64,000 nucleotides of DNA from Myxococcota bacterium. GTDB lineage: Bacteria; Myxococcota_A; UBA9160; UBA4427. The notes beneath the pieces were generated by a model. The model saw nothing but the letters and a program-made list of their open reading frames with translations, made no database searches and had not been told where the DNA came from. Shown here one piece after another: positions 1-64,000 of the stretch. Positions within the stretch are counted from its first letter, which is position 1. Each line of letters begins with the position of its first letter. Both the position numbers and the translations under genes were made by a program. The DNA is taken from NCBI GenBank assembly GCA_965250285.1, contig OZ252299.1, positions 4,736,001 through 4,800,000 on the forward strand, in the 5' to 3' direction.

Positions 1-1032
1 GAGACCGGCGAGGTCGTCTGGAACTTCCAGACCGTGCACAACGACCTCTGGGATTTCGATGTCCCCGCCCAGCCGACCTTGACGACGATCGAGATCGACG
101 GGGTCGCGCGCGACGTCGTCGTGCAGGCCACGAAGATGGGGCTGCTCTTCGTGCTCGATCGCGAGACCGGTGAGCCGGTGCGGCCGGTCGAAGAGCGCGC
201 CGTCCCCACCGCCGGTGCCGTCGCGGGCGAAGTCGTCTCGCCGACCCAGCCCTTCCCCGCGATCCCGATCCTGGTGCGCAACACGCTGTCGTCCGACGAT
301 GCCTGGGGCGTGACGCCCTGGGATCGAGGCGCCTGTCGCGACCGGATCGAGGCGCTTCGCTTCGATGGCATGTACACACCGCCATCGCTCGAAGGCACCG
401 TGATGTACCCGGGCAACGCCGGCGGTACGAACTGGGGCGGCATCGCCGTCGACCCCGCGCGCCAGGTCGCGTACGTGCGAAGCAGCGACCTGCCCTGGGT
501 CGTGACGATGATTCCGCGCGCCGACTTCGCCGCCGAACGCGACCTGCACCGCGGCCACGAACACGGGCCCCAGCTCGGTACGCCCTTCGGCATGCGCCGC
601 GAGATGCTCGTCTCGCCGATCGGCCTGCCGTGTGTGCCGCCACCGTGGGGCACGCTCAGCGCCGTCGACCTGAAGAACGCGCGCATCCTGTGGCAGGTGC
701 CCCATGGCAGCGTGCGAGATCTCGCGCCCGTACCGCTGCCGCTCGAGTGGGGCGTGCCCGGGGTGGGTGGACCGATGACGACGGCCAGCGGGGTCACGTT
801 CATCGGCGGCGCCCTCGACGACGACCTGCGCGCATACGACGGGGCGACGGGCGAGCTGCTGTGGCAACACCGCTTGCCCGGCGGACCGCAGGCGACCCCG
901 ATGAGCTACCGCGTCGACTTCGAAGGCGGTGCCGCGCGGCAGTACGTCGTCGTTGCCGCGGGCGGGCACGCGCGCGCGGGCACCACCCTCGGCGACAGCC
1001 TCGTCGCCTTTGCACTGGAATCGGGCTCGTAG
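1..1032 (+). CDS. PQQ-dependent dehydrogenase (glucose/quinate/shikimate family), C-terminal part; 5'-truncated by window edge
   Basis: Frame open from base 1 (ETGEVVWNFQTVHNDLWDFDVPAQP); motifs GGTNWGG, PPWGTLSAVDL, GGQATPMSY-like and QYVVVAAGGH typical of PQQ beta-propeller dehydrogenases. Confidence 0.9.
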   Translation, partial: ETGEVVWNFQTVHNDLWDFDVPAQPTLTTIEIDGVARDVVVQATKMGLLFVLDRETGEPVRPVEERAVPTAGAVAGEVVSPTQPFPAIPILVRNTLSSDDAWGVTPWDRGACRDRIEALRFDGMYTPPSLEGTVMYPGNAGGTNWGGIAVDPARQVAYVRSSDLPWVVTMIPRADFAAERDLHRGHEHGPQLGTPFGMRREMLVSPIGLPCVPPPWGTLSAVDLKNARILWQVPHGSVRDLAPVPLPLEWGVPGVGGPMTTASGVTFIGGALDDDLRAYDGATGELLWQHRLPGGPQATPMSYRVDFEGGAARQYVVVAAGGHARAGTTLGDSLVAFALESGS

Positions 1033-1067
1033 CGGATCCACCCTGCGAGACCCGCGAGCCGAGGAGA

Positions 1068-1616
1068 ATGAGCGCCATGCAAGACGACCTCGCTCACGAG
1101 CTGGCCGACCTGCGGCGGCGGGTCCGGCGCGGTGAGGCGGCCGAAGACGGGCGCCTCTGCTTCAACGAATATCTGTACTGCCTCGATGCCGGACACGTCG
1201 GTGAGCTGGTGGACCTGTTCGCCGACGACGCGCGGCTCGACGTGATGAACTTTCCGCCCGGGTCGGGGCACGACCTGCAGTACACGACACGCGACGACAT
1301 TCGCGCGCTCTACGAGCGATTCGCCGGCGAAGGCGCCCGACACCACGCCGCCAACGTCTCGATCGTCGTCGACGAAGCGGGCGACCGAAGCGAGCTCAGC
1401 GCCTACTTCCACACCGTCGTCGAGCATGCGCTCACGGGCGGCATCTACGAGCTCAGCCTCGAGCGTCGCGGCGACGCGTGGAAGATCGTGACGATGCGCA
1501 TCTCGAGCACCTGGGGCTGGGGCGTGGCGCACAGCGACCCCCCGTTCCTCAGCGAGCGATTCGCGGCGGGCACGCTGCGCGAGGGCCGACCGCCGCGCCG
1601 CGACGACGTTTCGTAG
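1068..1616 (+). CDS. SnoaL-like / NTF2-family protein
   Basis: GAGGAG at 1061-1066; ATG at 1068 or 1077; pattern EYLYCLD..LVDLFADDARL..RHHAAN..WKIVTMRI typical of SnoaL_4-type proteins. Confidence 0.75.
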   Translation: MSAMQDDLAHELADLRRRVRRGEAAEDGRLCFNEYLYCLDAGHVGELVDLFADDARLDVMNFPPGSGHDLQYTTRDDIRALYERFAGEGARHHAANVSIVVDEAGDRSELSAYFHTVVEHALTGGIYELSLERRGDAWKIVTMRISSTWGWGVAHSDPPFLSERFAAGTLREGRPPRRDDVS

Positions 1617-1629
1617 CCGCAGGCGCTAG

Positions 1630-1942
1630 GGATGCTCTGCAGAACTCGCTCCCCGCATGCGAGAACAGCTCTGGGTGCCGAACTCGATGGCTGACCAGCA
1701 GACGTTCGCGGGCGAGGCTTGGAAGCGGAAGAGCAGGGTGACGCGCCGCGACCGCTTCCTGGCCGAGCTGGATGCGCTGTGACCGAAGCGTCCCGAGGCC
1801 GGGGCAGGCGGGGGTACCGCGCGCAGTTCGCAGGCGCGACGGGCGCGACATACGAGCTCCCCTGACGGGTCGCGCCGAGAATGTCTGAGCACGGTGACCC
1901 CGCCTGCCCCGGCCCTGGCACGGCGGACTGGGCAGAGGTTCC
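1630..1942 (+). mobile_element. 313-bp internally deleted IS5-family element (MITE-like remnant)
   Basis: CTAG on both sides (1626-1629, 1943-1946); imperfect terminal IRs GGATGCTCTGC / rc GGAACCTCTGC (9 of 11); contains an IS5-like transposase N-terminus. Confidence 0.75.
1687..1782 (+). pseudogene. IS5-family transposase N-terminal remnant (31 aa)
   Basis: Translates to MADQQTFAGEAWKRKSRVTRRDRFLAELDAL*, resembling the IS5-subgroup N-terminus (Q.TFA...KRK.TRRE.FLAEM). Confidence 0.75.
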
Positions 1943-4102
1943 CTAGCTCTCGCGGCCGGCGCGGCGCAGCTCTTCGGTGATGTCCTGGATGCGGCGCCCG
2001 TGCCGCGCATGCGGGCCCGCCGCGGGCAGCCTCGGCCGCAGCTCGCGCCAGAGTGGAGCCGGCAGCGCAGCCTCGAGATACTCGTGCGCGGTACCGCGCA
2101 GCCCCGGGTCGTCGCTGTAGAGGCCACCCAGCGACGATGCGATCAGCTCGCCGTCGAAAGCGAGACCGAGCACGCAGAAGACGTGCTCGACGTTGCGCGG
2201 CACCCGGCGAGGCAGGCCGCGCGCGACCGGACCGGTCCCCGAATCTTCGACGGAACGGGTGCGCGCCCGGTGCTCCCAGGTGCGTGGGTCGACCGCCAGC
2301 TCACGCTGCACCGCCTCGCACACCGGTTCGGCGGGCTGGCGCAGCTCGGGACGTCGCGCGATGCACTCGAAGGCCGCGCGCGCACACGCCACTCGCACGT
2401 CGAAGTCGTCGTCCCCGAGACCCTCGAGGCACGCCACGACGGCCCGTCGGTCGCCGACCTGCCCGAGCACGCGCGGCAGGTGACGACGCACCATCGTGGG
2501 TGAACGTGCGTCGAGCAGTGCATCGGCCAGCTGACCGACGTGCGCGGGCGCGATCTCGGCGAGCCAGGCCTCGGCGTCCTCGAGCAGCGCGAAGCGCTCG
2601 AGCAACGGCACGACCCAGGCGATCAAGCGCGCGTCGACGCCCTCTGCGAGGGTCGCCCTCACCTCTTCGTCGGCGCCCGACGCGAGCCGCCGGGCGCGTT
2701 CGACGACCGCATCGAGCGTCGCTCCGTCTTCGGCCTCGGCGCCGCGCCCTTCGCGGCGCTCGATCTCCCGGATGCGCGCGGCGAGTTCGGCCCGGTCGAT
2801 CGAGACGTTGTCGGCGTAGGTGCGCTCGGTGACCGCGTCGTGCAGCTCCTCGGCTTCGAGGGTCAGCACGCCGGTGCGCAGACTGCGACCGAGCGCCGCG
2901 ACGTAGCCGCGGTGGATCCCGACCAGCAGCGCGAGGCAGACGAGGGCCGCGGCCGCCGCCATCCAGAGGAATCCCGATTGGGGCATGGCCGGGAAGAGCG
3001 CGAGCACGACCACGATCAAGCCGCCGACGATCATCTCGCCCACGCGTTGACCGCCGACGTCGACGAACGCCTTGGCCGGCCGCTTCGTGGCCGGATCGAG
3101 CGGCGTGTAGAGCAGCTCGAAGCCGGCGCGGAAGAACGAGCCCATCAACACCGACGCGCTGCCCGCGGCGGCCGCCGCCGTCGCAAGTCGCGTCACGAGC
3201 GCACCCGCGATGCTCGTCAGCAGCACCCCGATCGGCAGCGTCGCCATCGACCCCGAGAGCCCCAGGCGACGCAGGACGACGGGCCCGATCGTCGACTGCA
3301 GAACGAAGGCACCCACGCCGACGCCCGTATAGAAGATCGAGAAGAAGCGCACGAGGGCCTCGCGATCGGGGTAGCGCGCGGCCGCCTCGGCCTTGAGTAC
3401 GTAGTCGACGGCCGACTCCATCACGGCGATGAGCACCACGAAGAGCGCCATCTGCCGAAGCAGCGGCGTGCGGCGCACGATGCGCAGACCGGCGAGGGCA
3501 CCGCCCGGCGTTTCCTCTTCGGCCGGACGCACACCGCCGGCACCGATGCGGTTCACCACCAGCGCCGCCACGCCGTGCAGCATCGTCAGCGTCAGCAGGA
3601 GCGCGGGCAACCCGAGCCACGTCGACAGCCGCTCGGCGAGCACGCCGCCCACGACTCCACCGAGCGCGGCCCATCCGCCGGCGCGGGCGACGACGGTCTT
3701 GCCGGTGTACGGGTCGAAGCGCTCGTTCACCACCGACCAGAACCCGCTCACCAGCACCGCGCCGAGACCCGAGAAGTGCAGATACACCAGCACTGCGACG
3801 ACGCGCGGGGCGCGATCGAGCAGCCACCACTCGGCGAAGAAGAGCGCGGCGCTCGCGAGGAACACGCTCGGCACGAGTCGATGGGGCGCCCACCGCGCGA
3901 GCAGACGCGCAAAGCCCATCGTGACGGCGAGGGACGCGGCCGCCGCCACGATCATCGCGCGCGGGAGCAACGTCACATCGAACTCGGAGAGGAAGAGCGC
4001 ATCGCGCGTCGCCTTCGCGACGATGTGCGCCGACAGGATCAGCAGCGCCGAGACGAACGCGAAGATCGGCGCCGAGTCGGGTGTGCGGGCGGGGGCGGCC
4101 AT
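1943..4102 (-). CDS. Npt/TLC-like (ADP/ATP carrier-like) multi-TM transporter with C-terminal HEAT-like repeats
   Basis: About 12 hydrophobic segments; KATRDALFLS, FWSVVNERFD and ELLYTPL..KR.AK.FVD motifs; helical C-terminal repeats (VRRHLPRVL, GLGDDDFDVRVACARA). Confidence 0.7.
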   Translation of the reverse strand: MAAPARTPDSAPIFAFVSALLILSAHIVAKATRDALFLSEFDVTLLPRAMIVAAAASLAVTMGFARLLARWAPHRLVPSVFLASAALFFAEWWLLDRAPRVVAVLVYLHFSGLGAVLVSGFWSVVNERFDPYTGKTVVARAGGWAALGGVVGGVLAERLSTWLGLPALLLTLTMLHGVAALVVNRIGAGGVRPAEEETPGGALAGLRIVRRTPLLRQMALFVVLIAVMESAVDYVLKAEAAARYPDREALVRFFSIFYTGVGVGAFVLQSTIGPVVLRRLGLSGSMATLPIGVLLTSIAGALVTRLATAAAAAGSASVLMGSFFRAGFELLYTPLDPATKRPAKAFVDVGGQRVGEMIVGGLIVVVLALFPAMPQSGFLWMAAAAALVCLALLVGIHRGYVAALGRSLRTGVLTLEAEELHDAVTERTYADNVSIDRAELAARIREIERREGRGAEAEDGATLDAVVERARRLASGADEEVRATLAEGVDARLIAWVVPLLERFALLEDAEAWLAEIAPAHVGQLADALLDARSPTMVRRHLPRVLGQVGDRRAVVACLEGLGDDDFDVRVACARAAFECIARRPELRQPAEPVCEAVQRELAVDPRTWEHRARTRSVEDSGTGPVARGLPRRVPRNVEHVFCVLGLAFDGELIASSLGGLYSDDPGLRGTAHEYLEAALPAPLWRELRPRLPAAGPHARHGRRIQDITEELRRAGRES

Positions 4103-4117
4103 GGGACGAGCTCGGCT

Positions 4118-6196
<2,079 letters not shown>

Positions 6197-6303
6197 CGCG
6201 CCCTCCGCGCCGGATTGTACCTGCGATGGGCGGAGGCGAGTGCGGGCGATGCACAACGACGCTCCGGACCACTTGGATGCCGCTGGGCCAGTCGAAGACG
6301 GCC

Positions 6304-6358
6304 GGATCGAAGGGGCGCCCTGCCCATGCACCTGGCCTGGATCGAAGGGGCGCCCTGC
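6304..6358. repeat. Exact 20-bp direct repeat GGATCGAAGGGGCGCCCTGC x2 (35-bp period)
   Basis: Copies at 6304-6323 and 6339-6358 in the divergent intergenic region. Confidence 0.9.
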
Positions 6359-6457
6359 GCGCGAGCGCCTATTCTGGATCGACGAACTTGCCCCGGTCAC
6401 GGCGCCCACCGCGGCGAACGGGGCCCCGACCGAGGCCGCCCTCGAGGAGATGCGAGC

Positions 6458-7204
6458 ATGTTCGATCTGACGGGCCGACGCGCCCTCGTGACGGGGTCGG
6501 GGCGGGGTGTCGGCGAGGGCATTGCGCGCTCGCTGGCCGATGCGGGGGCGGTCGTCGCCATCAACGACCTGGTCGCCGACCGCGCGGCGGCCGTCGCCGA
6601 CTCGATTCAGGCGGGCGGCGGCGCAGCGCGGGTTTCGGCCTTCGACGTCGGTGACTACGACGCGGTGGTGGCGGGCATCGCGGCGTTCGAGGCCGACGTG
6701 GGCGGTCTCGACATCCTCGTGAACAACGCCGGGATCCCCGAGTCGATGGGCGTCCAGCCGTTTCGCGAGACCGAGCCCGCAGCGTGGCGACCGTACATCG
6801 ACGTCAATCTCTTCGGTGTGATGAACTGCTCGCGCGCCGTCATCAACGGCATGTGCGAGCGTGGACACGGCCGCATCGTGACGATCTCGTCGGGCGCCGG
6901 CACGACGGGCCTCAACCTCGGTGTCTCGCCATACGCCGCCGGCAAGGGGGGTGGCATCAGCTTCATGCGGCACCTGGCCCTCGAGTCGGCCGGTCAAGGC
7001 GTCACGGCCAACAGTCTCGCCATCGGCATGATCGACAATCATCTCGACCCGAAGATCACAGAACACCTGACGCGCCAGATCCCGGTCGGGCGGCTCGGCC
7101 AGCCCGCCGACATCGCGGCGCTGTGTCTCTATCTGGTCTCGGACGAGGCCGCTTGGATGACGGGCCAGACGCTCGAGCTGAACGGCGGCAGCGTCACGAC
7201 CTGA
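6458..7204 (+). CDS. Short-chain dehydrogenase/reductase
   Basis: TGSGRGVG, NNAG, YAAGK catalytic motif; GAGGAG upstream. Confidence 0.92.
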   Translation: MFDLTGRRALVTGSGRGVGEGIARSLADAGAVVAINDLVADRAAAVADSIQAGGGAARVSAFDVGDYDAVVAGIAAFEADVGGLDILVNNAGIPESMGVQPFRETEPAAWRPYIDVNLFGVMNCSRAVINGMCERGHGRIVTISSGAGTTGLNLGVSPYAAGKGGGISFMRHLALESAGQGVTANSLAIGMIDNHLDPKITEHLTRQIPVGRLGQPADIAALCLYLVSDEAAWMTGQTLELNGGSVTT

Positions 7205-7393
7205 GAACCGTCGGCGCGGAGTCGGGCGATTCGACTCGCGCGACTAGGGTCTATCCCCGAGCCGGACGGCCGGGGTGCACATTTCTGCACCCGCTTCAGG
7301 CAGTGCGGCACCGGCTTCCCTTTGGATTTGCACGAGATCGGTCGATACGAGTCGAGGCGCTTCGGCGCCGACCGATGGAGTGCTTCGACCCCG

Positions 7394-8167
7394 ATGGACC
7401 AGGCCCGACCGCTGTATCTCCCGAGCACGATGTTGCGCACGAGCTACGAGCGCGCGCGCAGCGTCGATCACGCGCAGCAGATTCAGGAATGCGCCGACTT
7501 GCTCACGCACCCCGAGCTGATCGCGAGCGAGCTGCTCGATGCCTATGCGGTGATCGAGAGCTTTGGCGAGTCGGAGCTCGACCTGGTGTGCAACCTCGAG
7601 CGTCGCGACCCCAACGAAGAGTCTCAGGAGCTCGTGCTCGACCACTTCTACGAGGGGCAGGAAGTCACGGTCGCGTGCACGTCCGACTGCGACTTCGAGT
7701 TTCGATGTCTCGCGACCGACGTTCGACCCGTGCCTCAGCTGCAACGCAGCGGCGAGAGCGTGCGCGACGGCTTCGACTACATCGCCGAGCCTCTCGAGGC
7801 GGGTGAGCGCCCGATCCTCGGCGTCGCGCAGACGTTCGACGACAGCTCGGCCTACCCTCTCCTGCTGCGCCTGCTGTGTGCGCTGACCGAGCTCGCCCCG
7901 GCCCAGCAGCTGAACGTGATCAACACCGACCGTCTCAAGGGAGCGCTCCAGGCGGATGTGCGGTTCGACCTGCACATGGTGCTCTGGGACGACGGCGAGA
8001 CCCCCGACTCGGCGACGACGCTGTGCGAGCTGGCACGCGACCTGGCCGAGGCGTCGCGCCGCGGCATCGACGGCACGCCGCTCGCCGATCGCATCGGTCA
8101 GATCCACTGTCTGCGCATGGACCCGGGCGACTTCCAGGGCGAGCTCGAAGAGATGTGGCGCATCTGA
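7394..8167 (+). CDS. Hypothetical acidic protein
   Basis: Long ORF with genome-like codon usage; start uncertain (TTG 7322 or ATG 7394). Confidence 0.7.
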   Translation: MDQARPLYLPSTMLRTSYERARSVDHAQQIQECADLLTHPELIASELLDAYAVIESFGESELDLVCNLERRDPNEESQELVLDHFYEGQEVTVACTSDCDFEFRCLATDVRPVPQLQRSGESVRDGFDYIAEPLEAGERPILGVAQTFDDSSAYPLLLRLLCALTELAPAQQLNVINTDRLKGALQADVRFDLHMVLWDDGETPDSATTLCELARDLAEASRRGIDGTPLADRIGQIHCLRMDPGDFQGELEEMWRI

Positions 8168-8180
8168 GCAGCGCAGAGAC

Positions 8181-8636
8181 TCAGTGGTAGCAGCGCGACT
8201 CACCGACCGGCACGCCCGGATCGGCCTCGTTCTCGACGACGATCGTGAAGCTGACCCGCTCGTTGAAGCCGACGCGGGCAACCGTCTCGATCGGCCGGAT
8301 CACGTAGCGCGCACCGGCAAGCGATTCGAACATCGCGACGCATCGCACCTGCACCTTGAACCTCGTCGTGACGTACGAGCCGTCGATGTCGGTCATGTAC
8401 CTGAGGCGCACGCGCACCTTGTGATCCCCGGGCAATACCTCGGCTGCGCGTCCGCTGAGCTCCTTGCGATCGATCTCGATGAACTTGAGCGTGGCCCGAT
8501 CGTTGTCGAGTGAGATCACGGAGATCTCTTCGGGCGGACGGGTGGGGCCGTCGTAGAAGCGGGTCTGGACGCACCCCACCATCAACGAGAGAGAGACGAG
8601 TACGCACACACCGAGTCGTGCCGGCCACCCCTGCAT
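8181..8636 (-). CDS. Hypothetical lipoprotein
   Basis: Signal peptide with lipobox LMVGC followed by FYDGPTRP and a beta-rich domain. Confidence 0.7.
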   Translation of the reverse strand: MQGWPARLGVCVLVSLSLMVGCVQTRFYDGPTRPPEEISVISLDNDRATLKFIEIDRKELSGRAAEVLPGDHKVRVRLRYMTDIDGSYVTTRFKVQVRCVAMFESLAGARYVIRPIETVARVGFNERVSFTIVVENEADPGVPVGESRCYH

Positions 8637-8748
8637 GCATCTTCGTGTATCACCCGCGGCTCGCGCTGTCACGCAGTCGAGAAGAGCCCGACACACCGGT
8701 CACGAGCGACACGTACGGGTCGACGCATCCGACCGCTCCGTTCCGAGC

Positions 8749-9165
8749 TCAGGGCAGCAGCGCGAACCCCGCAACTGCGCCCGTCCCCGCGAGCAGCACC
8801 GCGATGAACGCAGCCCAGGCGTGGGCTTCTCGCGCGCTGAGGTCGCCCTCTTCCAGGCGACCGCCGAAGCGCGCGACGGCGCCGAACGCGAGCAGCGCGA
8901 GCGAACCGATCAAGCCGTGAAATGTGGTGAGCGGTGAGACACCTTGCCAGAACGCGGTCGTCGCGAGGCCACCCAGAAAGCCGACGACGAGCAACCCGAC
9001 GGCGGGCTTGCCGAATCGCAGATGGCGGGCGCGATGTTCCTTGCGAGTATAACGACCGAGGTCGCCGCCATTGCGCGCGCTCCGCAGCGCAAGACCGTGT
9101 CGCAGTGCGACGAGGATCAAAGCGAGCGTCGTCACCATGAAGGCGGGGTGGACGTACTCGATCAC
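8749..9165 (-). CDS. DUF4079-like membrane protein (His-containing, 4 TM)
   Basis: GTG start; HP..M, RARHLRFG, TFHG, AHAW histidine pattern across four hydrophobic helices. Confidence 0.7.
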   Translation of the reverse strand: MIEYVHPAFMVTTLALILVALRHGLALRSARNGGDLGRYTRKEHRARHLRFGKPAVGLLVVGFLGGLATTAFWQGVSPLTTFHGLIGSLALLAFGAVARFGGRLEEGDLSAREAHAWAAFIAVLLAGTGAVAGFALLP

Positions 9166-9181
9166 GCGGTCCACCGCTGCG

Positions 9182-9907
9182 TCAGTCGATCTTGTGGATG
9201 ATGGATGGCGGCAATCGCTTGCGGAGGCTGGCGGTGGCCTGCTCGAGATAGTCGCCATCGCGACTCTCGAGCGTCAGCATCACGCGGTAGTCAGGCTCGG
9301 CGATGCGCGGGTAGCTGCCGAGCTGCAGCTGCGGAAACTCGACGAGCAGTGCGTTCAGCTCGTCGGCGATGTCGCTCTCGTACGCCGTGACGTAGACGCG
9401 CTTCAGCTGGAAGGGCACCCCGCTGAAGCGATCGCGAATCGACTCGAACTTCTTCTGAAAGAGCTCCGGGATGCCCGGAAAGATGTAGACGTTCTCGACG
9501 ACGACGACCGGAAACCACAGATCGCCGGCATCGATGCACTGAGCGTCGGCCGGCAACATCGCCATCTTCTTCATCGCATCATTGAGCGGGCCGCGTCCCG
9601 CACGCTCCAGCCGCTCGACCATCCCCTCGTGCAGGGTCAGCTCGCGACCGAACGCCTTCGCGATGCTCTCCATCGTCATGTCGTCGTGGGTCGGACCGAT
9701 GCCGCCGCTCGTGAATACGAAGTCATTGGCCTTCGCAAGCCCGAGCACCTCTTCGGCGATGATGTCGACTTCGTCGGGGATCGTCTGAATGCGCGTGAGG
9801 TCGACGCCGAGCGCACGCAGCTCACGCGCCAGGAAGGGCGAGTTCGTGTCGACGATCTTCCCGGAGAGGATCTCGTTGCCGATGATGAGACAGCCCGCGG
9901 ACGGCAT
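9182..9907 (-). CDS. CinA-like molybdopterin-binding domain protein
   Basis: IIGNEILSGKIVDTNS, SGGIGPTHDDMT, FPGIP, LGSYP motifs; no C-terminal PncC domain. Confidence 0.88.
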   Translation of the reverse strand: MPSAGCLIIGNEILSGKIVDTNSPFLARELRALGVDLTRIQTIPDEVDIIAEEVLGLAKANDFVFTSGGIGPTHDDMTMESIAKAFGRELTLHEGMVERLERAGRGPLNDAMKKMAMLPADAQCIDAGDLWFPVVVVENVYIFPGIPELFQKKFESIRDRFSGVPFQLKRVYVTAYESDIADELNALLVEFPQLQLGSYPRIAEPDYRVMLTLESRDGDYLEQATASLRKRLPPSIIHKID

Positions 9908-9980
9908 GGCTGAAGCGTAGCCGGCGGCCTGTCGCGCCGCGAATCCGGCCCTCACGGCCACGACCTCCTATGCTCGGTCC

Positions 9981-10277
9981 ATGGCGTCGCAGCACACGAT
10001 CCGATTCGAGCCCTCGGGCACCGAGACCCGCGTCGAGGCAGGCACGACACTGCTCGACGCCGCGCGAGCGGCCGGATTGCCCGTCGCGAGCGCATGCGAT
10101 CGGCAGTTCACATGCGGTCGCTGCGGCATGCGAATCCTGTCCGGCGACGAATCGATCGCCGCGGAATCGAAGCGAGAGGTGGAGATCAAGCGGCGCAACC
10201 GCGTCGATGCCAAGCTGCGTCTTTCTTGCGTCGTCCAGGTTCGTGGCGACCTCGCCGTGACCGCACCGTACTGGTGA
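9981..10277 (+). CDS. 2Fe-2S ferredoxin
   Basis: C-x5-C-x2-C (CDRQFTCGRC) plus RLSC. Confidence 0.88.
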   Translation: MASQHTIRFEPSGTETRVEAGTTLLDAARAAGLPVASACDRQFTCGRCGMRILSGDESIAAESKREVEIKRRNRVDAKLRLSCVVQVRGDLAVTAPYW

Positions 10278-10299
10278 AAGCCCGAGCAACGAGCACGCC

Positions 10300-10695
10300 A
10301 TGACCCGCACCCACGACATCGCGATCGTACTCGTCGATCACGGCACACGCAGCGTCGACACGCGTGGGCATCTGCCGGCCGTGGCCGAACGCATCGCCAA
10401 GGCGCGCCCCGACTGGCTCGTGCGACACGCCCACATGGAGTTCGGGCAGCCCGACGTCGCGGCCGCCATCGAAGCGTGCATTGCCGAGGGCGCGACCGAG
10501 ATTCATGTGCATCCGTTCTTCTTGAACGAGGGGATGCACGTGCGCGAGACGATCCCGGAGCTGGTCGACACCGCGCGCGCAAAGCACCCCGGTGTCGTGA
10601 TCGACGTGACCGACCATCTCGGTCTCCACGACGGGATCGTCGACGCGGTGCTGTCTCGCGTCGACGCGTCGCACGATCGGCGCCGCGACGGCTAG
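10300..10695 (+). CDS. CbiX/SirB-family sirohydrochlorin chelatase (short form)
   Basis: VDHGTR, AHMEFGQP, HPFFL.EGMHV..TIP, HLG motifs. Confidence 0.85.
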   Translation: MTRTHDIAIVLVDHGTRSVDTRGHLPAVAERIAKARPDWLVRHAHMEFGQPDVAAAIEACIAEGATEIHVHPFFLNEGMHVRETIPELVDTARAKHPGVVIDVTDHLGLHDGIVDAVLSRVDASHDRRRDG

Positions 10696-10704
10696 CCGAC
10701 CGGC

Positions 10705-11256
10705 TCACGCCCTACGGTCGAGATCCCACCAGTAGAGTCCCGCAACCACGAGGGCGTGCGTGATCGCGCCCGCCCCGAGCAGCCGAGGCACGTCGGCCGC
10801 CGGCACCAGCTCGACCACCGTCTCCTCAGTCGGCCCGTTCTGGATCGCTTCGACCTCGACCGCGCCTTCGACGAGGAACGTGTGGCACGTGTTGCCGAAG
10901 AGCGCCGGGTTCGGGTTGACGTCGCCGAGGCGGCGAGCACCGCCGCCCCGATACCCCGTCTCTTCGAGCAGCTCTCGCGCCGCCGCTGTCGCGGGCGCCT
11001 CACCGGGGTCGACCAGCCCACCGGGCAGCTCGAGCGTGACGTCGCGGCTGCCGTGCCGGTATTGACGAACCATCACGATCTCATCGTCGGGCGTCACCGG
11101 CACGACGTTCACCCAATCTCCCGAGTCGATGCGATAGAAGGGGTGGACGTCGCCCGTGTGCGGGCACTCGGTCAGGGTGCGTCCGACGGTGAAGACCTTG
11201 CATTCTTGAAGGGTCTCGGTCTCGATCGGGCGCCAGGGCTTCGGGTGGTCGGGCAT
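10705..11256 (-). CDS. NUDIX hydrolase (ADP-ribose pyrophosphatase-like)
   Basis: Nudix box GLVDPGEAPATAAARELLEETG; VRQYRHG. Confidence 0.92.
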   Translation of the reverse strand: MPDHPKPWRPIETETLQECKVFTVGRTLTECPHTGDVHPFYRIDSGDWVNVVPVTPDDEIVMVRQYRHGSRDVTLELPGGLVDPGEAPATAAARELLEETGYRGGGARRLGDVNPNPALFGNTCHTFLVEGAVEVEAIQNGPTEETVVELVPAADVPRLLGAGAITHALVVAGLYWWDLDRRA

Positions 11257-11429
11257 GGGGGCGAAGCTACCACGCGCTCTGCCGGGGTGTTTCGAGCGTG
11301 TCGGGTCGGAGCGTTCCGCGAGCGCGCGCTGGTGCTACGCTGCGCCGCGCCGAACCGCGGAGGCCACGAGCGCCCCCCTCGTCCACCCCCCGACCCGGCG
11401 CGCTCCCCGCCGCCAGCCCCGGAAACGCC

Positions 11430-13508
11430 TTGATCGACTCGACCGCCGAACGCAGCGCCCTCTTCGAGAAGGGCGGCCATCTCTACATGGTGGTGGCCGC
11501 CGTGTTCACGGGGATCATGGGTGCGATCGGCGCGGTGCTCTTTCGCCTCTTGATTCGCACGGTGCAGGCCCTCGCCTTCGAAGGGCCGAGCGAGGGCATC
11601 CCGAATCTGCTGGCAGAGGGCCTGGCCGCCGAAGCCAGCGATCCTCTCGCCGTCGCGCAGGGACTCGCATGGTACTGGCGCATCGCGCTGCCGATGATCG
11701 GCGGCGCCATCGTCGGCCCCCTCATCTACTTCTTCGCGCGCGAGGCGCGGGGGCACGGCATCCCCGAAGTGATGAAGGCCGTCGCCCGGCGCGGCGGCAT
11801 CATCCGGCCCCGGATCGTCGCGGTGAAGGCCGTCGCATCGGCGGTTTCGATCGGCACTGGCGGGTCGGTGGGTCGTGAAGGACCGATCGTCCAGATCGGA
11901 TCCGCGTTCGGTTCGACCCTGGGTCAGGTGCTCAAGCTCGACACCATGCGCATTCGCACGCTCGTCGGGTGCGGCGCGGCGGCCGGCATCGCGGCCACGT
12001 TCAACGCACCGATCGCGGGCGCGATCTTCGCGGCCGAGATCATCGTCGGCAACTTCGCGGTCACTCAGTTCACGCCCATCGTGATCTCGAGCGTCGTCGC
12101 GACGGTGCTGTCGCGGTTCTTCCTCGGCAATCACCCTGCGTTCGAAGTGCCCCCGTACGAGATCGTCAGCCCCTTCGAGCTGTTGCCGTACATGGTTTCG
12201 GGTGCCGTCGCGGGTCTCGTCGCCGTCGCGTTCATCAAGGCGATCAGCTTCTTCGAAGACTTCTTCGAGCGATCACCGATCCCCGAGCCCGCGCGTGCCG
12301 CCGCCGGCGGTGCGATCGTCGGCGTGATCGCTGTCTGGCTGCCCCAGGTATACGGCGTTGGCTACTCGACGATCACCATGGCACTCGCGGGCAGCCTCGC
12401 CGCCTCGCTCATGGCCTTGCTGGTCGTGGCGAAGATCTTCGCCACCTCGATCACCGTCGGCTCGGGCGGCAGCGGCGGTGTCTTCGCGCCCTCGCTCTTT
12501 CTCGGTGCCATGACGGGGGGCGTGGTGGGCACCCTCGTCGAGCAGCACTTTCCCGGCGCCACCGCGACGAGCGGTGCCTACGCCCTCGTCACGATGGGCG
12601 CGGTCGTCGCGGCCGCCACGCACGCTCCGATCAGCGCAATCATCATCATCTACGAGCTGACCCTCGCGATCGAGATCATCCCGGCGCTCATGACTGCGTG
12701 CGTCGTATCGACGCTGGTGGCCCAGCTGATGGAACGCGAATCGATCTACACCTCGAAGCTGATGCGCCAGGGCATCGATCTGCAGGCGAAAGAAGACCCG
12801 AACGTGCTGAAGGGGCTCTTCGTGCGCGACGTCATGAAGAGCGGGCCCGAGGTGATCCCCGAGAGCGCGAGCTTCCAGTCGATCGTCGATCTCGTCGTGC
12901 AGAGCGATCACTCGCAGTTCTTCGTGGTCGACACCGAGGGCAAGCTGCTCGGCGCGATCTCGCTCTCAGAGCTGCGGCGCTTGATCTACGAAGTCGATCA
13001 TCTGCGCCACGTCATCGTCGCCCGCGACCTGATCGACGACGCACCGCGCACGGTGACGCCCGAGCAGGATCTCGCCACCGTGATGCACCTCTTCTCGGGC
13101 AGTCACGTCGACGAGCTCGCGGTGGTCGACCGCAGCGACCCGAAGCGGCTCGTCGCGACCGTGACCGAGAAGGACGTCATCGACGCCTCGAACCAGGAGC
13201 AGCTGCGACGCGACCTCGCGGGGGGCGTCGCGAGCGGCGTGAATTCGCTCGGCCCTGGGCGCACCGTCGATCTCGGCGGGGACTACGTGCTCAAGGAGAT
13301 CCTCGCCCTGCCCTACATGTGGGGTCGCAACCTGCGCGAGCTGGCGATCCGTGAGCGCACCGGCGTGCAGGTGCTGCTCGTGCGCGGCAAGGGCACCGAC
13401 CGACCCCTGCATGTCGCGAACGCGGCCGACCGCTTCGAAGAGGGCCAGACGATCGTCGTGGCCGGGACGCGGGCCGGCGTGCAAGAACTCGAAATCGATC
13501 CCGGCTGA
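11430..13508 (+). CDS. ClC chloride channel/antiporter with CBS pair and TrkA-C domain
   Basis: GHGIPEV, GREGP, GVFAP motifs; CBS repeats; C-terminal RCK_C-like segment; start uncertain (TTG 11430 or ATG 11487). Confidence 0.92.
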   Translation: MIDSTAERSALFEKGGHLYMVVAAVFTGIMGAIGAVLFRLLIRTVQALAFEGPSEGIPNLLAEGLAAEASDPLAVAQGLAWYWRIALPMIGGAIVGPLIYFFAREARGHGIPEVMKAVARRGGIIRPRIVAVKAVASAVSIGTGGSVGREGPIVQIGSAFGSTLGQVLKLDTMRIRTLVGCGAAAGIAATFNAPIAGAIFAAEIIVGNFAVTQFTPIVISSVVATVLSRFFLGNHPAFEVPPYEIVSPFELLPYMVSGAVAGLVAVAFIKAISFFEDFFERSPIPEPARAAAGGAIVGVIAVWLPQVYGVGYSTITMALAGSLAASLMALLVVAKIFATSITVGSGGSGGVFAPSLFLGAMTGGVVGTLVEQHFPGATATSGAYALVTMGAVVAAATHAPISAIIIIYELTLAIEIIPALMTACVVSTLVAQLMERESIYTSKLMRQGIDLQAKEDPNVLKGLFVRDVMKSGPEVIPESASFQSIVDLVVQSDHSQFFVVDTEGKLLGAISLSELRRLIYEVDHLRHVIVARDLIDDAPRTVTPEQDLATVMHLFSGSHVDELAVVDRSDPKRLVATVTEKDVIDASNQEQLRRDLAGGVASGVNSLGPGRTVDLGGDYVLKEILALPYMWGRNLRELAIRERTGVQVLLVRGKGTDRPLHVANAADRFEEGQTIVVAGTRAGVQELEIDPG

Positions 13509-13579
13509 CCCGCCGCACGATCCCGGTTCGGACGCGTGCGTTCTCGCGGGTCGCCCGGGTTCCCGTGGGCCCGGCGGCC

Positions 13580-14170
13580 CTATTCGAGCGCGATCGTGAG
13601 GCCCGAGGCGCCGGGCGCATGCGAACCGGCTGCACGACCTTCGAGATCGGCGGCGTCGCGGGTCATCGCGTTGCCGTCGACGTCGAGGCGGGCACTGACG
13701 TCCATCTCGCCGTCGAAGCGCATGCTCGGGATCATCACGTTCGCCTGACTCAGCTCGAACGAGAAAGGAAATCGCGGGCTCGGCACGCGCAGGACGGCCA
13801 GTGGCGGACCGGCGGTGGCACCCTTGGGGCGCGCGATGATGAAGAGGGTCGCACCCTCGGGCGCGGCCCCCGATGCGATCGTCACTTCGCCGCTGATCGT
13901 ATCGCCGCGAGCCGAACCGGCGCGCGAGGTTTCCTGCGCCACGGTCTCGCGGCCCGCTGCCGCCGCCTCGTCTGAATGATCGTGCTCGCCGCTGTCGGGG
14001 AAGATGCGAGAGAGGTCGGGCTGCTTGGCGTCACCGGGCTCGTAGGGCGCCACGTTTCGATCGCAGCCGGCGAACACGAGCACGGCGAATGACCCCGCCA
14101 GCGCGGCGACCGCGCGCAGGAGACCGAGGCGATCCGGGGCGCTGCGCGAAATCTGGACGAGTCGCTTCAT
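13580..14170 (-). CDS. Lipoprotein with CycH/CcmI C-terminal Ig-like domain
   Basis: Lipobox FAGC; TLFIIAR..GPPLAV.R...FPFSFEL..N.M..VSARLD..G motif. Confidence 0.7.
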   Translation of the reverse strand: MKRLVQISRSAPDRLGLLRAVAALAGSFAVLVFAGCDRNVAPYEPGDAKQPDLSRIFPDSGEHDHSDEAAAAGRETVAQETSRAGSARGDTISGEVTIASGAAPEGATLFIIARPKGATAGPPLAVLRVPSPRFPFSFELSQANVMIPSMRFDGEMDVSARLDVDGNAMTRDAADLEGRAAGSHAPGASGLTIALE

Positions 14171-14310
14171 GGTGTCTCGGGTCTCCAACGCGCGAGCGGG
14201 GCGGCGCGGGCGAAGTCAACAGCAGATCTGCGAGCCGCGCCAAGCCGAGACCTGCGACGAGTCGATGCGGTCACGGCAAGCGGGTGATAGCCTTGTCGGC
14301 GACCAAGACG

Positions 14311-14432
14311 GAGCCTGGGGGTGGCCTGGCTCGACCCGAGTCGAGCGGGCCTGAGATCACACCCTTGGAACCTGATCTCGTCCGTCGCAGCCCGTGATTT
14401 CGGTGCCGCGGCGGCGAGCGTAGGAAAGGCTC
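14311..14432 (+). ncRNA. TPP riboswitch (THI element) with extended P5
   Basis: P1 GAGCCT/AGGCTC; GGGGTG, CTGAGA, ACCCTTGGAACCTGAT and AGCGTAGGAA conserved blocks; directly upstream of thiC. Confidence 0.92.
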
Positions 14433-14563
14433 GGACCGGCGCTCCGTTTCGATCCGTTCGGGGGCCTCGTCGCTTGCGCGGTCTGCAGGCAACGAGTCGC
14501 CCGACGCACCCGACCGGTAGCCGCGCGCAGGCGCGATGCCACCGGCTCGACCGGAGGCGCCTC

Positions 14564-16372
14564 ATGGCAGACCACGACGACGCGATCCACCGCACCCTGC
14601 CCCGCGCATCGGCGAACCCCGCCACGCGCGAGCACGGCACCACGCCGGGCAGCTTTGCCAACACGCCCGCCATCGGCACGCCGATGACGTTCAGCTCACC
14701 CGATACGCCCGGCATGCCGGCCGCTTCCGAGAAGACGGCGTGGGATTTCATGCCCCCCGACTGGCGACAGATCGGCGACGAGTGGGTGCCGCCGGCCGGG
14801 TTCGAGCCCGTGACCCAGCTCGAGCACGCGCGCCTCGGCAAGATCACCCCCGAAATGCGGCGCGTGGCCGAGCGCGAGCCACACCTGACGCCCGAGCAGG
14901 TGCGCGACGAGGTGGCGGCCGGTCGCATGGTGATCCCGGCCAATCGCGTCCACCTCGGCTACCAGCTCGACCCGATGGCGATCGGACGCGCTTCGCTCAC
15001 CAAGATCAACGCCAACATGGGCGCTTCGCCGGTCTCGAGCGGAAGTGAAGAAGAGGTCGAAAAGCTGCGCTGGGCCGAGCGCTGGGGCGCCGACACGGTG
15101 ATGGACCTGTCGACCGGCGGCGACCTCGATTCGACGCGCAAGGCGATCATCCAGAACGCGAAGGTGCCCATCGGAACGGTACCGATCTACTCGATGATCA
15201 TCGGTCGCAAGATCGAGGATCTCGACGAAGAGACAGTGCTTCGGTGTCTGGAGCATCAAGCGCAACAGGGCGTCGACTACTTCACGATCCACGCCGGCGT
15301 TCGCCGCGCCCATCTGCCGCTCGTGCGCGATCGGCTGATCGGCATCGTGAGCCGCGGCGGCTCGCTGCTCGCGAAGTGGATGATCCACCACGAGCGCGAG
15401 AATCTGATGGCCACGCTCTGGGGCGAGATCTGCCAGGTGATGCGGCGTTACGACGTCACGTTCTCGATCGGCGACGGGCTCCGCCCCGGCGGCCTGGCCG
15501 ACGCCACCGACGCGGCACAGCTCGGCGAGCTCGAAGCACTCGGCGAGCTGACCGAGGAGGCCTGGCGCCACGGCGTGCAGGTGATGATCGAGGGGCCCGG
15601 CCACGTGCCCTTCGATCAGGTCGAATACAACATGAAGCTGCAGCGCCGGCTCTGTCACGGCGCTCCGTTCTACGTGCTCGGTCCGCTCGTCACCGACGTG
15701 TTCCCGGGCTACGACCACATCGCGAGCTCGATTGGCGCGACGGCGGCGGCGTATCACGGCGCGAGCATGCTCTGCTACGTGACGCCGAAGGAGCACCTCG
15801 GCCTGCCAAAGCGCGAAGACGTCAAGCAGGGCTGCATCGCGTACAAAATAGCCGCTCACTCGGCGGACATCGCGCTCGGCATCCCCGGCAGCCGCGACTG
15901 GGACGACGAGCTCACCAAGGCCCGAGCCGCGCTCAACTGGGAGAAGCACTTCGAGCTGGCCTTCGACAGCGACACGGCCCGCGCGTATCACGACGAAGAC
16001 CTCGACGTCGACACCGACTTCTGTGCGATGTGCGGGCACGACTGGTGCTCGGTGCGCATCAGCAAAGAGATCGTCGAGTTCACATCGGGCAAGTCGGAGG
16101 AGTACGCGTGGGAGAAGCCGAAGGTCAGCGACGCACTCACCGAAGAGCAGAAGCGCATCCTGGAGCAGCGGGGTGTGCTGTCGCCTCAGGAGATCCATCG
16201 CCTGGCGTCGAAGACGCGCCAGGGCGTGGGCGCGAGCGAGGGCATGGCCGACTGCCACAGTGACGTGGCCTCGCGCGAGCTCGCCGAAGAGATCCAGCAT
16301 GAGCGGCTCGATCCCGCGACGCTCGAGCCGCTGGAGGGGTCGACGTCGGCCGGCTCACCCCAGATCGACTGA
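14564..16372 (+). CDS. thiC: Phosphomethylpyrimidine synthase ThiC
   Basis: GGAGG RBS; KINANMG, WGADTVMDLSTGG, EGPGHVP, CYVTPKEHLGLP, FCAMCGHDWC cluster motif. Confidence 0.97.
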   Translation: MADHDDAIHRTLPRASANPATREHGTTPGSFANTPAIGTPMTFSSPDTPGMPAASEKTAWDFMPPDWRQIGDEWVPPAGFEPVTQLEHARLGKITPEMRRVAEREPHLTPEQVRDEVAAGRMVIPANRVHLGYQLDPMAIGRASLTKINANMGASPVSSGSEEEVEKLRWAERWGADTVMDLSTGGDLDSTRKAIIQNAKVPIGTVPIYSMIIGRKIEDLDEETVLRCLEHQAQQGVDYFTIHAGVRRAHLPLVRDRLIGIVSRGGSLLAKWMIHHERENLMATLWGEICQVMRRYDVTFSIGDGLRPGGLADATDAAQLGELEALGELTEEAWRHGVQVMIEGPGHVPFDQVEYNMKLQRRLCHGAPFYVLGPLVTDVFPGYDHIASSIGATAAAYHGASMLCYVTPKEHLGLPKREDVKQGCIAYKIAAHSADIALGIPGSRDWDDELTKARAALNWEKHFELAFDSDTARAYHDEDLDVDTDFCAMCGHDWCSVRISKEIVEFTSGKSEEYAWEKPKVSDALTEEQKRILEQRGVLSPQEIHRLASKTRQGVGASEGMADCHSDVASRELAEEIQHERLDPATLEPLEGSTSAGSPQID

Positions 16373-16412
16373 AGCCGCTCGTTTTCGGGCTCTTTCACAC
16401 TTCGAAGCGCTA

Positions 16413-16453
16413 CCAAAAACGAAACGCCCCGGGATGCGAACATCCCGGGGCGT
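16413..16453 (-). terminator. Intrinsic terminator, minus-strand polarity
   Basis: 13-bp perfect stem ACGCCCCGGGATG / CATCCCGGGGCGT with TTCG loop, followed on the minus strand by TTCGTTTTTGG. Confidence 0.8.
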
Positions 16454-16613
16454 CGCTCGGAGCCTTACCCCCCCGGTTGGGCTCCGAAATCATGTGTTGA
16501 ATGGATCGGCTTGTGCGGCGGGAACTTGAGTCGCAAAATGCGCTGAACCTGCAGAAAAGTTGCGGCATGGTGACCGCCATCAAAGCCTGCACCCCCGGGG
16601 AGGCCAGCTGCTC

Positions 16614-17081
16614 GTGACCGAGACCCTGCGCTTTCTCAGCGTGCTGATCGCGGGTGGCTGGTTCGGAGCGATGATCCTCTTCGCGTTCGTCGTCGCCCCG
16701 ACGGCGTTCGGCGTCCTGCCCGGGGCCGAGGTGGCCGGGTCTCTGGTGGGTCCGGTGCTGCGTGCAATCCACCTGTTCGGGATCGCCGCCGGCGTCGTGC
16801 TCGCCGCCTGCGCCTGGCAGCTCGACCGCGCCCGCTGGCTGCGCTTCTTCCCACTCGTGCTCGCCGCGGCGAGCGCCTACTCGGAGTTCGTCGTCACGGG
16901 AGAGATCTCGGGCCTGCTCCCGCACGACGCCGAGGCTGGGCGCACACCCGATCAGGCGGCCCGCTTCGCCTTTCTTCACCAGCTCTCGATGGTGATCTTC
17001 ACCGGGGTCGGACTGGGGGCCGCGGCCCTCGTCTTCGGCCACGTGTGGGCAGATCGAACCGGGAGCGGGCGCTGGGGCTGA
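16614..17081 (+). CDS. DUF4149/TMEM205-like membrane protein
   Basis: GGAGG then GTG; GGWFGAMILFAFVVAPTAF..LP...AG and F..LH..S motifs, 4 TM. Confidence 0.8.
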   Translation: MTETLRFLSVLIAGGWFGAMILFAFVVAPTAFGVLPGAEVAGSLVGPVLRAIHLFGIAAGVVLAACAWQLDRARWLRFFPLVLAAASAYSEFVVTGEISGLLPHDAEAGRTPDQAARFAFLHQLSMVIFTGVGLGAAALVFGHVWADRTGSGRWG

Positions 17082-17205
17082 GCGGCTCGCGATTCGGCGA
17101 CCTAACGGGTTGAAATCGCGAACGAAATTCGTAGCCCCGGCACCTTCGCTGGTGTATGCTCTGCCGCGCACAGGAAAGTCATTCAATTTCAAGGGCTTAC
17201 GCGAG

Positions 17206-17221
17206 TGGCCCAATTGCTGCA
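17206..17221 (+). promoter_or_regulatory. Putative sigma54 (-24/-12) promoter with upstream IHF-like site
   Basis: TGGCCCAATTGCTGCA (GG-N10-GC); TTTCAAGGGCTTA at 17187-17199 is one mismatch from the IHF consensus WATCAAN4TTR. Confidence 0.55.
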
Positions 17222-17533
17222 TTCGTTTGATGATCGAGGTGGGCTCGATCTTCCGACGGCGCCGCACCGGGAGGCGCTGGCGCGCATCCCATGATGTGCG
17301 GGGGCCGCCGGGCCGCCCGTACGAACGCATATGATCGACTCGCGGGGACGCCACGGACGCGGTCGAGCCAGACGTCGAGGCAGGCCGGAGCGAGCCGCAG
17401 CCATGCGGAGCGAGCCCGGGCAACCCACGACGAAGGCGATCCGGGCGCTGGAAGGCCAAAGCCTGAGCGACGGCGAGAGCCAAGGTCAGAGCCAAGCCCA
17501 ACGCCAGAGGCACGGGGAGTCACGGAGGTTTCA

Positions 17534-17737
17534 ATGGACACCAGGATCAAGCTCTCGCTCGAGTTCAGCGTCTCCGAGAGCGCGCTCGAAGATGCGATGG
17601 CAGAGTACGACGAGCTGACCGTCGAGGGCCTGCTGAGCGAGCTCCTCGACAAGGCGATCGCCTGCGACGAGATCACGACCAAGGTCGTCGAGGGTCCGAA
17701 CACCCTCGAAGAGCTCGACGCCCAGAAGGCCTCCTGA
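17534..17737 (+). CDS. Small acidic hypothetical protein (67 aa)
   Basis: GGAGG at 17524-17528; MDTRIKLSLEFSVSESALEDAMAEYDELTVEGLLSELLDKAIACDEI...; strong genome-like codon usage. Confidence 0.8.
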   Translation: MDTRIKLSLEFSVSESALEDAMAEYDELTVEGLLSELLDKAIACDEITTKVVEGPNTLEELDAQKAS

Positions 17738-17905
17738 CCGGTCGGAATTCGGTGCCCGCCCGCGGGCGGGCGCGCACTGCACCATCAACCCAGGCACCCA
17801 GTCGAAACACGTCGAGTCTTCCCGCGCCGAGCCATAGTGCGCCGGGGAGACTTGCAGGGGCGAAGCTGCGCTCGCAGCCCGGCCATCCTGGTCGGGCGCC
17901 ATGCC

Positions 17906-18484
17906 TCAGACGAAGAGATCGAGCTGCACCGCCGCGGGTCGCACCGGGGCGGCCTGTGGACGCACCCGCGGGCTGCGAAGCGACGCCGGCCGAGACGCGG
18001 GCGAGGCGGACTCAGCGAAGAGCGGCAGCTCCGGGTTCGCCGGCACCGGTGTCTTCGTGGCATGGGCCGGGGGGGCGCGGCGCTCGGGCGGGCGTGAAGG
18101 ACGGGTGCCCGGATCGGGCCGATCACGGCGCATCGTCTCGCGAGGCCGACCGACCGGCCCGGGGCAGTAGATCCCTTCGCGGCGAGCCCACTCGAGCAGC
18201 TGAGCGTAGAACGCCTTGAAGTGCGGACCGTGGTTGAAGTGCTTCAGGTGCGCGAGTTCGTGACAGAGCGTGTTTACGAGGCTCGAGTACTTGAGCGGCT
18301 CGCCGGTGGCCACGTGCCGCAAGCGAATCTTGATGCTTCCGTCGTCGTAGCAGATTCCGTAGCGCCGCTTGACGTTGGCGCGCTCGGGCTCGAGCGATCG
18401 GTAGCGCAGACCGAAGCGATGGCAGATGCGATCAGCGTCGCTGCGCAGCCGGCGCATCAGCTCGTTCTGGGTGCGGCGGTTCAT
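17906..18484 (-). CDS. Zn metalloprotease, WLM/Wss1-like (YgjP/SprT-related), with C-terminal QLDLF
   Basis: YGICY..GSIKIRLR...LKYSSLVNTLCHELAHLKHFNHGPHF; Pro/Arg-rich tail ending VQLDLFV. Confidence 0.8.
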   Translation of the reverse strand: MNRRTQNELMRRLRSDADRICHRFGLRYRSLEPERANVKRRYGICYDDGSIKIRLRHVATGEPLKYSSLVNTLCHELAHLKHFNHGPHFKAFYAQLLEWARREGIYCPGPVGRPRETMRRDRPDPGTRPSRPPERRAPPAHATKTPVPANPELPLFAESASPASRPASLRSPRVRPQAAPVRPAAVQLDLFV

Positions 18485-18613
18485 GACCTGGCCGAGTGTC
18501 GAGGCGTGCCGCGCCAACGTCAAGCCGCGCGACGCGCAGCCACCGCCCGAAGGCCCTCGCGCTGCGGCCCTGATACGGGGCACGAGCGAGCGTGATCGCT
18601 ACCTTTCGGGGGC

Positions 18614-19288
18614 ATGTCGAGTGAACCCGACGAGATCCCGCTGTTCCCGCTCCCCTCGGTGGTGCTGTTCCCGCTGGCCACGGTGCCGCTCTTCGTCTTC
18701 GAGCCGCGATACAGGCAGATGATCGCGGCCGTGCTCGAGCAAACGCCGAGCCGCATCGGGATCGTCTCGGTGCCCGAAGCACACCACGAAGAGATGGCGG
18801 GGGATCCCCCGATCGAGGAAGTGGGCTGCGAAGGCGAGGTCGCTGCCGCCGAGCGAAACCCCGACGGTACCTACCGTATCCTGCTTCGCGGCACGCGGCG
18901 ATTTCGCATCGTGAACGAGCAGCGGCCCGAAGGCGATCGACTCTACCGCCTCGCGCAGATCGAGCCGCGCGCCGAGATCGTCGAAGACGGGGACCGTGAC
19001 GCAATGCGTGCCGGCCGTGGCGAGCTGCTCACGCTGCTATCGGACTTGTTGCAGCGCACGTCGCCGCGGCACGCGAGCGCTTTCGATCGAAGCCGCTTCG
19101 ACGAAGTCGGTGATGAACAGCTGGTCAACGCACTCGCGCAGGCGGTCGATCTCGAGGCTCATGACAAGCAACAGCTGCTCGAGGTCGATCGGGTGTGCAC
19201 ACGGCAACACATGCTTTCCGAGCTGTTGAGGTTTCGAATCGCGCAGCTCGAAGGCGGAGGCAGCGCCGGACCGACCACGCTTCAGTGA
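18614..19288 (+). CDS. Stand-alone Lon substrate-binding (LON_N) domain protein
   Basis: IPLFPLPSVVLFP..VPLFVFEPRYRQMI, DGTYRILLRG..RFRI, KQQLLE motifs; no AAA or protease domain. Confidence 0.9.
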   Translation: MSSEPDEIPLFPLPSVVLFPLATVPLFVFEPRYRQMIAAVLEQTPSRIGIVSVPEAHHEEMAGDPPIEEVGCEGEVAAAERNPDGTYRILLRGTRRFRIVNEQRPEGDRLYRLAQIEPRAEIVEDGDRDAMRAGRGELLTLLSDLLQRTSPRHASAFDRSRFDEVGDEQLVNALAQAVDLEAHDKQQLLEVDRVCTRQHMLSELLRFRIAQLEGGGSAGPTTLQ

Positions 19289-19785
19289 ATCGATTCGGCT
19301 GCTTCAGCAGATGCCGAAAATCGACGCAAAAAGTATCCTGATCGATTTTGATTGAGATCGAGTGCGAAGCGGACTTTCCCCCTCGACACACGATCGCAAC
19401 GTCGAAGGCACCTGAACGGCGCGCGCAAACTCCGCATCGCATCATCGGAAAATGAAAAGCAAACAGCGGTTCTAGGCGACCCCGAACGCCATTTGACAGC
19501 TCTTCGCGCGGTTCACCGGTCGGTCACGATCTATGCATTTCGACTTTGCGAAGAGCGCATCGGGTGTGGAATATTACGTCCGTTCGAGGGCGGAACCGGA
19601 TCAAGAACGCTGGGATCATCCGGAACCGCCCAGAATCCCCCGAAAACGGCTTCCTCTTCCGAAAAACCGAGGATGAGCCGAGAGTGAAGTGAGAGGCACT
19701 CTCGGAAAAGAAGCCCCTAGATTCAACCGCGATGCGGGCTCTGCCGCAGTCGTCACGGAACCCGTCCGTCGCGGTTTGGGACACC

Positions 19786-21414
19786 ATGACCTTCCCCCCC
19801 AAGGTCTGGAGCGGTGTGCTGCGCCGACTCCAAGAAGAGCTACCTGCGTTCGCATTCGATGCGTGGATCGCCCCGCTTGCCCTGGGCGAGACGCGAAACG
19901 AACACGTCGTTCTGCTCTGCCCGACCTCCTTTCATCGTGATCGCGTTCGCAAGACGCTGCGCTCGCTCATCACCGCGGCCTTCGCCGACGAGCTCGGCCG
20001 GCCTGCGAGCGTCGAGTTCGACATCGGACGTGGCGGGATCGCGGCCGCTTCCCTCATCGACTCGCCCGCTGAATCGCAGGCGGTCGAAGCGCCCCGGGTC
20101 GCCCGAGCGCAGGCGGCTGCGGCCGAGGCGCCTCGTCGAGCGCCGGTGAAGCGGGTGCGCCCGGAGACCGAGGCTCGACGTGCGGTCGGCGCGGGCCCCC
20201 TCGCGCAGATGCTCCAGACCACGACGCAGGGCCTGCGGATCCAGCAGGCCCCCAGCGCGCCGCCCCGACCCCCGACCGAGTCGCGTGCCGAACTGCGAAC
20301 GGGTTCGCCCATCGCGCCCGGTCAGCGCGTGAACGACGGTCCGCCGCGACGGCCACAAGCGCGGCAGGCGCCAGCCGAAGCTCAGCCCGGGCTCCCCTAT
20401 TCGTTCGACAACTTCGTCGTCGGTCCCTGCAACGCCCTCGCCCGCGAGGCGGCGTTCGCCGTGGCGGGCGGCCAGGCCATGCCGCTGAAGCAGCTCTACC
20501 TCGCTTCGCCGCCGGGCCTCGGCAAGACCCATCTCGCCCGCGCCGTGGCGCTCGAGGTCGCGCGACACAACGATCGCCCCGTGCGCTACGCCAGCGCCGA
20601 GCTCTTCACGAGCGAGTTCGTCTCGGCCCTCCGCAACAAGACGACCGCCGAGTTCAAGCGGCGCTACCGGCCCGAACGGGGCGGCCTGCTGGTGCTCGAG
20701 GACGTGCAGTTCCTCGCGGCCAAGAAGGCGACGCAGCTCGAGTTCTTCCACAGCGTCGAGCACGTGCTCGAAGCCGGGGGCCGAGTGCTGCTCACCGGCG
20801 ACCGCATGCCGCAGGACATGGGCGACCTCGACGAGCGGCTCCGCGCGCAGCTCGGCCGGGGCTTCGTCGCGGGACTCGAGGCGCCCGACGCCCACGTCCG
20901 TCGGCAGATCCTCAAGGTCAAGGCGGCGCACGGCGCCATTGCGCTGCCCGACGAATGCCTCGACCTGCTGGTCGAATCGGTGGCGGGCAACGTCCGCGAG
21001 CTCGAAGGCGTATTGATGCAGGTGGTCACCACCTCGACGCTGCTCAAGCGACCGATCGATCTCGATCTGACGAAGCGCGCGATCCAGCAGAAGATGCAGG
21101 TGGTGGCGCCACAGGCGAAGCGCCCCGAGGTCGGCGACGTGCTCGCGGTGGTCGCCTCGTTCTTCAAGACGACACCCGAGCAGCTCGCGGCCCGCAGCCG
21201 GCGGCGCGCCGTTCTCGTCCCCCGGCAGCTGGCGATGTACCTCTGCCACCGTCACACCGACGCGCCGCTCGCCGACATCGGACGCGCCCTCGACCGGGAT
21301 CACCCCGCCGTGCGCAATGCGATCAAGAAGGTCGAGCGCGAGATGCTCGAGAATCCGCGCACGCGCTACCAGATCGAGGCCCTGACCACCCGGATTCTGG
21401 AGCGCACGAACTGA
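19786..21414 (+). CDS. dnaA: DnaA-family replication initiator-like protein (divergent, probable paralog)
   Basis: Domain I (VW..VL..L...FDAWIAPL), long linker, YSFDNFVVGPCN, GLGKTHL, NVRELEG, domain IV PRQLAMYL...IG..RDH; several key residues altered and no adjacent dnaN. Confidence 0.85.
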   Translation: MTFPPKVWSGVLRRLQEELPAFAFDAWIAPLALGETRNEHVVLLCPTSFHRDRVRKTLRSLITAAFADELGRPASVEFDIGRGGIAAASLIDSPAESQAVEAPRVARAQAAAAEAPRRAPVKRVRPETEARRAVGAGPLAQMLQTTTQGLRIQQAPSAPPRPPTESRAELRTGSPIAPGQRVNDGPPRRPQARQAPAEAQPGLPYSFDNFVVGPCNALAREAAFAVAGGQAMPLKQLYLASPPGLGKTHLARAVALEVARHNDRPVRYASAELFTSEFVSALRNKTTAEFKRRYRPERGGLLVLEDVQFLAAKKATQLEFFHSVEHVLEAGGRVLLTGDRMPQDMGDLDERLRAQLGRGFVAGLEAPDAHVRRQILKVKAAHGAIALPDECLDLLVESVAGNVRELEGVLMQVVTTSTLLKRPIDLDLTKRAIQQKMQVVAPQAKRPEVGDVLAVVASFFKTTPEQLAARSRRRAVLVPRQLAMYLCHRHTDAPLADIGRALDRDHPAVRNAIKKVEREMLENPRTRYQIEALTTRILERTN

Positions 21415-21427
21415 GCGCAGGCGGCTC

Positions 21428-21446
21428 CGCTTCGATCATCGAAGCG
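21428..21446. repeat. 19-bp palindrome CGCTTCGAT-C-ATCGAAGCG between convergent dnaA-like and cofH genes (possible terminator or binding site)
   Basis: Perfect 9-bp arms seen directly in sequence. Confidence 0.55.
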
Positions 21447-21486
21447 ATTTGAATCTCGCATTGATGCAGAGTCGGCCGCGCGGGGG

Positions 21487-22731
21487 TCAGCCGCCGCTCG
21501 CGACCTCGCGTCGATGCAGTGGGCCATCGCGCCAGCGCGCGGGCCCCGAGAGCTCGACGCTGCGGGTCGGCTCGAGCGAGGGCGGGTCTTCGGACGGGTC
21601 ATCGAACCGGCGCAGGATCTTGTAGGTCGTCGATCGTTCGACCGGCACGCGCTCGATCTCGCGAATCAGCCGGCGGAACTCTTCGGGCGGGCAATTCTCA
21701 CCGTGCTGGCTGCCCGACTCTCGACTGATCGACTCTTCCATCAGCGTGCCGCCGAAGTCGTCGGCGCCCGCCTGCAGCGCCATCTGCCCCAGCTTCGGTC
21801 CCATCTTCACCCACGAGACCTGGATATGGTCGATCGTTCCGTGGAAGAAGAGCCGGCTGACGGCCACCATGCGCAGGTCTTCCATCATCGAAGCGCCCGG
21901 CCGGCTGCCCATGAAGTTGTAGAGCATGTTGCGCTCGTGGATGAAGCCGAGAGGGACGAACTCGGTGAACCCGCCCGTCTCCTTCTGCAGATCGCGCACG
22001 ATGCCCATGTGGGTCGCGATGTGGTGGGGCTGCTCGATGTGCCCGTACATCACGGTCGACGTCGAGCGCAGCCCGGCGCCGTGCGCCGCCTTGACGATCT
22101 CGACCCAGCGATCGGTCTTCAGCTTGTTCGGCGAGAGCACATCTCGCACCTCGTCGACGAGAATCTCGGCCGCGGTGCCGGGGACGGTGCCGAGGCCGGC
22201 GTCCTTCAGCCATGCCAGGTACTCGTCGAGCTTCATCCCGCTCTTGCGGTGACCGAAGTCGATCTCTTCGGGCGAGTATGCGTGGATGTGCAGGTCGGGA
22301 TAGGCGCCCTTGATCGTCGTCAGGATCTCGCGGTAGTGCTCGTGGGTCTTGTTCGGATGGATGCCACCCTGGATGCAGACCTCGGTCGCCCCGCGCGCAA
22401 TGGCGTCCTCGCACTTGGCGAGAATCACGTCCATCGAGTGATCGAACGACTCTTCGGCGTCGTCCTTGTGGCGCGCGAAGCCGCAGAACGAGCAGCCCAC
22501 GTAGCAGACGTTCGTGAAGTTGATGTTGCGGCACACGACGAAGGTCACGTCGTCGCCCTGCACGACGCGCCGCTGGTGGTCGGCGGCCGCGAGCAACGCG
22601 TGGAAGTCGGGGCCCTTCACGGTCAGCAGGCGTTCGAGCTCGCCGGTCGACATCTCGCGGCCCTCGAGCGAGCGCTCGAGAATGCCGGCGACCTCCGGCG
22701 TGACGGTGCCCAGGATCGATTCGAGACTCAT
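21487..22731 (-). CDS. cofH: FO synthase subunit CofH (radical SAM)
   Basis: NINFTNVCYVGCSFCGF, EVCIQGG, PGTAAEIL, TGGFTEFVPL.F, IQVSWVK.G, GGTLMEESISR; coupled to cofG. Confidence 0.9.
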   Translation of the reverse strand: MSLESILGTVTPEVAGILERSLEGREMSTGELERLLTVKGPDFHALLAAADHQRRVVQGDDVTFVVCRNINFTNVCYVGCSFCGFARHKDDAEESFDHSMDVILAKCEDAIARGATEVCIQGGIHPNKTHEHYREILTTIKGAYPDLHIHAYSPEEIDFGHRKSGMKLDEYLAWLKDAGLGTVPGTAAEILVDEVRDVLSPNKLKTDRWVEIVKAAHGAGLRSTSTVMYGHIEQPHHIATHMGIVRDLQKETGGFTEFVPLGFIHERNMLYNFMGSRPGASMMEDLRMVAVSRLFFHGTIDHIQVSWVKMGPKLGQMALQAGADDFGGTLMEESISRESGSQHGENCPPEEFRRLIREIERVPVERSTTYKILRRFDDPSEDPPSLEPTRSVELSGPARWRDGPLHRREVASGG

Positions 22732-23984
22732 GCGGCTTCCTCCCCGGATGGGGTGTCGGGGCGCTTGGCGAAGCCTTCCGCGTCGAAGAAGCGGGGCATG
22801 GCTTCACGCATCCGAGGATCGTAGAACGCGCTGCGGTCGGGCGTCACCCGGTCGGCGCCGCCCAGCACCCAGTCGGGATAGATCGGGCCGCGGTCGCGCA
22901 GCTCGAGGCCGGCCGCTCGGGTGACCTCGCGCAACAGCGGCAGCGTCGGCCAGGGCGCTTCGGGGTTGATGTAGTCGAGGGTGACCGGCGAGACGCCGCC
23001 CCAGTCGTTGATGCCGGCGCGCAGCAGCTCGGGCAGCACCGTCTCGCCGAGGTTCGGCGGCGCCTGCACGTTCGCATCCGGGCCCATCACCAGCCGGGCG
23101 ATCGCCGTCCAGCCCACCACTTCTTCGTCGCTGAGCGGCGAGACATGCCGCATGCGCGTCCCCGGCTTCGGGTGGAACGGCTGCACGATCAGCTCCTGGA
23201 TGTGGCCGTACGCGTCGTCGATGCGGCGAATCTCTGCGAGGGTCGCCGCGCGCTCGGCGTCGTTCTCGCCGATCCCCATGAGCAGGCCGCTCGTGAACGG
23301 GATCTTCAGCTCGCCGGCCTCTTCGTGCATGCGAATGCGCCGGGCCGGCTCTTTGTCGGGGGCATACTGGTGGGGCATGCCCTTGCCCCGCAGACGCTGG
23401 CTCGTGGTCTCCATCATGAGACCCATCGAGGCATTCCAGGGCCGCAGCCGCTCCATCTCTTCGATCGTCAGGATGCCCGCGTTGGTGTGGGGCAGCATGC
23501 CGCCCTCGAACGCGACGCGACACGCCTCGACGAGCAGATCCGTCGTCGACGCGTAGCCATCCCCCGCGAGCTGCTCGCGATAGCTGCGATAGGCGACTTC
23601 CGGCTTGTCACCGAGGCACATCAGGGCCTCGGTGCAGCCGGTCAGCACGCCGCCGCGTACGACCTCGGCCACCTCGTCGAGGCTGTAGGTGTGGGCTTCG
23701 GCGCTGTCGGGCAGCTTCGCAAAGGTGCAGTAGCTGCAGCGGTTGCGGCAGAGATTCGTGAGTGGAATGAAGACGTTGCGTGAGACCGTGACGACCGAGC
23801 CGCGTCCCTTGCGCGCGCTCTCCCAGGCGGCCTCGACGAGCGGGCGGCGCACCCGCTCATCGCCGACTCGAGCACCGAGGCGCTCGGCCTCGGGCGCTTC
23901 GAGACGGCCCGACGCGAGGGCGTCGTCGAGGATCGATCGAATGTCGTCGTCGCCGAGGGGACGGTCGTCGGAGGGAGCGCTCAC
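22728..23984 (-). CDS. cofG: FO synthase subunit CofG (radical SAM)
   Basis: SRNVFIPLTNLCRNRCSYCTF, GCTEAL..LGDKPE, LPHTNAG, SMGLMME, HIQELIVQ, QAPPNL, DWGGVSPVT.DYINPE.PWP. Confidence 0.93.
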   Translation of the reverse strand: MSAPSDDRPLGDDDIRSILDDALASGRLEAPEAERLGARVGDERVRRPLVEAAWESARKGRGSVVTVSRNVFIPLTNLCRNRCSYCTFAKLPDSAEAHTYSLDEVAEVVRGGVLTGCTEALMCLGDKPEVAYRSYREQLAGDGYASTTDLLVEACRVAFEGGMLPHTNAGILTIEEMERLRPWNASMGLMMETTSQRLRGKGMPHQYAPDKEPARRIRMHEEAGELKIPFTSGLLMGIGENDAERAATLAEIRRIDDAYGHIQELIVQPFHPKPGTRMRHVSPLSDEEVVGWTAIARLVMGPDANVQAPPNLGETVLPELLRAGINDWGGVSPVTLDYINPEAPWPTLPLLREVTRAAGLELRDRGPIYPDWVLGGADRVTPDRSAFYDPRMREAMPRFFDAEGFAKRPDTPSGEEAA

Positions 23985-24229
23985 GGGGGCCCTTCCCGGT
24001 GCAATACGGAGCCGGGCACGATAGCACGCGGGGGGACGCGCCCTCGGGTGATCGGTTGCGATGCCACGCGAATGATCCACTCGAGGGCTGCGATCGGGGC
24101 TCGATCTGCCGGTTGCTGGGGAGGGATTTCATCAAGCCGCGCGCGGATTTGGCCGATTCAGAGGGGGGATCGCCGCGCCTCATCGGGGGCGGCGGAACGC
24201 TCACCCTTGCACCGAGGTCCCCCGGCCCC

Positions 24230-25957
24230 TTGGATCGCGTCTTCACCAGACTCCCGACACGAATCGTCTTCTTCGTGTTCGCCGTCACGCTCTTCACGTC
24301 GTTGACCGTGGCCGGTGTCTCGGTGCGTTCGACCAGTCATTTTCTTCGCGAGAAAATCAACCACCAGTACGAGTCGACCCTGGCCGAAGCGTCGGAGCAG
24401 ATCGAGTCGTGGTACAGCGAGCGACAGGGTGAGCTCGAGGTCTTCACGTCGAGCGACGTCCTCAGTCAGGTGGTGCCTCGCGCGCTCGCGACCCAGGACT
24501 CTCGGCGCAAGCAGCGCGCCACGCGCGAAGCGTCGATGTACCTCCAGTACCTGCTCGACGACTTTCCGCAGTACAGCTCGCTCTTCGTGGTCGCGCCCGA
24601 AGCGAACGGTGAGGTCGCCTTCGCCGTCGGCCACTCGCCCGAGCTCCCGCCTGCCTGGCTCGTCGAGCTCGCTCAGATCGAGACGCCCCAGATCGGCCCC
24701 GTCGCAGAGCTCGGTGGTCGACGCGTCCAGATTGCCTCGGCCCCGATCCTGAACGCCAACGGTGAGCGGCTCGCCACCCTGCACGCCACCCTCCGAGTCA
24801 GTCGACTCTCGCGACTGCTCGACGCGATCGGGACTTCGCAGTTCGGCTCGCTGTCGATCGTCGACGACGAGGGCACGATCCTGGCCTCGAGTCGAGCCCA
24901 GGGGCTCGGACAGCTCTTCGAGGGGCCCCGACTCGCCGGCGGCGCGAATCCCGAGCGCGTGATCTTCAGGGATTACGAGACCGAAGGCGGCGACGCACGC
25001 GTGGGCGGCCTGCTCCCGTTCCCGCGATTCGATTGGACGATCGTCTACGAAGAGCCCTACGCGACGGCCTTCGAGCCCATCGTCGCGGCAATCAGCCGCG
25101 TGATGATCATCAACCTCGCGATCGTCCTCGTGATGTGCATCGCGGCTTTCCGCATCGCCGTCTCGATCGTGCGGCCGATCGAAGCCCTGAGCGACGCCGC
25201 CAGCCGCATTGCCGACGGCGAGAAGGGTGTCGAGATCCCGGCTCAGCAGGGTGACGACGAGGTCGCCGTGCTGTCACGCGTGTTCCGGGGCATGACCACG
25301 ACGCTGACGAGCAATGCCGCCGAGCTCGAGCAGAGCCATGCCACGATCGAGGAGACGGCTGAGCGCCTGCGCCAGAAGAACGAAGAGCTTCAGGAGATGA
25401 ACGAGGTGCTCGAGCAGCTGTCGATCACCGATGGGCTCACGAAGCTGCACAACCACCGCTACTTCCAGGAAGCGCTGACGAGCGAGTGCAAGCGCGCAGA
25501 CCGCACGGGTGAGCCTCTCGCGCTGATCCTGATCGATATCGACGAGTTCAAGAAGTGGAACGACCGGCTCGGCCACGCGGGCGGCGACGAGATCCTGCGC
25601 AAGATGGCGGGGATCTTGAACGACGGAGTCCGCGAAACCGACCTGCTCGCGCGCTACGGCGGCGAAGAGTTCGCGCTGCTCGCGCCCGATACGCACCTGC
25701 TCGGCGCGGCCAAGCTCGGCGAGAAGCTGCGCAACGACATCGCCAGCACGTCGTTCTTCCTCGAGCCGCCGAGTGAGCGATCGCGCGTGACCGTGTCGGT
25801 CGGCGTCGCGATCTATCACGGCGACCGGCGACAGCTCTTCGTCGAAGCCGACCAGGCCCTGTACCGCGCGAAGGATTCGGGGCGTGACTGCGTCATCATC
25901 GCGGAGGTCGACGAGCGCGCGGCATCCGATCACGAAGAAGACATCGAGGACGCCTGA
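24230..25957 (+). CDS. Membrane diguanylate cyclase (Cache-HAMP-GGDEF)
   Basis: Two TMs, HAMP (RPIEALSDAA..DDEVAVL), TDGLTKLHN, I-site RETD and RYGGEEF; start uncertain (TTG 24230). Confidence 0.92.
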   Translation: MDRVFTRLPTRIVFFVFAVTLFTSLTVAGVSVRSTSHFLREKINHQYESTLAEASEQIESWYSERQGELEVFTSSDVLSQVVPRALATQDSRRKQRATREASMYLQYLLDDFPQYSSLFVVAPEANGEVAFAVGHSPELPPAWLVELAQIETPQIGPVAELGGRRVQIASAPILNANGERLATLHATLRVSRLSRLLDAIGTSQFGSLSIVDDEGTILASSRAQGLGQLFEGPRLAGGANPERVIFRDYETEGGDARVGGLLPFPRFDWTIVYEEPYATAFEPIVAAISRVMIINLAIVLVMCIAAFRIAVSIVRPIEALSDAASRIADGEKGVEIPAQQGDDEVAVLSRVFRGMTTTLTSNAAELEQSHATIEETAERLRQKNEELQEMNEVLEQLSITDGLTKLHNHRYFQEALTSECKRADRTGEPLALILIDIDEFKKWNDRLGHAGGDEILRKMAGILNDGVRETDLLARYGGEEFALLAPDTHLLGAAKLGEKLRNDIASTSFFLEPPSERSRVTVSVGVAIYHGDRRQLFVEADQALYRAKDSGRDCVIIAEVDERAASDHEEDIEDA

Positions 25958-25996
25958 GCGGCGCATGCGCCGATCGGTCGACGTGCGTGGCGGCGC

Positions 25997-26665
25997 TCAG
26001 CGCAGCAGGCTGCGATGCACCCAGCCGACGTCGCCCGTCCAGGCCCGCACGAGTACCCAGTCGTCGCGGGTGCTCTCGGTAAACACGGGCATGCCACCCT
26101 GCAGCACCCGCAACACCGGATCGGTCGTCGATGGGCCGGTGCGCATGTTCACGCGGCCGGCCGACACGAAGCGAACGTTCTCCTGGCTGCGCAGCTGTTC
26201 GACTTCGGCTTCAATGTTCTCGGCGTCGCGTTGTGCGCGATAGACGAAGAAGAGCGCCGAGCCGTAGTGTCCTTCGCTGACCTGTCGATCGGCCTCGTCG
26301 AGCTTGCCCATCGCATCGGCGACCTCGGCCGCGCGCCAGGGCGCACGTTCGTGCGCGCGTTCGACCTGGATCCGTGCCTGAGCCAGGCTCGACACCGCAT
26401 CGGCACGCGAGTGCTGCCCCCGCAGCCCCGACTCGGCCTTGACCAGAGCCTCCTGGGCCTGGGCGAGGTCGGCCTGCAGGCGCTCGACCTGCCGGGCGAG
26501 CTTGGCGGCCCGCTCCGTCTCGGCCTTGCGATAGATCTCGATGTCGATCTGTTCGGCGGTGGGGCCCGGCGGCGGGCACGGCGGCGGGCTGGCGCAGCCC
26601 GGTGCGAGGCCAAGCAATGCGAGCGCCGGCCAGGCGAGCAGCGACTTCGACGATCGGACGGGCAT
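25997..26665 (-). CDS. Lipoprotein with coiled coil and C-terminal bacterial SH3 domain
   Basis: LAPGC lipobox-like; VNMRTGPST...DWVLVR....GWVHRSLL. Confidence 0.8.
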   Translation of the reverse strand: MPVRSSKSLLAWPALALLGLAPGCASPPPCPPPGPTAEQIDIEIYRKAETERAAKLARQVERLQADLAQAQEALVKAESGLRGQHSRADAVSSLAQARIQVERAHERAPWRAAEVADAMGKLDEADRQVSEGHYGSALFFVYRAQRDAENIEAEVEQLRSQENVRFVSAGRVNMRTGPSTTDPVLRVLQGGMPVFTESTRDDWVLVRAWTGDVGWVHRSLLR

Positions 26666-26823
26666 CGGGCGCGGCGACTCCAGCCAAGCGAATCCAGACG
26701 AGCGCCCCGAGGGCGCACCACCCTTCTCAATCGACCGGTTCGCCGAACGTCTTGAGCGGCGTGCAGGGCGAGGGTCACCGCGAACGCCAGAAAAGGGGCG
26801 TTCCGCCTACACCCATGCGGCGG

Positions 26824-27813
26824 TCAGCCTCGAGCGCGCCGACGCCGAGATGCGTAGCTCGGCTGAGGCGCCCCTCGCGAGCGTGATGGATCAGCGAGGC
26901 GCGTCTTGTAGCGTCGATGCGACCAGATCCACTGCGCCGGTCGCGCCCGGATCGCGGCCTCGATGACGCGGTTGACCTCTGCCAGCACCGCGTCGACGCG
27001 ATCGTCGCGGGACCGACCCGGCGGCGCGTCATCCGTGTCGACGCGAATCGGCGGCAAGAACTCGACGCGATGGGTGGGGGACGCGTCGACGCGATACGAG
27101 AACGCGGGCAGCAGCGGCACGCCGAGTCGCATCGCCATCACGACCGGGCCCCGCCGCGTGCACGCGGGCGCGCCGAAGAACGGCGCGAAGCTGCCTTCGT
27201 CGAGGCGCGCGTTCTGATCCATCATCGCCACGAGGTGTCGACCGGCGCGCGTCGTCGTGAGCATCTCGCCCGCGCGCGCGCGACCGAGCTCGACCAGCTC
27301 GACGTCGCCCTGCCGCGTGCGCACGTCGCCGAGCCAGGCCGAGAGGCCCGGGCGGCCCAGGCCGTGGTGCACGACGGTCATCGGGTACCCCTCGGCGGCC
27401 ATCGCGGCGAGGCAGAGCTCCCAGTTGCCGGTGTGCGCCGTCACGACGACGACGCCGCGGCCCTCCGGCGCGCAGGCCCGGGCGCGGTCGGCGTGCGCGC
27501 GGCCGGCGATCTCGACCGAGCCCACGAGTCGAGCGCGCTGCTCGGGCGATCCGGCCAGCCACGCGAGCTCGACGAGACTGCGCCCCTGGTGCCGCAGGCT
27601 CTCGCGCCAGATCGCTTCGCGTTCGGCTTCGCTCGCGTCGGGGAACGCGAGGGCGAGGTGGGCGTGCGCGACCGCGCGGCGGCGACCGAGCCAGGGCGCC
27701 ACCACGTCCCCGAAGCGCGCCCCCGCACGCACACCGACGCGAAGCGGGAGCAGGCGCAGAGCCGCCGCGGCGACGCCCGGCCAACGGGCCGGCGGCGCGG
27801 GCGCGGTGCTCAC
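26824..27813 (-). CDS. LpxL/HtrB-family lipid acyltransferase
   Basis: TAHTGNWE, DQN, APFFG, P.QWIWSHRRYKT; GTG overlaps the folB stop. Confidence 0.85.
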   Translation of the reverse strand: MSTAPAPPARWPGVAAAALRLLPLRVGVRAGARFGDVVAPWLGRRRAVAHAHLALAFPDASEAEREAIWRESLRHQGRSLVELAWLAGSPEQRARLVGSVEIAGRAHADRARACAPEGRGVVVVTAHTGNWELCLAAMAAEGYPMTVVHHGLGRPGLSAWLGDVRTRQGDVELVELGRARAGEMLTTTRAGRHLVAMMDQNARLDEGSFAPFFGAPACTRRGPVVMAMRLGVPLLPAFSYRVDASPTHRVEFLPPIRVDTDDAPPGRSRDDRVDAVLAEVNRVIEAAIRARPAQWIWSHRRYKTRLADPSRSRGAPQPSYASRRRRARG

Positions 27814-28187
27814 TCGCCTCGTCGCCGTGTCAGGCGGCAGCCCGTGAAGTCGAGCTCGCTGTCGAGGGGGTTCGGCTTGCGCACCTCGATGCGAATCCAA
27901 TCGAGGGCCGCGAACTGCGTGAACAGGTCGTCGATGATGCGACGCCCGAGGGCCTCGACGAGGGCGTGGTCGCCCGCGCCCGCGACCGCTTCGACACGCT
28001 CGACCACTGCGCCGTAGTCGAGCGTGTCTTCGAGATCGTCGCTGCGACCGGCTGCATCGAGACGGAGGCCGAGCTCGAGATCGATCCGCACCTTTCGGCG
28101 CAGCGCACGCTCTTCGGCCGTGACGCCGAGCGCACACGGAACCCGAATCGCATCGATCAGAATCGCATCGTCGGCTTGCGCGCTCAT
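27810..28187 (-). CDS. folB: Dihydroneopterin aldolase
   Basis: LGVTAEER, AGRSDDLEDTLDY, ALVEAL, VRKPNP. Confidence 0.9.
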   Translation of the reverse strand: MSAQADDAILIDAIRVPCALGVTAEERALRRKVRIDLELGLRLDAAGRSDDLEDTLDYGAVVERVEAVAGAGDHALVEALGRRIIDDLFTQFAALDWIRIEVRKPNPLDSELDFTGCRLTRRRGE

Positions 28188-28264
28188 CTTCGGAGCTCAG
28201 TCGACGGGCACACGATCGGCGCGCATCGCCGCAAGCGACCCCGAGGAGCGCAGCGGCTGACTCT

Positions 28265-31200
28265 TCACGCCGATTCTGCCTCGCCCGCCGCGCGGTCGAG
28301 CGCTTCGATCAAGAACGCCCGCATCTCGACCGGGTCGACGATCGCACCCAGCGAGCCGACCTCCTTGGCGCGTTCGACGCTGTGCACGTGGTCGAACTCG
28401 GCTGCCACCTCGGCCTGCTTCTCGAGCGTGACCTCCCGGAGCAGCTCGTCGAACTCTTCGCGCGCCCGGGCCGACGGGTTCCAGCGCAGCGCGCGCTGCT
28501 TCTCGGCCACGCGCGGATCGGCCACGGCGAGCGCGCGCACCTCGCGCACGAAGACGACGCTTGCCGCCGGGCCACCCCCGATCACCGATGCGAACGAACC
28601 GGTCAGTGCCGAAGCCTCGAGCGACGGGTTCAGCTCCTGGCTGAACACGACGTAAGCGCCGCCGTGGTAGCGCGACACGACGAGGAAGAGGATCGGCCCC
28701 TCGAAGTTCACGACCGCCCGAGCGATCTCGGCTCCGTACTCGAGCTGAAGCTTTCGAAGCGACTCGGGCGAACCGTCGAAGCCCGAGAGGTTCGCGAGGA
28801 GCACCACGGGCCGATTGCCGCTCGCCGCGTTGATCGCGCGAGCCACCTTCTTCGACGAGTACGGGAAGAGGGTGCCGCCGTTCCAGGCCTCGGGGCCGTC
28901 GATCGGCCGGTAGCCGTCACGGTCGACCGTGTGGCTCTCGATGCCGATCAGCTCGATGGCGCGACCACCGAGGTGCGTATCCCAGACGATCGCGGTCTCG
29001 CCGCCGACCATACCCTTCCAGCGCTCGAGATGTCCACCGTCCTGATCGACCAGTGCGTCCATCACGACGCGCATCGCGAAGGGTCGCTTGCGGCCGGGGT
29101 TCGTGTCGTCGTCGAAGATCTCGCCGACGTTGGTGAAGTCGAACGCGACGTCGGCGCGCAAGATCGGCGCATCGCCGATGTTGCGCGTGACTTGGTCCTT
29201 GGTCGGATACGGCCTCGGTCCGCGCTCCCCCGGCACGACGTAGGTGTACCGGTAGTGCTCGTACAGGATGTGGAACGCCTCGGAGACGCTGCGGGCGTAG
29301 AACTGCGCCTCGCCGTTCGGTCCCATGATGCGCTCGTAGCCGCCGATCGCGCCTTCGTCCTCGGCCGATACGCTCCCCGCGGCCTCGAGCGCGCGGCGGC
29401 CGGTCAGCACCATCGACGCCTTCTGGGTCATGATCAGAACGCCGCGGGTGTGCGGCAGCATCGTCGCGAGCGCGTCGAAGTACGCCTGCGCGCCGATGTT
29501 GACCCCGGCGACGATGACGTGGATCACCCCGTCGTTCTGCGTGAACTGAACGATCCGGCGCACGACCCGCGCCGTCGCATCGAGGTTCTCGGTTCCGCTG
29601 TCCATCGCGATGCGCGCGCCGCTCGACACCGCGACCCATTCGAGGGGCACGCCCAGCTCTTCGGCGAGATCCATCGCCGCGACGAGGCGATCGCACTCGG
29701 GTGCAGCGAGCGCACCCATGTGCTTCGTCGGGTCAGAGATCACGAGCACGCGCTTCATGCCCTCGGGCACCTTCGCGGTGGGCGTCGAGATCAAGCCGAA
29801 CACCACGCCCGCTTCGTTCAGGCCCGGTCCGCGGCCGGCAACACTCGTCGCCCGGGCGATGTTCGAGTCGGCATCGAGGTCGTACTCCTCGAACACACCG
29901 GCGGGCAGCGCCGGCCGTTCGGGATCACGGGCCGCATCGACCACCGACTGATCGCCCGTCGTCAGCATGCCGATGATCTCGAACGGGTAGATCTGGCGCG
30001 CACGCCGAGCGGCCACGACGGCCCGCTCGTGATCTTCGGCGGGGCGCAGAGGATCGAGCTGCGGCGGCCTGGCCTCGATCTCGGTCTGGTCACCGGTGTC
30101 GGTAATGACGATCTCGGTGGGACGCGCCGGCGCGTCGGGTTGATCGCGGTCGAGCAGGTTGAGTCGCACGATCACCTTCTCGAGGCCGAGATGCCGGGTC
30201 GAAGGTGCGAGGCGCCGAGCAACGTCATTCGCCTGGTCGAGATCGAGGAAGATCTCGGGCGCGACCGAGATCTTGATCCGATTCCACTGCAATCGCCGAC
30301 GGGGATCCCGCATCTGAAGGATCGATCGCAGGCTGCGCGTCGAGCGATTGAAGACGCGCTCGAACGCGGCCAGGTGGTGCGAGAGCTCCTTGCCCGACTC
30401 GGGTGAGCGGTCGCGTGCATCGGCGAGCACGAAGACCCGCTCGTCGCCCGGGACATCCTTGGCTCGGCCGTGGAAGGCGTAGATGCCTTCGTCCGAGGGG
30501 ATTCGCTCGAGCTCGAAGTTCGCGACGCGGTCGAGGCCGATTCGCTCGGCGGTCTCCGGGTGCAGGTCGTAGAGATCCGAGCGCATCACGTAGCCGCCGG
30601 AGACCGGCTCCCAGGTACGGAAGACGTGATCGATGCCGCCCTCGCGCGACAGCAGGCCGAGCGTGAAGCGACAATGCGGGGCGGCGGCCGACAGGGTTCG
30701 CTCGATGATGGGAGCCACCGCCTCGAGGTCGACCTCTTCGCCGGGCGGCACGACGACCTCGGCCGCGTGAATCGGCGTTCCGGGCGCGCGTTCGGCCATG
30801 CGACCGACGCCGCGACAGACGCGCTCCACCACGTCGGCGACGTCGCCGCTGCGCGCGATCGCCGCCATCACGAGACCGACCTCGGGATACTCGACACAGT
30901 GGATGCGGGTCTCGTCGACGATCGCCGTGCGATACGCGAGCGGCGACCGCGGCGCGTAGCGGCGCTGGGTGTGGGCGGCGAGCGCGATCTCGCTGCGCGC
31001 CGGATCGTCGAGCTCGATCCAATGACCGACTCGCTCGAAGACGCGACGCGGGGCCGCCGCGAGCTCGAGCAGCACCTCGGTCGGCGGCACGGTCAGCTCG
31101 GTCTCGGCCGACTCGAGCCACGCGTCGACGTTCTCCGAAGTCCGCGCAGCGCGTCGCTCGATGCCGGGCTGAAGGAAGCTCAGGTAGCTCGCCTCGAGGG

Positions 31201-33907
31201 CGGCGTCGGCGATGACGTCGCCGACCTGGGGACGCAGCCGGGCGATCCGGGCGAGCGTGAGAGCGAGCACCCGGTCGTGCTCGAGCACCACGCCGGCGTC
31301 GGCGAGCGCCGACAGCTGTCGCAACATGCCGAGGACGAGCTGATGGCGCAGCTTCGACTCGAGCCGAATCGACAGCATGCGCAGCACCGCCCGCTCGAGC
31401 GCACCGGAGGGCTCGAGATCGGTGATGCCGTAGTGACGCAGGGCCCCGCGCATCGCTTCGAGGAACTCTTCGGCGATGCCCTCGGTGCCGGCGCGCATGC
31501 GTCGGACGAACATGCGGAAGCGCGCGTCGTTCGAGGGGCCGAACTCACCCGAGACCGAGGCGCGCGGTGCCTTGATGAAGATCTCTTCGATGTCGGCGAA
31601 CGTCTCGAGCTCGTGTCGAATCTGCGCGAGCTCGAGAGCGAACTCACTCGGTAGATCCTCGGGCAGATCGGCTTCGAGCAGCGCTACGAGCCGCGCCGAG
31701 CGTTCGGCGTTCGCGTCGTAACCGAGCACGACGCGGCGAATCTCTTCGCGCACCGTGGCGGCGGCTTCGCGCCGCGCGTCGGGATCGGCGTTCGCGGCCG
31801 AGACCAGGGCGGGCGCCCCGAGCGGCCCTTCGGCGCCGGGCTCGAAGAGCAGCGCGAGCGGATCGACCTGCGCCGGCAGCTCGACGCGACCGGTCGCACT
31901 GCCTGCCTCGCCTTCATCGCGCGGCGTCTCGATCACGAGCAGCACGTCGCCGGCCGCCACCTGCTGACCGGCGTGCACGAGCACTTCGCTCACGGTGCCC
32001 GACACGGGCGCGCGGAAGCCGATCTCCATCTTCATCGCTTCGAGCAGGCCGAGCGGGTCGCCCGCCTCGACCTCGTCCCCCACCGCAACGCCCACCGACA
32101 CGACCATCGCCGGCGACGTCGACCGCACCTGGCCGGCCGTCTGCAACCCATAGCGATGCGCGATGCCATCGACCTCGAGGCGAAGCGACAGCTCGCTCGC
32201 GTCGTAGACCACGCGTCGCACTCGACCGTCGATTTCGAACCGGGCGCGGTGCTCGTCCTCTTCGCGAAGACGTGCCGAGACGACGCGACCGTCGAGGTGC
32301 ACGCGATACCGCCAAGAACCGATCGCGTAGACCATGACGCGATAGCTCTCGCCATCCTTCGAGAGGTCGACCTGCTGGCCCTCGCTCGGCGGGATCCGCT
32401 CGCGCGAGACCGCGCTCGAGTCAGCGAAGAAGAACTCCCGCGCGCGCGCCCGCGCCTGCTGATACGCGATGATCGCGGCGCCGACGAACGCGTCTTCGGC
32501 CAGACCGTCGGCCCGCGGCTCGGCTGCACGCCGCGCGTCGTTGAAGCCGTCGAGCCAGCGCGTGTCGACCGGGCCGGCCCGGACCGCTTCGGCGTCGAGC
32601 ACGTCGAGCAGGTAGCCCTTGTTCGTGGCCCCGCCCTCGACGACGAGCTCGAAGTCGCGCAGGGCCACGGCGAGTCGACCGCGCGCCTCTTCGCGGGTGT
32701 CGCCCGTCGCGATCACCTTGGCGATCAGGCTGTCGAAGTCGGAAGAAATGGTGGTGCCCGCGGTGACGCCCGAGTCGAGTCGGACGCGCGGCCCCAGCGC
32801 TGGGTCGAAGCACACGATCCGGCCCGGCGACGGCAGGAAGTCTTCGTCGGGGTCTTCGGCGCAGACGCGCGCTTCGAGCGCGACGCCCCGCTCCTGGATC
32901 TCGAGGCCCGAGATCGATTCGCCGCGTGCGATGCGGATCTGCGTCTGCACGAGATCGACGCCGGTGATCTCTTCGGTGATGCCGTGCTCGACCTGCAGGC
33001 GCGGATTGACCTCGAGAAAGTAGAACTGATCGCCCTCGAGCAGAAACTCGACCGTGCCGACGCCGCTGTACGAAACGTGCTTCGCCATGCGAACGGCCGA
33101 GGCCTCGATTGCATCGCGCACGGCGCGCGGGAGACCGGGCGGGGGCGCTTCTTCGAGCACCTTCTGGTTGCGACGCTGAACCGAGCAGTCGCGACTGCCC
33201 ACCGCGATCACGTGACCGTGCTGATCGGCCGCGATCTGCACCTCGATGTGTCGGCCGCCCGTGACGAGCTTCTCGCAGAAGAGATCGCCGTTGCCGAAGG
33301 CCGAGAGCGCCTCGGAGCTCGCCGATTCGAAGGCCGCCGGCAGATCCTCGGGCTCGAAGACGAGGCGAATCCCGCGCCCACCGCCGCCCGCCGTCGCCTT
33401 GACGACGACCGGGTAGCCGATCTGTTCGGCCTGCTCGACCGCGTCTTCGACGTTCTCGAGCGCACGCCCGCTCCACGCGGTGACGGGCACGCCCGCCTTC
33501 TCGGCGAGCTGCTTCGACGTGATCTTGTCGCCGAGCCCGGCCATTGCGTCGGCGCTCGGGCCGAGAAAAGCGATCCCCGCCTCGGCCAGCTTCGTCACGA
33601 ACTTCGGATCTTCGGCGACGAAGCCCCAACCGGGCCACACCGCATCGACGCGCATCTGCTTGAGCGCATCGATCACGCGCTCGTGGTTCAGGTAGGCGGC
33701 GACGGCGCCGTCGTCGCTCGGGATCTCGATGCTCTCATCGGCGTGGCGAACGAAGGGCGTGTCGCGGTCGGGGTCGGTGAAGATCGCGATGGCGGAGAGC
33801 TCCCGCCCCTCGACTGCACGCAGCGCCTTCACGGCGCGAATGCAGCGCATGGCGGCTTCACCGCGGTTCACGATACCGAGACGACGAATCGGGCGACCGA
33901 GCGTCAA
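28265..33907 (-). CDS. Single-chain multidomain biotin-dependent acyl-CoA carboxylase (BC-BCCP-central-CT), 1880 aa
   Basis: NRGEAA, WPGWGF.AE, GGGGRGIR, RDCSVQRRNQK, EVNPRLQVEH; biotinyl EAMKM; CT motifs SSGARI, LANLSGFDG, GGAYVVF. Confidence 0.92.
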   Translation of the reverse strand: MTLGRPIRRLGIVNRGEAAMRCIRAVKALRAVEGRELSAIAIFTDPDRDTPFVRHADESIEIPSDDGAVAAYLNHERVIDALKQMRVDAVWPGWGFVAEDPKFVTKLAEAGIAFLGPSADAMAGLGDKITSKQLAEKAGVPVTAWSGRALENVEDAVEQAEQIGYPVVVKATAGGGGRGIRLVFEPEDLPAAFESASSEALSAFGNGDLFCEKLVTGGRHIEVQIAADQHGHVIAVGSRDCSVQRRNQKVLEEAPPPGLPRAVRDAIEASAVRMAKHVSYSGVGTVEFLLEGDQFYFLEVNPRLQVEHGITEEITGVDLVQTQIRIARGESISGLEIQERGVALEARVCAEDPDEDFLPSPGRIVCFDPALGPRVRLDSGVTAGTTISSDFDSLIAKVIATGDTREEARGRLAVALRDFELVVEGGATNKGYLLDVLDAEAVRAGPVDTRWLDGFNDARRAAEPRADGLAEDAFVGAAIIAYQQARARAREFFFADSSAVSRERIPPSEGQQVDLSKDGESYRVMVYAIGSWRYRVHLDGRVVSARLREEDEHRARFEIDGRVRRVVYDASELSLRLEVDGIAHRYGLQTAGQVRSTSPAMVVSVGVAVGDEVEAGDPLGLLEAMKMEIGFRAPVSGTVSEVLVHAGQQVAAGDVLLVIETPRDEGEAGSATGRVELPAQVDPLALLFEPGAEGPLGAPALVSAANADPDARREAAATVREEIRRVVLGYDANAERSARLVALLEADLPEDLPSEFALELAQIRHELETFADIEEIFIKAPRASVSGEFGPSNDARFRMFVRRMRAGTEGIAEEFLEAMRGALRHYGITDLEPSGALERAVLRMLSIRLESKLRHQLVLGMLRQLSALADAGVVLEHDRVLALTLARIARLRPQVGDVIADAALEASYLSFLQPGIERRAARTSENVDAWLESAETELTVPPTEVLLELAAAPRRVFERVGHWIELDDPARSEIALAAHTQRRYAPRSPLAYRTAIVDETRIHCVEYPEVGLVMAAIARSGDVADVVERVCRGVGRMAERAPGTPIHAAEVVVPPGEEVDLEAVAPIIERTLSAAAPHCRFTLGLLSREGGIDHVFRTWEPVSGGYVMRSDLYDLHPETAERIGLDRVANFELERIPSDEGIYAFHGRAKDVPGDERVFVLADARDRSPESGKELSHHLAAFERVFNRSTRSLRSILQMRDPRRRLQWNRIKISVAPEIFLDLDQANDVARRLAPSTRHLGLEKVIVRLNLLDRDQPDAPARPTEIVITDTGDQTEIEARPPQLDPLRPAEDHERAVVAARRARQIYPFEIIGMLTTGDQSVVDAARDPERPALPAGVFEEYDLDADSNIARATSVAGRGPGLNEAGVVFGLISTPTAKVPEGMKRVLVISDPTKHMGALAAPECDRLVAAMDLAEELGVPLEWVAVSSGARIAMDSGTENLDATARVVRRIVQFTQNDGVIHVIVAGVNIGAQAYFDALATMLPHTRGVLIMTQKASMVLTGRRALEAAGSVSAEDEGAIGGYERIMGPNGEAQFYARSVSEAFHILYEHYRYTYVVPGERGPRPYPTKDQVTRNIGDAPILRADVAFDFTNVGEIFDDDTNPGRKRPFAMRVVMDALVDQDGGHLERWKGMVGGETAIVWDTHLGGRAIELIGIESHTVDRDGYRPIDGPEAWNGGTLFPYSSKKVARAINAASGNRPVVLLANLSGFDGSPESLRKLQLEYGAEIARAVVNFEGPILFLVVSRYHGGAYVVFSQELNPSLEASALTGSFASVIGGGPAASVVFVREVRALAVADPRVAEKQRALRWNPSARAREEFDELLREVTLEKQAEVAAEFDHVHSVERAKEVGSLGAIVDPVEMRAFLIEALDRAAGEAESA

Positions 33908-34602
33908 GCGCAGACCTCACGTACACGGCGCGCCACGGGTCGCGTGAGTGACCGGGCGCGGCGAACGTCGCGCTGCGACCAGGCGCAGGCGACGAATCGA
34001 CCGTGATGGGAGAGGGATACGTCGATCGACGCATCCTTCCCATCGACCATCACCACCGGCACGCGGGCGCGCCGGTCGAGAGAGAGGCGAGCACGGGGCA
34101 CGCCGAGCGCCGCGGCGAGGCGGCGGATCAAGCGGCGGCGCACGTACGCCGAGGGATCGATATCGCTGTGGCCACTCGCGGCCGGCAGCGCGGCAATCTC
34201 CGACTGCGGGGCCAGATCGCCGTCGCGCCAGGCCGTCACATGGACGCGGTCGGCTTCGGCATGGGTCTCGACACGCAGCCGCAGATCGGCGAGCCGACCG
34301 GCGTTCGGCCCTGCGAAGGTGACCCAGCCGAACCCGTGAACGAGGTCGCCCTCGACGCGACGAGTGTCGGTCTCGACCTCGAAGCTCGACGGAGAGAAGA
34401 CCGTCGCGCGATGCCCGCGCTTGACCGCCTTGTAGGCGGCCTCTTTCGCGGCCCACAGCTCCCAGCGGGCGCGATCGGCGTCGGGCCGTTCGGCGAGCCA
34501 CGCACGCTCCGCGGCAGCGAAGGTGCGCTCATCGAAGCGCGGCGAGTACGTCGACGCATCGGCGTCGACATCGGCCAGATCGACGATGTCGTTACCGACC
34601 AT
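33904..34602 (-). CDS. 4'-phosphopantetheinyl transferase family protein
   Basis: VGNDIVDL, WAAKEAAYK, SLSHHGRFVA. Confidence 0.88.
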   Translation of the reverse strand: MVGNDIVDLADVDADASTYSPRFDERTFAAAERAWLAERPDADRARWELWAAKEAAYKAVKRGHRATVFSPSSFEVETDTRRVEGDLVHGFGWVTFAGPNAGRLADLRLRVETHAEADRVHVTAWRDGDLAPQSEIAALPAASGHSDIDPSAYVRRRLIRRLAAALGVPRARLSLDRRARVPVVMVDGKDASIDVSLSHHGRFVACAWSQRDVRRARSLTRPVARRVREVCA

Positions 34603-35353
34603 CGACGTGCGCCTCTTCCATGCGCTTCAGCTGGCCGACGATCTGTTGCGCGATGTCGCGGCTGCGGCGCGCGCCGCGGTGGTCGCTCTTCGGTTCGATG
34701 CACGCGATGTCGACGTAGATCGAGTCGCCCTGCGCCGGATAGTCGCTCCAGCTCTCCTGGCTGCGACCGCGCAGGTACACGCAGAGCACGCGGCAGCCCT
34801 CTACGCCGCCGACGATCCGCCCGACGCCCCAGGCCGCTGCGCTCTCTTCGACCCGACCGCTGCGCGACCGGCCACCCTCCGGAAAGAGCAGGGCGACCTC
34901 GCGCTGCTCGAGGGCGTACGAGATGCGACCGAGCACGGCGGCCACATCCTGGCGATCGCCGCCGCGGCGAATCGGTATGCACTTGCCGAGATAGACGAGC
35001 ACCCGTCGGAGCGGCGTCGTCGCGAAGTTCGTTTCTTCGGGCGTGTTCCAGGGCAGCGTGTCGTAGTCGAACACGTAGGCCCACGGCCCGCGCAGCGCCC
35101 ACGCGATCAGGAACGAATCGACGAGCGTCAGGTGGTTGCCGCAGATCAGCAGGGGCGCATTCGAAGCGCGGCGAATCGCGCGGTACTCGGCGCGGATCCG
35201 CTTCAGGTCTTCGATGCGATAGCCATTGCGCCAACGCATGATCGCAGCGGCGGCGGGCACCCATAGGGGTGCCACCAGCCAGCCGACCAGCCGCTGGACC
35301 GCGTGCGCCCTGCGCATACGTCGTAGATCGTCCGTGGATGCGTTGCCCGTCAA
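34592..35353 (-). CDS. PlsC-like lysophospholipid acyltransferase
   Basis: NHLTLVD (HxxxxD), IPIRRG, FPEGGRS. Confidence 0.88.
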   Translation of the reverse strand: MTGNASTDDLRRMRRAHAVQRLVGWLVAPLWVPAAAAIMRWRNGYRIEDLKRIRAEYRAIRRASNAPLLICGNHLTLVDSFLIAWALRGPWAYVFDYDTLPWNTPEETNFATTPLRRVLVYLGKCIPIRRGGDRQDVAAVLGRISYALEQREVALLFPEGGRSRSGRVEESAAAWGVGRIVGGVEGCRVLCVYLRGRSQESWSDYPAQGDSIYVDIACIEPKSDHRGARRSRDIAQQIVGQLKRMEEAHVDGR

Positions 35354-35423
35354 GGAGCCCCCTCCAGGCGCACCTCGCCGGATCCCGATCTCGCAGCACC
35401 GCCGCGTCGCGGCGGCACGGGGA

Positions 35424-35672
35424 TCAGCCGAGCTTCTCGAGGATCAAGTTCACCGAGTCACCGACCGTGTTGACGCTGTCGACGTCCTCGTCGGCGATCT
35501 CGATGTCGAACTCGTCCTCGAAGGCAATCACGACATCGACGAGTCGGGCCGAGTTGACCTTGAGATCGTCGAGGATGTTCGTCTCCATCGACACGCTGGC
35601 CAGCGCATCTTCGTTCTTGACCCACGGCGTGAGAATCTTGACCACCCGCTCCATCACTTCGCCCTGGTCCAT
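35424..35672 (-). CDS. Acyl carrier protein (atypical NSA attachment motif)
   Basis: 82 aa acidic; DDLKVNSARLVDVVIAFEDEFDIEI.DED...TVGD; GGAGGAG RBS. Confidence 0.92.
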   Translation of the reverse strand: MDQGEVMERVVKILTPWVKNEDALASVSMETNILDDLKVNSARLVDVVIAFEDEFDIEIADEDVDSVNTVGDSVNLILEKLG

Positions 35673-35811
35673 CGTCGCTCCTCCTTCTTCTACTTACGTG
35701 ATCACGTGCTGTCGTGCTCACGCCGATCCGGCGCCCATCTGTCACGAACCGGGTGCACCCACGTCGGGCGCCACCGATTCGAGGGCCATCGAAGACCGCC
35801 CCCGGCGGCCT

Positions 35812-37089
35812 TCAGCCCTCCCACTTCTTGAAGACGAGGCACGCATTCACGTCGCCAAAGCCGAAGCCCGCCTTCATGATCACCTTCATGTCGGGCTGCT
35901 CACGCAGCTCGTGCGGAATCGAGGCCGCATGCGGCTCGATCTCCGGATGAACGTCTTCGCAGTTGATCGAGGGATGCACCCACCCGCCCGAAACCATCAG
36001 CACTGCGGCGACGGATTCGACGGCGCCCGCGGCGCCCAGGGCGTGCCCGATCATCGATTTCGTACTCGTGATGGTAGGAAGCTCGCCGGGCCCGCGCCCT
36101 AGGGCCTTCGCCCAGCTGCCGACCTCGCGCGGGTCGGCGCCGGTCGCCGTCAGGTGGCCGCTGATCGCGTCGACGTCGTCGGCGGTGATGCCCGCGTCGT
36201 CCATGGCGAGCTGGATGCAGCGCCGAACGCTCTCGGGATTCGGGGCCGTCATGCTGCCCCCCATGCGGTGGCCGCCGCAGTTGATGCCGGATCCGCCCAC
36301 CTCGGCCCAGATCTTCGCGCCCCGAGCCTGGGCACTCTCGAGGCTCTCGAGCAGCACCACGCCAGCGCCGGAGCCCGGGATGAAGCCACCCGCCGAGGCA
36401 CTCATCGGCCGCGACGCCTTCTCGGGTGCGTCGTTCGAGCCTCGGTTGAGCACCCGCATTGCGTCGAAACCGGCCCAGATATAGTGGCTCGCCGCCTCCG
36501 AGCCGCCGCAGAGCATGCGCTCGGCCTGTCCGTGTCGAATGCGATCGAGCCCCATCGCGATCGCCTCGGTGCCCGTGCTGCAGGCGCTCGAATTCGTCGT
36601 GACCTGGTTGCCGAGGGCGAACTGACCCGAGATGCGGGCCGAGATGCCGCTCGCCATCACCTGCTCGACGGCGGTCGAGCCCAGGCGGCGCAGCTTCCCG
36701 GCGTCGGTGAGCGGCACGACCTTCTCGCCGATCGTGTCCATCCCGCCGATGCCCGTGCCGATGATCGCGCCGGTATCCCAGTGGACCGTGTCGTCTTCGC
36801 GGGACGGCCGCTCGAGCCCGGCGTCCGCCCACGCCTCCACCGCCGCGAGGCTCGCGTAGCGGTGGTTCATGTTCATCGCGAGGAGCTCGTCCTCTTCGAA
36901 CGTCGACTCGGCCAGCGCGTCGATGCCTTCGCAAGAGCCCGCCACCGTGCAGCCGAACTTGTGCTCGACCATCACCTCCTGGTGCCGGATGCCCGACTGC
37001 CCCTTCTTGAGAGACGTTTCGAACGCATCTCGCCCGTTGCCGTTGGGCGCGATGATGCCGAGACCGGTAATGACCACACGCCGTGTCAT
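35812..37089 (-). CDS. Beta-ketoacyl-ACP synthase (FabB/FabF family)
   Basis: RRVVITGLG, SSAC active site, GHLTAT, TKSMIGHALGAAG, FGFGDVNA. Confidence 0.93.
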   Translation of the reverse strand: MTRRVVITGLGIIAPNGNGRDAFETSLKKGQSGIRHQEVMVEHKFGCTVAGSCEGIDALAESTFEEDELLAMNMNHRYASLAAVEAWADAGLERPSREDDTVHWDTGAIIGTGIGGMDTIGEKVVPLTDAGKLRRLGSTAVEQVMASGISARISGQFALGNQVTTNSSACSTGTEAIAMGLDRIRHGQAERMLCGGSEAASHYIWAGFDAMRVLNRGSNDAPEKASRPMSASAGGFIPGSGAGVVLLESLESAQARGAKIWAEVGGSGINCGGHRMGGSMTAPNPESVRRCIQLAMDDAGITADDVDAISGHLTATGADPREVGSWAKALGRGPGELPTITSTKSMIGHALGAAGAVESVAAVLMVSGGWVHPSINCEDVHPEIEPHAASIPHELREQPDMKVIMKAGFGFGDVNACLVFKKWEG

Positions 37090-37556
37090 CGAGGTACTCC
37101 CATGCCGGAGAGTTCACCCGCACAGACCACGGTGCCGTCGTCGAGCCGCATCTCGACGTCGCACCGCAGCTTCTTGCGCCGGAAGAACTTCACCCGGCCC
37201 GTCGTCGTCACGCGATCCCCGGGCTTCACCATGCCACTGAACTCGACGTTCGCGTCGGTGAAGACGGTGATCAGCTTCTCGACCTCCTCTTGTGAATGGT
37301 CGAGCGCGTAGAGATAGATGCCGAACGCGACGACACCCGCCTGCGCCATCGTCTCGATGAGAATCACACCCGGCGTGATCGGATTGCCGGGGAAGTGACC
37401 GCGGTAGAAGTCCTCGTCGGCCTTGAACGTATAGCTGGCGACGATGTGCTCGCGGTCGAGCTCGGCGATCTCGTCGATGAAGCGGAAGGGGGCCTGCTGG
37501 GGCACGAGCCCGAGCACCTCTTCTTTCGACAGCTCGACGCCTGCGATCTCAGCCAC
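37086..37556 (-). CDS. FabZ-family 3-hydroxyacyl-ACP dehydratase
   Basis: PQQAPFRFID, FYRGHFPGNPITPGVILIETMAQ, VKPGD. Confidence 0.9.
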   Translation of the reverse strand: MAEIAGVELSKEEVLGLVPQQAPFRFIDEIAELDREHIVASYTFKADEDFYRGHFPGNPITPGVILIETMAQAGVVAFGIYLYALDHSQEEVEKLITVFTDANVEFSGMVKPGDRVTTTGRVKFFRRKKLRCDVEMRLDDGTVVCAGELSGMGVPR

Positions 37557-38286
37557 CGTACATGCCCCCATTCACGTGCACGACCGTGCCGTTCACGTAG
37601 CTCGCCCGCGTCGAAAGGTAGGCGACGACGTCGGCGACCTCGTCGGCCGTGCCCATGCGGCCCTGGGGAATGCGCGAGAGGATCGCCTCCTTCACCTCTT
37701 CGGGCAGCTCCTCGGTCATCTCAGTGTCGATGAAGCCCGGTGCCACCGAGTTCACCAGGATCTCACGCCCCGCGAGCTCTTGCGCGAGGGATTTCGTGAA
37801 CGCATCGAGGCCGGCCTTCACCATCGTGTACGGGATCTGGCCCGGATTGCCGGTGTGCCCGACGACGCTCGAGATGTTCACGATGCGTCCATTGCCCTTG
37901 CGGAACATGAAGCGACGCAGCACCAGCTTGGTGAGATACCAGCTGCCGCGCGCGACGCCCGCGACATCGTCGTACTGATCGAGGTTCATCGACAGCATCG
38001 GTGCATTGATGTTGAAGCCCGCGTTGTTCACGAGCACGTCGACGCGTCCAGCCTCTTCCTTCAACGTCTTGATCAGCGCATCGACCGACTCGGGGTCGGT
38101 CAGATCGGCCTTGACGGTGAATGCGTCGGGCAGCTCGGCTGCGAGCTTCTTCGCCTTCTCCTCGCTCGAGCGATGGTGCACGGCCACACGGAAGCCCTCG
38201 GCCGCAAGCGCACGACAGCACGCCGCACCGATGCCGGTGCCTCCACCCGTCACGAGGGCGACGGGCTTTTCTTCGGGTTCGCTCAA
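37549..38286 (-). CDS. fabG: 3-oxoacyl-ACP reductase (FabG-like)
   Basis: TGGGTGIG, NNAG, NISSVVG..GNPGQ..Y...K, VAPGFIDTEMT, VNGGMY. Confidence 0.88.
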   Translation of the reverse strand: MSEPEEKPVALVTGGGTGIGAACCRALAAEGFRVAVHHRSSEEKAKKLAAELPDAFTVKADLTDPESVDALIKTLKEEAGRVDVLVNNAGFNINAPMLSMNLDQYDDVAGVARGSWYLTKLVLRRFMFRKGNGRIVNISSVVGHTGNPGQIPYTMVKAGLDAFTKSLAQELAGREILVNSVAPGFIDTEMTEELPEEVKEAILSRIPQGRMGTADEVADVVAYLSTRASYVNGTVVHVNGGMYGG

Positions 38287-38289
38287 CGC

Positions 38290-38571
38290 CTAACGCTCCA
38301 TTCGGCCGCCCCGGCTGTTTTCGGAGGGCCAGGGGGCGCCTGCGGCGGGCGCAGGCGCACATTCATTCTCATCGCTCCATCTGGCCGCCGCGACTGTTTT
38401 CGGAGGGCCAAGGGGCGCCTGCAGCGGGCGCAGGCACACATTCATTCTCATCGCTCCATCTGACCGCCGCGACTGTTTTCGGAGGGCCAAGGGGCGCCTG
38501 CAGCGGGCGCAGGCACACATTCATTCTCATCGCTCCATCTGACCGCCGCGACTGTTTTCGGAGGGCCAAGG
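38290..38571 (-). repeat. 79-bp tandem repeat (about 3.6 copies) duplicating the last 15 codons of fabA plus a GC-rich hairpin spacer
   Basis: Units start at 38290, 38369, 38448 and 38527 (the last is fabA's own 3' end); spacer hairpin GCGCCTGCG-GCGGG-CGCAGGCGC at 38336-38358. Confidence 0.95.
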
Positions 38572-39135
38572 AAAGTCCGGATAGTCGATGTCCTTGAAGA
38601 GGCCGACGCGCGCGCCCTTCACGGTGTAGATCTCCTGGTCGTCGACGATCACCTTCGCGTCGCCGACGATCATCGAAGCACCCGCGCTCTCGAGGGTCGT
38701 GTAGCGCTTGACCTGCAGCTCGTAGCGCACGACCGAGTCGTGGGGACGGATCTGGCCGAAGAACTCGACCTCGCCGCAGCCGAGTGCGCGACCCGTGCCC
38801 AACCCGCCGCGCCAGTTGCAGTAGAAGCCGAAGAGCTGCCAGACCCCGTCGACGCCGAGGCAGCCCGGCTGCACCGGATCACCGAGGAAGTGACACTGGA
38901 AGAACCAGTCGTCGAGGTGGATGTCGCGCTCCGCGACCAGCGTGCCCCGGCTCTTGTTCGCCGTGATCTCGGTGATGCGGTCGACCATGAGCATCGGCGG
39001 CAAGGGCAGGCGCGCCTTGAAATCGGCCGGCGGATCTTTCACCAGGCGTCCGTACGCGAATGCGAGCAGCTCGGTCTTGCTGAACGAAGTGCGGCTCAAG
39101 AACTCGTCGTAGGTGATTGCGTCGCCGGGCGTCAT
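38527..39135 (-). CDS. fabA: 3-hydroxyacyl-ACP dehydratase/isomerase FabA
   Basis: RLPLPPMLMVDRI, WFFQCHFLGDPVQPGCLGVD..WQL.GF, GRALG.GEV.F.GQ, ARVGLF. Confidence 0.93.
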   Translation of the reverse strand: MTPGDAITYDEFLSRTSFSKTELLAFAYGRLVKDPPADFKARLPLPPMLMVDRITEITANKSRGTLVAERDIHLDDWFFQCHFLGDPVQPGCLGVDGVWQLFGFYCNWRGGLGTGRALGCGEVEFFGQIRPHDSVVRYELQVKRYTTLESAGASMIVGDAKVIVDDQEIYTVKGARVGLFKDIDYPDFPWPSENSRGGQMER

Positions 39136-40154
39136 GCGGCCTCCCGGAATCGAACGAGATACGAGCCCCAGGTCAGACCTGCACCGACGCCCACCATCGC
39201 GACATCGTCATCGGCCTTCCACTTGTCCCAGTCTTGCGAGAGCACGCTGGCGCCGCTGGCGGCGCCCGTGTTGCCGAACCACTCGGCGTTCGAGTGGTGC
39301 CGGTCGGGCGGTATGTCGCAGCGTTTGCAGACGCTCTCGAGCATGCGCAGGTTGGCCTGGTGCCCGATGAAATGGAAGCTGCGGTCTTCTTCGACCCAGT
39401 TCTCACGCAGAGCGTTGACACGGCCAGCCGTCTTCTTGATGGCGAACATCTGAACCGTGCGGCCTTCCTGATCGAAGTGACCGAGGCGCGGGATCAGCAC
39501 CTTCTCGTTGCCCTGGGGATCGGATTCGAGGGTCGATCCCACGATCTCGGCCCGCCCCGTGTCGCGCGGCGAGATCACCGCCGCGACCGCAGCGTCGCCC
39601 CAGAGCACCGCCGACGAGCGGTCGGTGTAGTCGACCGTTCGCGTCATGCCTTCCATCGAGACCAGCAGCACGTAGTCGGGGAGCTTCGCGGGATCCATCA
39701 TCGAGAGCATGTAGATGCCCGCGTAGAAGCTCGTGCAGGCCGAGTTCATGTCGAGTGCGGGCACCCCGAGGTCGAGCTCGCGCGCGAGGTTGCACGCGTC
39801 GGCGGGCGTGACGGTGTCGGGTGCACAGCCGCCGCCGATCACGAGGCCGACCTGCTGCGCGTCGACGCCCGCACGCTCGAGCGCGAGCCGTGCGGCCCGG
39901 GCCCCCATCTGAGCCTGCGAGTACTCCGCCGCTTCGATCGCGTCGGCCGGGTTCGCGTTGCGGGTCTCACGGATATAGTCGAGGGGGAGCGCCGTGCGGC
40001 GGCTGCGGATGCCGACCCGCTCCATGATCCAGTCGTGCGAGGTCCCGATGTCGAGGCTCTCGAGGAACGCATTGTCGATCTCGTTCTCGGGATGGAAGTG
40101 CCCGAGCCCCGCCAGGAAAAGACTCACTCCGCTGCTCCCCGTCGCGTTCGACAT
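39132..40154 (-). CDS. fabH: Beta-ketoacyl-ACP synthase III (FabH-like)
   Basis: DWIMERVGIRSRR, SAC, WGDAA, HQANLR, GNTGAAS, GAGLTWG (Cys-His-Asn triad). Confidence 0.9.
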   Translation of the reverse strand: MSNATGSSGVSLFLAGLGHFHPENEIDNAFLESLDIGTSHDWIMERVGIRSRRTALPLDYIRETRNANPADAIEAAEYSQAQMGARAARLALERAGVDAQQVGLVIGGGCAPDTVTPADACNLARELDLGVPALDMNSACTSFYAGIYMLSMMDPAKLPDYVLLVSMEGMTRTVDYTDRSSAVLWGDAAVAAVISPRDTGRAEIVGSTLESDPQGNEKVLIPRLGHFDQEGRTVQMFAIKKTAGRVNALRENWVEEDRSFHFIGHQANLRMLESVCKRCDIPPDRHHSNAEWFGNTGAASGASVLSQDWDKWKADDDVAMVGVGAGLTWGSYLVRFREAA

Positions 40155-40363
40155 CGGGCCTGAGCCAGATGTCTCCACCGACCCGTGTGGGCCATCGCGG
40201 GCAGGGGGCTCCCCGCGAGAATCTCATCGATCTCGCTGCCCCCGCCCATCCTGCACGAGGGCGTGGCGAAAATAGCCCCGTCCGGCTCGCGTGCGCCTCG
40301 TTCGAGTGCAAACGTCGTGCAAATTCTCGAAAGATGGCCGTGATTTGCTGCGCGTTCGGAGGA

Positions 40364-43225
40364 TTATGACTCCGAGTCATCCGGAGTCAACGCCTGCGCC
40401 GATTCGTGCCCGAGCCGCAGGTCGTCGAGCAGCTCCTCGACGTCCTCGGGGCGCATGACATGGATCTCCGTACCCTCGGGGAACGCGTGGCCGAGACGTC
40501 GGAAGTAGCCCTTGTCGGTGCGGCCCTCGACGATCACGACGACGCCACGGTCGGTCTCGGTCCGGATCAGCCGGCCCGCCATCTGCTTCAGATACAGAAG
40601 CATCTTGCCAAGCGTGTATCTCTCGAAGGGGCGCCCGCCGGCCTCCCGCACGCGCTGCTCGCGCCTGCGCCGCAGCTCGGTCGGCACCTCGAAGGGCAGC
40701 TTCTCGATGACCACGGCCTGCAAGTGGTCGCCGGGCAGATCGAGGCCCTGCCAGAACGTGCGAGCGCCGAGCAGCACGGCGCCGCCCGGCGCGGTTCGAA
40801 AGCGCTCGACCAGACCGGCGGGGTCGTCGCCGGCCCGGCGCGGCGCCAAGACCTCGATTTCGTCTCCCGCGAGCGCGACCCCCAGCCGATCGGCCACCGC
40901 ATTCATCCGGCGCAGGCTGGTGAAGAGCCCGAGCGTCCGGCCGCCGAGCCGACGCGCGATCGTCTCGATCGTCCGGGCCGTCTCCCACTCGAGATCGCCG
41001 ATGCGAGACAGGGCCGCAACGCGCAGGTTCGCTTCGTAGTCGAAGGGGCTCTCGACGCGCACGCGCCGCAGCGGACGGCCGGTGAAGCCGTCGATCTCGA
41101 GCTCGCCGAGTGCCGCGAACTCATCGCCGTCGATGAAGAGGCTCGCCGACACGGCCGCGAACGAGTCGAGCCCCTCCATGAAGGCCGTCTGGAAGACCTC
41201 GCCGGGCGCGACCGAACGCAGCGCGAGCGTCCACCGGTCGTAGGGCACGGAGAGTCGAGAGAACGCGGCCACGACACCCTCGCGCTCGCCCTCGAACGCC
41301 AGCCGCAGGCCCCGTGCATTCTCGCGCCACGACTCGGCGTGCCGACGTACGGCGCTGTCGCCATCCCCCGACGTGGGGTCTTCGTCGAACGACCACTCCG
41401 CCGCGTCTTCGAGGCGCTCGGCCAGACCTGCGAGGTGCTCGAGCCGGGCGGCGCAGGCATCGGCGATGCGGGCGACATCAACGAAGGGCCCCTCGGCCAG
41501 CGCGGGAAGCTCGAGCTCACCGAACTCGCCCGCATGATCGGCGAGCGCACGCCCCACGCTCGAGAGGTCGACGAGCAGCGCGCGGCGCAGCTCGCGCACC
41601 TCCTTCGCGGCCTCCATGCGTTGTTTGCGCGGCAACAGCCCCGTGCCGGGATCACGTTCGAGGCCCATCTTCGATGGTGCACCGAACGTCTCGTCGAGAC
41701 GCTCGACGATCTCTTCGGGGCGCACGGTCTGCGCGTAGACCTCGTCGGCGACGCCCGCGAGCTCATGGCCCTCGTCGACGATCACGTGCGAGAACGAGGG
41801 ATAGTCGGGCGGCCAACGCAGCAGCAGATCGTGATTGGCCACGACGAGATCGGCCTTCGCGAGCGCCGCGCGCCGCAGTCCGAACGGGCACGTCGGGTGC
41901 TTGGCGCAGTCCTCGCGACTGCACTGCTCGGCGCGCGACGCCACCGATGCCCGCACGAGCTCGCGCAGCCTCGGGTGTCTGAAGTGCAGCGCGCCGGGCA
42001 GCGTCCCGACCTCGCCGTGGGGACGATTGCGGGCGCAGGCGAGCAGCGTCGCATACGTGAGACGCTCTTCGATGAACAGCTCGGGATCGCACCCCTCGGC
42101 GAGCGCCTCCTTCAGGCGGCGCTCGCACACGTAGTTCGCGCGCCCCTTGATCGAGATGGCCTTCAGCTCGGGCCAGCCGAGGAAACGCGCGGCGGCGGCG
42201 ATGTCCTTGCCGAGCAGCTGATCCTGCAAGAGCTTCGTGCGTGTCGAGACGATCACCGGCTGCTTGCGCTTGCCTTCGCGCGCATCCATCACGAAGGGGA
42301 TCGCGGCGGCGAGGTACGCGAGGCTCTTGCCGACGCCCGTGCCGCCTTCGATCAGCAGCGTCTCGCCGCGCTTCAGGTTGCGGGCGAACGCGCGCGCCAG
42401 CTCGATCTGCTCGTCACGCACCCGATAGCGCGGGAACGACCGGCGCCCGCGCGCCTCGTCGGCCAACGCTGCCGCGATCGCGTCTTCGTCGAAGGGCACG
42501 GGAGCTTCATGGGTTTCACCGACCGCGACGTAGGGACTCTCGGCTTCGAAGTCGTCGCTGGGCGCGAAGCCGACACCGAGCAGAGGACGCCACCCCGACT
42601 CGGGGGCGAATCGATCGAGCGCGCGGCGCGCATGGACGTAGCGGGCGTGCCCATCCGCCGCGCCCTCGGCGATCTTCACGAGGATCTCGACCGTATCGAG
42701 CACGTCGGAGAGCGCACGATGCTGCTCGGCGCGCCCGAGCAGAATCTGGGTGAACGACTCGAGTCGCTGGTCCTTCGCATCGGGATGCGTGAGCCCGAGC
42801 AGATCCTGGGTGTCGAGATAGCGCGCGCTCTGGAGGGCGCGGTCGATGTCCTTCGAGAGGAAGTGGCGCTCGAACGCGGCGTTGTGGGCGATGATGGTGC
42901 GCCCGCGCAGCGCCTCGGCGAGCCCGGGTGCGACCTCGGCGAGCGGCGGCGCATCGACGAGATCTTCGTCGCGCAAGCCGGTCAGCCGGCGGATCGCCGC
43001 AGGCAGCGCCCCCGTCGGACGCACGAGCGTCGAGATCGTCTCGACGGTATCCCGACCCGGGTCGACGAGCGCGGCCGCGAACTCGATCACGTGGGCCGAG
43101 CGGCGCTCGGGCAGGCCGGTGGTCTCGAGGTCGACGACCGCAAGGGGACCGTGCACTTCCAGCAACGGCCCGAGCGCCGGCCAGACGCGGACGGCGGCGG
43201 TTTCTCGCTTCAGGAGGCGCTGCAC
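40364..43225 (-). CDS. DinG-family helicase with N-terminal DEDDh 3'-5' exonuclease
   Basis: DLETTG, AHNAAF, HRALSD; GGTGVGKS, KGRANYVC, Fe-S Cys cluster, DEGH, LFTS, FWQGLD, KLPF, QMAGRLIR..TDRG. Confidence 0.92.
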   Translation of the reverse strand: MQRLLKRETAAVRVWPALGPLLEVHGPLAVVDLETTGLPERRSAHVIEFAAALVDPGRDTVETISTLVRPTGALPAAIRRLTGLRDEDLVDAPPLAEVAPGLAEALRGRTIIAHNAAFERHFLSKDIDRALQSARYLDTQDLLGLTHPDAKDQRLESFTQILLGRAEQHRALSDVLDTVEILVKIAEGAADGHARYVHARRALDRFAPESGWRPLLGVGFAPSDDFEAESPYVAVGETHEAPVPFDEDAIAAALADEARGRRSFPRYRVRDEQIELARAFARNLKRGETLLIEGGTGVGKSLAYLAAAIPFVMDAREGKRKQPVIVSTRTKLLQDQLLGKDIAAAARFLGWPELKAISIKGRANYVCERRLKEALAEGCDPELFIEERLTYATLLACARNRPHGEVGTLPGALHFRHPRLRELVRASVASRAEQCSREDCAKHPTCPFGLRRAALAKADLVVANHDLLLRWPPDYPSFSHVIVDEGHELAGVADEVYAQTVRPEEIVERLDETFGAPSKMGLERDPGTGLLPRKQRMEAAKEVRELRRALLVDLSSVGRALADHAGEFGELELPALAEGPFVDVARIADACAARLEHLAGLAERLEDAAEWSFDEDPTSGDGDSAVRRHAESWRENARGLRLAFEGEREGVVAAFSRLSVPYDRWTLALRSVAPGEVFQTAFMEGLDSFAAVSASLFIDGDEFAALGELEIDGFTGRPLRRVRVESPFDYEANLRVAALSRIGDLEWETARTIETIARRLGGRTLGLFTSLRRMNAVADRLGVALAGDEIEVLAPRRAGDDPAGLVERFRTAPGGAVLLGARTFWQGLDLPGDHLQAVVIEKLPFEVPTELRRRREQRVREAGGRPFERYTLGKMLLYLKQMAGRLIRTETDRGVVVIVEGRTDKGYFRRLGHAFPEGTEIHVMRPEDVEELLDDLRLGHESAQALTPDDSES

Positions 43226-43321
43226 GCGGCAAGCCTCTCCCGGGACCGGGTCGGGGGTGGTGGACCGGGAGGGCGCAACGCCACCCGGCGTGGCGCCCTC
43301 ACCCTCTGGCAGCGCGACGGA

Positions 43322-44971
43322 TCAGACGTAGATCCCGCCCGACCACTCACGATCCTGCCGGATGTTCACGTTGATGCAGGCAGCCTTCCCGGACGCTGCC
43401 GCACGCTCGAGGGCCGGGCGCAGCTCGTCGGGGTGATTCACGTTCTCGCCGTGGCCGCCCATGGCTTCGACGATCTTGTCGTATCGCGTCGGGTTCAGCA
43501 GCGTGCCGTCGAGGCGGTCCCAGCCCATCATTGCACCCTGCGGCCGCATCATCTGGCCCCAGGCGGCGTCGTTGCCCACGATGCCGATCACCGGCAGCCC
43601 GAAGCGAATCGCGGTGTCGTACTCGAAGCCGTTCAGGCCGAACGAACCATCGCCATACACGATCACGACTCGCTTGTCGGGGTTCGAGAGCTGCGCCGCC
43701 AGCGCGAAGGGCATACCCACACCCAGCGTGCCGAGCGGGCCGGGATCCATCCACGCGCCTTCGCGCTTCACGGGCAGAATCTTCGCCGCCGTCGCGACGA
43801 TGTCGCCGCCATCGCCGATCACGATCGGATCGTCGAGCGTGCCGAGCCAGTCTCGCACCTCGGCACACATGCGCATCGGGTCGAGCGGGCTCTCGTCGCT
43901 GCCGAGCTTCGACTGCACCTTCTCTTCTTCGGCCGTCTCGATCGCGCGCAGCTCGTCTCGCCACGGCGAGTAGTCGAGCGTGACGCTCTGGTTCTTCATC
44001 TCTTCGAGCAGCAGATCGAAGGTGCACGCGAGATTGCCGACCAGCGGGACGTCGGTCTCGCGATTCTGGCCCATCAAGATGTTGTCCATGTCGAGCTGGA
44101 TGATCTTCGCATCGGCCGGGATGGTCGCACCGAAGCGCATCCGGAAGTCGAGCAGCGTACCGGCGAGCACGACGCAGTCGGCCTTCTTGAGCGCGTCGCG
44201 CCGTGCGCGATTGAAGAACTCGGGCGAGTCGGGCGGGACGGTGCCGCGCCCCATGCCGTTGCAGCACGTCGGCATGTGGGTCTCTCCGATGAACGCGTTC
44301 AGCGCCTCGGTCGCCTGTGACCACTTCACGCTCGTGCCCGACATGAGCAGCGGGCGCTCACTCGAAGCCAGGATGTCGATCGCCTTGCGCACCTCGTCCC
44401 GGTCGGGCGAGAGCCGCGGCGGTTGGGTGCGGATCGTCGGAATGTACGCGTGCTCGAAGCTCTCGACGGTGCCGTTCCACGTGTCCATCGGGATCTCGAG
44501 ATACGCGGGGCCAGGCGTGCCCGAGACCGCGTGGCGGATCGCCAGCTCGATGAACTCGGGGATGCGCTCGGGCTGGTAGACGGCGTCGCAGTACTTCGTG
44601 ATCGGCTTGACGACGCCGAGGTGGTCCATCTCCTGCAGCGACCCCTTGCGCAGTTGCGAGAACGGCCCCTGGCCGCCGAAGACGAGGATCGGCGAGTTGG
44701 CGCGCCAGGCATTCGCGATGCCGGTGACGCCATCGGTCACGCCCGGGCCGGCGGTGATGGCCGCGACGCCGATGCTGCCCGGGTTGCAGCGCGCCCACGA
44801 ATCGGCCGCATGCACGGCGGCCTGCTCGTGGCGAACGTCGATGATGCGGATGCCCTCGTCGAGGCAGCCGTCGTAGAGCGGCATGATGTGGCCGCCGGGC
44901 AGCGTGAAGAGGACTTCGACGCCCGCGTTCTTGAGTGCGCGGGCAGCCAGCTTTCCACCGTGTACGGGCAT
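43322..44971 (-). CDS. Thiamine pyrophosphate-dependent enzyme (acetolactate synthase-like / 2-hydroxyacyl-CoA lyase-like)
   Basis: FTLPGGHI, DVRHEQAAVHAA, TAGPGVT, PGPLGTLGVG, GDGSFG...GND. Confidence 0.88.
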   Translation of the reverse strand: MPVHGGKLAARALKNAGVEVLFTLPGGHIMPLYDGCLDEGIRIIDVRHEQAAVHAADSWARCNPGSIGVAAITAGPGVTDGVTGIANAWRANSPILVFGGQGPFSQLRKGSLQEMDHLGVVKPITKYCDAVYQPERIPEFIELAIRHAVSGTPGPAYLEIPMDTWNGTVESFEHAYIPTIRTQPPRLSPDRDEVRKAIDILASSERPLLMSGTSVKWSQATEALNAFIGETHMPTCCNGMGRGTVPPDSPEFFNRARRDALKKADCVVLAGTLLDFRMRFGATIPADAKIIQLDMDNILMGQNRETDVPLVGNLACTFDLLLEEMKNQSVTLDYSPWRDELRAIETAEEEKVQSKLGSDESPLDPMRMCAEVRDWLGTLDDPIVIGDGGDIVATAAKILPVKREGAWMDPGPLGTLGVGMPFALAAQLSNPDKRVVIVYGDGSFGLNGFEYDTAIRFGLPVIGIVGNDAAWGQMMRPQGAMMGWDRLDGTLLNPTRYDKIVEAMGGHGENVNHPDELRPALERAAASGKAACINVNIRQDREWSGGIYV

Positions 44972-45178
44972 GGGGGGCTCCTGGGGATGGGTGGGGTGGC
45001 ACGAGAGAAACGACTCTATCACCCGGGTTGAGCCGGGGCCAACGAGCCGACTCGTCCGCGACCAAGGCCCGAAACCGCGCCCCAAATGCAGGAGAGGCGG
45101 ACCCGGGGGTCCGCCTCTCCATGGATCATCGGCGCTGGTCGCTCGGCGGTGCGCACGCGCGCCGAGCGGGGCGTTCGG

Positions 45179-45694
45179 TCATTGAACGGCCTTGAAGACC
45201 GCGCGTCGGTTCTTCGCCCACGCCGTCTCGTTGTTGCCCTGCACGGCCGGGCGAAGCTCGCCGTAGCTCACGATGGTCAGCTGCCCATCGTCGACGCCGA
45301 GGTTCTCGAGGTAGCGACGCACCGAAGCGGCGCGGCGCTCACCCAGCGCGAGGTTGTACTCTTCGCTGCCCCGGTTGTCGGTATGGCCTTCGATCACGAT
45401 GTTCGCGCCGGTCTCCTTGAGCAGTTCCGCACCCGCGCGGAGGCCCTGCACGTAGTCGGACTTGATGTCCGACTTGTCGAAGTCGAAGTAGACCGTCGCG
45501 ATCTCGATCTCGACGACCGTGGGCATCTCGGCGGCCGCCGCGCTGGCGTCATCCGCCGTGTCGTCGAACTCACTCGGAGCCGTCTCGGGCACCTCTTCTT
45601 CGGGCGTCGACTGACAAGCGGCGGTGAAGAGAAGGAGCGCGGCCACCATCGCCAGCATCGACGCTTTGCGGCTGATGCGAATGAATCGAGTCAT
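45179..45694 (-). CDS. pal: Peptidoglycan-associated lipoprotein (OmpA family)
   Basis: Lipobox TAAC; VYFDFDKS, IEGHTDNRGSEEYNLALGERRA, VSYGE.RP, AWAKNRRA. Confidence 0.88.
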   Translation of the reverse strand: MTRFIRISRKASMLAMVAALLLFTAACQSTPEEEVPETAPSEFDDTADDASAAAAEMPTVVEIEIATVYFDFDKSDIKSDYVQGLRAGAELLKETGANIVIEGHTDNRGSEEYNLALGERRAASVRRYLENLGVDDGQLTIVSYGELRPAVQGNNETAWAKNRRAVFKAVQ

Positions 45695-46062
45695 GTATCC
45701 CTGCTTTCCTCAAGTTGTCAGGCCGTCATTGCGTGCCTGAGGTTTCGGGGGGGCAGCCGTTCCGGGCAGGATGCGGGCTTTCCAGCCCGAATCGAACCAG
45801 GACGGCGGCAATGATGTGGTGTCCCGTGGTTCTCTGCAAGCGGTGAAGCCTGCGAGTCGCACCCGATCGGGCCGTTCTGCGGCACATGTCGGCAATCACA
45901 CCCGCAGCCCGCGCCCCGATTCGGATGTCCAGCGGCCCCACTCCGCGACCTGGATCACACCGAGGCGGATTCGGCCGCACAGTCAGCAGTGATCAGGGCT
46001 CGGGTTCGGCTGGCGAGCGACCGGTGATCTGGGCTCGGATGCGGCTCGCGAGCGACGTGTGA

Positions 46063-46827
46063 TCAGGGCCCGGGTACGGCTGACTTCGGAAGTCCGAGTG
46101 CCTCGAGCATGAGTGCCTGCAGCTCGGGCGCTTCGGCGTGACGCTCGAGACCGTCCGATAGAGCGCGCAACGCTGCGCGGCGGTCTTCGGCATCGAGCAG
46201 CGCGCGGCCCAGCCTCGCATCCAGATCGACGCGATCGGGGTCGGCTTCGATCGCTGCGCGCAGTGCCTCGATCGAAGCCGCTTCGTCGCCCGCGGCCAGA
46301 GCGGCCTCGCATTCGAGCACCAGGAGCTGCGCACGAACCGGCCCGGCCTCGACATGCGCGCAGTCTTCGGTCGCGTCGATGCGATCGAGCAGCTCGCCGG
46401 CACCGAGCTGCGAAGCCTCAACGCGGGCGGATGCAGCCGCCAACCACAGATCGCATCGCTCCCGCGGCGCCAGCGCGCGCGTCGACGGCTCGCCGATCGC
46501 CGTCGCCCGGTCGTCGAGCGCGACTGCCTCGTCGAACGACTGCTGAGCGATACGGACGCGCGCGAGGCCATCGAGCACGCGGGGATCGTCGGGCAACGCC
46601 TCACCGGCCTGTTGATACTTCTTGGCCGCGTCTTCGAGGCGACCGCGCGCAGCGGCGACGTCGGCCTCCTGCAAGGCGCGCTCTGCCGCCTGGTTCGACT
46701 TCGCAGACGGGTCGGCCGGATCGGCCGGACCGAGCAGCGCCTTGCAGCCGAAGGCACCAAAGGCTGCCAACAGGGTCAGGATCAGAGGAAGCCGACGGCG
46801 AACGCCGTCGCGATCGCGTCGAGTCAT
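46063..46827 (-). CDS. TPR-repeat lipoprotein
   Basis: Lipobox AFGC; helical TPR-like repeats; ATGA overlap with the upstream gene. Confidence 0.75.
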   Translation of the reverse strand: MTRRDRDGVRRRLPLILTLLAAFGAFGCKALLGPADPADPSAKSNQAAERALQEADVAAARGRLEDAAKKYQQAGEALPDDPRVLDGLARVRIAQQSFDEAVALDDRATAIGEPSTRALAPRERCDLWLAAASARVEASQLGAGELLDRIDATEDCAHVEAGPVRAQLLVLECEAALAAGDEAASIEALRAAIEADPDRVDLDARLGRALLDAEDRRAALRALSDGLERHAEAPELQALMLEALGLPKSAVPGP

Positions 46828-47426
46828 GAGATCGAATCGAGCTGCGTCACCAGCACCTTGGGATCGAGCCAGTGCTGGTAGTCGGTGCGCACGTCGATGA
46901 AGCGAACGATGCCGTCGCGATCGAGGATCAGCGTCGTCGGATGGGGTACGCCCTCTTCCATCACGTCGGGCCGTGACTTCAGGAGCCCGAGCTTGCGAAT
47001 CAAGGCGCTCTGCTCGTCGGTGAGAAAGTAGATCCGGTCGCGGAGACCGTACTCGTCGATCAACCGGCGCGTTCGCTCGCTGCACTGCTGTGCCGCCATC
47101 ACCCACACGATGTCGAGATCGGGCACGTCAGCCAAGGTCTCGCGCAGGTCGAGCAGCCTCGACTTCGTGAAGGGGCACCAGTCGATGCTGCGCTCGAACA
47201 CCAGTAAGACGCGGTTGCCGCGCAGATCGGACAGACCGACCGGAACGCCCTGCAGCGTGTGCAGGGTAGCGTCGGGCAACTGCTCGCCGATGCGAATCGG
47301 CTCGGCCGCGACGTCGCGTCGCACCTCGTCGTCGTAGCCGCGACTGCCCAGCCCGGTGCTGGGCAGCATCCAGTTCAGCACGAAGAGCAGGACGATCACG
47401 AGCGTGCCGACGATGCGAAGGGTCAT
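46824..47426 (-). CDS. Membrane-anchored AhpC/TSA (redoxin) family protein
   Basis: N-terminal TM; IGEQLPDATL, LSDLRG, DWCPFT, PHPTTLILDRDGIVRF. Confidence 0.82.
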   Translation of the reverse strand: MTLRIVGTLVIVLLFVLNWMLPSTGLGSRGYDDEVRRDVAAEPIRIGEQLPDATLHTLQGVPVGLSDLRGNRVLLVFERSIDWCPFTKSRLLDLRETLADVPDLDIVWVMAAQQCSERTRRLIDEYGLRDRIYFLTDEQSALIRKLGLLKSRPDVMEEGVPHPTTLILDRDGIVRFIDVRTDYQHWLDPKVLVTQLDSIS

Positions 47427-47887
47427 GTCGGCTCCTCGACCTCGGTGGCGGGCGTGGCCGGTGCGGCGGCTCCGGCCTCCGCCAGACGCGCGCCGCTGCG
47501 CGGTCGCAGCCACACCATACCCAGCGCCATCACGAGGAACAGAGACGCCTCGGTCCGCGGGAGATCCCCCAGCCAGACGGCATAGTCGCCCACGAACCAC
47601 GCGACCATGCGCACCACCGCCATCAGGCAGAACACCCACGCAGTGATGGTGGTGACCGTGCGACTCGCCTCGGGTGCCCGCGCCGCGCCGATCAGGCCGC
47701 CGCCCCAGCCGATGAGCGCACAGCCCGTGAAGGCGACGAAGTAGTAGCCGACCGGGCCCGTCGGGATGCTTGGATCGCTGAACGGCCGCTGATACGCGAA
47801 GAACGACCCCGTCAGCGCGATCCCGAACAGGAAGAACGCGAGACCGAGGGCGCCGACGTAGACCTGGTACACGAGGCGGATCGACAT
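47423..47887 (-). CDS. Hypothetical 4-TM membrane protein
   Basis: Four hydrophobic segments; ATGA-coupled to the redoxin gene. Confidence 0.75.
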   Translation of the reverse strand: MSIRLVYQVYVGALGLAFFLFGIALTGSFFAYQRPFSDPSIPTGPVGYYFVAFTGCALIGWGGGLIGAARAPEASRTVTTITAWVFCLMAVVRMVAWFVGDYAVWLGDLPRTEASLFLVMALGMVWLRPRSGARLAEAGAAAPATPATEVEEPT

Positions 47888-48055
47888 CGCCCTTATGATG
47901 CCCCGGATGAGCGCCGAGTTCTCGCGCGAATCGACGCTGAATCAGCGAGGCGATGCCCGGTTCACACGCGCGGGCGAGGTACGATCCAGAGGCCGGCGCG
48001 TCCCGATCACCCCGCTTGTTCGGGCGCTGCTCCGGCAACACCGCCGCCCGCCACG

Positions 48056-49381
48056 ATGGACGACATGAGCCTGCCCACGCACCGTGCTGCGGCGTCGATC
48101 CGCGAACCCGACCCGCCGCTCTCGGCCGACGAGCGCGCGCGGGGACGCCGCATCGCGATCACGAGCCACGCGTTCTCGATGACGTTCTCGATGGTGTTGC
48201 AGTCTCATCTGCCGACGCTCGCGCTGGTGTCGCTGGGCGCGAGCGAAGGGGTGATCGGGCTGCAGAGCGCGCTCAAGCTCGGTGACGTCGTGCAGCTGCC
48301 GGCGCTTCGCGCGGTCGCGCACTTCAGCAAGCGGCAGATCCTGCTCGCCGGTCAGATCGTCGGCCTGGTCGGTGCCCTGCCCTTCATCGCATTTCCGATG
48401 TGGCTCGATGCGAGCGCGTCACATCCGACCCTGGTTCCCTGGCTCGCGCTCTTCTTTTTCGCGGTCGTGACCGTCTCGCTTCGCGTCGGCGACGCCGTGT
48501 GGTTCCCCCTGTTGCGCGCCTACATGGAGCCTGGCGGCATCGGGCGCTTCTTCGGGACGATCCGGTCGTTCTGGCACCTCGCTCTGATCGTCTACTACCT
48601 CGCCGCCCAGATCTGGCTCGGCCGCCATCCCGATGGCTTCGGTCTGCTCTTCGCAGTCGCCTGGATCTGCGGCTTGACGCGTCTCGCCTTCATCATGCGC
48701 ATGCCCGAACGCGGCGAGCGCACGGGCGAGCGAATTCGTGTGCGCGAGGCCTTCGCTCTGCTGCGGCACGATCCTCGTCTACGGCGCTTCCTCGCCGGCT
48801 CGACCTGGGCCACCGCGGTGCGCGTCACCGTGATCCCGTTCGCGATCGTGATGATGCGTCGCGAGGTCGGCTTCACGTCGGCACACGTGCTGATGACGAC
48901 GGTGGCCTCGTTCGCAGGGGGCCTCGTCTCGCTCTACGGCTGGGGGCGCGTGATCGACCGCTTCGGCGCCGAACCGGTCTTCAAGAGCTCGTGCATCGGG
49001 CTCGGTGCGCTCACTGCCGCGCTCGTCGCCGTGAACGACGCGAGCCAGACCGCGCTCATGGGCCTCGTCCTCTTCTTCTTTCTACACGCGGTGCTGACCG
49101 CAGGCTTCGGAGTCGCCGACACCCACGTGCTCTTTCGCCTGACGCCGCCGGAGGCACCGGCGCGCACCCTCGTGCTCGCGAGTGTCGTGGTGGGGGCCCT
49201 CTCGAGCGTGGCGCCCATCGTGATCGGCTTCGGTCTAGACCGCTTCATCGCGAGCGCGAGCGATCCGCTTCTGGTCTACCATGCCCTCTTTGGCGGAGCG
49301 GCGGTGCTGCAGGCGCTCGCCTTCCTGCCGCTGCGGGGGCTCGATCACGCCGCTGGCTCGGAACTGCACCCGCACGGCTGA
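48056..49381 (+). CDS. MFS transporter
   Basis: About 12 TMs; GRFFGTIRS and WGRVIDRFG loop motifs. Confidence 0.85.
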   Translation: MDDMSLPTHRAAASIREPDPPLSADERARGRRIAITSHAFSMTFSMVLQSHLPTLALVSLGASEGVIGLQSALKLGDVVQLPALRAVAHFSKRQILLAGQIVGLVGALPFIAFPMWLDASASHPTLVPWLALFFFAVVTVSLRVGDAVWFPLLRAYMEPGGIGRFFGTIRSFWHLALIVYYLAAQIWLGRHPDGFGLLFAVAWICGLTRLAFIMRMPERGERTGERIRVREAFALLRHDPRLRRFLAGSTWATAVRVTVIPFAIVMMRREVGFTSAHVLMTTVASFAGGLVSLYGWGRVIDRFGAEPVFKSSCIGLGALTAALVAVNDASQTALMGLVLFFFLHAVLTAGFGVADTHVLFRLTPPEAPARTLVLASVVVGALSSVAPIVIGFGLDRFIASASDPLLVYHALFGGAAVLQALAFLPLRGLDHAAGSELHPHG

Positions 49382-49432
49382 CGCCGAACCGCCCCGACAC
49401 CGCCGCGATCCCCCCTCAGACCGAGTCGAGCC

Positions 49433-50968
49433 GTGACGACGACCACCGACCCCACAACGCCGAGACCCGTTGGCGGCAGTCCGCCGAGCGCCTTCGCCGA
49501 GCTCGTCCTCGTGAGACTCTCGGGCGACCTCACCACGAAGGCCGACGCCACGCGCAAGCGCTTCGTCTCGCGGCTGATCAAGAACATCAAGGACGCGCTC
49601 AAGGCCGAGGACTGCCGATGCCGCGTCGATCGCACCCGCAATCGGCTCTACGTCTATACCGAGCGCCCGGGCATGGCCGACGTCGTGCGGACGGTGTTCG
49701 GCCTGCAGTCGGTCTCGGTCGTCGAAGCCCGCAGGTTTACCACGGTCGACGACATCGTCGACGCCGGTGCCGAGATCTTCCCCGACGTCGTGCGCGGGCA
49801 GCGTTTTGCGGTGCGCGCGCGCCGGGTCGGCGATCGCCGACACATCGATATCAGCACTGGCGAGATCGAGCGCGAGCTCGGTACGCGGCTGCTCGAGCAC
49901 GGTGCGGGCGTCAACCTGAAGCATCCTGACCGCACGGCGTTCGTCGAAGTCATGCCGGGCACCGCCTACTTCCACTCGGAGGCGATCCAGGGCGAGGGCG
50001 GCCTGCCGCTGGGCAGCGAGGGACGCGCGGTGTCGCTGGTTTCGGGGGGCTTCGACTCGCCCGTGGCGACGTGGCAGCTGCTGCGGCGCGGCGTCGCGCT
50101 CGACTACGTCTTCTGCAACCTGGGCGGGCGAACCCATCAGCTCGAGACGCTGCGAGTGATGAAGGTCGTCGCCGACCGCTGGTCGCACGGCGTGCGCCCG
50201 AAGTTCCACGCCATCGAATTCGAGGACGTCTCGGCCGAGATTCAGGAGAAGACCGCCACGCGCTACTGGCAGGTCATCCTGAAGCGCATGATGTACCGGG
50301 CTGCCGACGCGGTGGCGCAAGAGCATGGCGGTCTGGCGATCGTGACGGGTGAGGCGGTGGGGCAGGTCTCTTCGCAGACGCTCCAGAACCTCGCCGTCAT
50401 CGAGCGCGTCACGCACCTGCCCGTGCTGCGGCCGCTCGTCGGCTATAACAAGCAAGAGATCATCGCGCTCGCGCGGCACATCGGAACGCACGACCTCTCG
50501 AAGCAGGTCGGTGAGTACTGCGCCATGGTGCCGACGCGGCCAGCAACGCGGGCACTTCTCGACGATGTCGAGCGCGAAGAAGCGCGCATGGATCTCGGTC
50601 TGCTCGAACGCGCTGTCGTCGAACGCAGTGTGTTCGATCTGCGTGGCCTCGACCTCGCGCGGATGGACGCACCCGAGATCGCCACCGATGCCATTGACGC
50701 AGGCAGCACGGTGATCGACGTGCGGTCGAAGGCCGCGTATGACCGCTGGCACTGGCCCGACGCGCTCCACCTCGAATTCGGTCAGGCCCTGGCAGCGTAC
50801 CCCCACTTCGACGCGAGTCAGCGCTACGTCGTCTACTGCGAGTTCGGCCTCAAGAGCGCCCATCTCGCCGATCGCATGCGCGATGCGGGGCTCCACGCGC
50901 AGCATGTGACCGGCGGCGAGAAGGCGGTCCAGAAGCTCGAGCCGATGCGGCCGGCCGGCGCGCGCTAG
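49433..50968 (+). CDS. thiI: tRNA 4-thiouridine synthase ThiI (THUMP, PP-loop, rhodanese)
   Basis: FAVRARRVG, GGLPLG, SGGFDS, TGEAVGQVSSQTLQNL, EYCA, C-terminal YCEFGLKS. Confidence 0.95.
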   Translation: MTTTTDPTTPRPVGGSPPSAFAELVLVRLSGDLTTKADATRKRFVSRLIKNIKDALKAEDCRCRVDRTRNRLYVYTERPGMADVVRTVFGLQSVSVVEARRFTTVDDIVDAGAEIFPDVVRGQRFAVRARRVGDRRHIDISTGEIERELGTRLLEHGAGVNLKHPDRTAFVEVMPGTAYFHSEAIQGEGGLPLGSEGRAVSLVSGGFDSPVATWQLLRRGVALDYVFCNLGGRTHQLETLRVMKVVADRWSHGVRPKFHAIEFEDVSAEIQEKTATRYWQVILKRMMYRAADAVAQEHGGLAIVTGEAVGQVSSQTLQNLAVIERVTHLPVLRPLVGYNKQEIIALARHIGTHDLSKQVGEYCAMVPTRPATRALLDDVEREEARMDLGLLERAVVERSVFDLRGLDLARMDAPEIATDAIDAGSTVIDVRSKAAYDRWHWPDALHLEFGQALAAYPHFDASQRYVVYCEFGLKSAHLADRMRDAGLHAQHVTGGEKAVQKLEPMRPAGAR

Positions 50969-51720
50969 CTCGGCTCGTCGAGCCCGTCGAGCAGCTTCTC
51001 GAGTAGCTGCTCGCGCTCGGCGGGATCCATCGCACGCAACCGACGCATCTGCTCGCGACGCCGTTCGCGCTCTTCTTCGGACATCGAACGCCAGCGCTCG
51101 GCATTGCGATCGAACTGCTCACGCTCCTCTGGCGAGAGCTCCATCAGGTCGTCCAGGCGGCGGCGCAGCTCGACGCGCTCGGCTTCGTCGAGTGAGCGAT
51201 AGCGGCGCATGCTCGAGCGCAGCTCCTTGCGCTCGGCTGCCGAGAGCGAACGAAGCTTGCGATGCAGGGCCTGCCGCTCTGCGGGCGTCATGTCGCGCAC
51301 GTGCTGCCGCATCATGCGCCGCTCCTCGGCGGGCATGCGGCGCCAGGCCTCGGCGGTGCGGCGCACCTCGCGCCGACGCTCGCGCATCACCGCCCGCTCC
51401 TCGGGCGTCGCCTGCTCGGCGACACGGCGCCGCAGCTCGAGCATGCGTCGGCGCTCTTCGGGGCTCGCATCGCGGAAGCGGCGCAGGTTCTCGGCTCGCA
51501 TCCGGCGCCGCTCCTCGGGGCTCGCATCGCGAAAGCGCTGGAGGGTCCGCCGGGCCTCGGGATCACCGGTGGCGCGCGCCTCGGTCTCGGCAGATGACGT
51601 CGCCGAGCCGCCCTCGCCCTGCGCGGCACTCGAATCGGCCCGCGCGAACGTCGACGGCCATGCCGACGACATGATCAGGCTCGCGAAGAGCAGCGCGATG
51701 TAAAGACGACGCCAGAGCAT
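50965..51720 (-). CDS. DUF3106-like secreted helical-repeat protein
   Basis: Signal peptide; repeated xSPEER/MPAEER/MSEEER units. Confidence 0.75.
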   Translation of the reverse strand: MLWRRLYIALLFASLIMSSAWPSTFARADSSAAQGEGGSATSSAETEARATGDPEARRTLQRFRDASPEERRRMRAENLRRFRDASPEERRRMLELRRRVAEQATPEERAVMRERRREVRRTAEAWRRMPAEERRMMRQHVRDMTPAERQALHRKLRSLSAAERKELRSSMRRYRSLDEAERVELRRRLDDLMELSPEEREQFDRNAERWRSMSEEERERRREQMRRLRAMDPAEREQLLEKLLDGLDEPS

Positions 51721-52376
51721 CAGATGCGTCCGTCGGCCTCCATGGCGTCGAGCAGCTCGAGCAAGTCGAGCTGCGCGATCACGTCGTAGTCGGTCAGCTG
51801 GTCGTACTCGATCGCGAGCGCCAGCTCTTCGTCGCTCGCGGCCTCGAGGTCGAGCTCGGTCTGCGTCCTCGCCTCGCCGGCGAGCTCGGGCTCGGGCTCG
51901 GGCTCGGGCTCGATCTGCGTCATCGCCTCGCCCGTGGTTTCGAACTCAGCCTCGCCTCCCGCATCGGCGATCTGCTCCCTCGGTGCATCCCCCTCGATCT
52001 CGATCGGCGGCGCGTCGTCGGCCACGCGCCGCGGCGCACGCTCGCCCGTCATCTCCCCGCTGCGCCCGATCCACAGCGCGAGCAGCACGGCGGCGGCGAT
52101 CGCCGCGGCGGCGCCGAGCATTCGGCGACCGAAGCGCGGGTGCACGTCGATCGGCACCGCCTCGCCGCCTGCACCTCCGCTGACCTCGGCCGCCGCGATC
52201 TTCGCATCGAGGCCGGCGCGCATGCGTGCCAGCTGCTCGGAGGCGACGGGTTCGTCTCGCAGCGCACGCACGCCTGCGTCGATCTCGCGCGCCTCGTCTG
52301 CGCTCACGTCGTGGGCGGAGTCGTCGGTCTCGGCTCGCCGGTCGTCCTGCGGCCCTGCGTCGTCGCGCTCGCTCAT
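51720..52376 (-). CDS. Putative membrane anti-sigma factor
   Basis: Single TM (AAAAIAAAVLLALW); ATGA overlap with the ECF sigma gene; acidic C-terminus. Confidence 0.65.
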   Translation of the reverse strand: MSERDDAGPQDDRRAETDDSAHDVSADEAREIDAGVRALRDEPVASEQLARMRAGLDAKIAAAEVSGGAGGEAVPIDVHPRFGRRMLGAAAAIAAAVLLALWIGRSGEMTGERAPRRVADDAPPIEIEGDAPREQIADAGGEAEFETTGEAMTQIEPEPEPEPELAGEARTQTELDLEAASDEELALAIEYDQLTDYDVIAQLDLLELLDAMEADGRI

Positions 52377-52936
52377 GCCACGCCTCCTCCCCCCTTCAGC
52401 CGACCGACGATGCTCGATCGGGCTCGGTGCACCAGCGCCTTCACCGACTTCTCGCTGGCCCCCAGCATCTCGGCCACCTCGCGGTGACTGCAGCCCTCGG
52501 CGGCCGACATCCACAGCGCCACGCGTTGGCGGTCGGGCAGCTCATCGAGGGCGCGAGCGAGCGCGGCGTGGGCCCGCCGGTCGTCGGTCAGTCGATCGGG
52601 GGATGGCGCCGGCGACGCCAAGGCGAGCGCATCGGCGTCTTCGTGACCGCGTGCCCGACGCGGCCGCTTCAGCTCGTTCAGCGCGAGATTCGTGGCGATG
52701 CGATAGAGGAAGGTCGAGAAGCGGGCGCGCGGTTCGTAGCGGTCGCGCGCGTCGTGCACACGCAGGAAGCTCTCCTGCACCAGCTCCTCGGCCGTCGCCG
52801 CGTCGCCCACCATCCTCTCCAGGTATCGCAACAGCGGCCCCGCCCAGCGCTCGAAGAGCTGGTCGAAGGCACCGGCGTCACCAGCGCAGAAGGCCAGCAT
52901 GCGGTCGACGTCGGGATCGCGAGGTTGCGGTTCCAT
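52373..52936 (-). CDS. ECF RNA polymerase sigma-70 factor
   Basis: GDAGAFDQL, AEELVQESFLRV, FSTFLYRIATN, LPDRQR, EVAEML..SEKSVKALVHRAR. Confidence 0.95.
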   Translation of the reverse strand: MEPQPRDPDVDRMLAFCAGDAGAFDQLFERWAGPLLRYLERMVGDAATAEELVQESFLRVHDARDRYEPRARFSTFLYRIATNLALNELKRPRRARGHEDADALALASPAPSPDRLTDDRRAHAALARALDELPDRQRVALWMSAAEGCSHREVAEMLGASEKSVKALVHRARSSIVGRLKGGGGVA

Positions 52937-53012
52937 TGTCTCGTCTTCTCGAACACCCCGGCGCCAAGAAGGTTGCGCGCTGTCTGGGGCTATCGGGGAC
53001 GCGCTGACCCGC

Positions 53013-53837
53013 TCACAAGGCCCCGATTTCCTTCAGAAAATCGACGACCAGGCCGTTGAAGGCGTCGGCCTCTTCGATGTTGAGGATATGGCCGGCGCCG
53101 GCCAGCACCCGGTGTCGGGCGTCGGGCAGCTTGGCCGCCATCACCTCGGCCGCCTGGAAGTACGCCGCGTCGTCCTCACCGACCACGACGAGCGACGGGG
53201 CCGCGATGTCGGCCAGATCGTCGATCACCGACGGAGCGAGCCCCGCGACGTGGCGTCCGAACTCGGCCAGCCCATGTGCATCCTGGGCGACGAACGCGGC
53301 GCGCGCCGCCTGGGCGGCCGGCAGCTCGGGCCGTCGACCGATGCACGTCGAAGCGGCCTTGCCGTCGACGAACGCCTCGAGGCCACGCTCTTCGAGGTAC
53401 CGCGCGGTGCGTTCGCTCTGCTCCTTCCAGCGCGCGGCCGCCTCGGGCTTCTTGAAGCCCGGGCCACTGCCCGCCAGCACGAGGCCGCGGACCCGGTCGG
53501 GGTGGGCCACCGCAAAGTGCAACGACGCGAGGCCGCCAAACGACAGGCCGGCGAGCACCACTTTCTCTCCCGGTGCGACCGCATCGACCAGCTGGGCCAG
53601 ATCGCCGACCACGCGCTTCATCTCGAAGCCCGAGGCATCGGTGGGCACACCCGAGCGACCGTGGCCCCGGAAGTCCCACAGCACCACGCGTGCACCCGCG
53701 GCCGTGAGCGCCGGCACCTGGGGCAGCCAGTTCACGCGCGTCGTCGTGTACGCGCACGAGAACACGATGGCAGGGCCGGTGTCGCCGTGCACCTCGTAGT
53801 CAATCGGGGTTCCGTCGGCGGCGATCAGCTCGGGCAC
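53013..53837 (-). CDS. Alpha/beta hydrolase
   Basis: WDFRGHGRS, nucleophile GLSFGG, GEDD, AGH. Confidence 0.9.
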   Translation of the reverse strand: MPELIAADGTPIDYEVHGDTGPAIVFSCAYTTTRVNWLPQVPALTAAGARVVLWDFRGHGRSGVPTDASGFEMKRVVGDLAQLVDAVAPGEKVVLAGLSFGGLASLHFAVAHPDRVRGLVLAGSGPGFKKPEAAARWKEQSERTARYLEERGLEAFVDGKAASTCIGRRPELPAAQAARAAFVAQDAHGLAEFGRHVAGLAPSVIDDLADIAAPSLVVVGEDDAAYFQAAEVMAAKLPDARHRVLAGAGHILNIEEADAFNGLVVDFLKEIGAL

Positions 53838-53939
53838 GGGGCGCTCCAGCGGGTGTCGGGTGTCGCCGACACGCGTTCGACTCGCACTCGACGAGTCAGG
53901 AAGAAAGAGAGAGAAGGCGGTCGGATGCGGCGAGTCGCG

Positions 53940-54362
53940 TCAGTCGCTTGCGGCGAGCTTCGCCTCGAGCGCCTCGGTCATCTCGTCGATCTGGTCCTCC
54001 ATCGGACCCTTGATCGTGAACTCGGGCACGAGCCGTTTGGTGGCGCCCTCGAGGTGAAGGACGACACGGCAGGTATCGCCGAGATCCTCGAGCTCGACCT
54101 GGCCGGCGAGCGACTTCCAGACGTTGCCGTCGCAGACCTTCTCGAAGCGGATGCCCCCATCCATCTGGTAGTCGATGTGGAAGGTCGCGGTGCCCTCGCG
54201 GCCGAGCGCGGTGTATCGCGTGCGGGTGGTGATGCGATCGCCCGAGCGATCGACCACCTCGGTCTCACCGGGGAACAGCGAGACCAGCGTGTCTTCGTGA
54301 CCGAGGGCGTCGCTCACGCGGTCGAACGATCGCGGGGCGGTGAAGCTGCGCTCCATCTTCAT
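53940..54362 (-). CDS. SRPBCC/CoxG-like ligand-binding protein
   Basis: 140 aa, helix-grip-like pattern; AAGGAGG RBS. Confidence 0.65.
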   Translation of the reverse strand: MKMERSFTAPRSFDRVSDALGHEDTLVSLFPGETEVVDRSGDRITTRTRYTALGREGTATFHIDYQMDGGIRFEKVCDGNVWKSLAGQVELEDLGDTCRVVLHLEGATKRLVPEFTIKGPMEDQIDEMTEALEAKLAASD

Positions 54363-54483
54363 CGCGGTCCTCCTTCCAGGCGGTCCCCGTCGCGGCGGTC
54401 CCCTGCATCGCGGTCCTCGTTGGCGCCGCCTGGCCGGGCGACGTGGGCAAGCTACCCGATCCCGGCCCGCGCCGGGGCCAGCA

Positions 54484-56190
54484 CTAGCGAATGTCGACCA
54501 GCACGGGCGGCACCAGCAGCGGGTGGCCGGCGGGCAGCTGACGGACGATGGACTCGAGCGTGCGGACCGATTCGGGCCAGGGCAGCGCACCGAAGGCCCA
54601 CGCCGTCGCCCGGGTGCGTGTCAGCTCGACGAGCTGCTCGCTGAACGTGAGCGGCGCGGGGAAGAGCCGCAGAACGGCGTCGTCGGTCTCGGCCAGACCG
54701 AGCTCACGCTTCACCAGCTGGACGGCGGCATGCAGACCGCCGAGCTCGTCGACGAGCCCGCGCTCGTAGGCCTGTCGACCCGTCCAGACCCGCCCCTGCG
54801 CGATCTCGTCCACCTGCTGCGTCGACATGTCGCGGCTCTCCGACACGCGCGTGAGAAAGAGCGCGTAGGTCTGCATCACCGAACGGTCGAGGATCGCCTG
54901 AGCGCCGGGCGAGAGCGGCTGCCCCGAGAGCAGGAAGTCGGCGTTCTCGCCGCGGGTGAGCGGCACCATCGTGATTCCCGCCTTGGCGAGCGTGTCCCCG
55001 AGCGCGGGGCGCAGCGCAAAGACGCCGATCGAGCCGGTGAGCGTGTTCGCGCCCGAGACGATGTAGTCGGCACCCGTCGCTGCGTAGTAGCCGCCTGAAG
55101 CGGCGACATCGGAGAACGACGCGATGAGCGGCTTGCCGCGCTCGCGCGCGCGCGTCATCGCGTCGTGGATCTGTTCGGACGCGAGCGCCGAGCCGCCGGG
55201 GCTGTCGATCCGCAGGATGATCGCGTCGATGTCGTCGTTCTCGGCCGCGTCGAGGATCGCCTCGCTCGCGGTGCGCGCCGCAAAGACCATGTCACTGCTG
55301 CGGCCGGCCTCGCCTTCGACGACGTTGCCGGTGCCATAGATGAGCGCGATCTCGGCCTTCGCGTCGATGCCCACGTCATCGAGCGTCACCCCCGCGAAGG
55401 TGTGCTGTGACACCACGTTGCCGCCGATCGTGTCGAGCAGCGTCTTGAGATGCCCCACCCCATCGACGAGACCCCGCGCCTGCAGCTCTTCGGGCAGGAT
55501 CAAGCCCTCGTCGACCATGCCGCGCACGGTCGCCACATCGAGGCCCCGCCCCTCGGCGATGGCGGTGAGAAACGTTCCGTTCAGATCGTCGAGCAACGAG
55601 TCAGCCATCTCGCGGGCCGGGTCGGACATGCCGGTCCCCGTGTACGACTCGACCGCGCTCTTGTACTTGCCGACGCGCGCCACGTCCCACTGGACGCCGA
55701 GCTTCTCGAAGAGCCCACCGAGAAAGAGGTACTCGGCCGCGAGCCCGACGATCGGCACAGAGCCTCCGGGCACGACGTGGATCTCATCGGCCGCGGTCGC
55801 GAGGTAGTACTCGCGACCGGCATTGAACGCAGCGAGATCGAGGTAGGCCGTCGTCGGCTTGCCGGCTTCGCGGAGGCGACCGATGGCATCGCGCAGCTCG
55901 TCGACCTTGGCCCAGCCGATGCCGAGGCGACGGATCACGATCACGACCCGCTCGATCCGATCGTCGCGAATCGCGAGATTGAACTGCGAGCCGAGCTGCG
56001 TGAACGAGCTGCGTCCATCCCCGAGCAGGCGATCGAACAGCGGCGCCTGGGCGCCCTCGACGTACGAGCCTTCGAGCTCGAGCACCAACGTGCTGCCCGG
56101 CTCGATCTCGACCGGCGGCGGATCGGCGAAGACGATCGACAGCACGAAGAGGCCGAGCAGGATGAGCAGCAGAATACGCAGACGCTTCAT
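54484..56190 (-). CDS. sppA: Signal peptide peptidase SppA (protease IV, long form)
   Basis: YYLA..ADEI, GKYKSAVE, LRIDSPGGSALASE, AASGGYY, TGSIGV, AQGRVWTG.QA...GLVDELG. Confidence 0.93.
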   Translation of the reverse strand: MKRLRILLLILLGLFVLSIVFADPPPVEIEPGSTLVLELEGSYVEGAQAPLFDRLLGDGRSSFTQLGSQFNLAIRDDRIERVVIVIRRLGIGWAKVDELRDAIGRLREAGKPTTAYLDLAAFNAGREYYLATAADEIHVVPGGSVPIVGLAAEYLFLGGLFEKLGVQWDVARVGKYKSAVESYTGTGMSDPAREMADSLLDDLNGTFLTAIAEGRGLDVATVRGMVDEGLILPEELQARGLVDGVGHLKTLLDTIGGNVVSQHTFAGVTLDDVGIDAKAEIALIYGTGNVVEGEAGRSSDMVFAARTASEAILDAAENDDIDAIILRIDSPGGSALASEQIHDAMTRARERGKPLIASFSDVAASGGYYAATGADYIVSGANTLTGSIGVFALRPALGDTLAKAGITMVPLTRGENADFLLSGQPLSPGAQAILDRSVMQTYALFLTRVSESRDMSTQQVDEIAQGRVWTGRQAYERGLVDELGGLHAAVQLVKRELGLAETDDAVLRLFPAPLTFSEQLVELTRTRATAWAFGALPWPESVRTLESIVRQLPAGHPLLVPPVLVDIR

Positions 56191-56348
56191 TTCGAGATCC
56201 CTCTGCCGGCCGGCGGACCGACCCAATCACGTGCGAGTGCCGCGAAGCTACCACTTCCCGCACGCCGACCGCGGCGCACGGCTGACGTATGATCGCGAGG
56301 GGGGCGCGCACCGCGTCCCAGGGTGTGCACGCATCGAAAGGAGGCGCC

Positions 56349-56768
56349 ATGAGCCCCGAAGATCTCGTCCAGATCGAGGCGATCAAGCAGCTGAAGGCCC
56401 GCTACTTCCGCTTGATGGACACCAAGGACTGGGATGCCTGGGAGCACGTCTTCACCGACGACGCGAGCCTGCGCTGGGGCCCCGAGCCCGATCAGATCAT
56501 GCACGGTCGGCCCACGATTCGGGCCGGCGTGTCGGGCTCACTCGAGGGGGCCGTGACGGTGCACCACGGCCACATGCCCGAGATCGAGCTGACCGGGTCG
56601 GATACGGCGAAGGGCATCTGGGCGATGTTCGATCGCGTCGACCACCCCGAGTACCTGCTGATCGGGCTCGGGCACTACCACGAGACCTACCGCAAGGAAG
56701 CCGGCGACTGGCGGATCGAGACACTCGTGCTGACGCGTCTCTACGAGGAGCGGACGCCCAAGGACTGA
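56349..56768 (+). CDS. SnoaL-like protein (BaiE/LinA-type)
   Basis: AAAGGAGG RBS; IEAIKQLKARYFRLMDTKDW, TVHHGHMPEI, GIWAM.D, GHYHETY. Confidence 0.85.
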   Translation: MSPEDLVQIEAIKQLKARYFRLMDTKDWDAWEHVFTDDASLRWGPEPDQIMHGRPTIRAGVSGSLEGAVTVHHGHMPEIELTGSDTAKGIWAMFDRVDHPEYLLIGLGHYHETYRKEAGDWRIETLVLTRLYEERTPKD

Positions 56769-56864
56769 TCGCGGTGCCGATGCGCGCGAGGCCGTGACGC
56801 GCCGCGGTGTCGCCCGCCTCGCCGCGCCGACCTACTCTGTTTGCACCGCGCCACGGAGGGGTCC

Positions 56865-57236
56865 GTGCCGTTCGAGTACGAGTTCCGCACAGAGCTGCGC
56901 CAGCTGCGCATCCGTTGGTCGGGCGACGTCGACGACGCCGACCTGTTGACCGCCGATCAGGAGCTGCGCGCGCACCCCGAGTTCGACCCCGACTTCGACG
57001 TCCTGGTCGACTTCAGCGCCGCATCCTCACGCGAGGTCTCGCGCTCGGGCATCCTGCAGGTCGTGGCCCGGCCGCCGGCGATGTCGTCGAAGAGTCGTCG
57101 CGTGTTCGTGGTCTCGGACGATCTCGGCTTCGGCCTCGGGCGCATGTTCGAGCAGCTGCGGGGCGTCGATACCGGCGAGACGCTGATCTGCCGCGACCTC
57201 GGTGAAGCCGAGCGCTGGCTGGCGCGTGAAGACTAG
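56865..57236 (+). CDS. Hypothetical protein (STAS/SpoIIAA-like alpha/beta fold)
   Basis: GGAGGG then GTG; LVDFS, FGLGRMF, EAERWL motifs. Confidence 0.7.
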   Translation: MPFEYEFRTELRQLRIRWSGDVDDADLLTADQELRAHPEFDPDFDVLVDFSAASSREVSRSGILQVVARPPAMSSKSRRVFVVSDDLGFGLGRMFEQLRGVDTGETLICRDLGEAERWLARED

Positions 57237-57274
57237 GTCGCCGAGGCGTGGCTCGATCGACGCCCGGGCATGAT

Positions 57275-57577
57275 TCAGAAGACGGGGCCCGACTCGCTGA
57301 CCTGGTGCTTGGTGACCTCCATGCCGGTCATGCCGAGGCCCCCCATCTTGCCCGTGAACGTCTTCATGTGCGGCGCAGCGAAGTGCGCGTCGAGCGCGCC
57401 CTGATCTTCCCACTGCTCGATCACGCGCAGGACGCCGTCTTCGACCAGATCCCACGTGAACGCGTACTCGACGTTGCCGGCCTCGGCCCGCGTCGCCTCC
57501 ATCATCTCGATGGCGGCGGCCGTCGCTTCTTCTTTCTTGGCGGGATCGAGGGTGATCTTGCCTGCGATCAGGATCAT
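57275..57577 (-). CDS. Putative quinol monooxygenase (ABM family)
   Basis: GAGGAG RBS; ATRAEAGN..Y, IEQWED..ALDAHFAAPHM. Confidence 0.88.
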   Translation of the reverse strand: MILIAGKITLDPAKKEEATAAAIEMMEATRAEAGNVEYAFTWDLVEDGVLRVIEQWEDQGALDAHFAAPHMKTFTGKMGGLGMTGMEVTKHQVSESGPVF

Positions 57578-57638
57578 CGGTGGGCTCCTCGCGACCGCTC
57601 GGGTCGCGCACGGTGGGAGGGCCGGTCGAGTGGGTGCG

Positions 57639-58838
57639 TCACCGCTCGGGCGTGAACTCGACCGGCAGATGCAGGAACCCGCGCACGAAGGATGACGGGG
57701 GGTAATCGGGCTCGTGGCCTTCGGGCACGTGCATGTCGGGCAGGCGCCGAAAGAGCTCTTCGTACAACACCCGGATCTGGGTGCGGGCAAGGCTCGCGCC
57801 CAGACAGAAATGCACGCCGATCCCGAAGGCCAGGTGCGGGTTCTTTTCGCGCGTCACGTCGAGGCGCTCGGGCTCTTCGAACACGCGGTCGTCGAAGTTG
57901 GCGGCCGGGTAGAGCAGCACGACCTGGTCGCCTTCGCGAATCGTCTGGCCGTGCATCTCGGTGTCGCGCTTCGCCGTTCGCCGCATGTTGAGGATCGGCG
58001 TGTGCCAGCGAATCAACTCTTCGACCGCGCCGGGCAGTCGCGACGGGTCGTCGATCAGCAGCTTCCTCTGGTCGGGGTACCGCGACAAGAGCTCCATCGT
58101 GCCGCCGATGACGTTGCGACTGGTCTCGCTGCCACCCACCAGCAACAGCAGAGTTTCGTGGATCAACTCGTCGTCGGTGAGTCGCTCGCCGTCGACCTCG
58201 GCGTTCACCAGAATGCTGATCAGGTCGTCGCCGGGCTCACTGCGTTTTCGCTCGCAGAGTGCCCGCGTGTACTCGGAGTAGTCGAGAAACGCCTGTGTGA
58301 GTTCGCCGATCGTCGTCTCGTCGACGGCGTCGCTGCCGAGCGTCATGACGTCCGACCAGTGACCCAGCCGATCGAGGTCTTCATGGGGCACGCCGAGGAA
58401 CTGCCCGATCATCTCGAGCGGCAGCCGGGCTGCGATGTCGACGACGAAGTCGCACTCGCCCTGCTTCGCGACCCCATCGATCAGCCGCGTCGCGATCGCG
58501 CGAATCTGGTCGCCGCGCATCGAGAGCTGCCGAGGCGTGAAGCCCTTCGAAACGAAGCGACGAAGCACGCCGTGATGAGGCTCGTCCTGGTTGATCATCG
58601 ACGGGTTGGTCGGGATGTTCGGTCGGCTGCCCTGGGCGCTCGAGAACGTGTCGGTCTGCTTCGAGACCGCGACGACGTCTTCATGGCGCGATACGCACCA
58701 CAGCTCGGCCTTCGGGTCCCAGTGCAGCGGCGACTCGTCGCGCAGAAACCGGTAGATGTCGAAGCTGGCTTCGGTGGGCGTCGCGAAGAGGTCGCGATCG
58801 AGGACGTTCAGGCTTGCGTCGAGGGGGGGCGCCGGCAT
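57639..58838 (-). CDS. Cytochrome P450 (CYP125/142-like)
   Basis: GGSETSRN I-helix, EELIR, HLAFGIGVHFCLGA heme motif. Confidence 0.95.
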   Translation of the reverse strand: MPAPPLDASLNVLDRDLFATPTEASFDIYRFLRDESPLHWDPKAELWCVSRHEDVVAVSKQTDTFSSAQGSRPNIPTNPSMINQDEPHHGVLRRFVSKGFTPRQLSMRGDQIRAIATRLIDGVAKQGECDFVVDIAARLPLEMIGQFLGVPHEDLDRLGHWSDVMTLGSDAVDETTIGELTQAFLDYSEYTRALCERKRSEPGDDLISILVNAEVDGERLTDDELIHETLLLLVGGSETSRNVIGGTMELLSRYPDQRKLLIDDPSRLPGAVEELIRWHTPILNMRRTAKRDTEMHGQTIREGDQVVLLYPAANFDDRVFEEPERLDVTREKNPHLAFGIGVHFCLGASLARTQIRVLYEELFRRLPDMHVPEGHEPDYPPSSFVRGFLHLPVEFTPER

Positions 58839-58932
58839 TCGATCACTCTACCGCACGCGCTCGCGGTGGGCGCTCAGCAGCACAGGGGGCGACGACGCGG
58901 CCCGACTCGCGAGCCACGACCGCGGGGGCAGA

Positions 58933-59427
58933 CTAGCCGTCCACGCTCGTGCGCAGCCGCGCCCCGACCACCTCGTCCGGTGAGCAGACCGAGGCAAGGA
59001 TCGAGTCGAAGATCGGCTCGAAGCGCGGCCACAGCGTGCACTCCGCGCTCGCCGTCAGATGCAGGTTTGCGTCGGGCGAAGCGGCCCACAGCATGTCTCG
59101 CTGAGTCAGGACGAGATCGTCGTGCAGCGCGTCATACTCGACGCTCGCCACCTCACCGCCCGACGGCCGGCTCGCGACACCGCGGCGCCGCACGTGCAGC
59201 CCGCGCTGGGTCTCGGCCAGGGTCGCGCAGAGTCGGTCGAGCGAACTCGTCAGGGAGCGGCCCGCGTCGCGCGGAACGAGCTCGAACATGACGTTCGCCC
59301 GCCAGCCGCGCTCGACTTTCGGGTGCATCGCGATCAGGCCGCGCAGGCCCGGGACGGGCTCGACGACCCACTCGGCGGGGCAGGTGAAGACGACGTCGCA
59401 CAGACGGTGAGTCACGATCTCGGGCAT
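58933..59427 (-). CDS. DcrB/PsbP-like hypothetical protein
   Basis: F..P..W, RANV, LTASA...F..ILAS pattern typical of Mog1/PsbP-fold proteins. Confidence 0.55.
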   Translation of the reverse strand: MPEIVTHRLCDVVFTCPAEWVVEPVPGLRGLIAMHPKVERGWRANVMFELVPRDAGRSLTSSLDRLCATLAETQRGLHVRRRGVASRPSGGEVASVEYDALHDDLVLTQRDMLWAASPDANLHLTASAECTLWPRFEPIFDSILASVCSPDEVVGARLRTSVDG

Positions 59428-59670
59428 GGGGGGCGGGGAACTCCAGAAGCCAGGTCTCACACGAGTCTCGGCGTCGTCGAGGCTCGGCTTGAGATCGAGC
59501 CGACGCGATCTCACGCGGCGCCCACCCGAAGCGGCGGCGATTCCGCTCCCCCGGCAGCGTGCCGTCCCGACGGAACGTGCTGCGCATCCAGGCGCGCTTG
59601 GCCCCGGTCGCTGGGCGAGGCAGCGTGCTGACGTCGACACATCAAGGCAGGCCCCCGCGACGCCGATTCG

Positions 59671-61488
59671 ATGCGCTGGAGTCCTGCGCACGTGCCCGAG
59701 GCCTATCAGCTGATCCTGCTCGTCTCCTGCATCGCCTGCGCGATGTCGGCGACCTCGATCCTCGTTCGCGATCCCGACGAGCCAACGAACCGGTACGCCG
59801 CGACGATCGTCTTTGGTGGTGCTTTCTGGGCCTTCTGCGAGGTGCTGTGGAATCGCACCGCAGACGCCAACACGGCGATGACCCTGATCAAGCTGTCGGC
59901 GCTGGGTTGGATCTTCATCGGGCCGCTCGGCATGCAGCTGCTGCTCGAGATGGCAGGGCGACCGAAGAAGCCCGTCCGGCACGTGCTGCGTCTGCTCTGG
60001 GTTTCGGCGTTCGTGCTTCTGGCGGTCGACTGGTTCACGCCGCTGATCCACGAGCGCGTGGTGCGAACCGCCTGGGGCTGGTCGTACGAGCTGGGGCCCG
60101 CGTATCTCCTCTTCTACGCCATCACCACGGCGTCGCTGATCACCGGCATCTCGGCGGTCGGTCTCGAGCTGCCGAAATGGACGTCGCGGGGCGAACGCGC
60201 CCAGGGCCTCGGGCTGATCTGCGGGATCCTCGTTCCGCTCACGGTCGCTTCTCTCACCGACGGCCTGCTCCCGCTCTTCGACGTGCACGTGTGGCATCTC
60301 GGGACCGCGTCGATCGCGATGCTCGGCGGCATCGTCACGTGGACGTTCCACCGCTATGGCTACTCGCTGCTCGCGCCGGGGACGTTCGCGCGCGAGATCC
60401 TCGAGACGCTGCCCGACGGCGTCATGCTGCTGCATCTCGATGGACGCATTCGGCGTGCGAACCCGGCGATGCTCGAGTTCGCCGGCGTCGAGTCATCCGA
60501 CCAGCTGCAGTTTCGGCGAGCCCAGGAGCTCTTCGATCAGCCCCTCGCGATGAGTGAGGAGATTCGCCACGAGGTCGAGATGCGCGTTCTCCCGCTCGGC
60601 GGTGGCACGATGACGCCGGTCGCCGTCTCGACGCGCATGCTGCGCAACCGACTCGACGAGCCCACCGGTCTCGTCGTCGTCGCACGCGACCTGCGCGAGA
60701 TTGTGAACCTGCGCCAGCGCGTCACGATCGGCGGACGCATGGCCGCCGTCGGTCAGCTGGCAGCGGGTGTGGCGCACGAGCTCAACAATCCCATCGCATA
60801 CGTGCGTGCAAACGTCTCGATGCTGCTCGAGCACTGGCAGACCCTGCGCGCGCGGCACGATCCCGACCTGTCCTCGCACGGGGGTGAAGAGCCCAAGCCT
60901 GAGGAGGACGTCTCGCTGTGGGACGAGGGCACGGAGCTGATCCACGAGTCGCTCGAGGGCATCGAACGCGCGACGTCGATCGTCCGCGACATCAAGACGT
61001 TCTCACACGGCGCGGGCAACGAGCGCGAGATCGCCGATCTGACGCGGCTGCTCGATGCCACGCTGCGCATCGCCGCGCCCCAGCTTCGCCATCGAGTGAG
61101 CGTCGAGCGCAGCGATGGGGACATCCCGGTCGTCGAGTGTGCGCCGCGCGAGATCCAGCAGGTCTTCCTCAACCTGCTGCTGAATGCCGTCGACGCGACG
61201 CCGAACGTCGAGTCGGGCTCGCTGCCGACCATCTGCGTCGAAACCAGCGCCGACGCGCGCAACGTGCGGATCCGCTTCGTCGACGAGGGCGAGGGCATCG
61301 AAGCGGACTGCCTCGAGCGCATCTTCGATCCGTTCTTCACGACGAAGCCGGCCGGCGAGGGCACCGGTCTCGGGCTCGCTCTGTCGTACGAGATCGTGCG
61401 TCGGCACGGGGGTGACATCAGCGTGCAGAGCGAGCTCGGCGCGGGCACCGCCTTCACCGTCGTACTGCCGCGGCTCGAAGACGACTAG
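59671..61488 (+). CDS. Sensor histidine kinase (7TM-PAS-HisKA-HATPase)
   Basis: About 7 TMs; PAS; AGVAHELNNP, QVFLNLLLNA, D.GEGI, IFDPFFTTK..G.GTGLGL. Confidence 0.93.
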   Translation: MRWSPAHVPEAYQLILLVSCIACAMSATSILVRDPDEPTNRYAATIVFGGAFWAFCEVLWNRTADANTAMTLIKLSALGWIFIGPLGMQLLLEMAGRPKKPVRHVLRLLWVSAFVLLAVDWFTPLIHERVVRTAWGWSYELGPAYLLFYAITTASLITGISAVGLELPKWTSRGERAQGLGLICGILVPLTVASLTDGLLPLFDVHVWHLGTASIAMLGGIVTWTFHRYGYSLLAPGTFAREILETLPDGVMLLHLDGRIRRANPAMLEFAGVESSDQLQFRRAQELFDQPLAMSEEIRHEVEMRVLPLGGGTMTPVAVSTRMLRNRLDEPTGLVVVARDLREIVNLRQRVTIGGRMAAVGQLAAGVAHELNNPIAYVRANVSMLLEHWQTLRARHDPDLSSHGGEEPKPEEDVSLWDEGTELIHESLEGIERATSIVRDIKTFSHGAGNEREIADLTRLLDATLRIAAPQLRHRVSVERSDGDIPVVECAPREIQQVFLNLLLNAVDATPNVESGSLPTICVETSADARNVRIRFVDEGEGIEADCLERIFDPFFTTKPAGEGTGLGLALSYEIVRRHGGDISVQSELGAGTAFTVVLPRLEDD

Positions 61489-61716
61489 ATCGACGGCGCC
61501 CACGCGCGCATTCGCCGCGGTCGACCACGATCCGCGAGTCGCCTCGCGCCGAGCGGCATCGAAACCTGGACGTCGTCCAACTCCACGTCGGACACTGGCG
61601 CGTGTCCCATCCCCCTCACACCTCTTGACGCACCCTGTCAGCAGCGACGGCCCGAGAACCCCGCGCCGGGCCGACTCGCCTAAACTCCCCGCTCCACGGA
61701 CGGCAGGCGACCGCCC

Positions 61717-63063
61717 GTGATTCGATCGTCGGAGAAGCCCTTGCCCGAACCGGAGCGAAACACGACCCCGCTGATCCGCGACTTTCGGGTCGTCCGCGCG
61801 CGCAGCGAGGCCATTTGCGCCCACCTCGGCGACGAAGATCTCGTCGCACAGTCGATGGCGGATGCGAGCCCGGCGAAGTGGCACCTCGCCCACACCACGT
61901 GGTTCTTCGAGACGTTCGTGCTCGCCAGCTTCGCGAAGGATCACCGCCCGCATCATCCCACCTACGGCTTCTTGTTCAATTCGTACTACAACGCCGCCGG
62001 CGAGCGGCACGCTCGACCCATGCGCGGCGCCCTCACGCGGCCGACGCGCGTCGAGGTCATGGCCTATCGCGCCGCCGTCGACGAAGCCATCGTCGCGCTG
62101 CTCGAGAGCGACGCGCTCTCGGGCGACGCGCGCACCCAGGCCGAGTCGATCGTCCGCCTCGGTCTCCACCACGAGCAGCAGCATCAGGAGCTGACGCTCA
62201 CCGACCTCAAGCATCTCTTCTCGCTCAATGCCCTCGATCCGGCGTACCGGCCGCCCCTCGGCGTCGACGCAGCCGAGGCCGAAGGGTTCCGTTGGCTCGC
62301 TTTCGACGCCGGTGTGCGCGAGATCGGCGAGGGCGGGCCGTGCGCGACCGCCCTGCGACCGCGTTGGCACGACACCGCGCCTTTCGCGTTCGACAACGAA
62401 GGGCCGCGGCATCGCGTCTTCGTCGAAGCCCACGCGATCGCCGATCGCCTGGTCACCAATGCCGAGTTCCTCGCCTTCATCGAGGCCGGCGGCTACGACA
62501 CGCCGTCGCTGTGGCTCGATCGCGGTTGGGCGACGGTTCAGCGCGAAGGCTGGCGCCACCCCCTCTACTGGCGGAACGCCGATGGCGGGTTTCGGGAGTT
62601 CACGCTTGCCGGCCTGCGCGACTTCGCGCCCCATGAGCCGGTCTCTCACCTGTCTCTCTACGAGGCCGATGCATTCGCACGCTGGGCCGGCGCCCGCCTG
62701 CCGTCGGAGGCCGAGTGGGAGGCGGCTGCCAGTGAGCTCGGTACGTGCGGCACGCTCGCCGACGACGAACGCTTCCACCCTGCGCCGGCCAAGCCCTTGG
62801 GCGACGCCGCGCCGCGCGCGATGCGTCAGGCGTTTGGCGAGGTGTGGGAGTGGACTTCGAGCGCGTATGGCCCGTATCCGGGCTTCTGCCCCGCCGCGGG
62901 CGCCCTCGGCGAGTACAACGGCAAGTTCATGAGCGAGCAATCGGTGCTGCGGGGCGCGTCTTGCGTCACGTCGCACGCGCACGTGCGTCCCTCGTACCGC
63001 AACTTCTTCTATGCCCCGGATCGCTGGCAGTTCAGCGGTGTGCGGCTCGCAAAGGACCTCTGA
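61717..63063 (+). CDS. egtB: Ergothioneine biosynthesis sulfoxide synthase EgtB
   Basis: QSMADASPAKWHLAHTTWFFE, FNSYY, HHEQQHQEL, FDNEGPRH, GEYNGKFM, YRNFF...RWQFSG.RLA. Confidence 0.93.
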   Translation: MIRSSEKPLPEPERNTTPLIRDFRVVRARSEAICAHLGDEDLVAQSMADASPAKWHLAHTTWFFETFVLASFAKDHRPHHPTYGFLFNSYYNAAGERHARPMRGALTRPTRVEVMAYRAAVDEAIVALLESDALSGDARTQAESIVRLGLHHEQQHQELTLTDLKHLFSLNALDPAYRPPLGVDAAEAEGFRWLAFDAGVREIGEGGPCATALRPRWHDTAPFAFDNEGPRHRVFVEAHAIADRLVTNAEFLAFIEAGGYDTPSLWLDRGWATVQREGWRHPLYWRNADGGFREFTLAGLRDFAPHEPVSHLSLYEADAFARWAGARLPSEAEWEAAASELGTCGTLADDERFHPAPAKPLGDAAPRAMRQAFGEVWEWTSSAYGPYPGFCPAAGALGEYNGKFMSEQSVLRGASCVTSHAHVRPSYRNFFYAPDRWQFSGVRLAKDL

Positions 63064-64000
63064 TGCCGCCCTCCGCCTCCGCTCCGATCTCGGCGACCGA
63101 CAAGACCGCGAAACGAAGCGAAGCCCGAACGGGCGCGCGCACCGTTGCACGGCACGACGCCGAGCCAGACGACGAGCTGCCGCTCTACGACCTGCATCCG
63201 GCGCCCGACGACATGCGCGGCGACATTCTCGCGGGCCTACGCGCCTCGCCGAAGACCCTGCCCTGCAAGTACTTCTACGACGAGCGTGGCTCGCTGCTGT
63301 TCGACGAGATCTGCGAGCTCGACGAGTACTACCCGACGCGCACAGAGACAGGCATCCTCGAGCGGCATGCGGTCGACATGGCCGCAGCGATCGGCGAGGA
63401 CGCGCTCGTAATCGAGCTCGGCAGTGGCAGCTCGACCAAGACGCCCCTGCTTCTCGGCGCGCTCGAGCGCGGGGCCGGCTACGTGCCGATCGACATCTCG
63501 CGTGCGCACCTGCTGAATGCAGCGGGTCGGATCCGCGACGCATTCCCCGAGCTACCGATCTGGCCGGTGTGCGCCGACTTCACCGCGCTGTCCGAGCTGC
63601 CGCCGATCGAGGGATCGCCCCGGCGTCGGTACGTCTTCTTCCCCGGCTCGACGATGGGCAACTTCGAATTGGCCGGACAGCAACGACTGCTCGAGCAGAT
63701 CGTCTCCCTGTGCCAGCCCGAAGGCGGCGGCCTGCTGATCGGGCTCGACCTGCTCAAGGATCGCGAGACCCTCGAGGCCGCGTACAACGACGCTCGGGGC
63801 GTGACGGCGGCCTTCAACCTCAACCTGCTCGAACGGGTGAACCGCGAGCTCGATGCCGACTTCGACCTCGAGGCCTTCGACCACCACGCGCCGTTCAACG
63901 CCGACGCGGGGCGGATCGAGATGCACCTCGTGAGCCGCGCCGACCAGACGGTTCGTCTCGGTGATGCGCGCATCGTCTTCGCAGAGGGCGAACGCGTGTG
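63063..64000 (+). CDS. egtD: Histidine N-alpha-methyltransferase EgtD; 3'-truncated by window edge
   Basis: TGATG overlap with egtB; own translation gives PKTLPCKYFYDERGSLLFDEICELDEYYPTRTE, IELGSGSSTKT, FFPGSTMGN, AYNDARGVTAAFNLN (not in the ORF track because it runs off the window). Confidence 0.93.
   Translation, partial: MPPSASAPISATDKTAKRSEARTGARTVARHDAEPDDELPLYDLHPAPDDMRGDILAGLRASPKTLPCKYFYDERGSLLFDEICELDEYYPTRTETGILERHAVDMAAAIGEDALVIELGSGSSTKTPLLLGALERGAGYVPIDISRAHLLNAAGRIRDAFPELPIWPVCADFTALSELPPIEGSPRRRYVFFPGSTMGNFELAGQQRLLEQIVSLCQPEGGGLLIGLDLLKDRETLEAAYNDARGVTAAFNLNLLERVNRELDADFDLEAFDHHAPFNADAGRIEMHLVSRADQTVRLGDARIVFAEGERV

Follow-up and report, generated by a model that had tools for sequence, protein, structure and literature searches.

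The window, that is, the whole stretch of 64,000 nucleotides that was analysed, contains a gene for a small protein that combines a WLM-type metalloprotease core with a tail of the clamp-binding type. Table 1 lists the positions of the gene, of its parts and of its neighbours. The gene belongs to a locus of fixed order, which comprises the gene for an acidic protein of 67 residues, the protease gene on the opposite strand, the gene for a LonN protein and dnaA. Ordinary cofactor genes, namely thiC and the cofG/cofH-like pair, flank this locus.

Table 1. Positions of the protease gene, its parts and the adjacent genes in the window.
Feature	Position	Strand	Remarks
WLM-type metalloprotease gene with clamp-binding-type tail	17906..18484	-	192 aa, translated ORF
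Folded core, residues 1-108, predicted Wss1/WLM fold	18161..18484	-	pLDDT about 91-98 outside one loop; net charge about +9
Zinc site H75-E76-x-x-H79 ... H85 (HELAH-x5-H)	18230..18262	-	invariant in 120/120 top homologs
Pro/Ala/Arg linker, residues 109-186	17927..18160	-	pLDDT 53-62, without secondary structure
ELPLF string inside the linker	18017-18031	-	not conserved (homolog comparison)
QLDLF, predicted beta-clamp-binding motif	17912..17926	-	one residue before the C-terminus
Predicted sigma70-type promoter	18495..18523	-	TTGACG (18518-18523), 17 bp, GACACT (18495-18500)
LonN, stand-alone LON substrate-binding domain protein, divergent neighbour	18614..19288	+	39/42 class loci
dnaA, only copy of the genome, start codon uncertain	19732..21414	+	42/42 class loci
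67-aa acidic protein, convergent neighbour	17534..17737	+	41/42 class loci, no Pfam family
thiC	14321-16372	+	flanks the locus; ThiC in 49/80 loci
cofG/cofH-like pair	21487-24080	-	flanks the locus; CofH in 48/80 loci

The initial annotation had described a HELAH-x5-H zinc domain with a G-x-C, IKIRLR and Tyr layout, a disordered Pro/Arg/Ala tail of about 85 residues, and a QLDLF motif close to the C-terminus. All of these elements are present in the translation: G43-I-C45, I51-K-I-R-L-R56 and Y66 accompany the zinc site, the tail comprises 84 residues (109-192) rich in Pro, Ala and Arg and ends in QLDLFV, and the position given for QLDLF is exact. In an AlphaFold2 model based on a 53-row alignment, residues 1-108 reach a pLDDT >90 outside one loop, and the tail is unstructured and of low confidence. 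The string PELPLF (residues 151-156), which had also been pointed out, does occur in the linker; as a second clamp motif it was rejected, because an internal motif-like string is found in only 12 of 114 homologs.

The core is basic, with a median net charge of +9 per 100 residues versus a genome median of -4; 2.2% of the windows of the genome reach +8. The net charge of the tail is +0.08 to +0.14 per residue, compared to +0.10 to +0.12 for random codons of 66-74% GC. As this equals the expectation for GC-rich neutral sequence, the basic tail was rejected as a DNA-binding region, and no element comparable to residues 200-250 of SPRTN can be claimed.

Among three Pfam families, WLM (PF08325) matched the core best, with 39.6 bits (cut-off 26; model positions 20-107 of 190). 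The YgjP-like family (PF01863) reached 35.9 bits (cut-off 26), and SprT (PF10263) remained with 22.8 bits below its cut-off of 25.6. The match to YgjP is confined to model positions 108-195 of 207: the protein starts at model position 108, and the N-terminal half of the model is unmatched. The 192-residue protein matched no NCBIfam family, and a PHROGs search yielded one marginal match only. In hhalign profile comparisons, a WLM protein of fungal origin and a YgjP-like protein tie (63.6 vs 63.7); the WLM alignment is the longer one (110 vs 87 columns) and covers the hairpin between IRLR and HExxH that is missing in the YgjP-like protein. More generally, the core contains the WLM-type segment IRLR-hairpin-Y..L..TL.HE, in which six residues that YgjP-like proteins lack lie between IRLR and the helix. 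In a quick tree of 67 rows and 110 columns, eight YgjP-like proteins form a long branch of their own (SH-aLRT 100); the rest of this tree, which has only two eukaryotic rows, both on long branches, is unresolved. By sequence alone, WLM and YgjP are not separated.

The predicted model was compared with 48,161 chains by means of VIA-align. Yeast Wss1 (5xbn) was the top match (Z 15.7, rmsd 1.9 Å, 105 aligned residues), followed by S. pombe Wss1 with Z 13.4-13.6 (5jig, 13.6). After a gap came the YbeY-type protein AQ_1354 (Z 9.2; another YbeY-type protein, 7.7), selecase (8.6-8.9), SPRTN (8.3-8.4) and proabylysin (8.4). Minigluzincin structures scored Z 7.4-8.9 versus 13.4-15.7 for Wss1, a comparison that bears on YgjP indirectly because the fold lists contain no bacterial YgjP structure. 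Foldseek gave only three matches at E<0.001, all of them Wss1. The best PDB sequence matches were Wss1 as well, albeit weak (E 0.074 for the single sequence, 0.005 for the profile); in these searches, the zinc-site residues align with those of Wss1b. A Wss1/WLM-type fold of the core is therefore well supported by the model. By Pfam score, zinc site and predicted fold the protein has a WLM domain; it is neither a SprT protein (score below cut-off, low Z) nor a full-length YgjP. Of the Wss1/SPRTN-like metalloprotease proposed initially, the Wss1 part stands (Z 15.7), and the analogy to SPRTN is looser (Z 8.4). A YgjP-type best match had been regarded beforehand as evidence against this assignment; the nearest structure is Wss1, and minigluzincins score 8.9 at most.

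The order of Atlas clusters is Myxococcota, phage and then a plant-dominated WLM cluster at 0.90. Wss1-like folds have been described from prokaryotic toxins and, in a form lacking HExxH, from Tiamat, and giant viruses count WLM among their core genes. Fused forms were sought among 7,997 long candidates and dropped, as none of the 7 matches was informative: by inspection, two are likely products of a start called too far upstream, another two are eukaryotic, and the remaining three fall into a separate group without the motif. A further set of domains that score with WLM groups separately, with good support; these domains are parts of long proteins that are otherwise unrelated, lack the clamp motif and reached 54-57 bits with Pfam where scanned.

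Conservation of the terminal motif, which had been set beforehand as a check, was assessed in the 120 top-ranking sequences (the query among them) out of 2,158 homologs. QLxLF lies within the last 12 residues in 111 of these 120 sequences and anywhere in 114; it is also terminal in 42/42 class loci. The linkers vary in length from 22 to 107 residues and cannot be aligned, so QLxLF is the sole conserved element of the tail among the top homologs. Gln, both Leu and Phe are fixed, and position 3 is free (E35, D33, S25, T14, N4). Among 80 GTDB loci, 71 of the 77 complete ORFs carry the motif; the six misses include QLALL, QMWLF, QLMLI and two QGSLF. Clustering at 50% identity of full-core sequences scoring at least 100 bits gave 69 representatives, of which 64 possess a clamp-type motif, 60 after the core and four only before it, and five have none. 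Shuffling the tails of the representatives left a mean of 3.8 with a motif (maximum 11). In the four representatives with an N-terminal motif only, the motif appears to have been relocated. Distant relatives are mostly without it; at 55-100 bits, it is carried by 2 of 12. Given the composition of the genome, the chance of a terminal QLxLF is ~7.5e-5 per protein, and of the 25,798 six-frame ORFs only 3 have this ending: the protease, a Y-family polymerase and a radical-SAM protein. As judged from these comparisons, the terminal QLxLF is under selection. Some distant members without a C-terminal motif have a Q-x-x-L-F-type string at the N-terminus, and on one viral contig QLRLF lies in frame upstream of the domain, where the start is uncertain. 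The presence of a conserved Wss1-fold protein with a clamp-type motif is thus well supported; its function is addressed further below.

It is well established that clamps are placed onto DNA both at replication forks and behind them. According to a 2024 review of clamp partners (PMC11139829), QLxLF is the consensus of highest affinity, position 3 is tolerant and C-terminal tails are a usual site; the review nowhere uses the term 'protease'. The fixed and free positions of the motif match this rule, in agreement with the canonical type claimed for it by the initial annotation. Pol IV, Pol II, the alpha subunit of Pol III and Hda likewise possess a pentameric QLxLF that ends a disordered tail. 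DnaN is encoded once in the genome, at contig positions 4,903,706-4,904,818, and retains 16 of the 18 listed pocket positions as mapped by spacing, the exceptions being the equivalents of R246 and V344. It is therefore very probable that QLDLF is a ligand of the DnaN pocket, as predicted from its sequence. The radical-SAM protein that ends in QLELF (contig positions 3,247,952-3,249,244, forward strand) is presumably SplB-like and probably another clamp partner; its gene bears the top-scoring LexA-type box of the genome.

The predicted promoter ends 10 bases before the ATG. The pattern TTGAC...NAnnnT occurs at the same spacing in 60 of 74 syntenic upstream regions (shuffled sequences: mean 0.27, maximum 3), and the ATG start is supported by this conserved promoter-like element just upstream. 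A generic promoter/terminator scanner reported 0 sites in total, the predicted promoter being below its threshold. In the order, the direct repeat TTCG-N7-TTCG, found in 24 of 25 lexA upstream regions, is probably the LexA box. Candidate boxes in the genome mark lexA, the radical-SAM gene, a second Y-family polymerase and a RecA-like gene that may be of the ImuA type; they lie at contig positions 174,098, 174,126, 3,248,036, 2,805,386 and 2,799,409. No LexA-type box precedes the protease gene, where the best score is 4.6 versus 14-28 for the lexA sites, and the LexA core occurs in 1 of 80 upstream regions of the protease family. With these values, SOS regulation of the protease is not supported, and constitutive expression appears plausible. 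recA is likewise without a candidate LexA box.

The distribution was determined in 301 genomes of the phylum, among them 57 other genomes of the class, which we take to be GTDB class UBA9160. A single copy with a strong match (E below 1e-29) is present in 52 of the 57. Outside the class, 17 genomes gave weak matches, and the eight opened are YgjP-like; all eight YgjP-like proteins seen in this phylum lack a clamp tail. The record titles of relatives are mostly Myxococcota or Deltaproteobacteria. The bacterial range found is therefore narrow and consists of one uncultured Myxococcota-labelled class plus scattered lineages. In five class genomes (94-99% complete) the protease was not found; a profile search gave nothing strong elsewhere in them, and their locus is otherwise intact. 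Since this amounts to at least three losses, the protease is not essential. The LonN gene is lost together with the protease in three of these genomes and kept in two. The 67-residue protein, which is 46-76% identical across the class, is kept in all five; its Atlas clusters are Myxococcota-labelled only, and its model (pLDDT 68) has no Foldseek match at E<0.001. SRAP/YedK, a protein that itself forms crosslinks, does not co-vary with the protease: four of the five protease-less genomes keep SRAP, and five protease-bearing ones show none. Among the GTDB loci, dnaA lies within the locus in 69 of 80. Seven loci are non-syntenic (Bdellovibrionota, Acidobacteriota, other Myxococcota and unclassified); six of them keep the clamp-type motif, and an ORF listing revealed no repair genes in their neighbourhood.

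Since the tail ends in a conserved clamp-type peptide, the protein likely rides the replication clamp, and since clamps are loaded at and behind forks, this leash would keep the enzyme on DNA that is undergoing replication or repair. We tentatively propose, at slightly less than even chances, that it is a constitutive clamp-recruited protease for proteins crosslinked to or trapped on DNA. According to this proposal, the terminal QLDLF would dock in the hydrophobic pocket of DnaN, and the core would cut peptide bonds as a zinc endopeptidase. The latter activity is likely, as predicted from the intact zinc site. The active site would be open and of little sequence specificity, as in Wss1 and SPRTN. 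Wss1b has its site open to solvent, with no cleft for the substrate, and this accounts for the promiscuity of the Wss1 family (PMC5128726). The clamp tether and the basic surface of the core would confine the protease to DNA, and the tether would take over the part played by SUMO, ubiquitin or Cdc48 in directing the eukaryotic enzymes. At and behind the fork, DNA-bound protein obstacles would be trimmed to peptides within reach of excision repair or translesion polymerases. If clamp binding and protease activity are granted, by analogy a DNA-bound obstacle has a somewhat better than even chance of being the substrate. Of the clamp-recruited Wss1-like protease envisaged initially, fold, zinc site and motif conservation were corroborated; the likeness to SPRTN proved looser than proposed, and PELPLF is not conserved.

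By prediction, the protein would work like Wss1 with a clamp tether in the style of SPRTN or FAM111A. It shares with Wss1/WLM (PF08325; 5xbn, 5jig) the predicted fold, the HExxH-x5-H site, the IRLR-hairpin-TLxHE segment and the arrangement in which a disordered tail bearing an interaction motif extends from a small protease core. It differs in being bacterial, in its identity of 18-25% and in its tail, which ends in a beta-clamp-type motif and in which no SIM, SHP or VIM motifs were seen. As no SUMO- or Cdc48-binding motifs were seen in the tail and QLxLF is its only conserved element, the protein is not filed as a Wss1 ortholog. SPRTN (SprT; 6mdx) similarly joins an HExxH protease to a disordered tail with a sliding-clamp motif, in its case a PIP box for PCNA; in contrast, the fold match is only Z 8.3-8.4, the SprT Pfam score is below cut-off, and the bacterial protein lacks UBZ and SHP. 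FAM111A is a trypsin-like serine protease; it is thus also a protease with a clamp motif, but eukaryotic and of another protease class. Its PIP motif and its catalytic site are both required for clearing protein obstacles at forks, as stated in PMC7782752. The PIP box of SPRTN is needed for recruitment induced by UV and mostly not for that induced by formaldehyde (PMC5128726 and PMC7782752). It is thus largely dispensable for crosslink repair, whereas the clamp motif is the only conserved part of the bacterial tail, and the analogy to SPRTN is therefore an architectural one. YgjP-like/DUF45 proteins (PF01863) and the archaeal minigluzincins (4jiu, 4jix, 4qhf) belong to the same clan, share HExxH-x5-H, and the Pfam cut-off for the former is passed; the protease differs by the missing N-terminal half of the YgjP model, the WLM-type insert and the lower fold scores of these proteins.

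Several findings speak against a crosslink protease: the lack of a LexA-type box, of repair genes beside the non-syntenic loci and of co-occurrence with SRAP, the tied WLM and YgjP profiles together with the close Pfam scores (39.6 vs 35.9 bits), the absence from 5 of 57 class genomes, and the motif-less distant relatives. The position of the gene would fit a regulatory protease recruited by the clamp to a specific replication substrate, most attractively DnaA or another clamp partner, which we consider unlikely though worth weighing. DnaA has a long disordered domain II; clamps on the DNA would report that replication is under way, and the protease would switch off the initiator by proteolysis in place of Hda/RIDA, perhaps aided by LonN as an adaptor. 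The protease lies two genes from the only dnaA in 42/42 class loci and in the 69 of 80 GTDB loci mentioned above, and it has a housekeeping-type promoter without a LexA-type box. This synteny is inherited within one class and counts about once. Hda was not detected above the NCBIfam cut-off in any of 61 class genomes, which says little, since just one of 14 control genomes has an Hda above it. The protease is, however, missing from five genomes with an otherwise intact dnaA locus, seven loci lie away from dnaA and six of these carry the clamp-type motif, and the gene is transcribed away from dnaA. The WLM/YgjP ambiguity would be accommodated by a metal hydrolase associated with the clamp but devoid of protease activity, such as a YgjP-like nucleotide pyrophosphatase that would clean the nucleotide pool at the fork, or a nuclease-like zincin. 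E. coli YgjP is labelled a UTP pyrophosphatase, the protein passes the YgjP-like cut-off, its relatives are labelled YgjP/DUF45/M48 in databases, no other YgjP-like match occurs in the genome, and YbeY-type proteins are next to Wss1 in the fold list. The restriction of the match to one half of the YgjP model, the WLM-type segment with its six extra residues, the separate branch of the YgjP-like proteins and the gap between minigluzincins and Wss1 in fold scores make such a hydrolase quite unlikely.

The scattered bacterial range with clean losses, and the related small WLM-like domains common in phages and giant viruses, would fit a conflict or stress protease that removes foreign or toxic clamp binders, such as phage proteins or clamp-binding toxins, or stalled clamp complexes instead of crosslinks. 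Yet 52 of 57 class genomes have exactly one copy, located at a fixed core locus among housekeeping genes and without island-like character, so that this reading seems improbable. To a similar degree it is improbable that QLxLF binds something other than DnaN, e.g. an intramolecular inhibitory site or another hub, without any tie to replication. Distant members with a degenerate motif (QGSLF, QMWLF) or none are compatible with such a partner, but the fixed and free positions follow the clamp rule exactly, the AlphaFold model leaves the tail unfolded at low confidence, and the other two proteins ending in QLxLF are the Y-family polymerase and the LexA-box-bearing radical-SAM protein.

Proteolysis of crosslinks is established in yeast and animals. 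In bacteria, no dedicated protease for proteins stuck on DNA was found in the papers searched; PMC9234237 treated the existence of a DPC protease in E. coli as an open question in 2022, and PMC6945406 states that bacteria without cytosolic ATP-dependent proteases are not sensitised to formaldehyde or aza-deoxycytidine. The literature searches listed no paper that describes a clamp-motif-bearing WLM protease from bacteria. It is conceivable, with marginally less confidence than for the proposal on this protein itself, that bacteria have a dedicated replication-coupled DNA-protein-crosslink protease consisting of a minimal Wss1 core wired to the beta clamp. If true, it would be the first protease among the beta-clamp partners and a prokaryotic counterpart of Wss1, possibly a relative of its ancestor, and clamp-tethered proteolysis would have arisen in bacteria and eukaryotes without a need for SUMO, ubiquitin or p97. 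Whatever its substrate, a protease with a clamp motif would extend the list of beta-clamp partners beyond polymerases, repair enzymes and Hda. With a 110-residue Wss1 core and a clamp peptide, the question of a bacterial DPC protease becomes directly accessible to a test with four purified components, namely the protease, DnaN, a clamp loader and a model crosslink.

From the adjacent dnaA gene (contig positions 4,755,732-4,757,414), the distance to dnaN is ~146 kb and that to the GC-skew minimum at 4,891,306 is ~134 kb. A search for canonical DnaA boxes with at most one mismatch gave none beside dnaA, one near 4,907,755 and no cluster near dnaN. Directly upstream of dnaN lies an rpmH/rnpA-like block, as read from the translation. 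The possibility that the neighbour of the protease is a DnaA paralog was rejected: this genome has no other dnaA, and in the two genomes of the sister order that were compared, the copy corresponding to this neighbour scores higher. Six sister-order genomes carry an additional DnaA-like gene next to dnaN. Two of these dnaN-side genes were scanned and scored 239-248 bits without a match to domain I, compared to 343-359 bits for the relocated copy. The history of dnaA thus looks like a duplication and relocation, followed by decay or loss of the original.

Follow-up and report, generated by a model that had tools for sequence, protein, structure and literature searches.

A tandemly repeated fabA gene end and a genome-wide class of arrays with quantised unit length in a Myxococcota genome

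The fabA-fabG junction described here lies on the minus strand of the window, by which we mean the whole 64,000-nt stretch of DNA that was analysed. The genes around it are a fabH-like KS III, fabA, fabG, a fabZ-like gene, a fabF-like KS, an acyltransferase, a PPTase and a fused acetyl-CoA carboxylase; this last, at window 28265-33907, is a single chain of about 1870 aa that joins biotin carboxylase, carrier and carboxyltransferase and ends the fab operon. TRF reports an array at 38294-38571 with period 79, 3.5 copies, 95% matches, zero indels and a score of 493, which far outscores the other rows among the 21 TRF rows of the window. Read on the minus strand, the last 15 codons of fabA are present four times, with three 34-nt spacers between the copies:

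38527..39135, minus strand: fabA, 3-hydroxyacyl-ACP dehydratase/isomerase, 202 aa (NF003509, 208 bits against a cut-off of 124; PF07977)
38527..38571, minus strand: copy 1 of the 45-nt tail, the coding fabA end (PWPSENSRGGQMER and stop), with the stop within an ATGA overlap
38493..38526, minus strand: spacer 1, 34 nt, genome-unique, with a 9-bp hairpin at 38494-38516
38448..38492, minus strand: copy 2, same sequence as copy 1
38414..38447, minus strand: spacer 2, same sequence as spacer 1
38369..38413, minus strand: copy 3, with a single silent change
38335..38368, minus strand: spacer 3, with two T/C differences from spacers 1 and 2 and a stronger hairpin
38290..38334, minus strand: distal copy (PWPSENSRGGRMER and stop), an old alternative fabA end, 9 nt off copy 1
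38296..38299, minus strand: predicted fabG ribosome-binding site GGAG, inside the distal copy, 9 nt before the TTG
38290..38520, minus strand: 76-aa ORF through three registers, its stop being the distal TAG, with no Pfam or NCBIfam match
37549..38286, minus strand: fabG, 3-oxoacyl-ACP reductase, TTG start (ATG in relatives)

A first-pass annotation of this DNA had described a 79-bp array of the fabA C-terminus, each unit made of the last 15 fabA codons plus a 34-nt spacer, and both TRF and a copy-by-copy comparison confirm that description. The progressive divergence away from fabA that it also claimed is instead stepwise, with 0, 1 and 9 nt of 45 differing in successive copies. All seven codon changes listed for the distal copy were found, six of them silent when the stop is included, and that copy does end 3 nt before fabG, in the order TAG, GCG, fabG TTG; the ORF said to cross the three registers likewise exists. 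A REP-like hairpin had been proposed for the spacer: the hairpin is present, but its sequence is not dispersed, so the REP-like label does not hold. This 9-bp hairpin folds better than shuffles (z -3.2 and -4.4). For the whole array unit, shuffled sequences fold equally well (z -0.18), and a search of the coding strand at the locus for a terminator- or promoter-like site found none.

Copy number, for which the annotation had proposed a read-depth check, was followed in Logan contigs of three runs (X1-X3), all from a single study that may include the source sample. The repeat unitig runs at about twice the depth of single-copy pieces in all three (79 against 41 and 34 in X1, 76 against 50 and 47 in X2, 390 against 190 and 185 in X3), with the loop k-mer at single depth in X1 and X2, and the contig graph and depths match the assembled copy number. 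The distal copy shows no other letters in the X1-X3 contigs, and no joint that skips a unit is found in those of any run, contigs being products that drop rare variants.

The close relatives of the source genome (G000) are labelled mostly as Myxococcota or Deltaproteobacteria MAGs, and G001 is the sole same-genus genome compared. G001 carries a 76-bp array with a 31-nt spacer at the same fabA-fabG junction. All 28 fabA loci from other genera are without an array, and in most of them fabA finishes with GGRMER and a stop that overlaps the start of fabG. In most family fabA tails the penultimate Arg is the rare AGG, and GGGAGG stands 8 nt before the overlapping fabG start; this GGGAGG inside fabA is likely the fabG ribosome-binding site of the family, a prediction under which the site has been released in this genus. 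Among 84 further loci, 51 with fabG behind fabA and 33 with no fabG in the locus, a duplicated fabA tail occurs in two of the 51 fabA-fabG loci. One of these (L115) has the same junction as G001 and is not independent. The other (L137), from another lineage with 73% fabA identity, carries a separate 35-bp duplication of the same ATGA junction which, read by hand, makes a one-unit relay ORF; this lineage may share the duplication process. The same fabA type is also seen in MAGs labelled Gemmatimonadota, Acidobacteriota and others, often directly before a fabZ-like gene and with no fabG, a spread across labelled phyla that likely reflects horizontal transfer of the operon.

The array is missing from two metagenome contigs, L112 and L113, that fall within the genus-level clade (support 100/99), and the number of spacers is 3 in G000, 2 in G001 and 0 in each of these contigs. 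The fabA of L112 ends in the proximal form, with Gln and the ATGA overlap. L113 is 98% identical to G001 in both fabA and fabG, and its fabA ends in the distal form, TAG GCG ATG, 1 of 48 nt away from the G001 distal copy and 6 of 45 away from the G001 coding copy. The distal copy keeps the Arg of most family members where the present fabA has Gln, and the G000 and G001 distal copies differ at 5 of 48 nt, all silently, while four-fold sites differ at 41%. The annotation had suggested that the distal copy represents a former or alternative 3' end of fabA and that the fabA ends of relatives should be compared with it. That comparison supports the suggestion: the family Arg is kept, and because the array-free L113 really ends its fabA with a form close to the G001 distal copy, the distal copy is able to serve as a fabA end.

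The simplest history is one old duplication followed by two losses, in an order that we infer. Independent duplications from an L113-like ancestor would require several parallel changes. L113 carries the Gln codon, and a simple collapse of the G001 array needs one extra change to produce it; as a metagenome contig, L113 could itself be an assembler collapse. The grouping of G000 and L112 as sisters appears in the fabA tree only (89/85), the joint tree does not resolve it, and the position of L112 is weakly supported. Being old and shared, the fabA array is unusual among the arrays described below.

Five of the six changed sense codons at the fabA locus are silent, against 24% expected (p 0.004). 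At Pro 1, Ser 7 and Arg 8 the G000 distal copy agrees with G001 and L113, which places these changes on the coding side. For Ser codon 4, the four G000 copies all use TCC and the three G001 copies all use AGY, and Gly codon 10 is species-specific and common to all copies within each species, a pattern which shows that copies overwrote each other after the species split. The last 18 nt of the distal copy, inside which the predicted fabG ribosome-binding site lies, hold one interspecies difference. Homogenisation with the coding copy and the fabG ribosome-binding site largely explain the silent bias, and no special element is needed; with the coding-side changes, they account for the mere 5 of 48 differences between species at a locus where four-fold sites differ at 41%. 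Genome-wide the bias is slight: among 121 single changes in 49 arrays with at least 4 codons and at most 1% indels, 51 are silent, against 30% under neutrality. Transitions dominate the differences between copies (253/463), as in natural decay.

The fabA array belongs to a genome-wide class of arrays with quantised unit length, a feature that the first reading had missed. We compared 218 TRF arrays (non-overlapping, 25-200 bp, score ≥80, matches ≥70%) with 5167 genes from the analysis's own caller, in which starts are less reliable than stops: 75 arrays span a stop only, 11 span both ends and 6 a start only, where random placement predicts about equal numbers of stop- and start-spanning arrays. 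Two detectors combined give 207 arrays with units of 33-46 or 69-86 bp, of which 90 span a stop and 21 a start. A second member of the class lies in the window:

45989..46082, minus strand: 35-bp x 2.7 array over the stop of the gene ending at 46063

A general polarity of divergence is rejected by the 27 arrays in which it was scored, the last copy being more diverged in 8, less diverged in 11 and tied in 8. Hairpins are not a general array trait either, since the DNA behind the stop folds no better than at control gene ends (p 0.71). By plain counts, the leading strand carries 32 of 72 array genes and 55% of genes overall. The right edge of the unit tends to fall just behind the stop, a trend at p 0.07-0.08 for 43 short units, with only 6 long units at hand.

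Unit lengths were also counted with a period-independent detector that requires 20 of 22 matches at lag P. Non-coding events whose length is not a multiple of 3 number 7.0 per period at 33-38, 5.8 at 39-46, 0.2, 0.17 and 0 across 47-68, 2.0 and 2.9 across 69-86, and 0 at 87-100. The peaks have means of 39.0±3.7 bp (n=60) and 77.2±4.1 bp (n=30), with a smaller group at 12-26. Of 24 long units, 22 show no similarity between their two halves and so formed at double length, and many simply repeat a gene end; an origin of the 77-bp units as dimers of 39-bp units was seen in only 2 of 24 and is rejected. This length ladder is independent of the question of stop-targeting. Two further observations were made in G000: an 80-bp x 3.5 array at G000:C1:3650-3925 has an ATGA junction, a perfect three-step relay and a decayed unit middle, and stands before a gene that, from its N-terminus, we take to be ruvA-like; and a separate dispersed family of 129-135 bp, in tandem pairs or fours, lies outside the ladder (G000:C1:7164-7424, 1096153-1096425, 1539235-1539521, 5069502-5069767 and 5764131-5764670).

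The ladder appears restricted in lineage. In G001, 481 kb of the 5.8 Mb yielded 15 events of 33-46 bp; six other-genus genomes, sampled as one stretch of 117-140 kb per genome and 777 kb in total, yielded 0. Among 18 G001 arrays, 2 have a G000 array nearby and 4 are without a mapped orthologue; most sit at sites that are array-free in G000, so the process is still generating arrays. A 37-bp x 3.2 array in G001 (L033:6719-6836) duplicates the stop of fabG and shares a 7-nt microhomology with the start of fabZ; it is absent in G000, and its distal copy has amino-acid-changing differences.

Selection alone favours the stop-spanning position, because such a duplication leaves the gene whole. At convergent junctions, which are promoter-free, 49.5% of arrays would be expected to span a stop and 32 of 40 do, with p 4e-7 for all gaps, 0.011 for gaps up to 300 nt and 0.056 for gaps up to 150 nt. 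The excess weakens once long gaps are dropped and so does not establish that mutation is focused on stops; copies anchored in coding DNA also remain recognisable longer.

The reading that we favour, and consider probable, is that the fabA array, one of about 90 stop-spanning arrays of the 39- or 78-bp class in this genome, arose in place by duplication of a junction at which fabA and fabG once overlapped, with genus-specific slippage as its likely source, and was probably kept as harmless to fabA and fabG. An ancestor with the family ATGA overlap would have duplicated the junction once, before the split of G000 and G001. The upstream copy would have remained the gene, its Arg changing to Gln, and the distal copy would have acquired a 7-nt shift (TAG GCG) that set GGAG 9 nt ahead of where fabG starts. 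As the array expanded and contracted again and again, downstream copies would have been overwritten with the coding copy, leaving mostly silent differences. The unconstrained spacer would have decayed beyond recognition; neither flank matches it (p 0.17-0.44), and for that reason its origin as decayed flank DNA is presumptive. Loss of the array would have yielded L113, with its distal-type end, and probably L112, with its proximal-type end. No function beyond tolerance would be needed, the array likely being retained since fabA stays intact and fabG translatable, and mini-ORFs born of ATGA would hand ribosomes to fabG.

A broader proposal, possible but in our judgement doubtful, is that an undescribed ruler in the DNA metabolism of this genus sets duplications in single or double steps of about 39 bp with a preference for gene ends, and that selection keeps relays, so that MIRU-like coupling units arise de novo at many operon junctions with no mobile element involved. 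A footprint of a DNA-bound protein or of a polymerase as the source of the 39-bp step is a guess. Several candidate causes were tried and rejected. A histone ruler finds no support in PF00808, which is over cut-off in 0 of 37 family genomes including G000, or in PF09123, which gave no match in G000. The PF00808 histone-fold is over cut-off in 20 of 24 genomes of the order's other families, and a family-level loss of bacterial histone is possible. A Cas1 ruler or CRISPR scar is set aside because the fabA spacers are nearly identical and G000 has one cas1-like match with no CRISPR array found; a search of G001 (83% complete) gave no Cas1 match. The Cas1-family match in G000 (G000:C1:3245666-3246523) lies beside five similar small secreted-type genes (3242021-3245023). 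Repair-gene loss is rejected as well: of the genes searched, MutL, ExoVII, SSB and a DHH protein occur in both G000 and G001, G000 also has MutS and the 5' nuclease of Pol I, and no genus-specific pattern was seen. Ku and Rad52-family annealing proteins were not found in G000 (95% complete), and no Rad52-family protein was found in 5 of 5 genomes.

The first-pass annotation held that the units preserve translational coupling, and at the level of sequence a formal stop-start relay to fabG can indeed be traced through two predicted mini-ORFs:

38369..38530, minus strand: predicted relay mini-ORF 1, 53 aa, starting in the fabA ATGA overlap and stopping at the copy 3 TGA
38283..38372, minus strand: predicted relay mini-ORF 2, 29 aa, starting in the copy 3 ATGA and stopping in the TTGA over the fabG start

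Twenty arrays lie within 25 nt of the next gene on the same strand, and in 14 of them its start overlaps the first stop. A relay or in-frame path is kept in 13 of these 14 overlap arrays, and 5 of the 6 non-overlap arrays have no such path; a luxE-like array counts as a failure under the relay rule. A period that leaves 2 when divided by 3, at which each unit is one mini-ORF, is found in 9 of the 14 overlap arrays (p 0.017 against one third; Fisher p 0.075 against the other 90 arrays). These counts are modest evidence that selection for coupling may act at gene junctions.

We think it unlikely that the array goes further and is a selected, copy-number-variable tuner (contingency locus) of fabG, fabZ and fabF expression. 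Such a role would fit the retention of an array in two species 59% identical at four-fold sites, with units that differ by exactly 3 nt (79 against 76) so that the frame is the same, a relay at 3 spacers in G000 and, read by hand, at 2 in G001, and spacers that can fold in both. Against it, the array is absent from L112, L113 and the 28 other-genus loci, no copy-number variant was seen in the contigs of the three runs, about 90 similar arrays lie on unrelated genes, and the DNA behind array stops folds as at control gene ends.

The annotation had read the array as MIRU-like and as the work of a gene-end-duplicating element. A MIRU- or REP-like mobile element that enters gene junctions and duplicates the gene end we now regard as very improbable. 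The MIRU-like unit size and intra-operon position, the mini-ORF ending in a -4 overlap with fabG and the hairpin within the spacer would all suit such an element. The proposed genome-wide search for the spacer beside other gene ends nevertheless turned up no second copy in 6.25 Mb: blastn of the unit, the array and the spacer against the genome gave as best other match 16 nt, at E 0.18. Homology between the 31-nt G001 spacer and the G000 spacer is not detectable (p 0.17). When 166 array units were compared by blastn with each other and with the genome, 3 pairs were similar and 16 units had a match elsewhere, so the arrays mostly do not share a sequence, and many reproduce local DNA exactly and contain nothing foreign. 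An Rfam search of the array returned one chance-level match (E 0.42). The mobile-element reading is already largely refuted.

There is likewise little to recommend the idea that an integrative element supplied the upstream tail as a new 3' end, in the manner of an att-type scar, and later decayed to 34 nt and was amplified. The 6 of 45 nt by which the G001 coding tail differs from L113, in genes 98% identical, are more than expected (p 3e-4) and all silent, and the spacer appears foreign; but the upstream tail still finishes with CGA TGA, the ancestral state of the family, and is like that of the insertion-free L112, the 79-bp unit length sits on the genome-wide ladder, and gene calls around the array give the fab operon only. 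An assembly artefact can be dismissed almost with certainty, for although the assembly is single-contig and the three runs share one study and may contain the source sample, the contig graph and depths agree with the assembled array, and an independent same-genus genome carries an array at the same junction.

Taken as a locally born duplication of the fabA-fabG junction, the array is by structure a minisatellite: its unit is locus-specific and repeated head to tail, and, as in a VNTR, copy number differs between related genomes (3, 2, 0 and 0 spacers). The fabA locus alone is a modest minisatellite, and the genome-wide class matters more. The locus shows how a gene can swap between two stored versions of its 3' end, the arrays show that MIRU-like, coupling-preserving mini-ORFs can arise in place, and they are usable as strain-typing markers for this uncultured lineage.

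REP and BIME sequences place a hairpin just after a stop codon, in tandem, and have a dispersed palindromic consensus. The fabA array is like them in being tandem and in having a hairpin downstream of the stop codon (z -3.2 and -4.4, as above), and differs in that it lacks a dispersed consensus with many palindromic copies in the genome, hairpins moreover not being general among this genome's arrays.

MIRU unit sizes are similar to that of the fabA array. As far as the accessible part of PMC12548453 describes MIRUs, the likeness extends to the intra-operon site and a mini-ORF with a -4 overlap to the next gene, here the predicted ORF 38283-38372. The same part of that source presents MIRUs as a dispersed, apparently mobile family that inserts at start codons, whereas the fabA unit is unique, a local gene-end copy; it belongs to no dispersed family of shared sequence, and the units of the class copy local DNA, with 90 of 207 arrays spanning stops and 21 starts. 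The fabA array would thus resemble a MIRU in keeping coupling, yet is not a MIRU.

Microhomology-mediated duplication in S. pombe (bioRxiv 10.1101/2020.03.03.972455) is, in the portion of that work available, local, seated at short direct repeats and reversible by collapse, to which the 7-nt overlap of the G001 fabG array and the array-free relatives are parallels here; that system is eukaryotic, and the same portion mentions no fixed length step or gene-end focus. Methanobrevibacter ruminantium and Clostridioides difficile have unique non-coding satellites with long, mutually unrelated units and an origin in place, as here, according to the accessible sections of PMC6749651, which describe no length ladder or relation to gene ends, and in which the satellites of Leptospira interrogans are transposed families. 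A literature search, with subscription papers mostly outside its coverage, returned no report of stop-spanning or laddered bacterial duplications.

The closest described phenomenon, judged from the main text of PMC8161180 (Subirana and Messeguer) so far as it was available, is the constant-length, variable-sequence repeats of Bacillus, of 52 nt and 20-21 nt. They and the ladder arrays are alike in having unrelated sequences with a shared unit length, in being lineage-restricted and in having a cause that is unexplained. The arrays described here differ, relative to the same text, in their broad 33-46 band with a double-length harmonic and 2-6 copies, in being local DNA copies and not families, and in their concentration on stop codons; 'stop codon', 'intergenic' and 'downstream' do not occur in that main text. 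The strict lengths of 20-21 or 52 nt are not those of the ladder, which has 39±4 and 77±4 and, outside genes, almost nothing at 47-54. With their harmonic step, these roughly 200 independent duplications form a large natural sample for the question of fixed-length, free-sequence repeats that the two cases share, and whatever mechanism is put forward has to reproduce the directly measured step of 39 and 77 bp.
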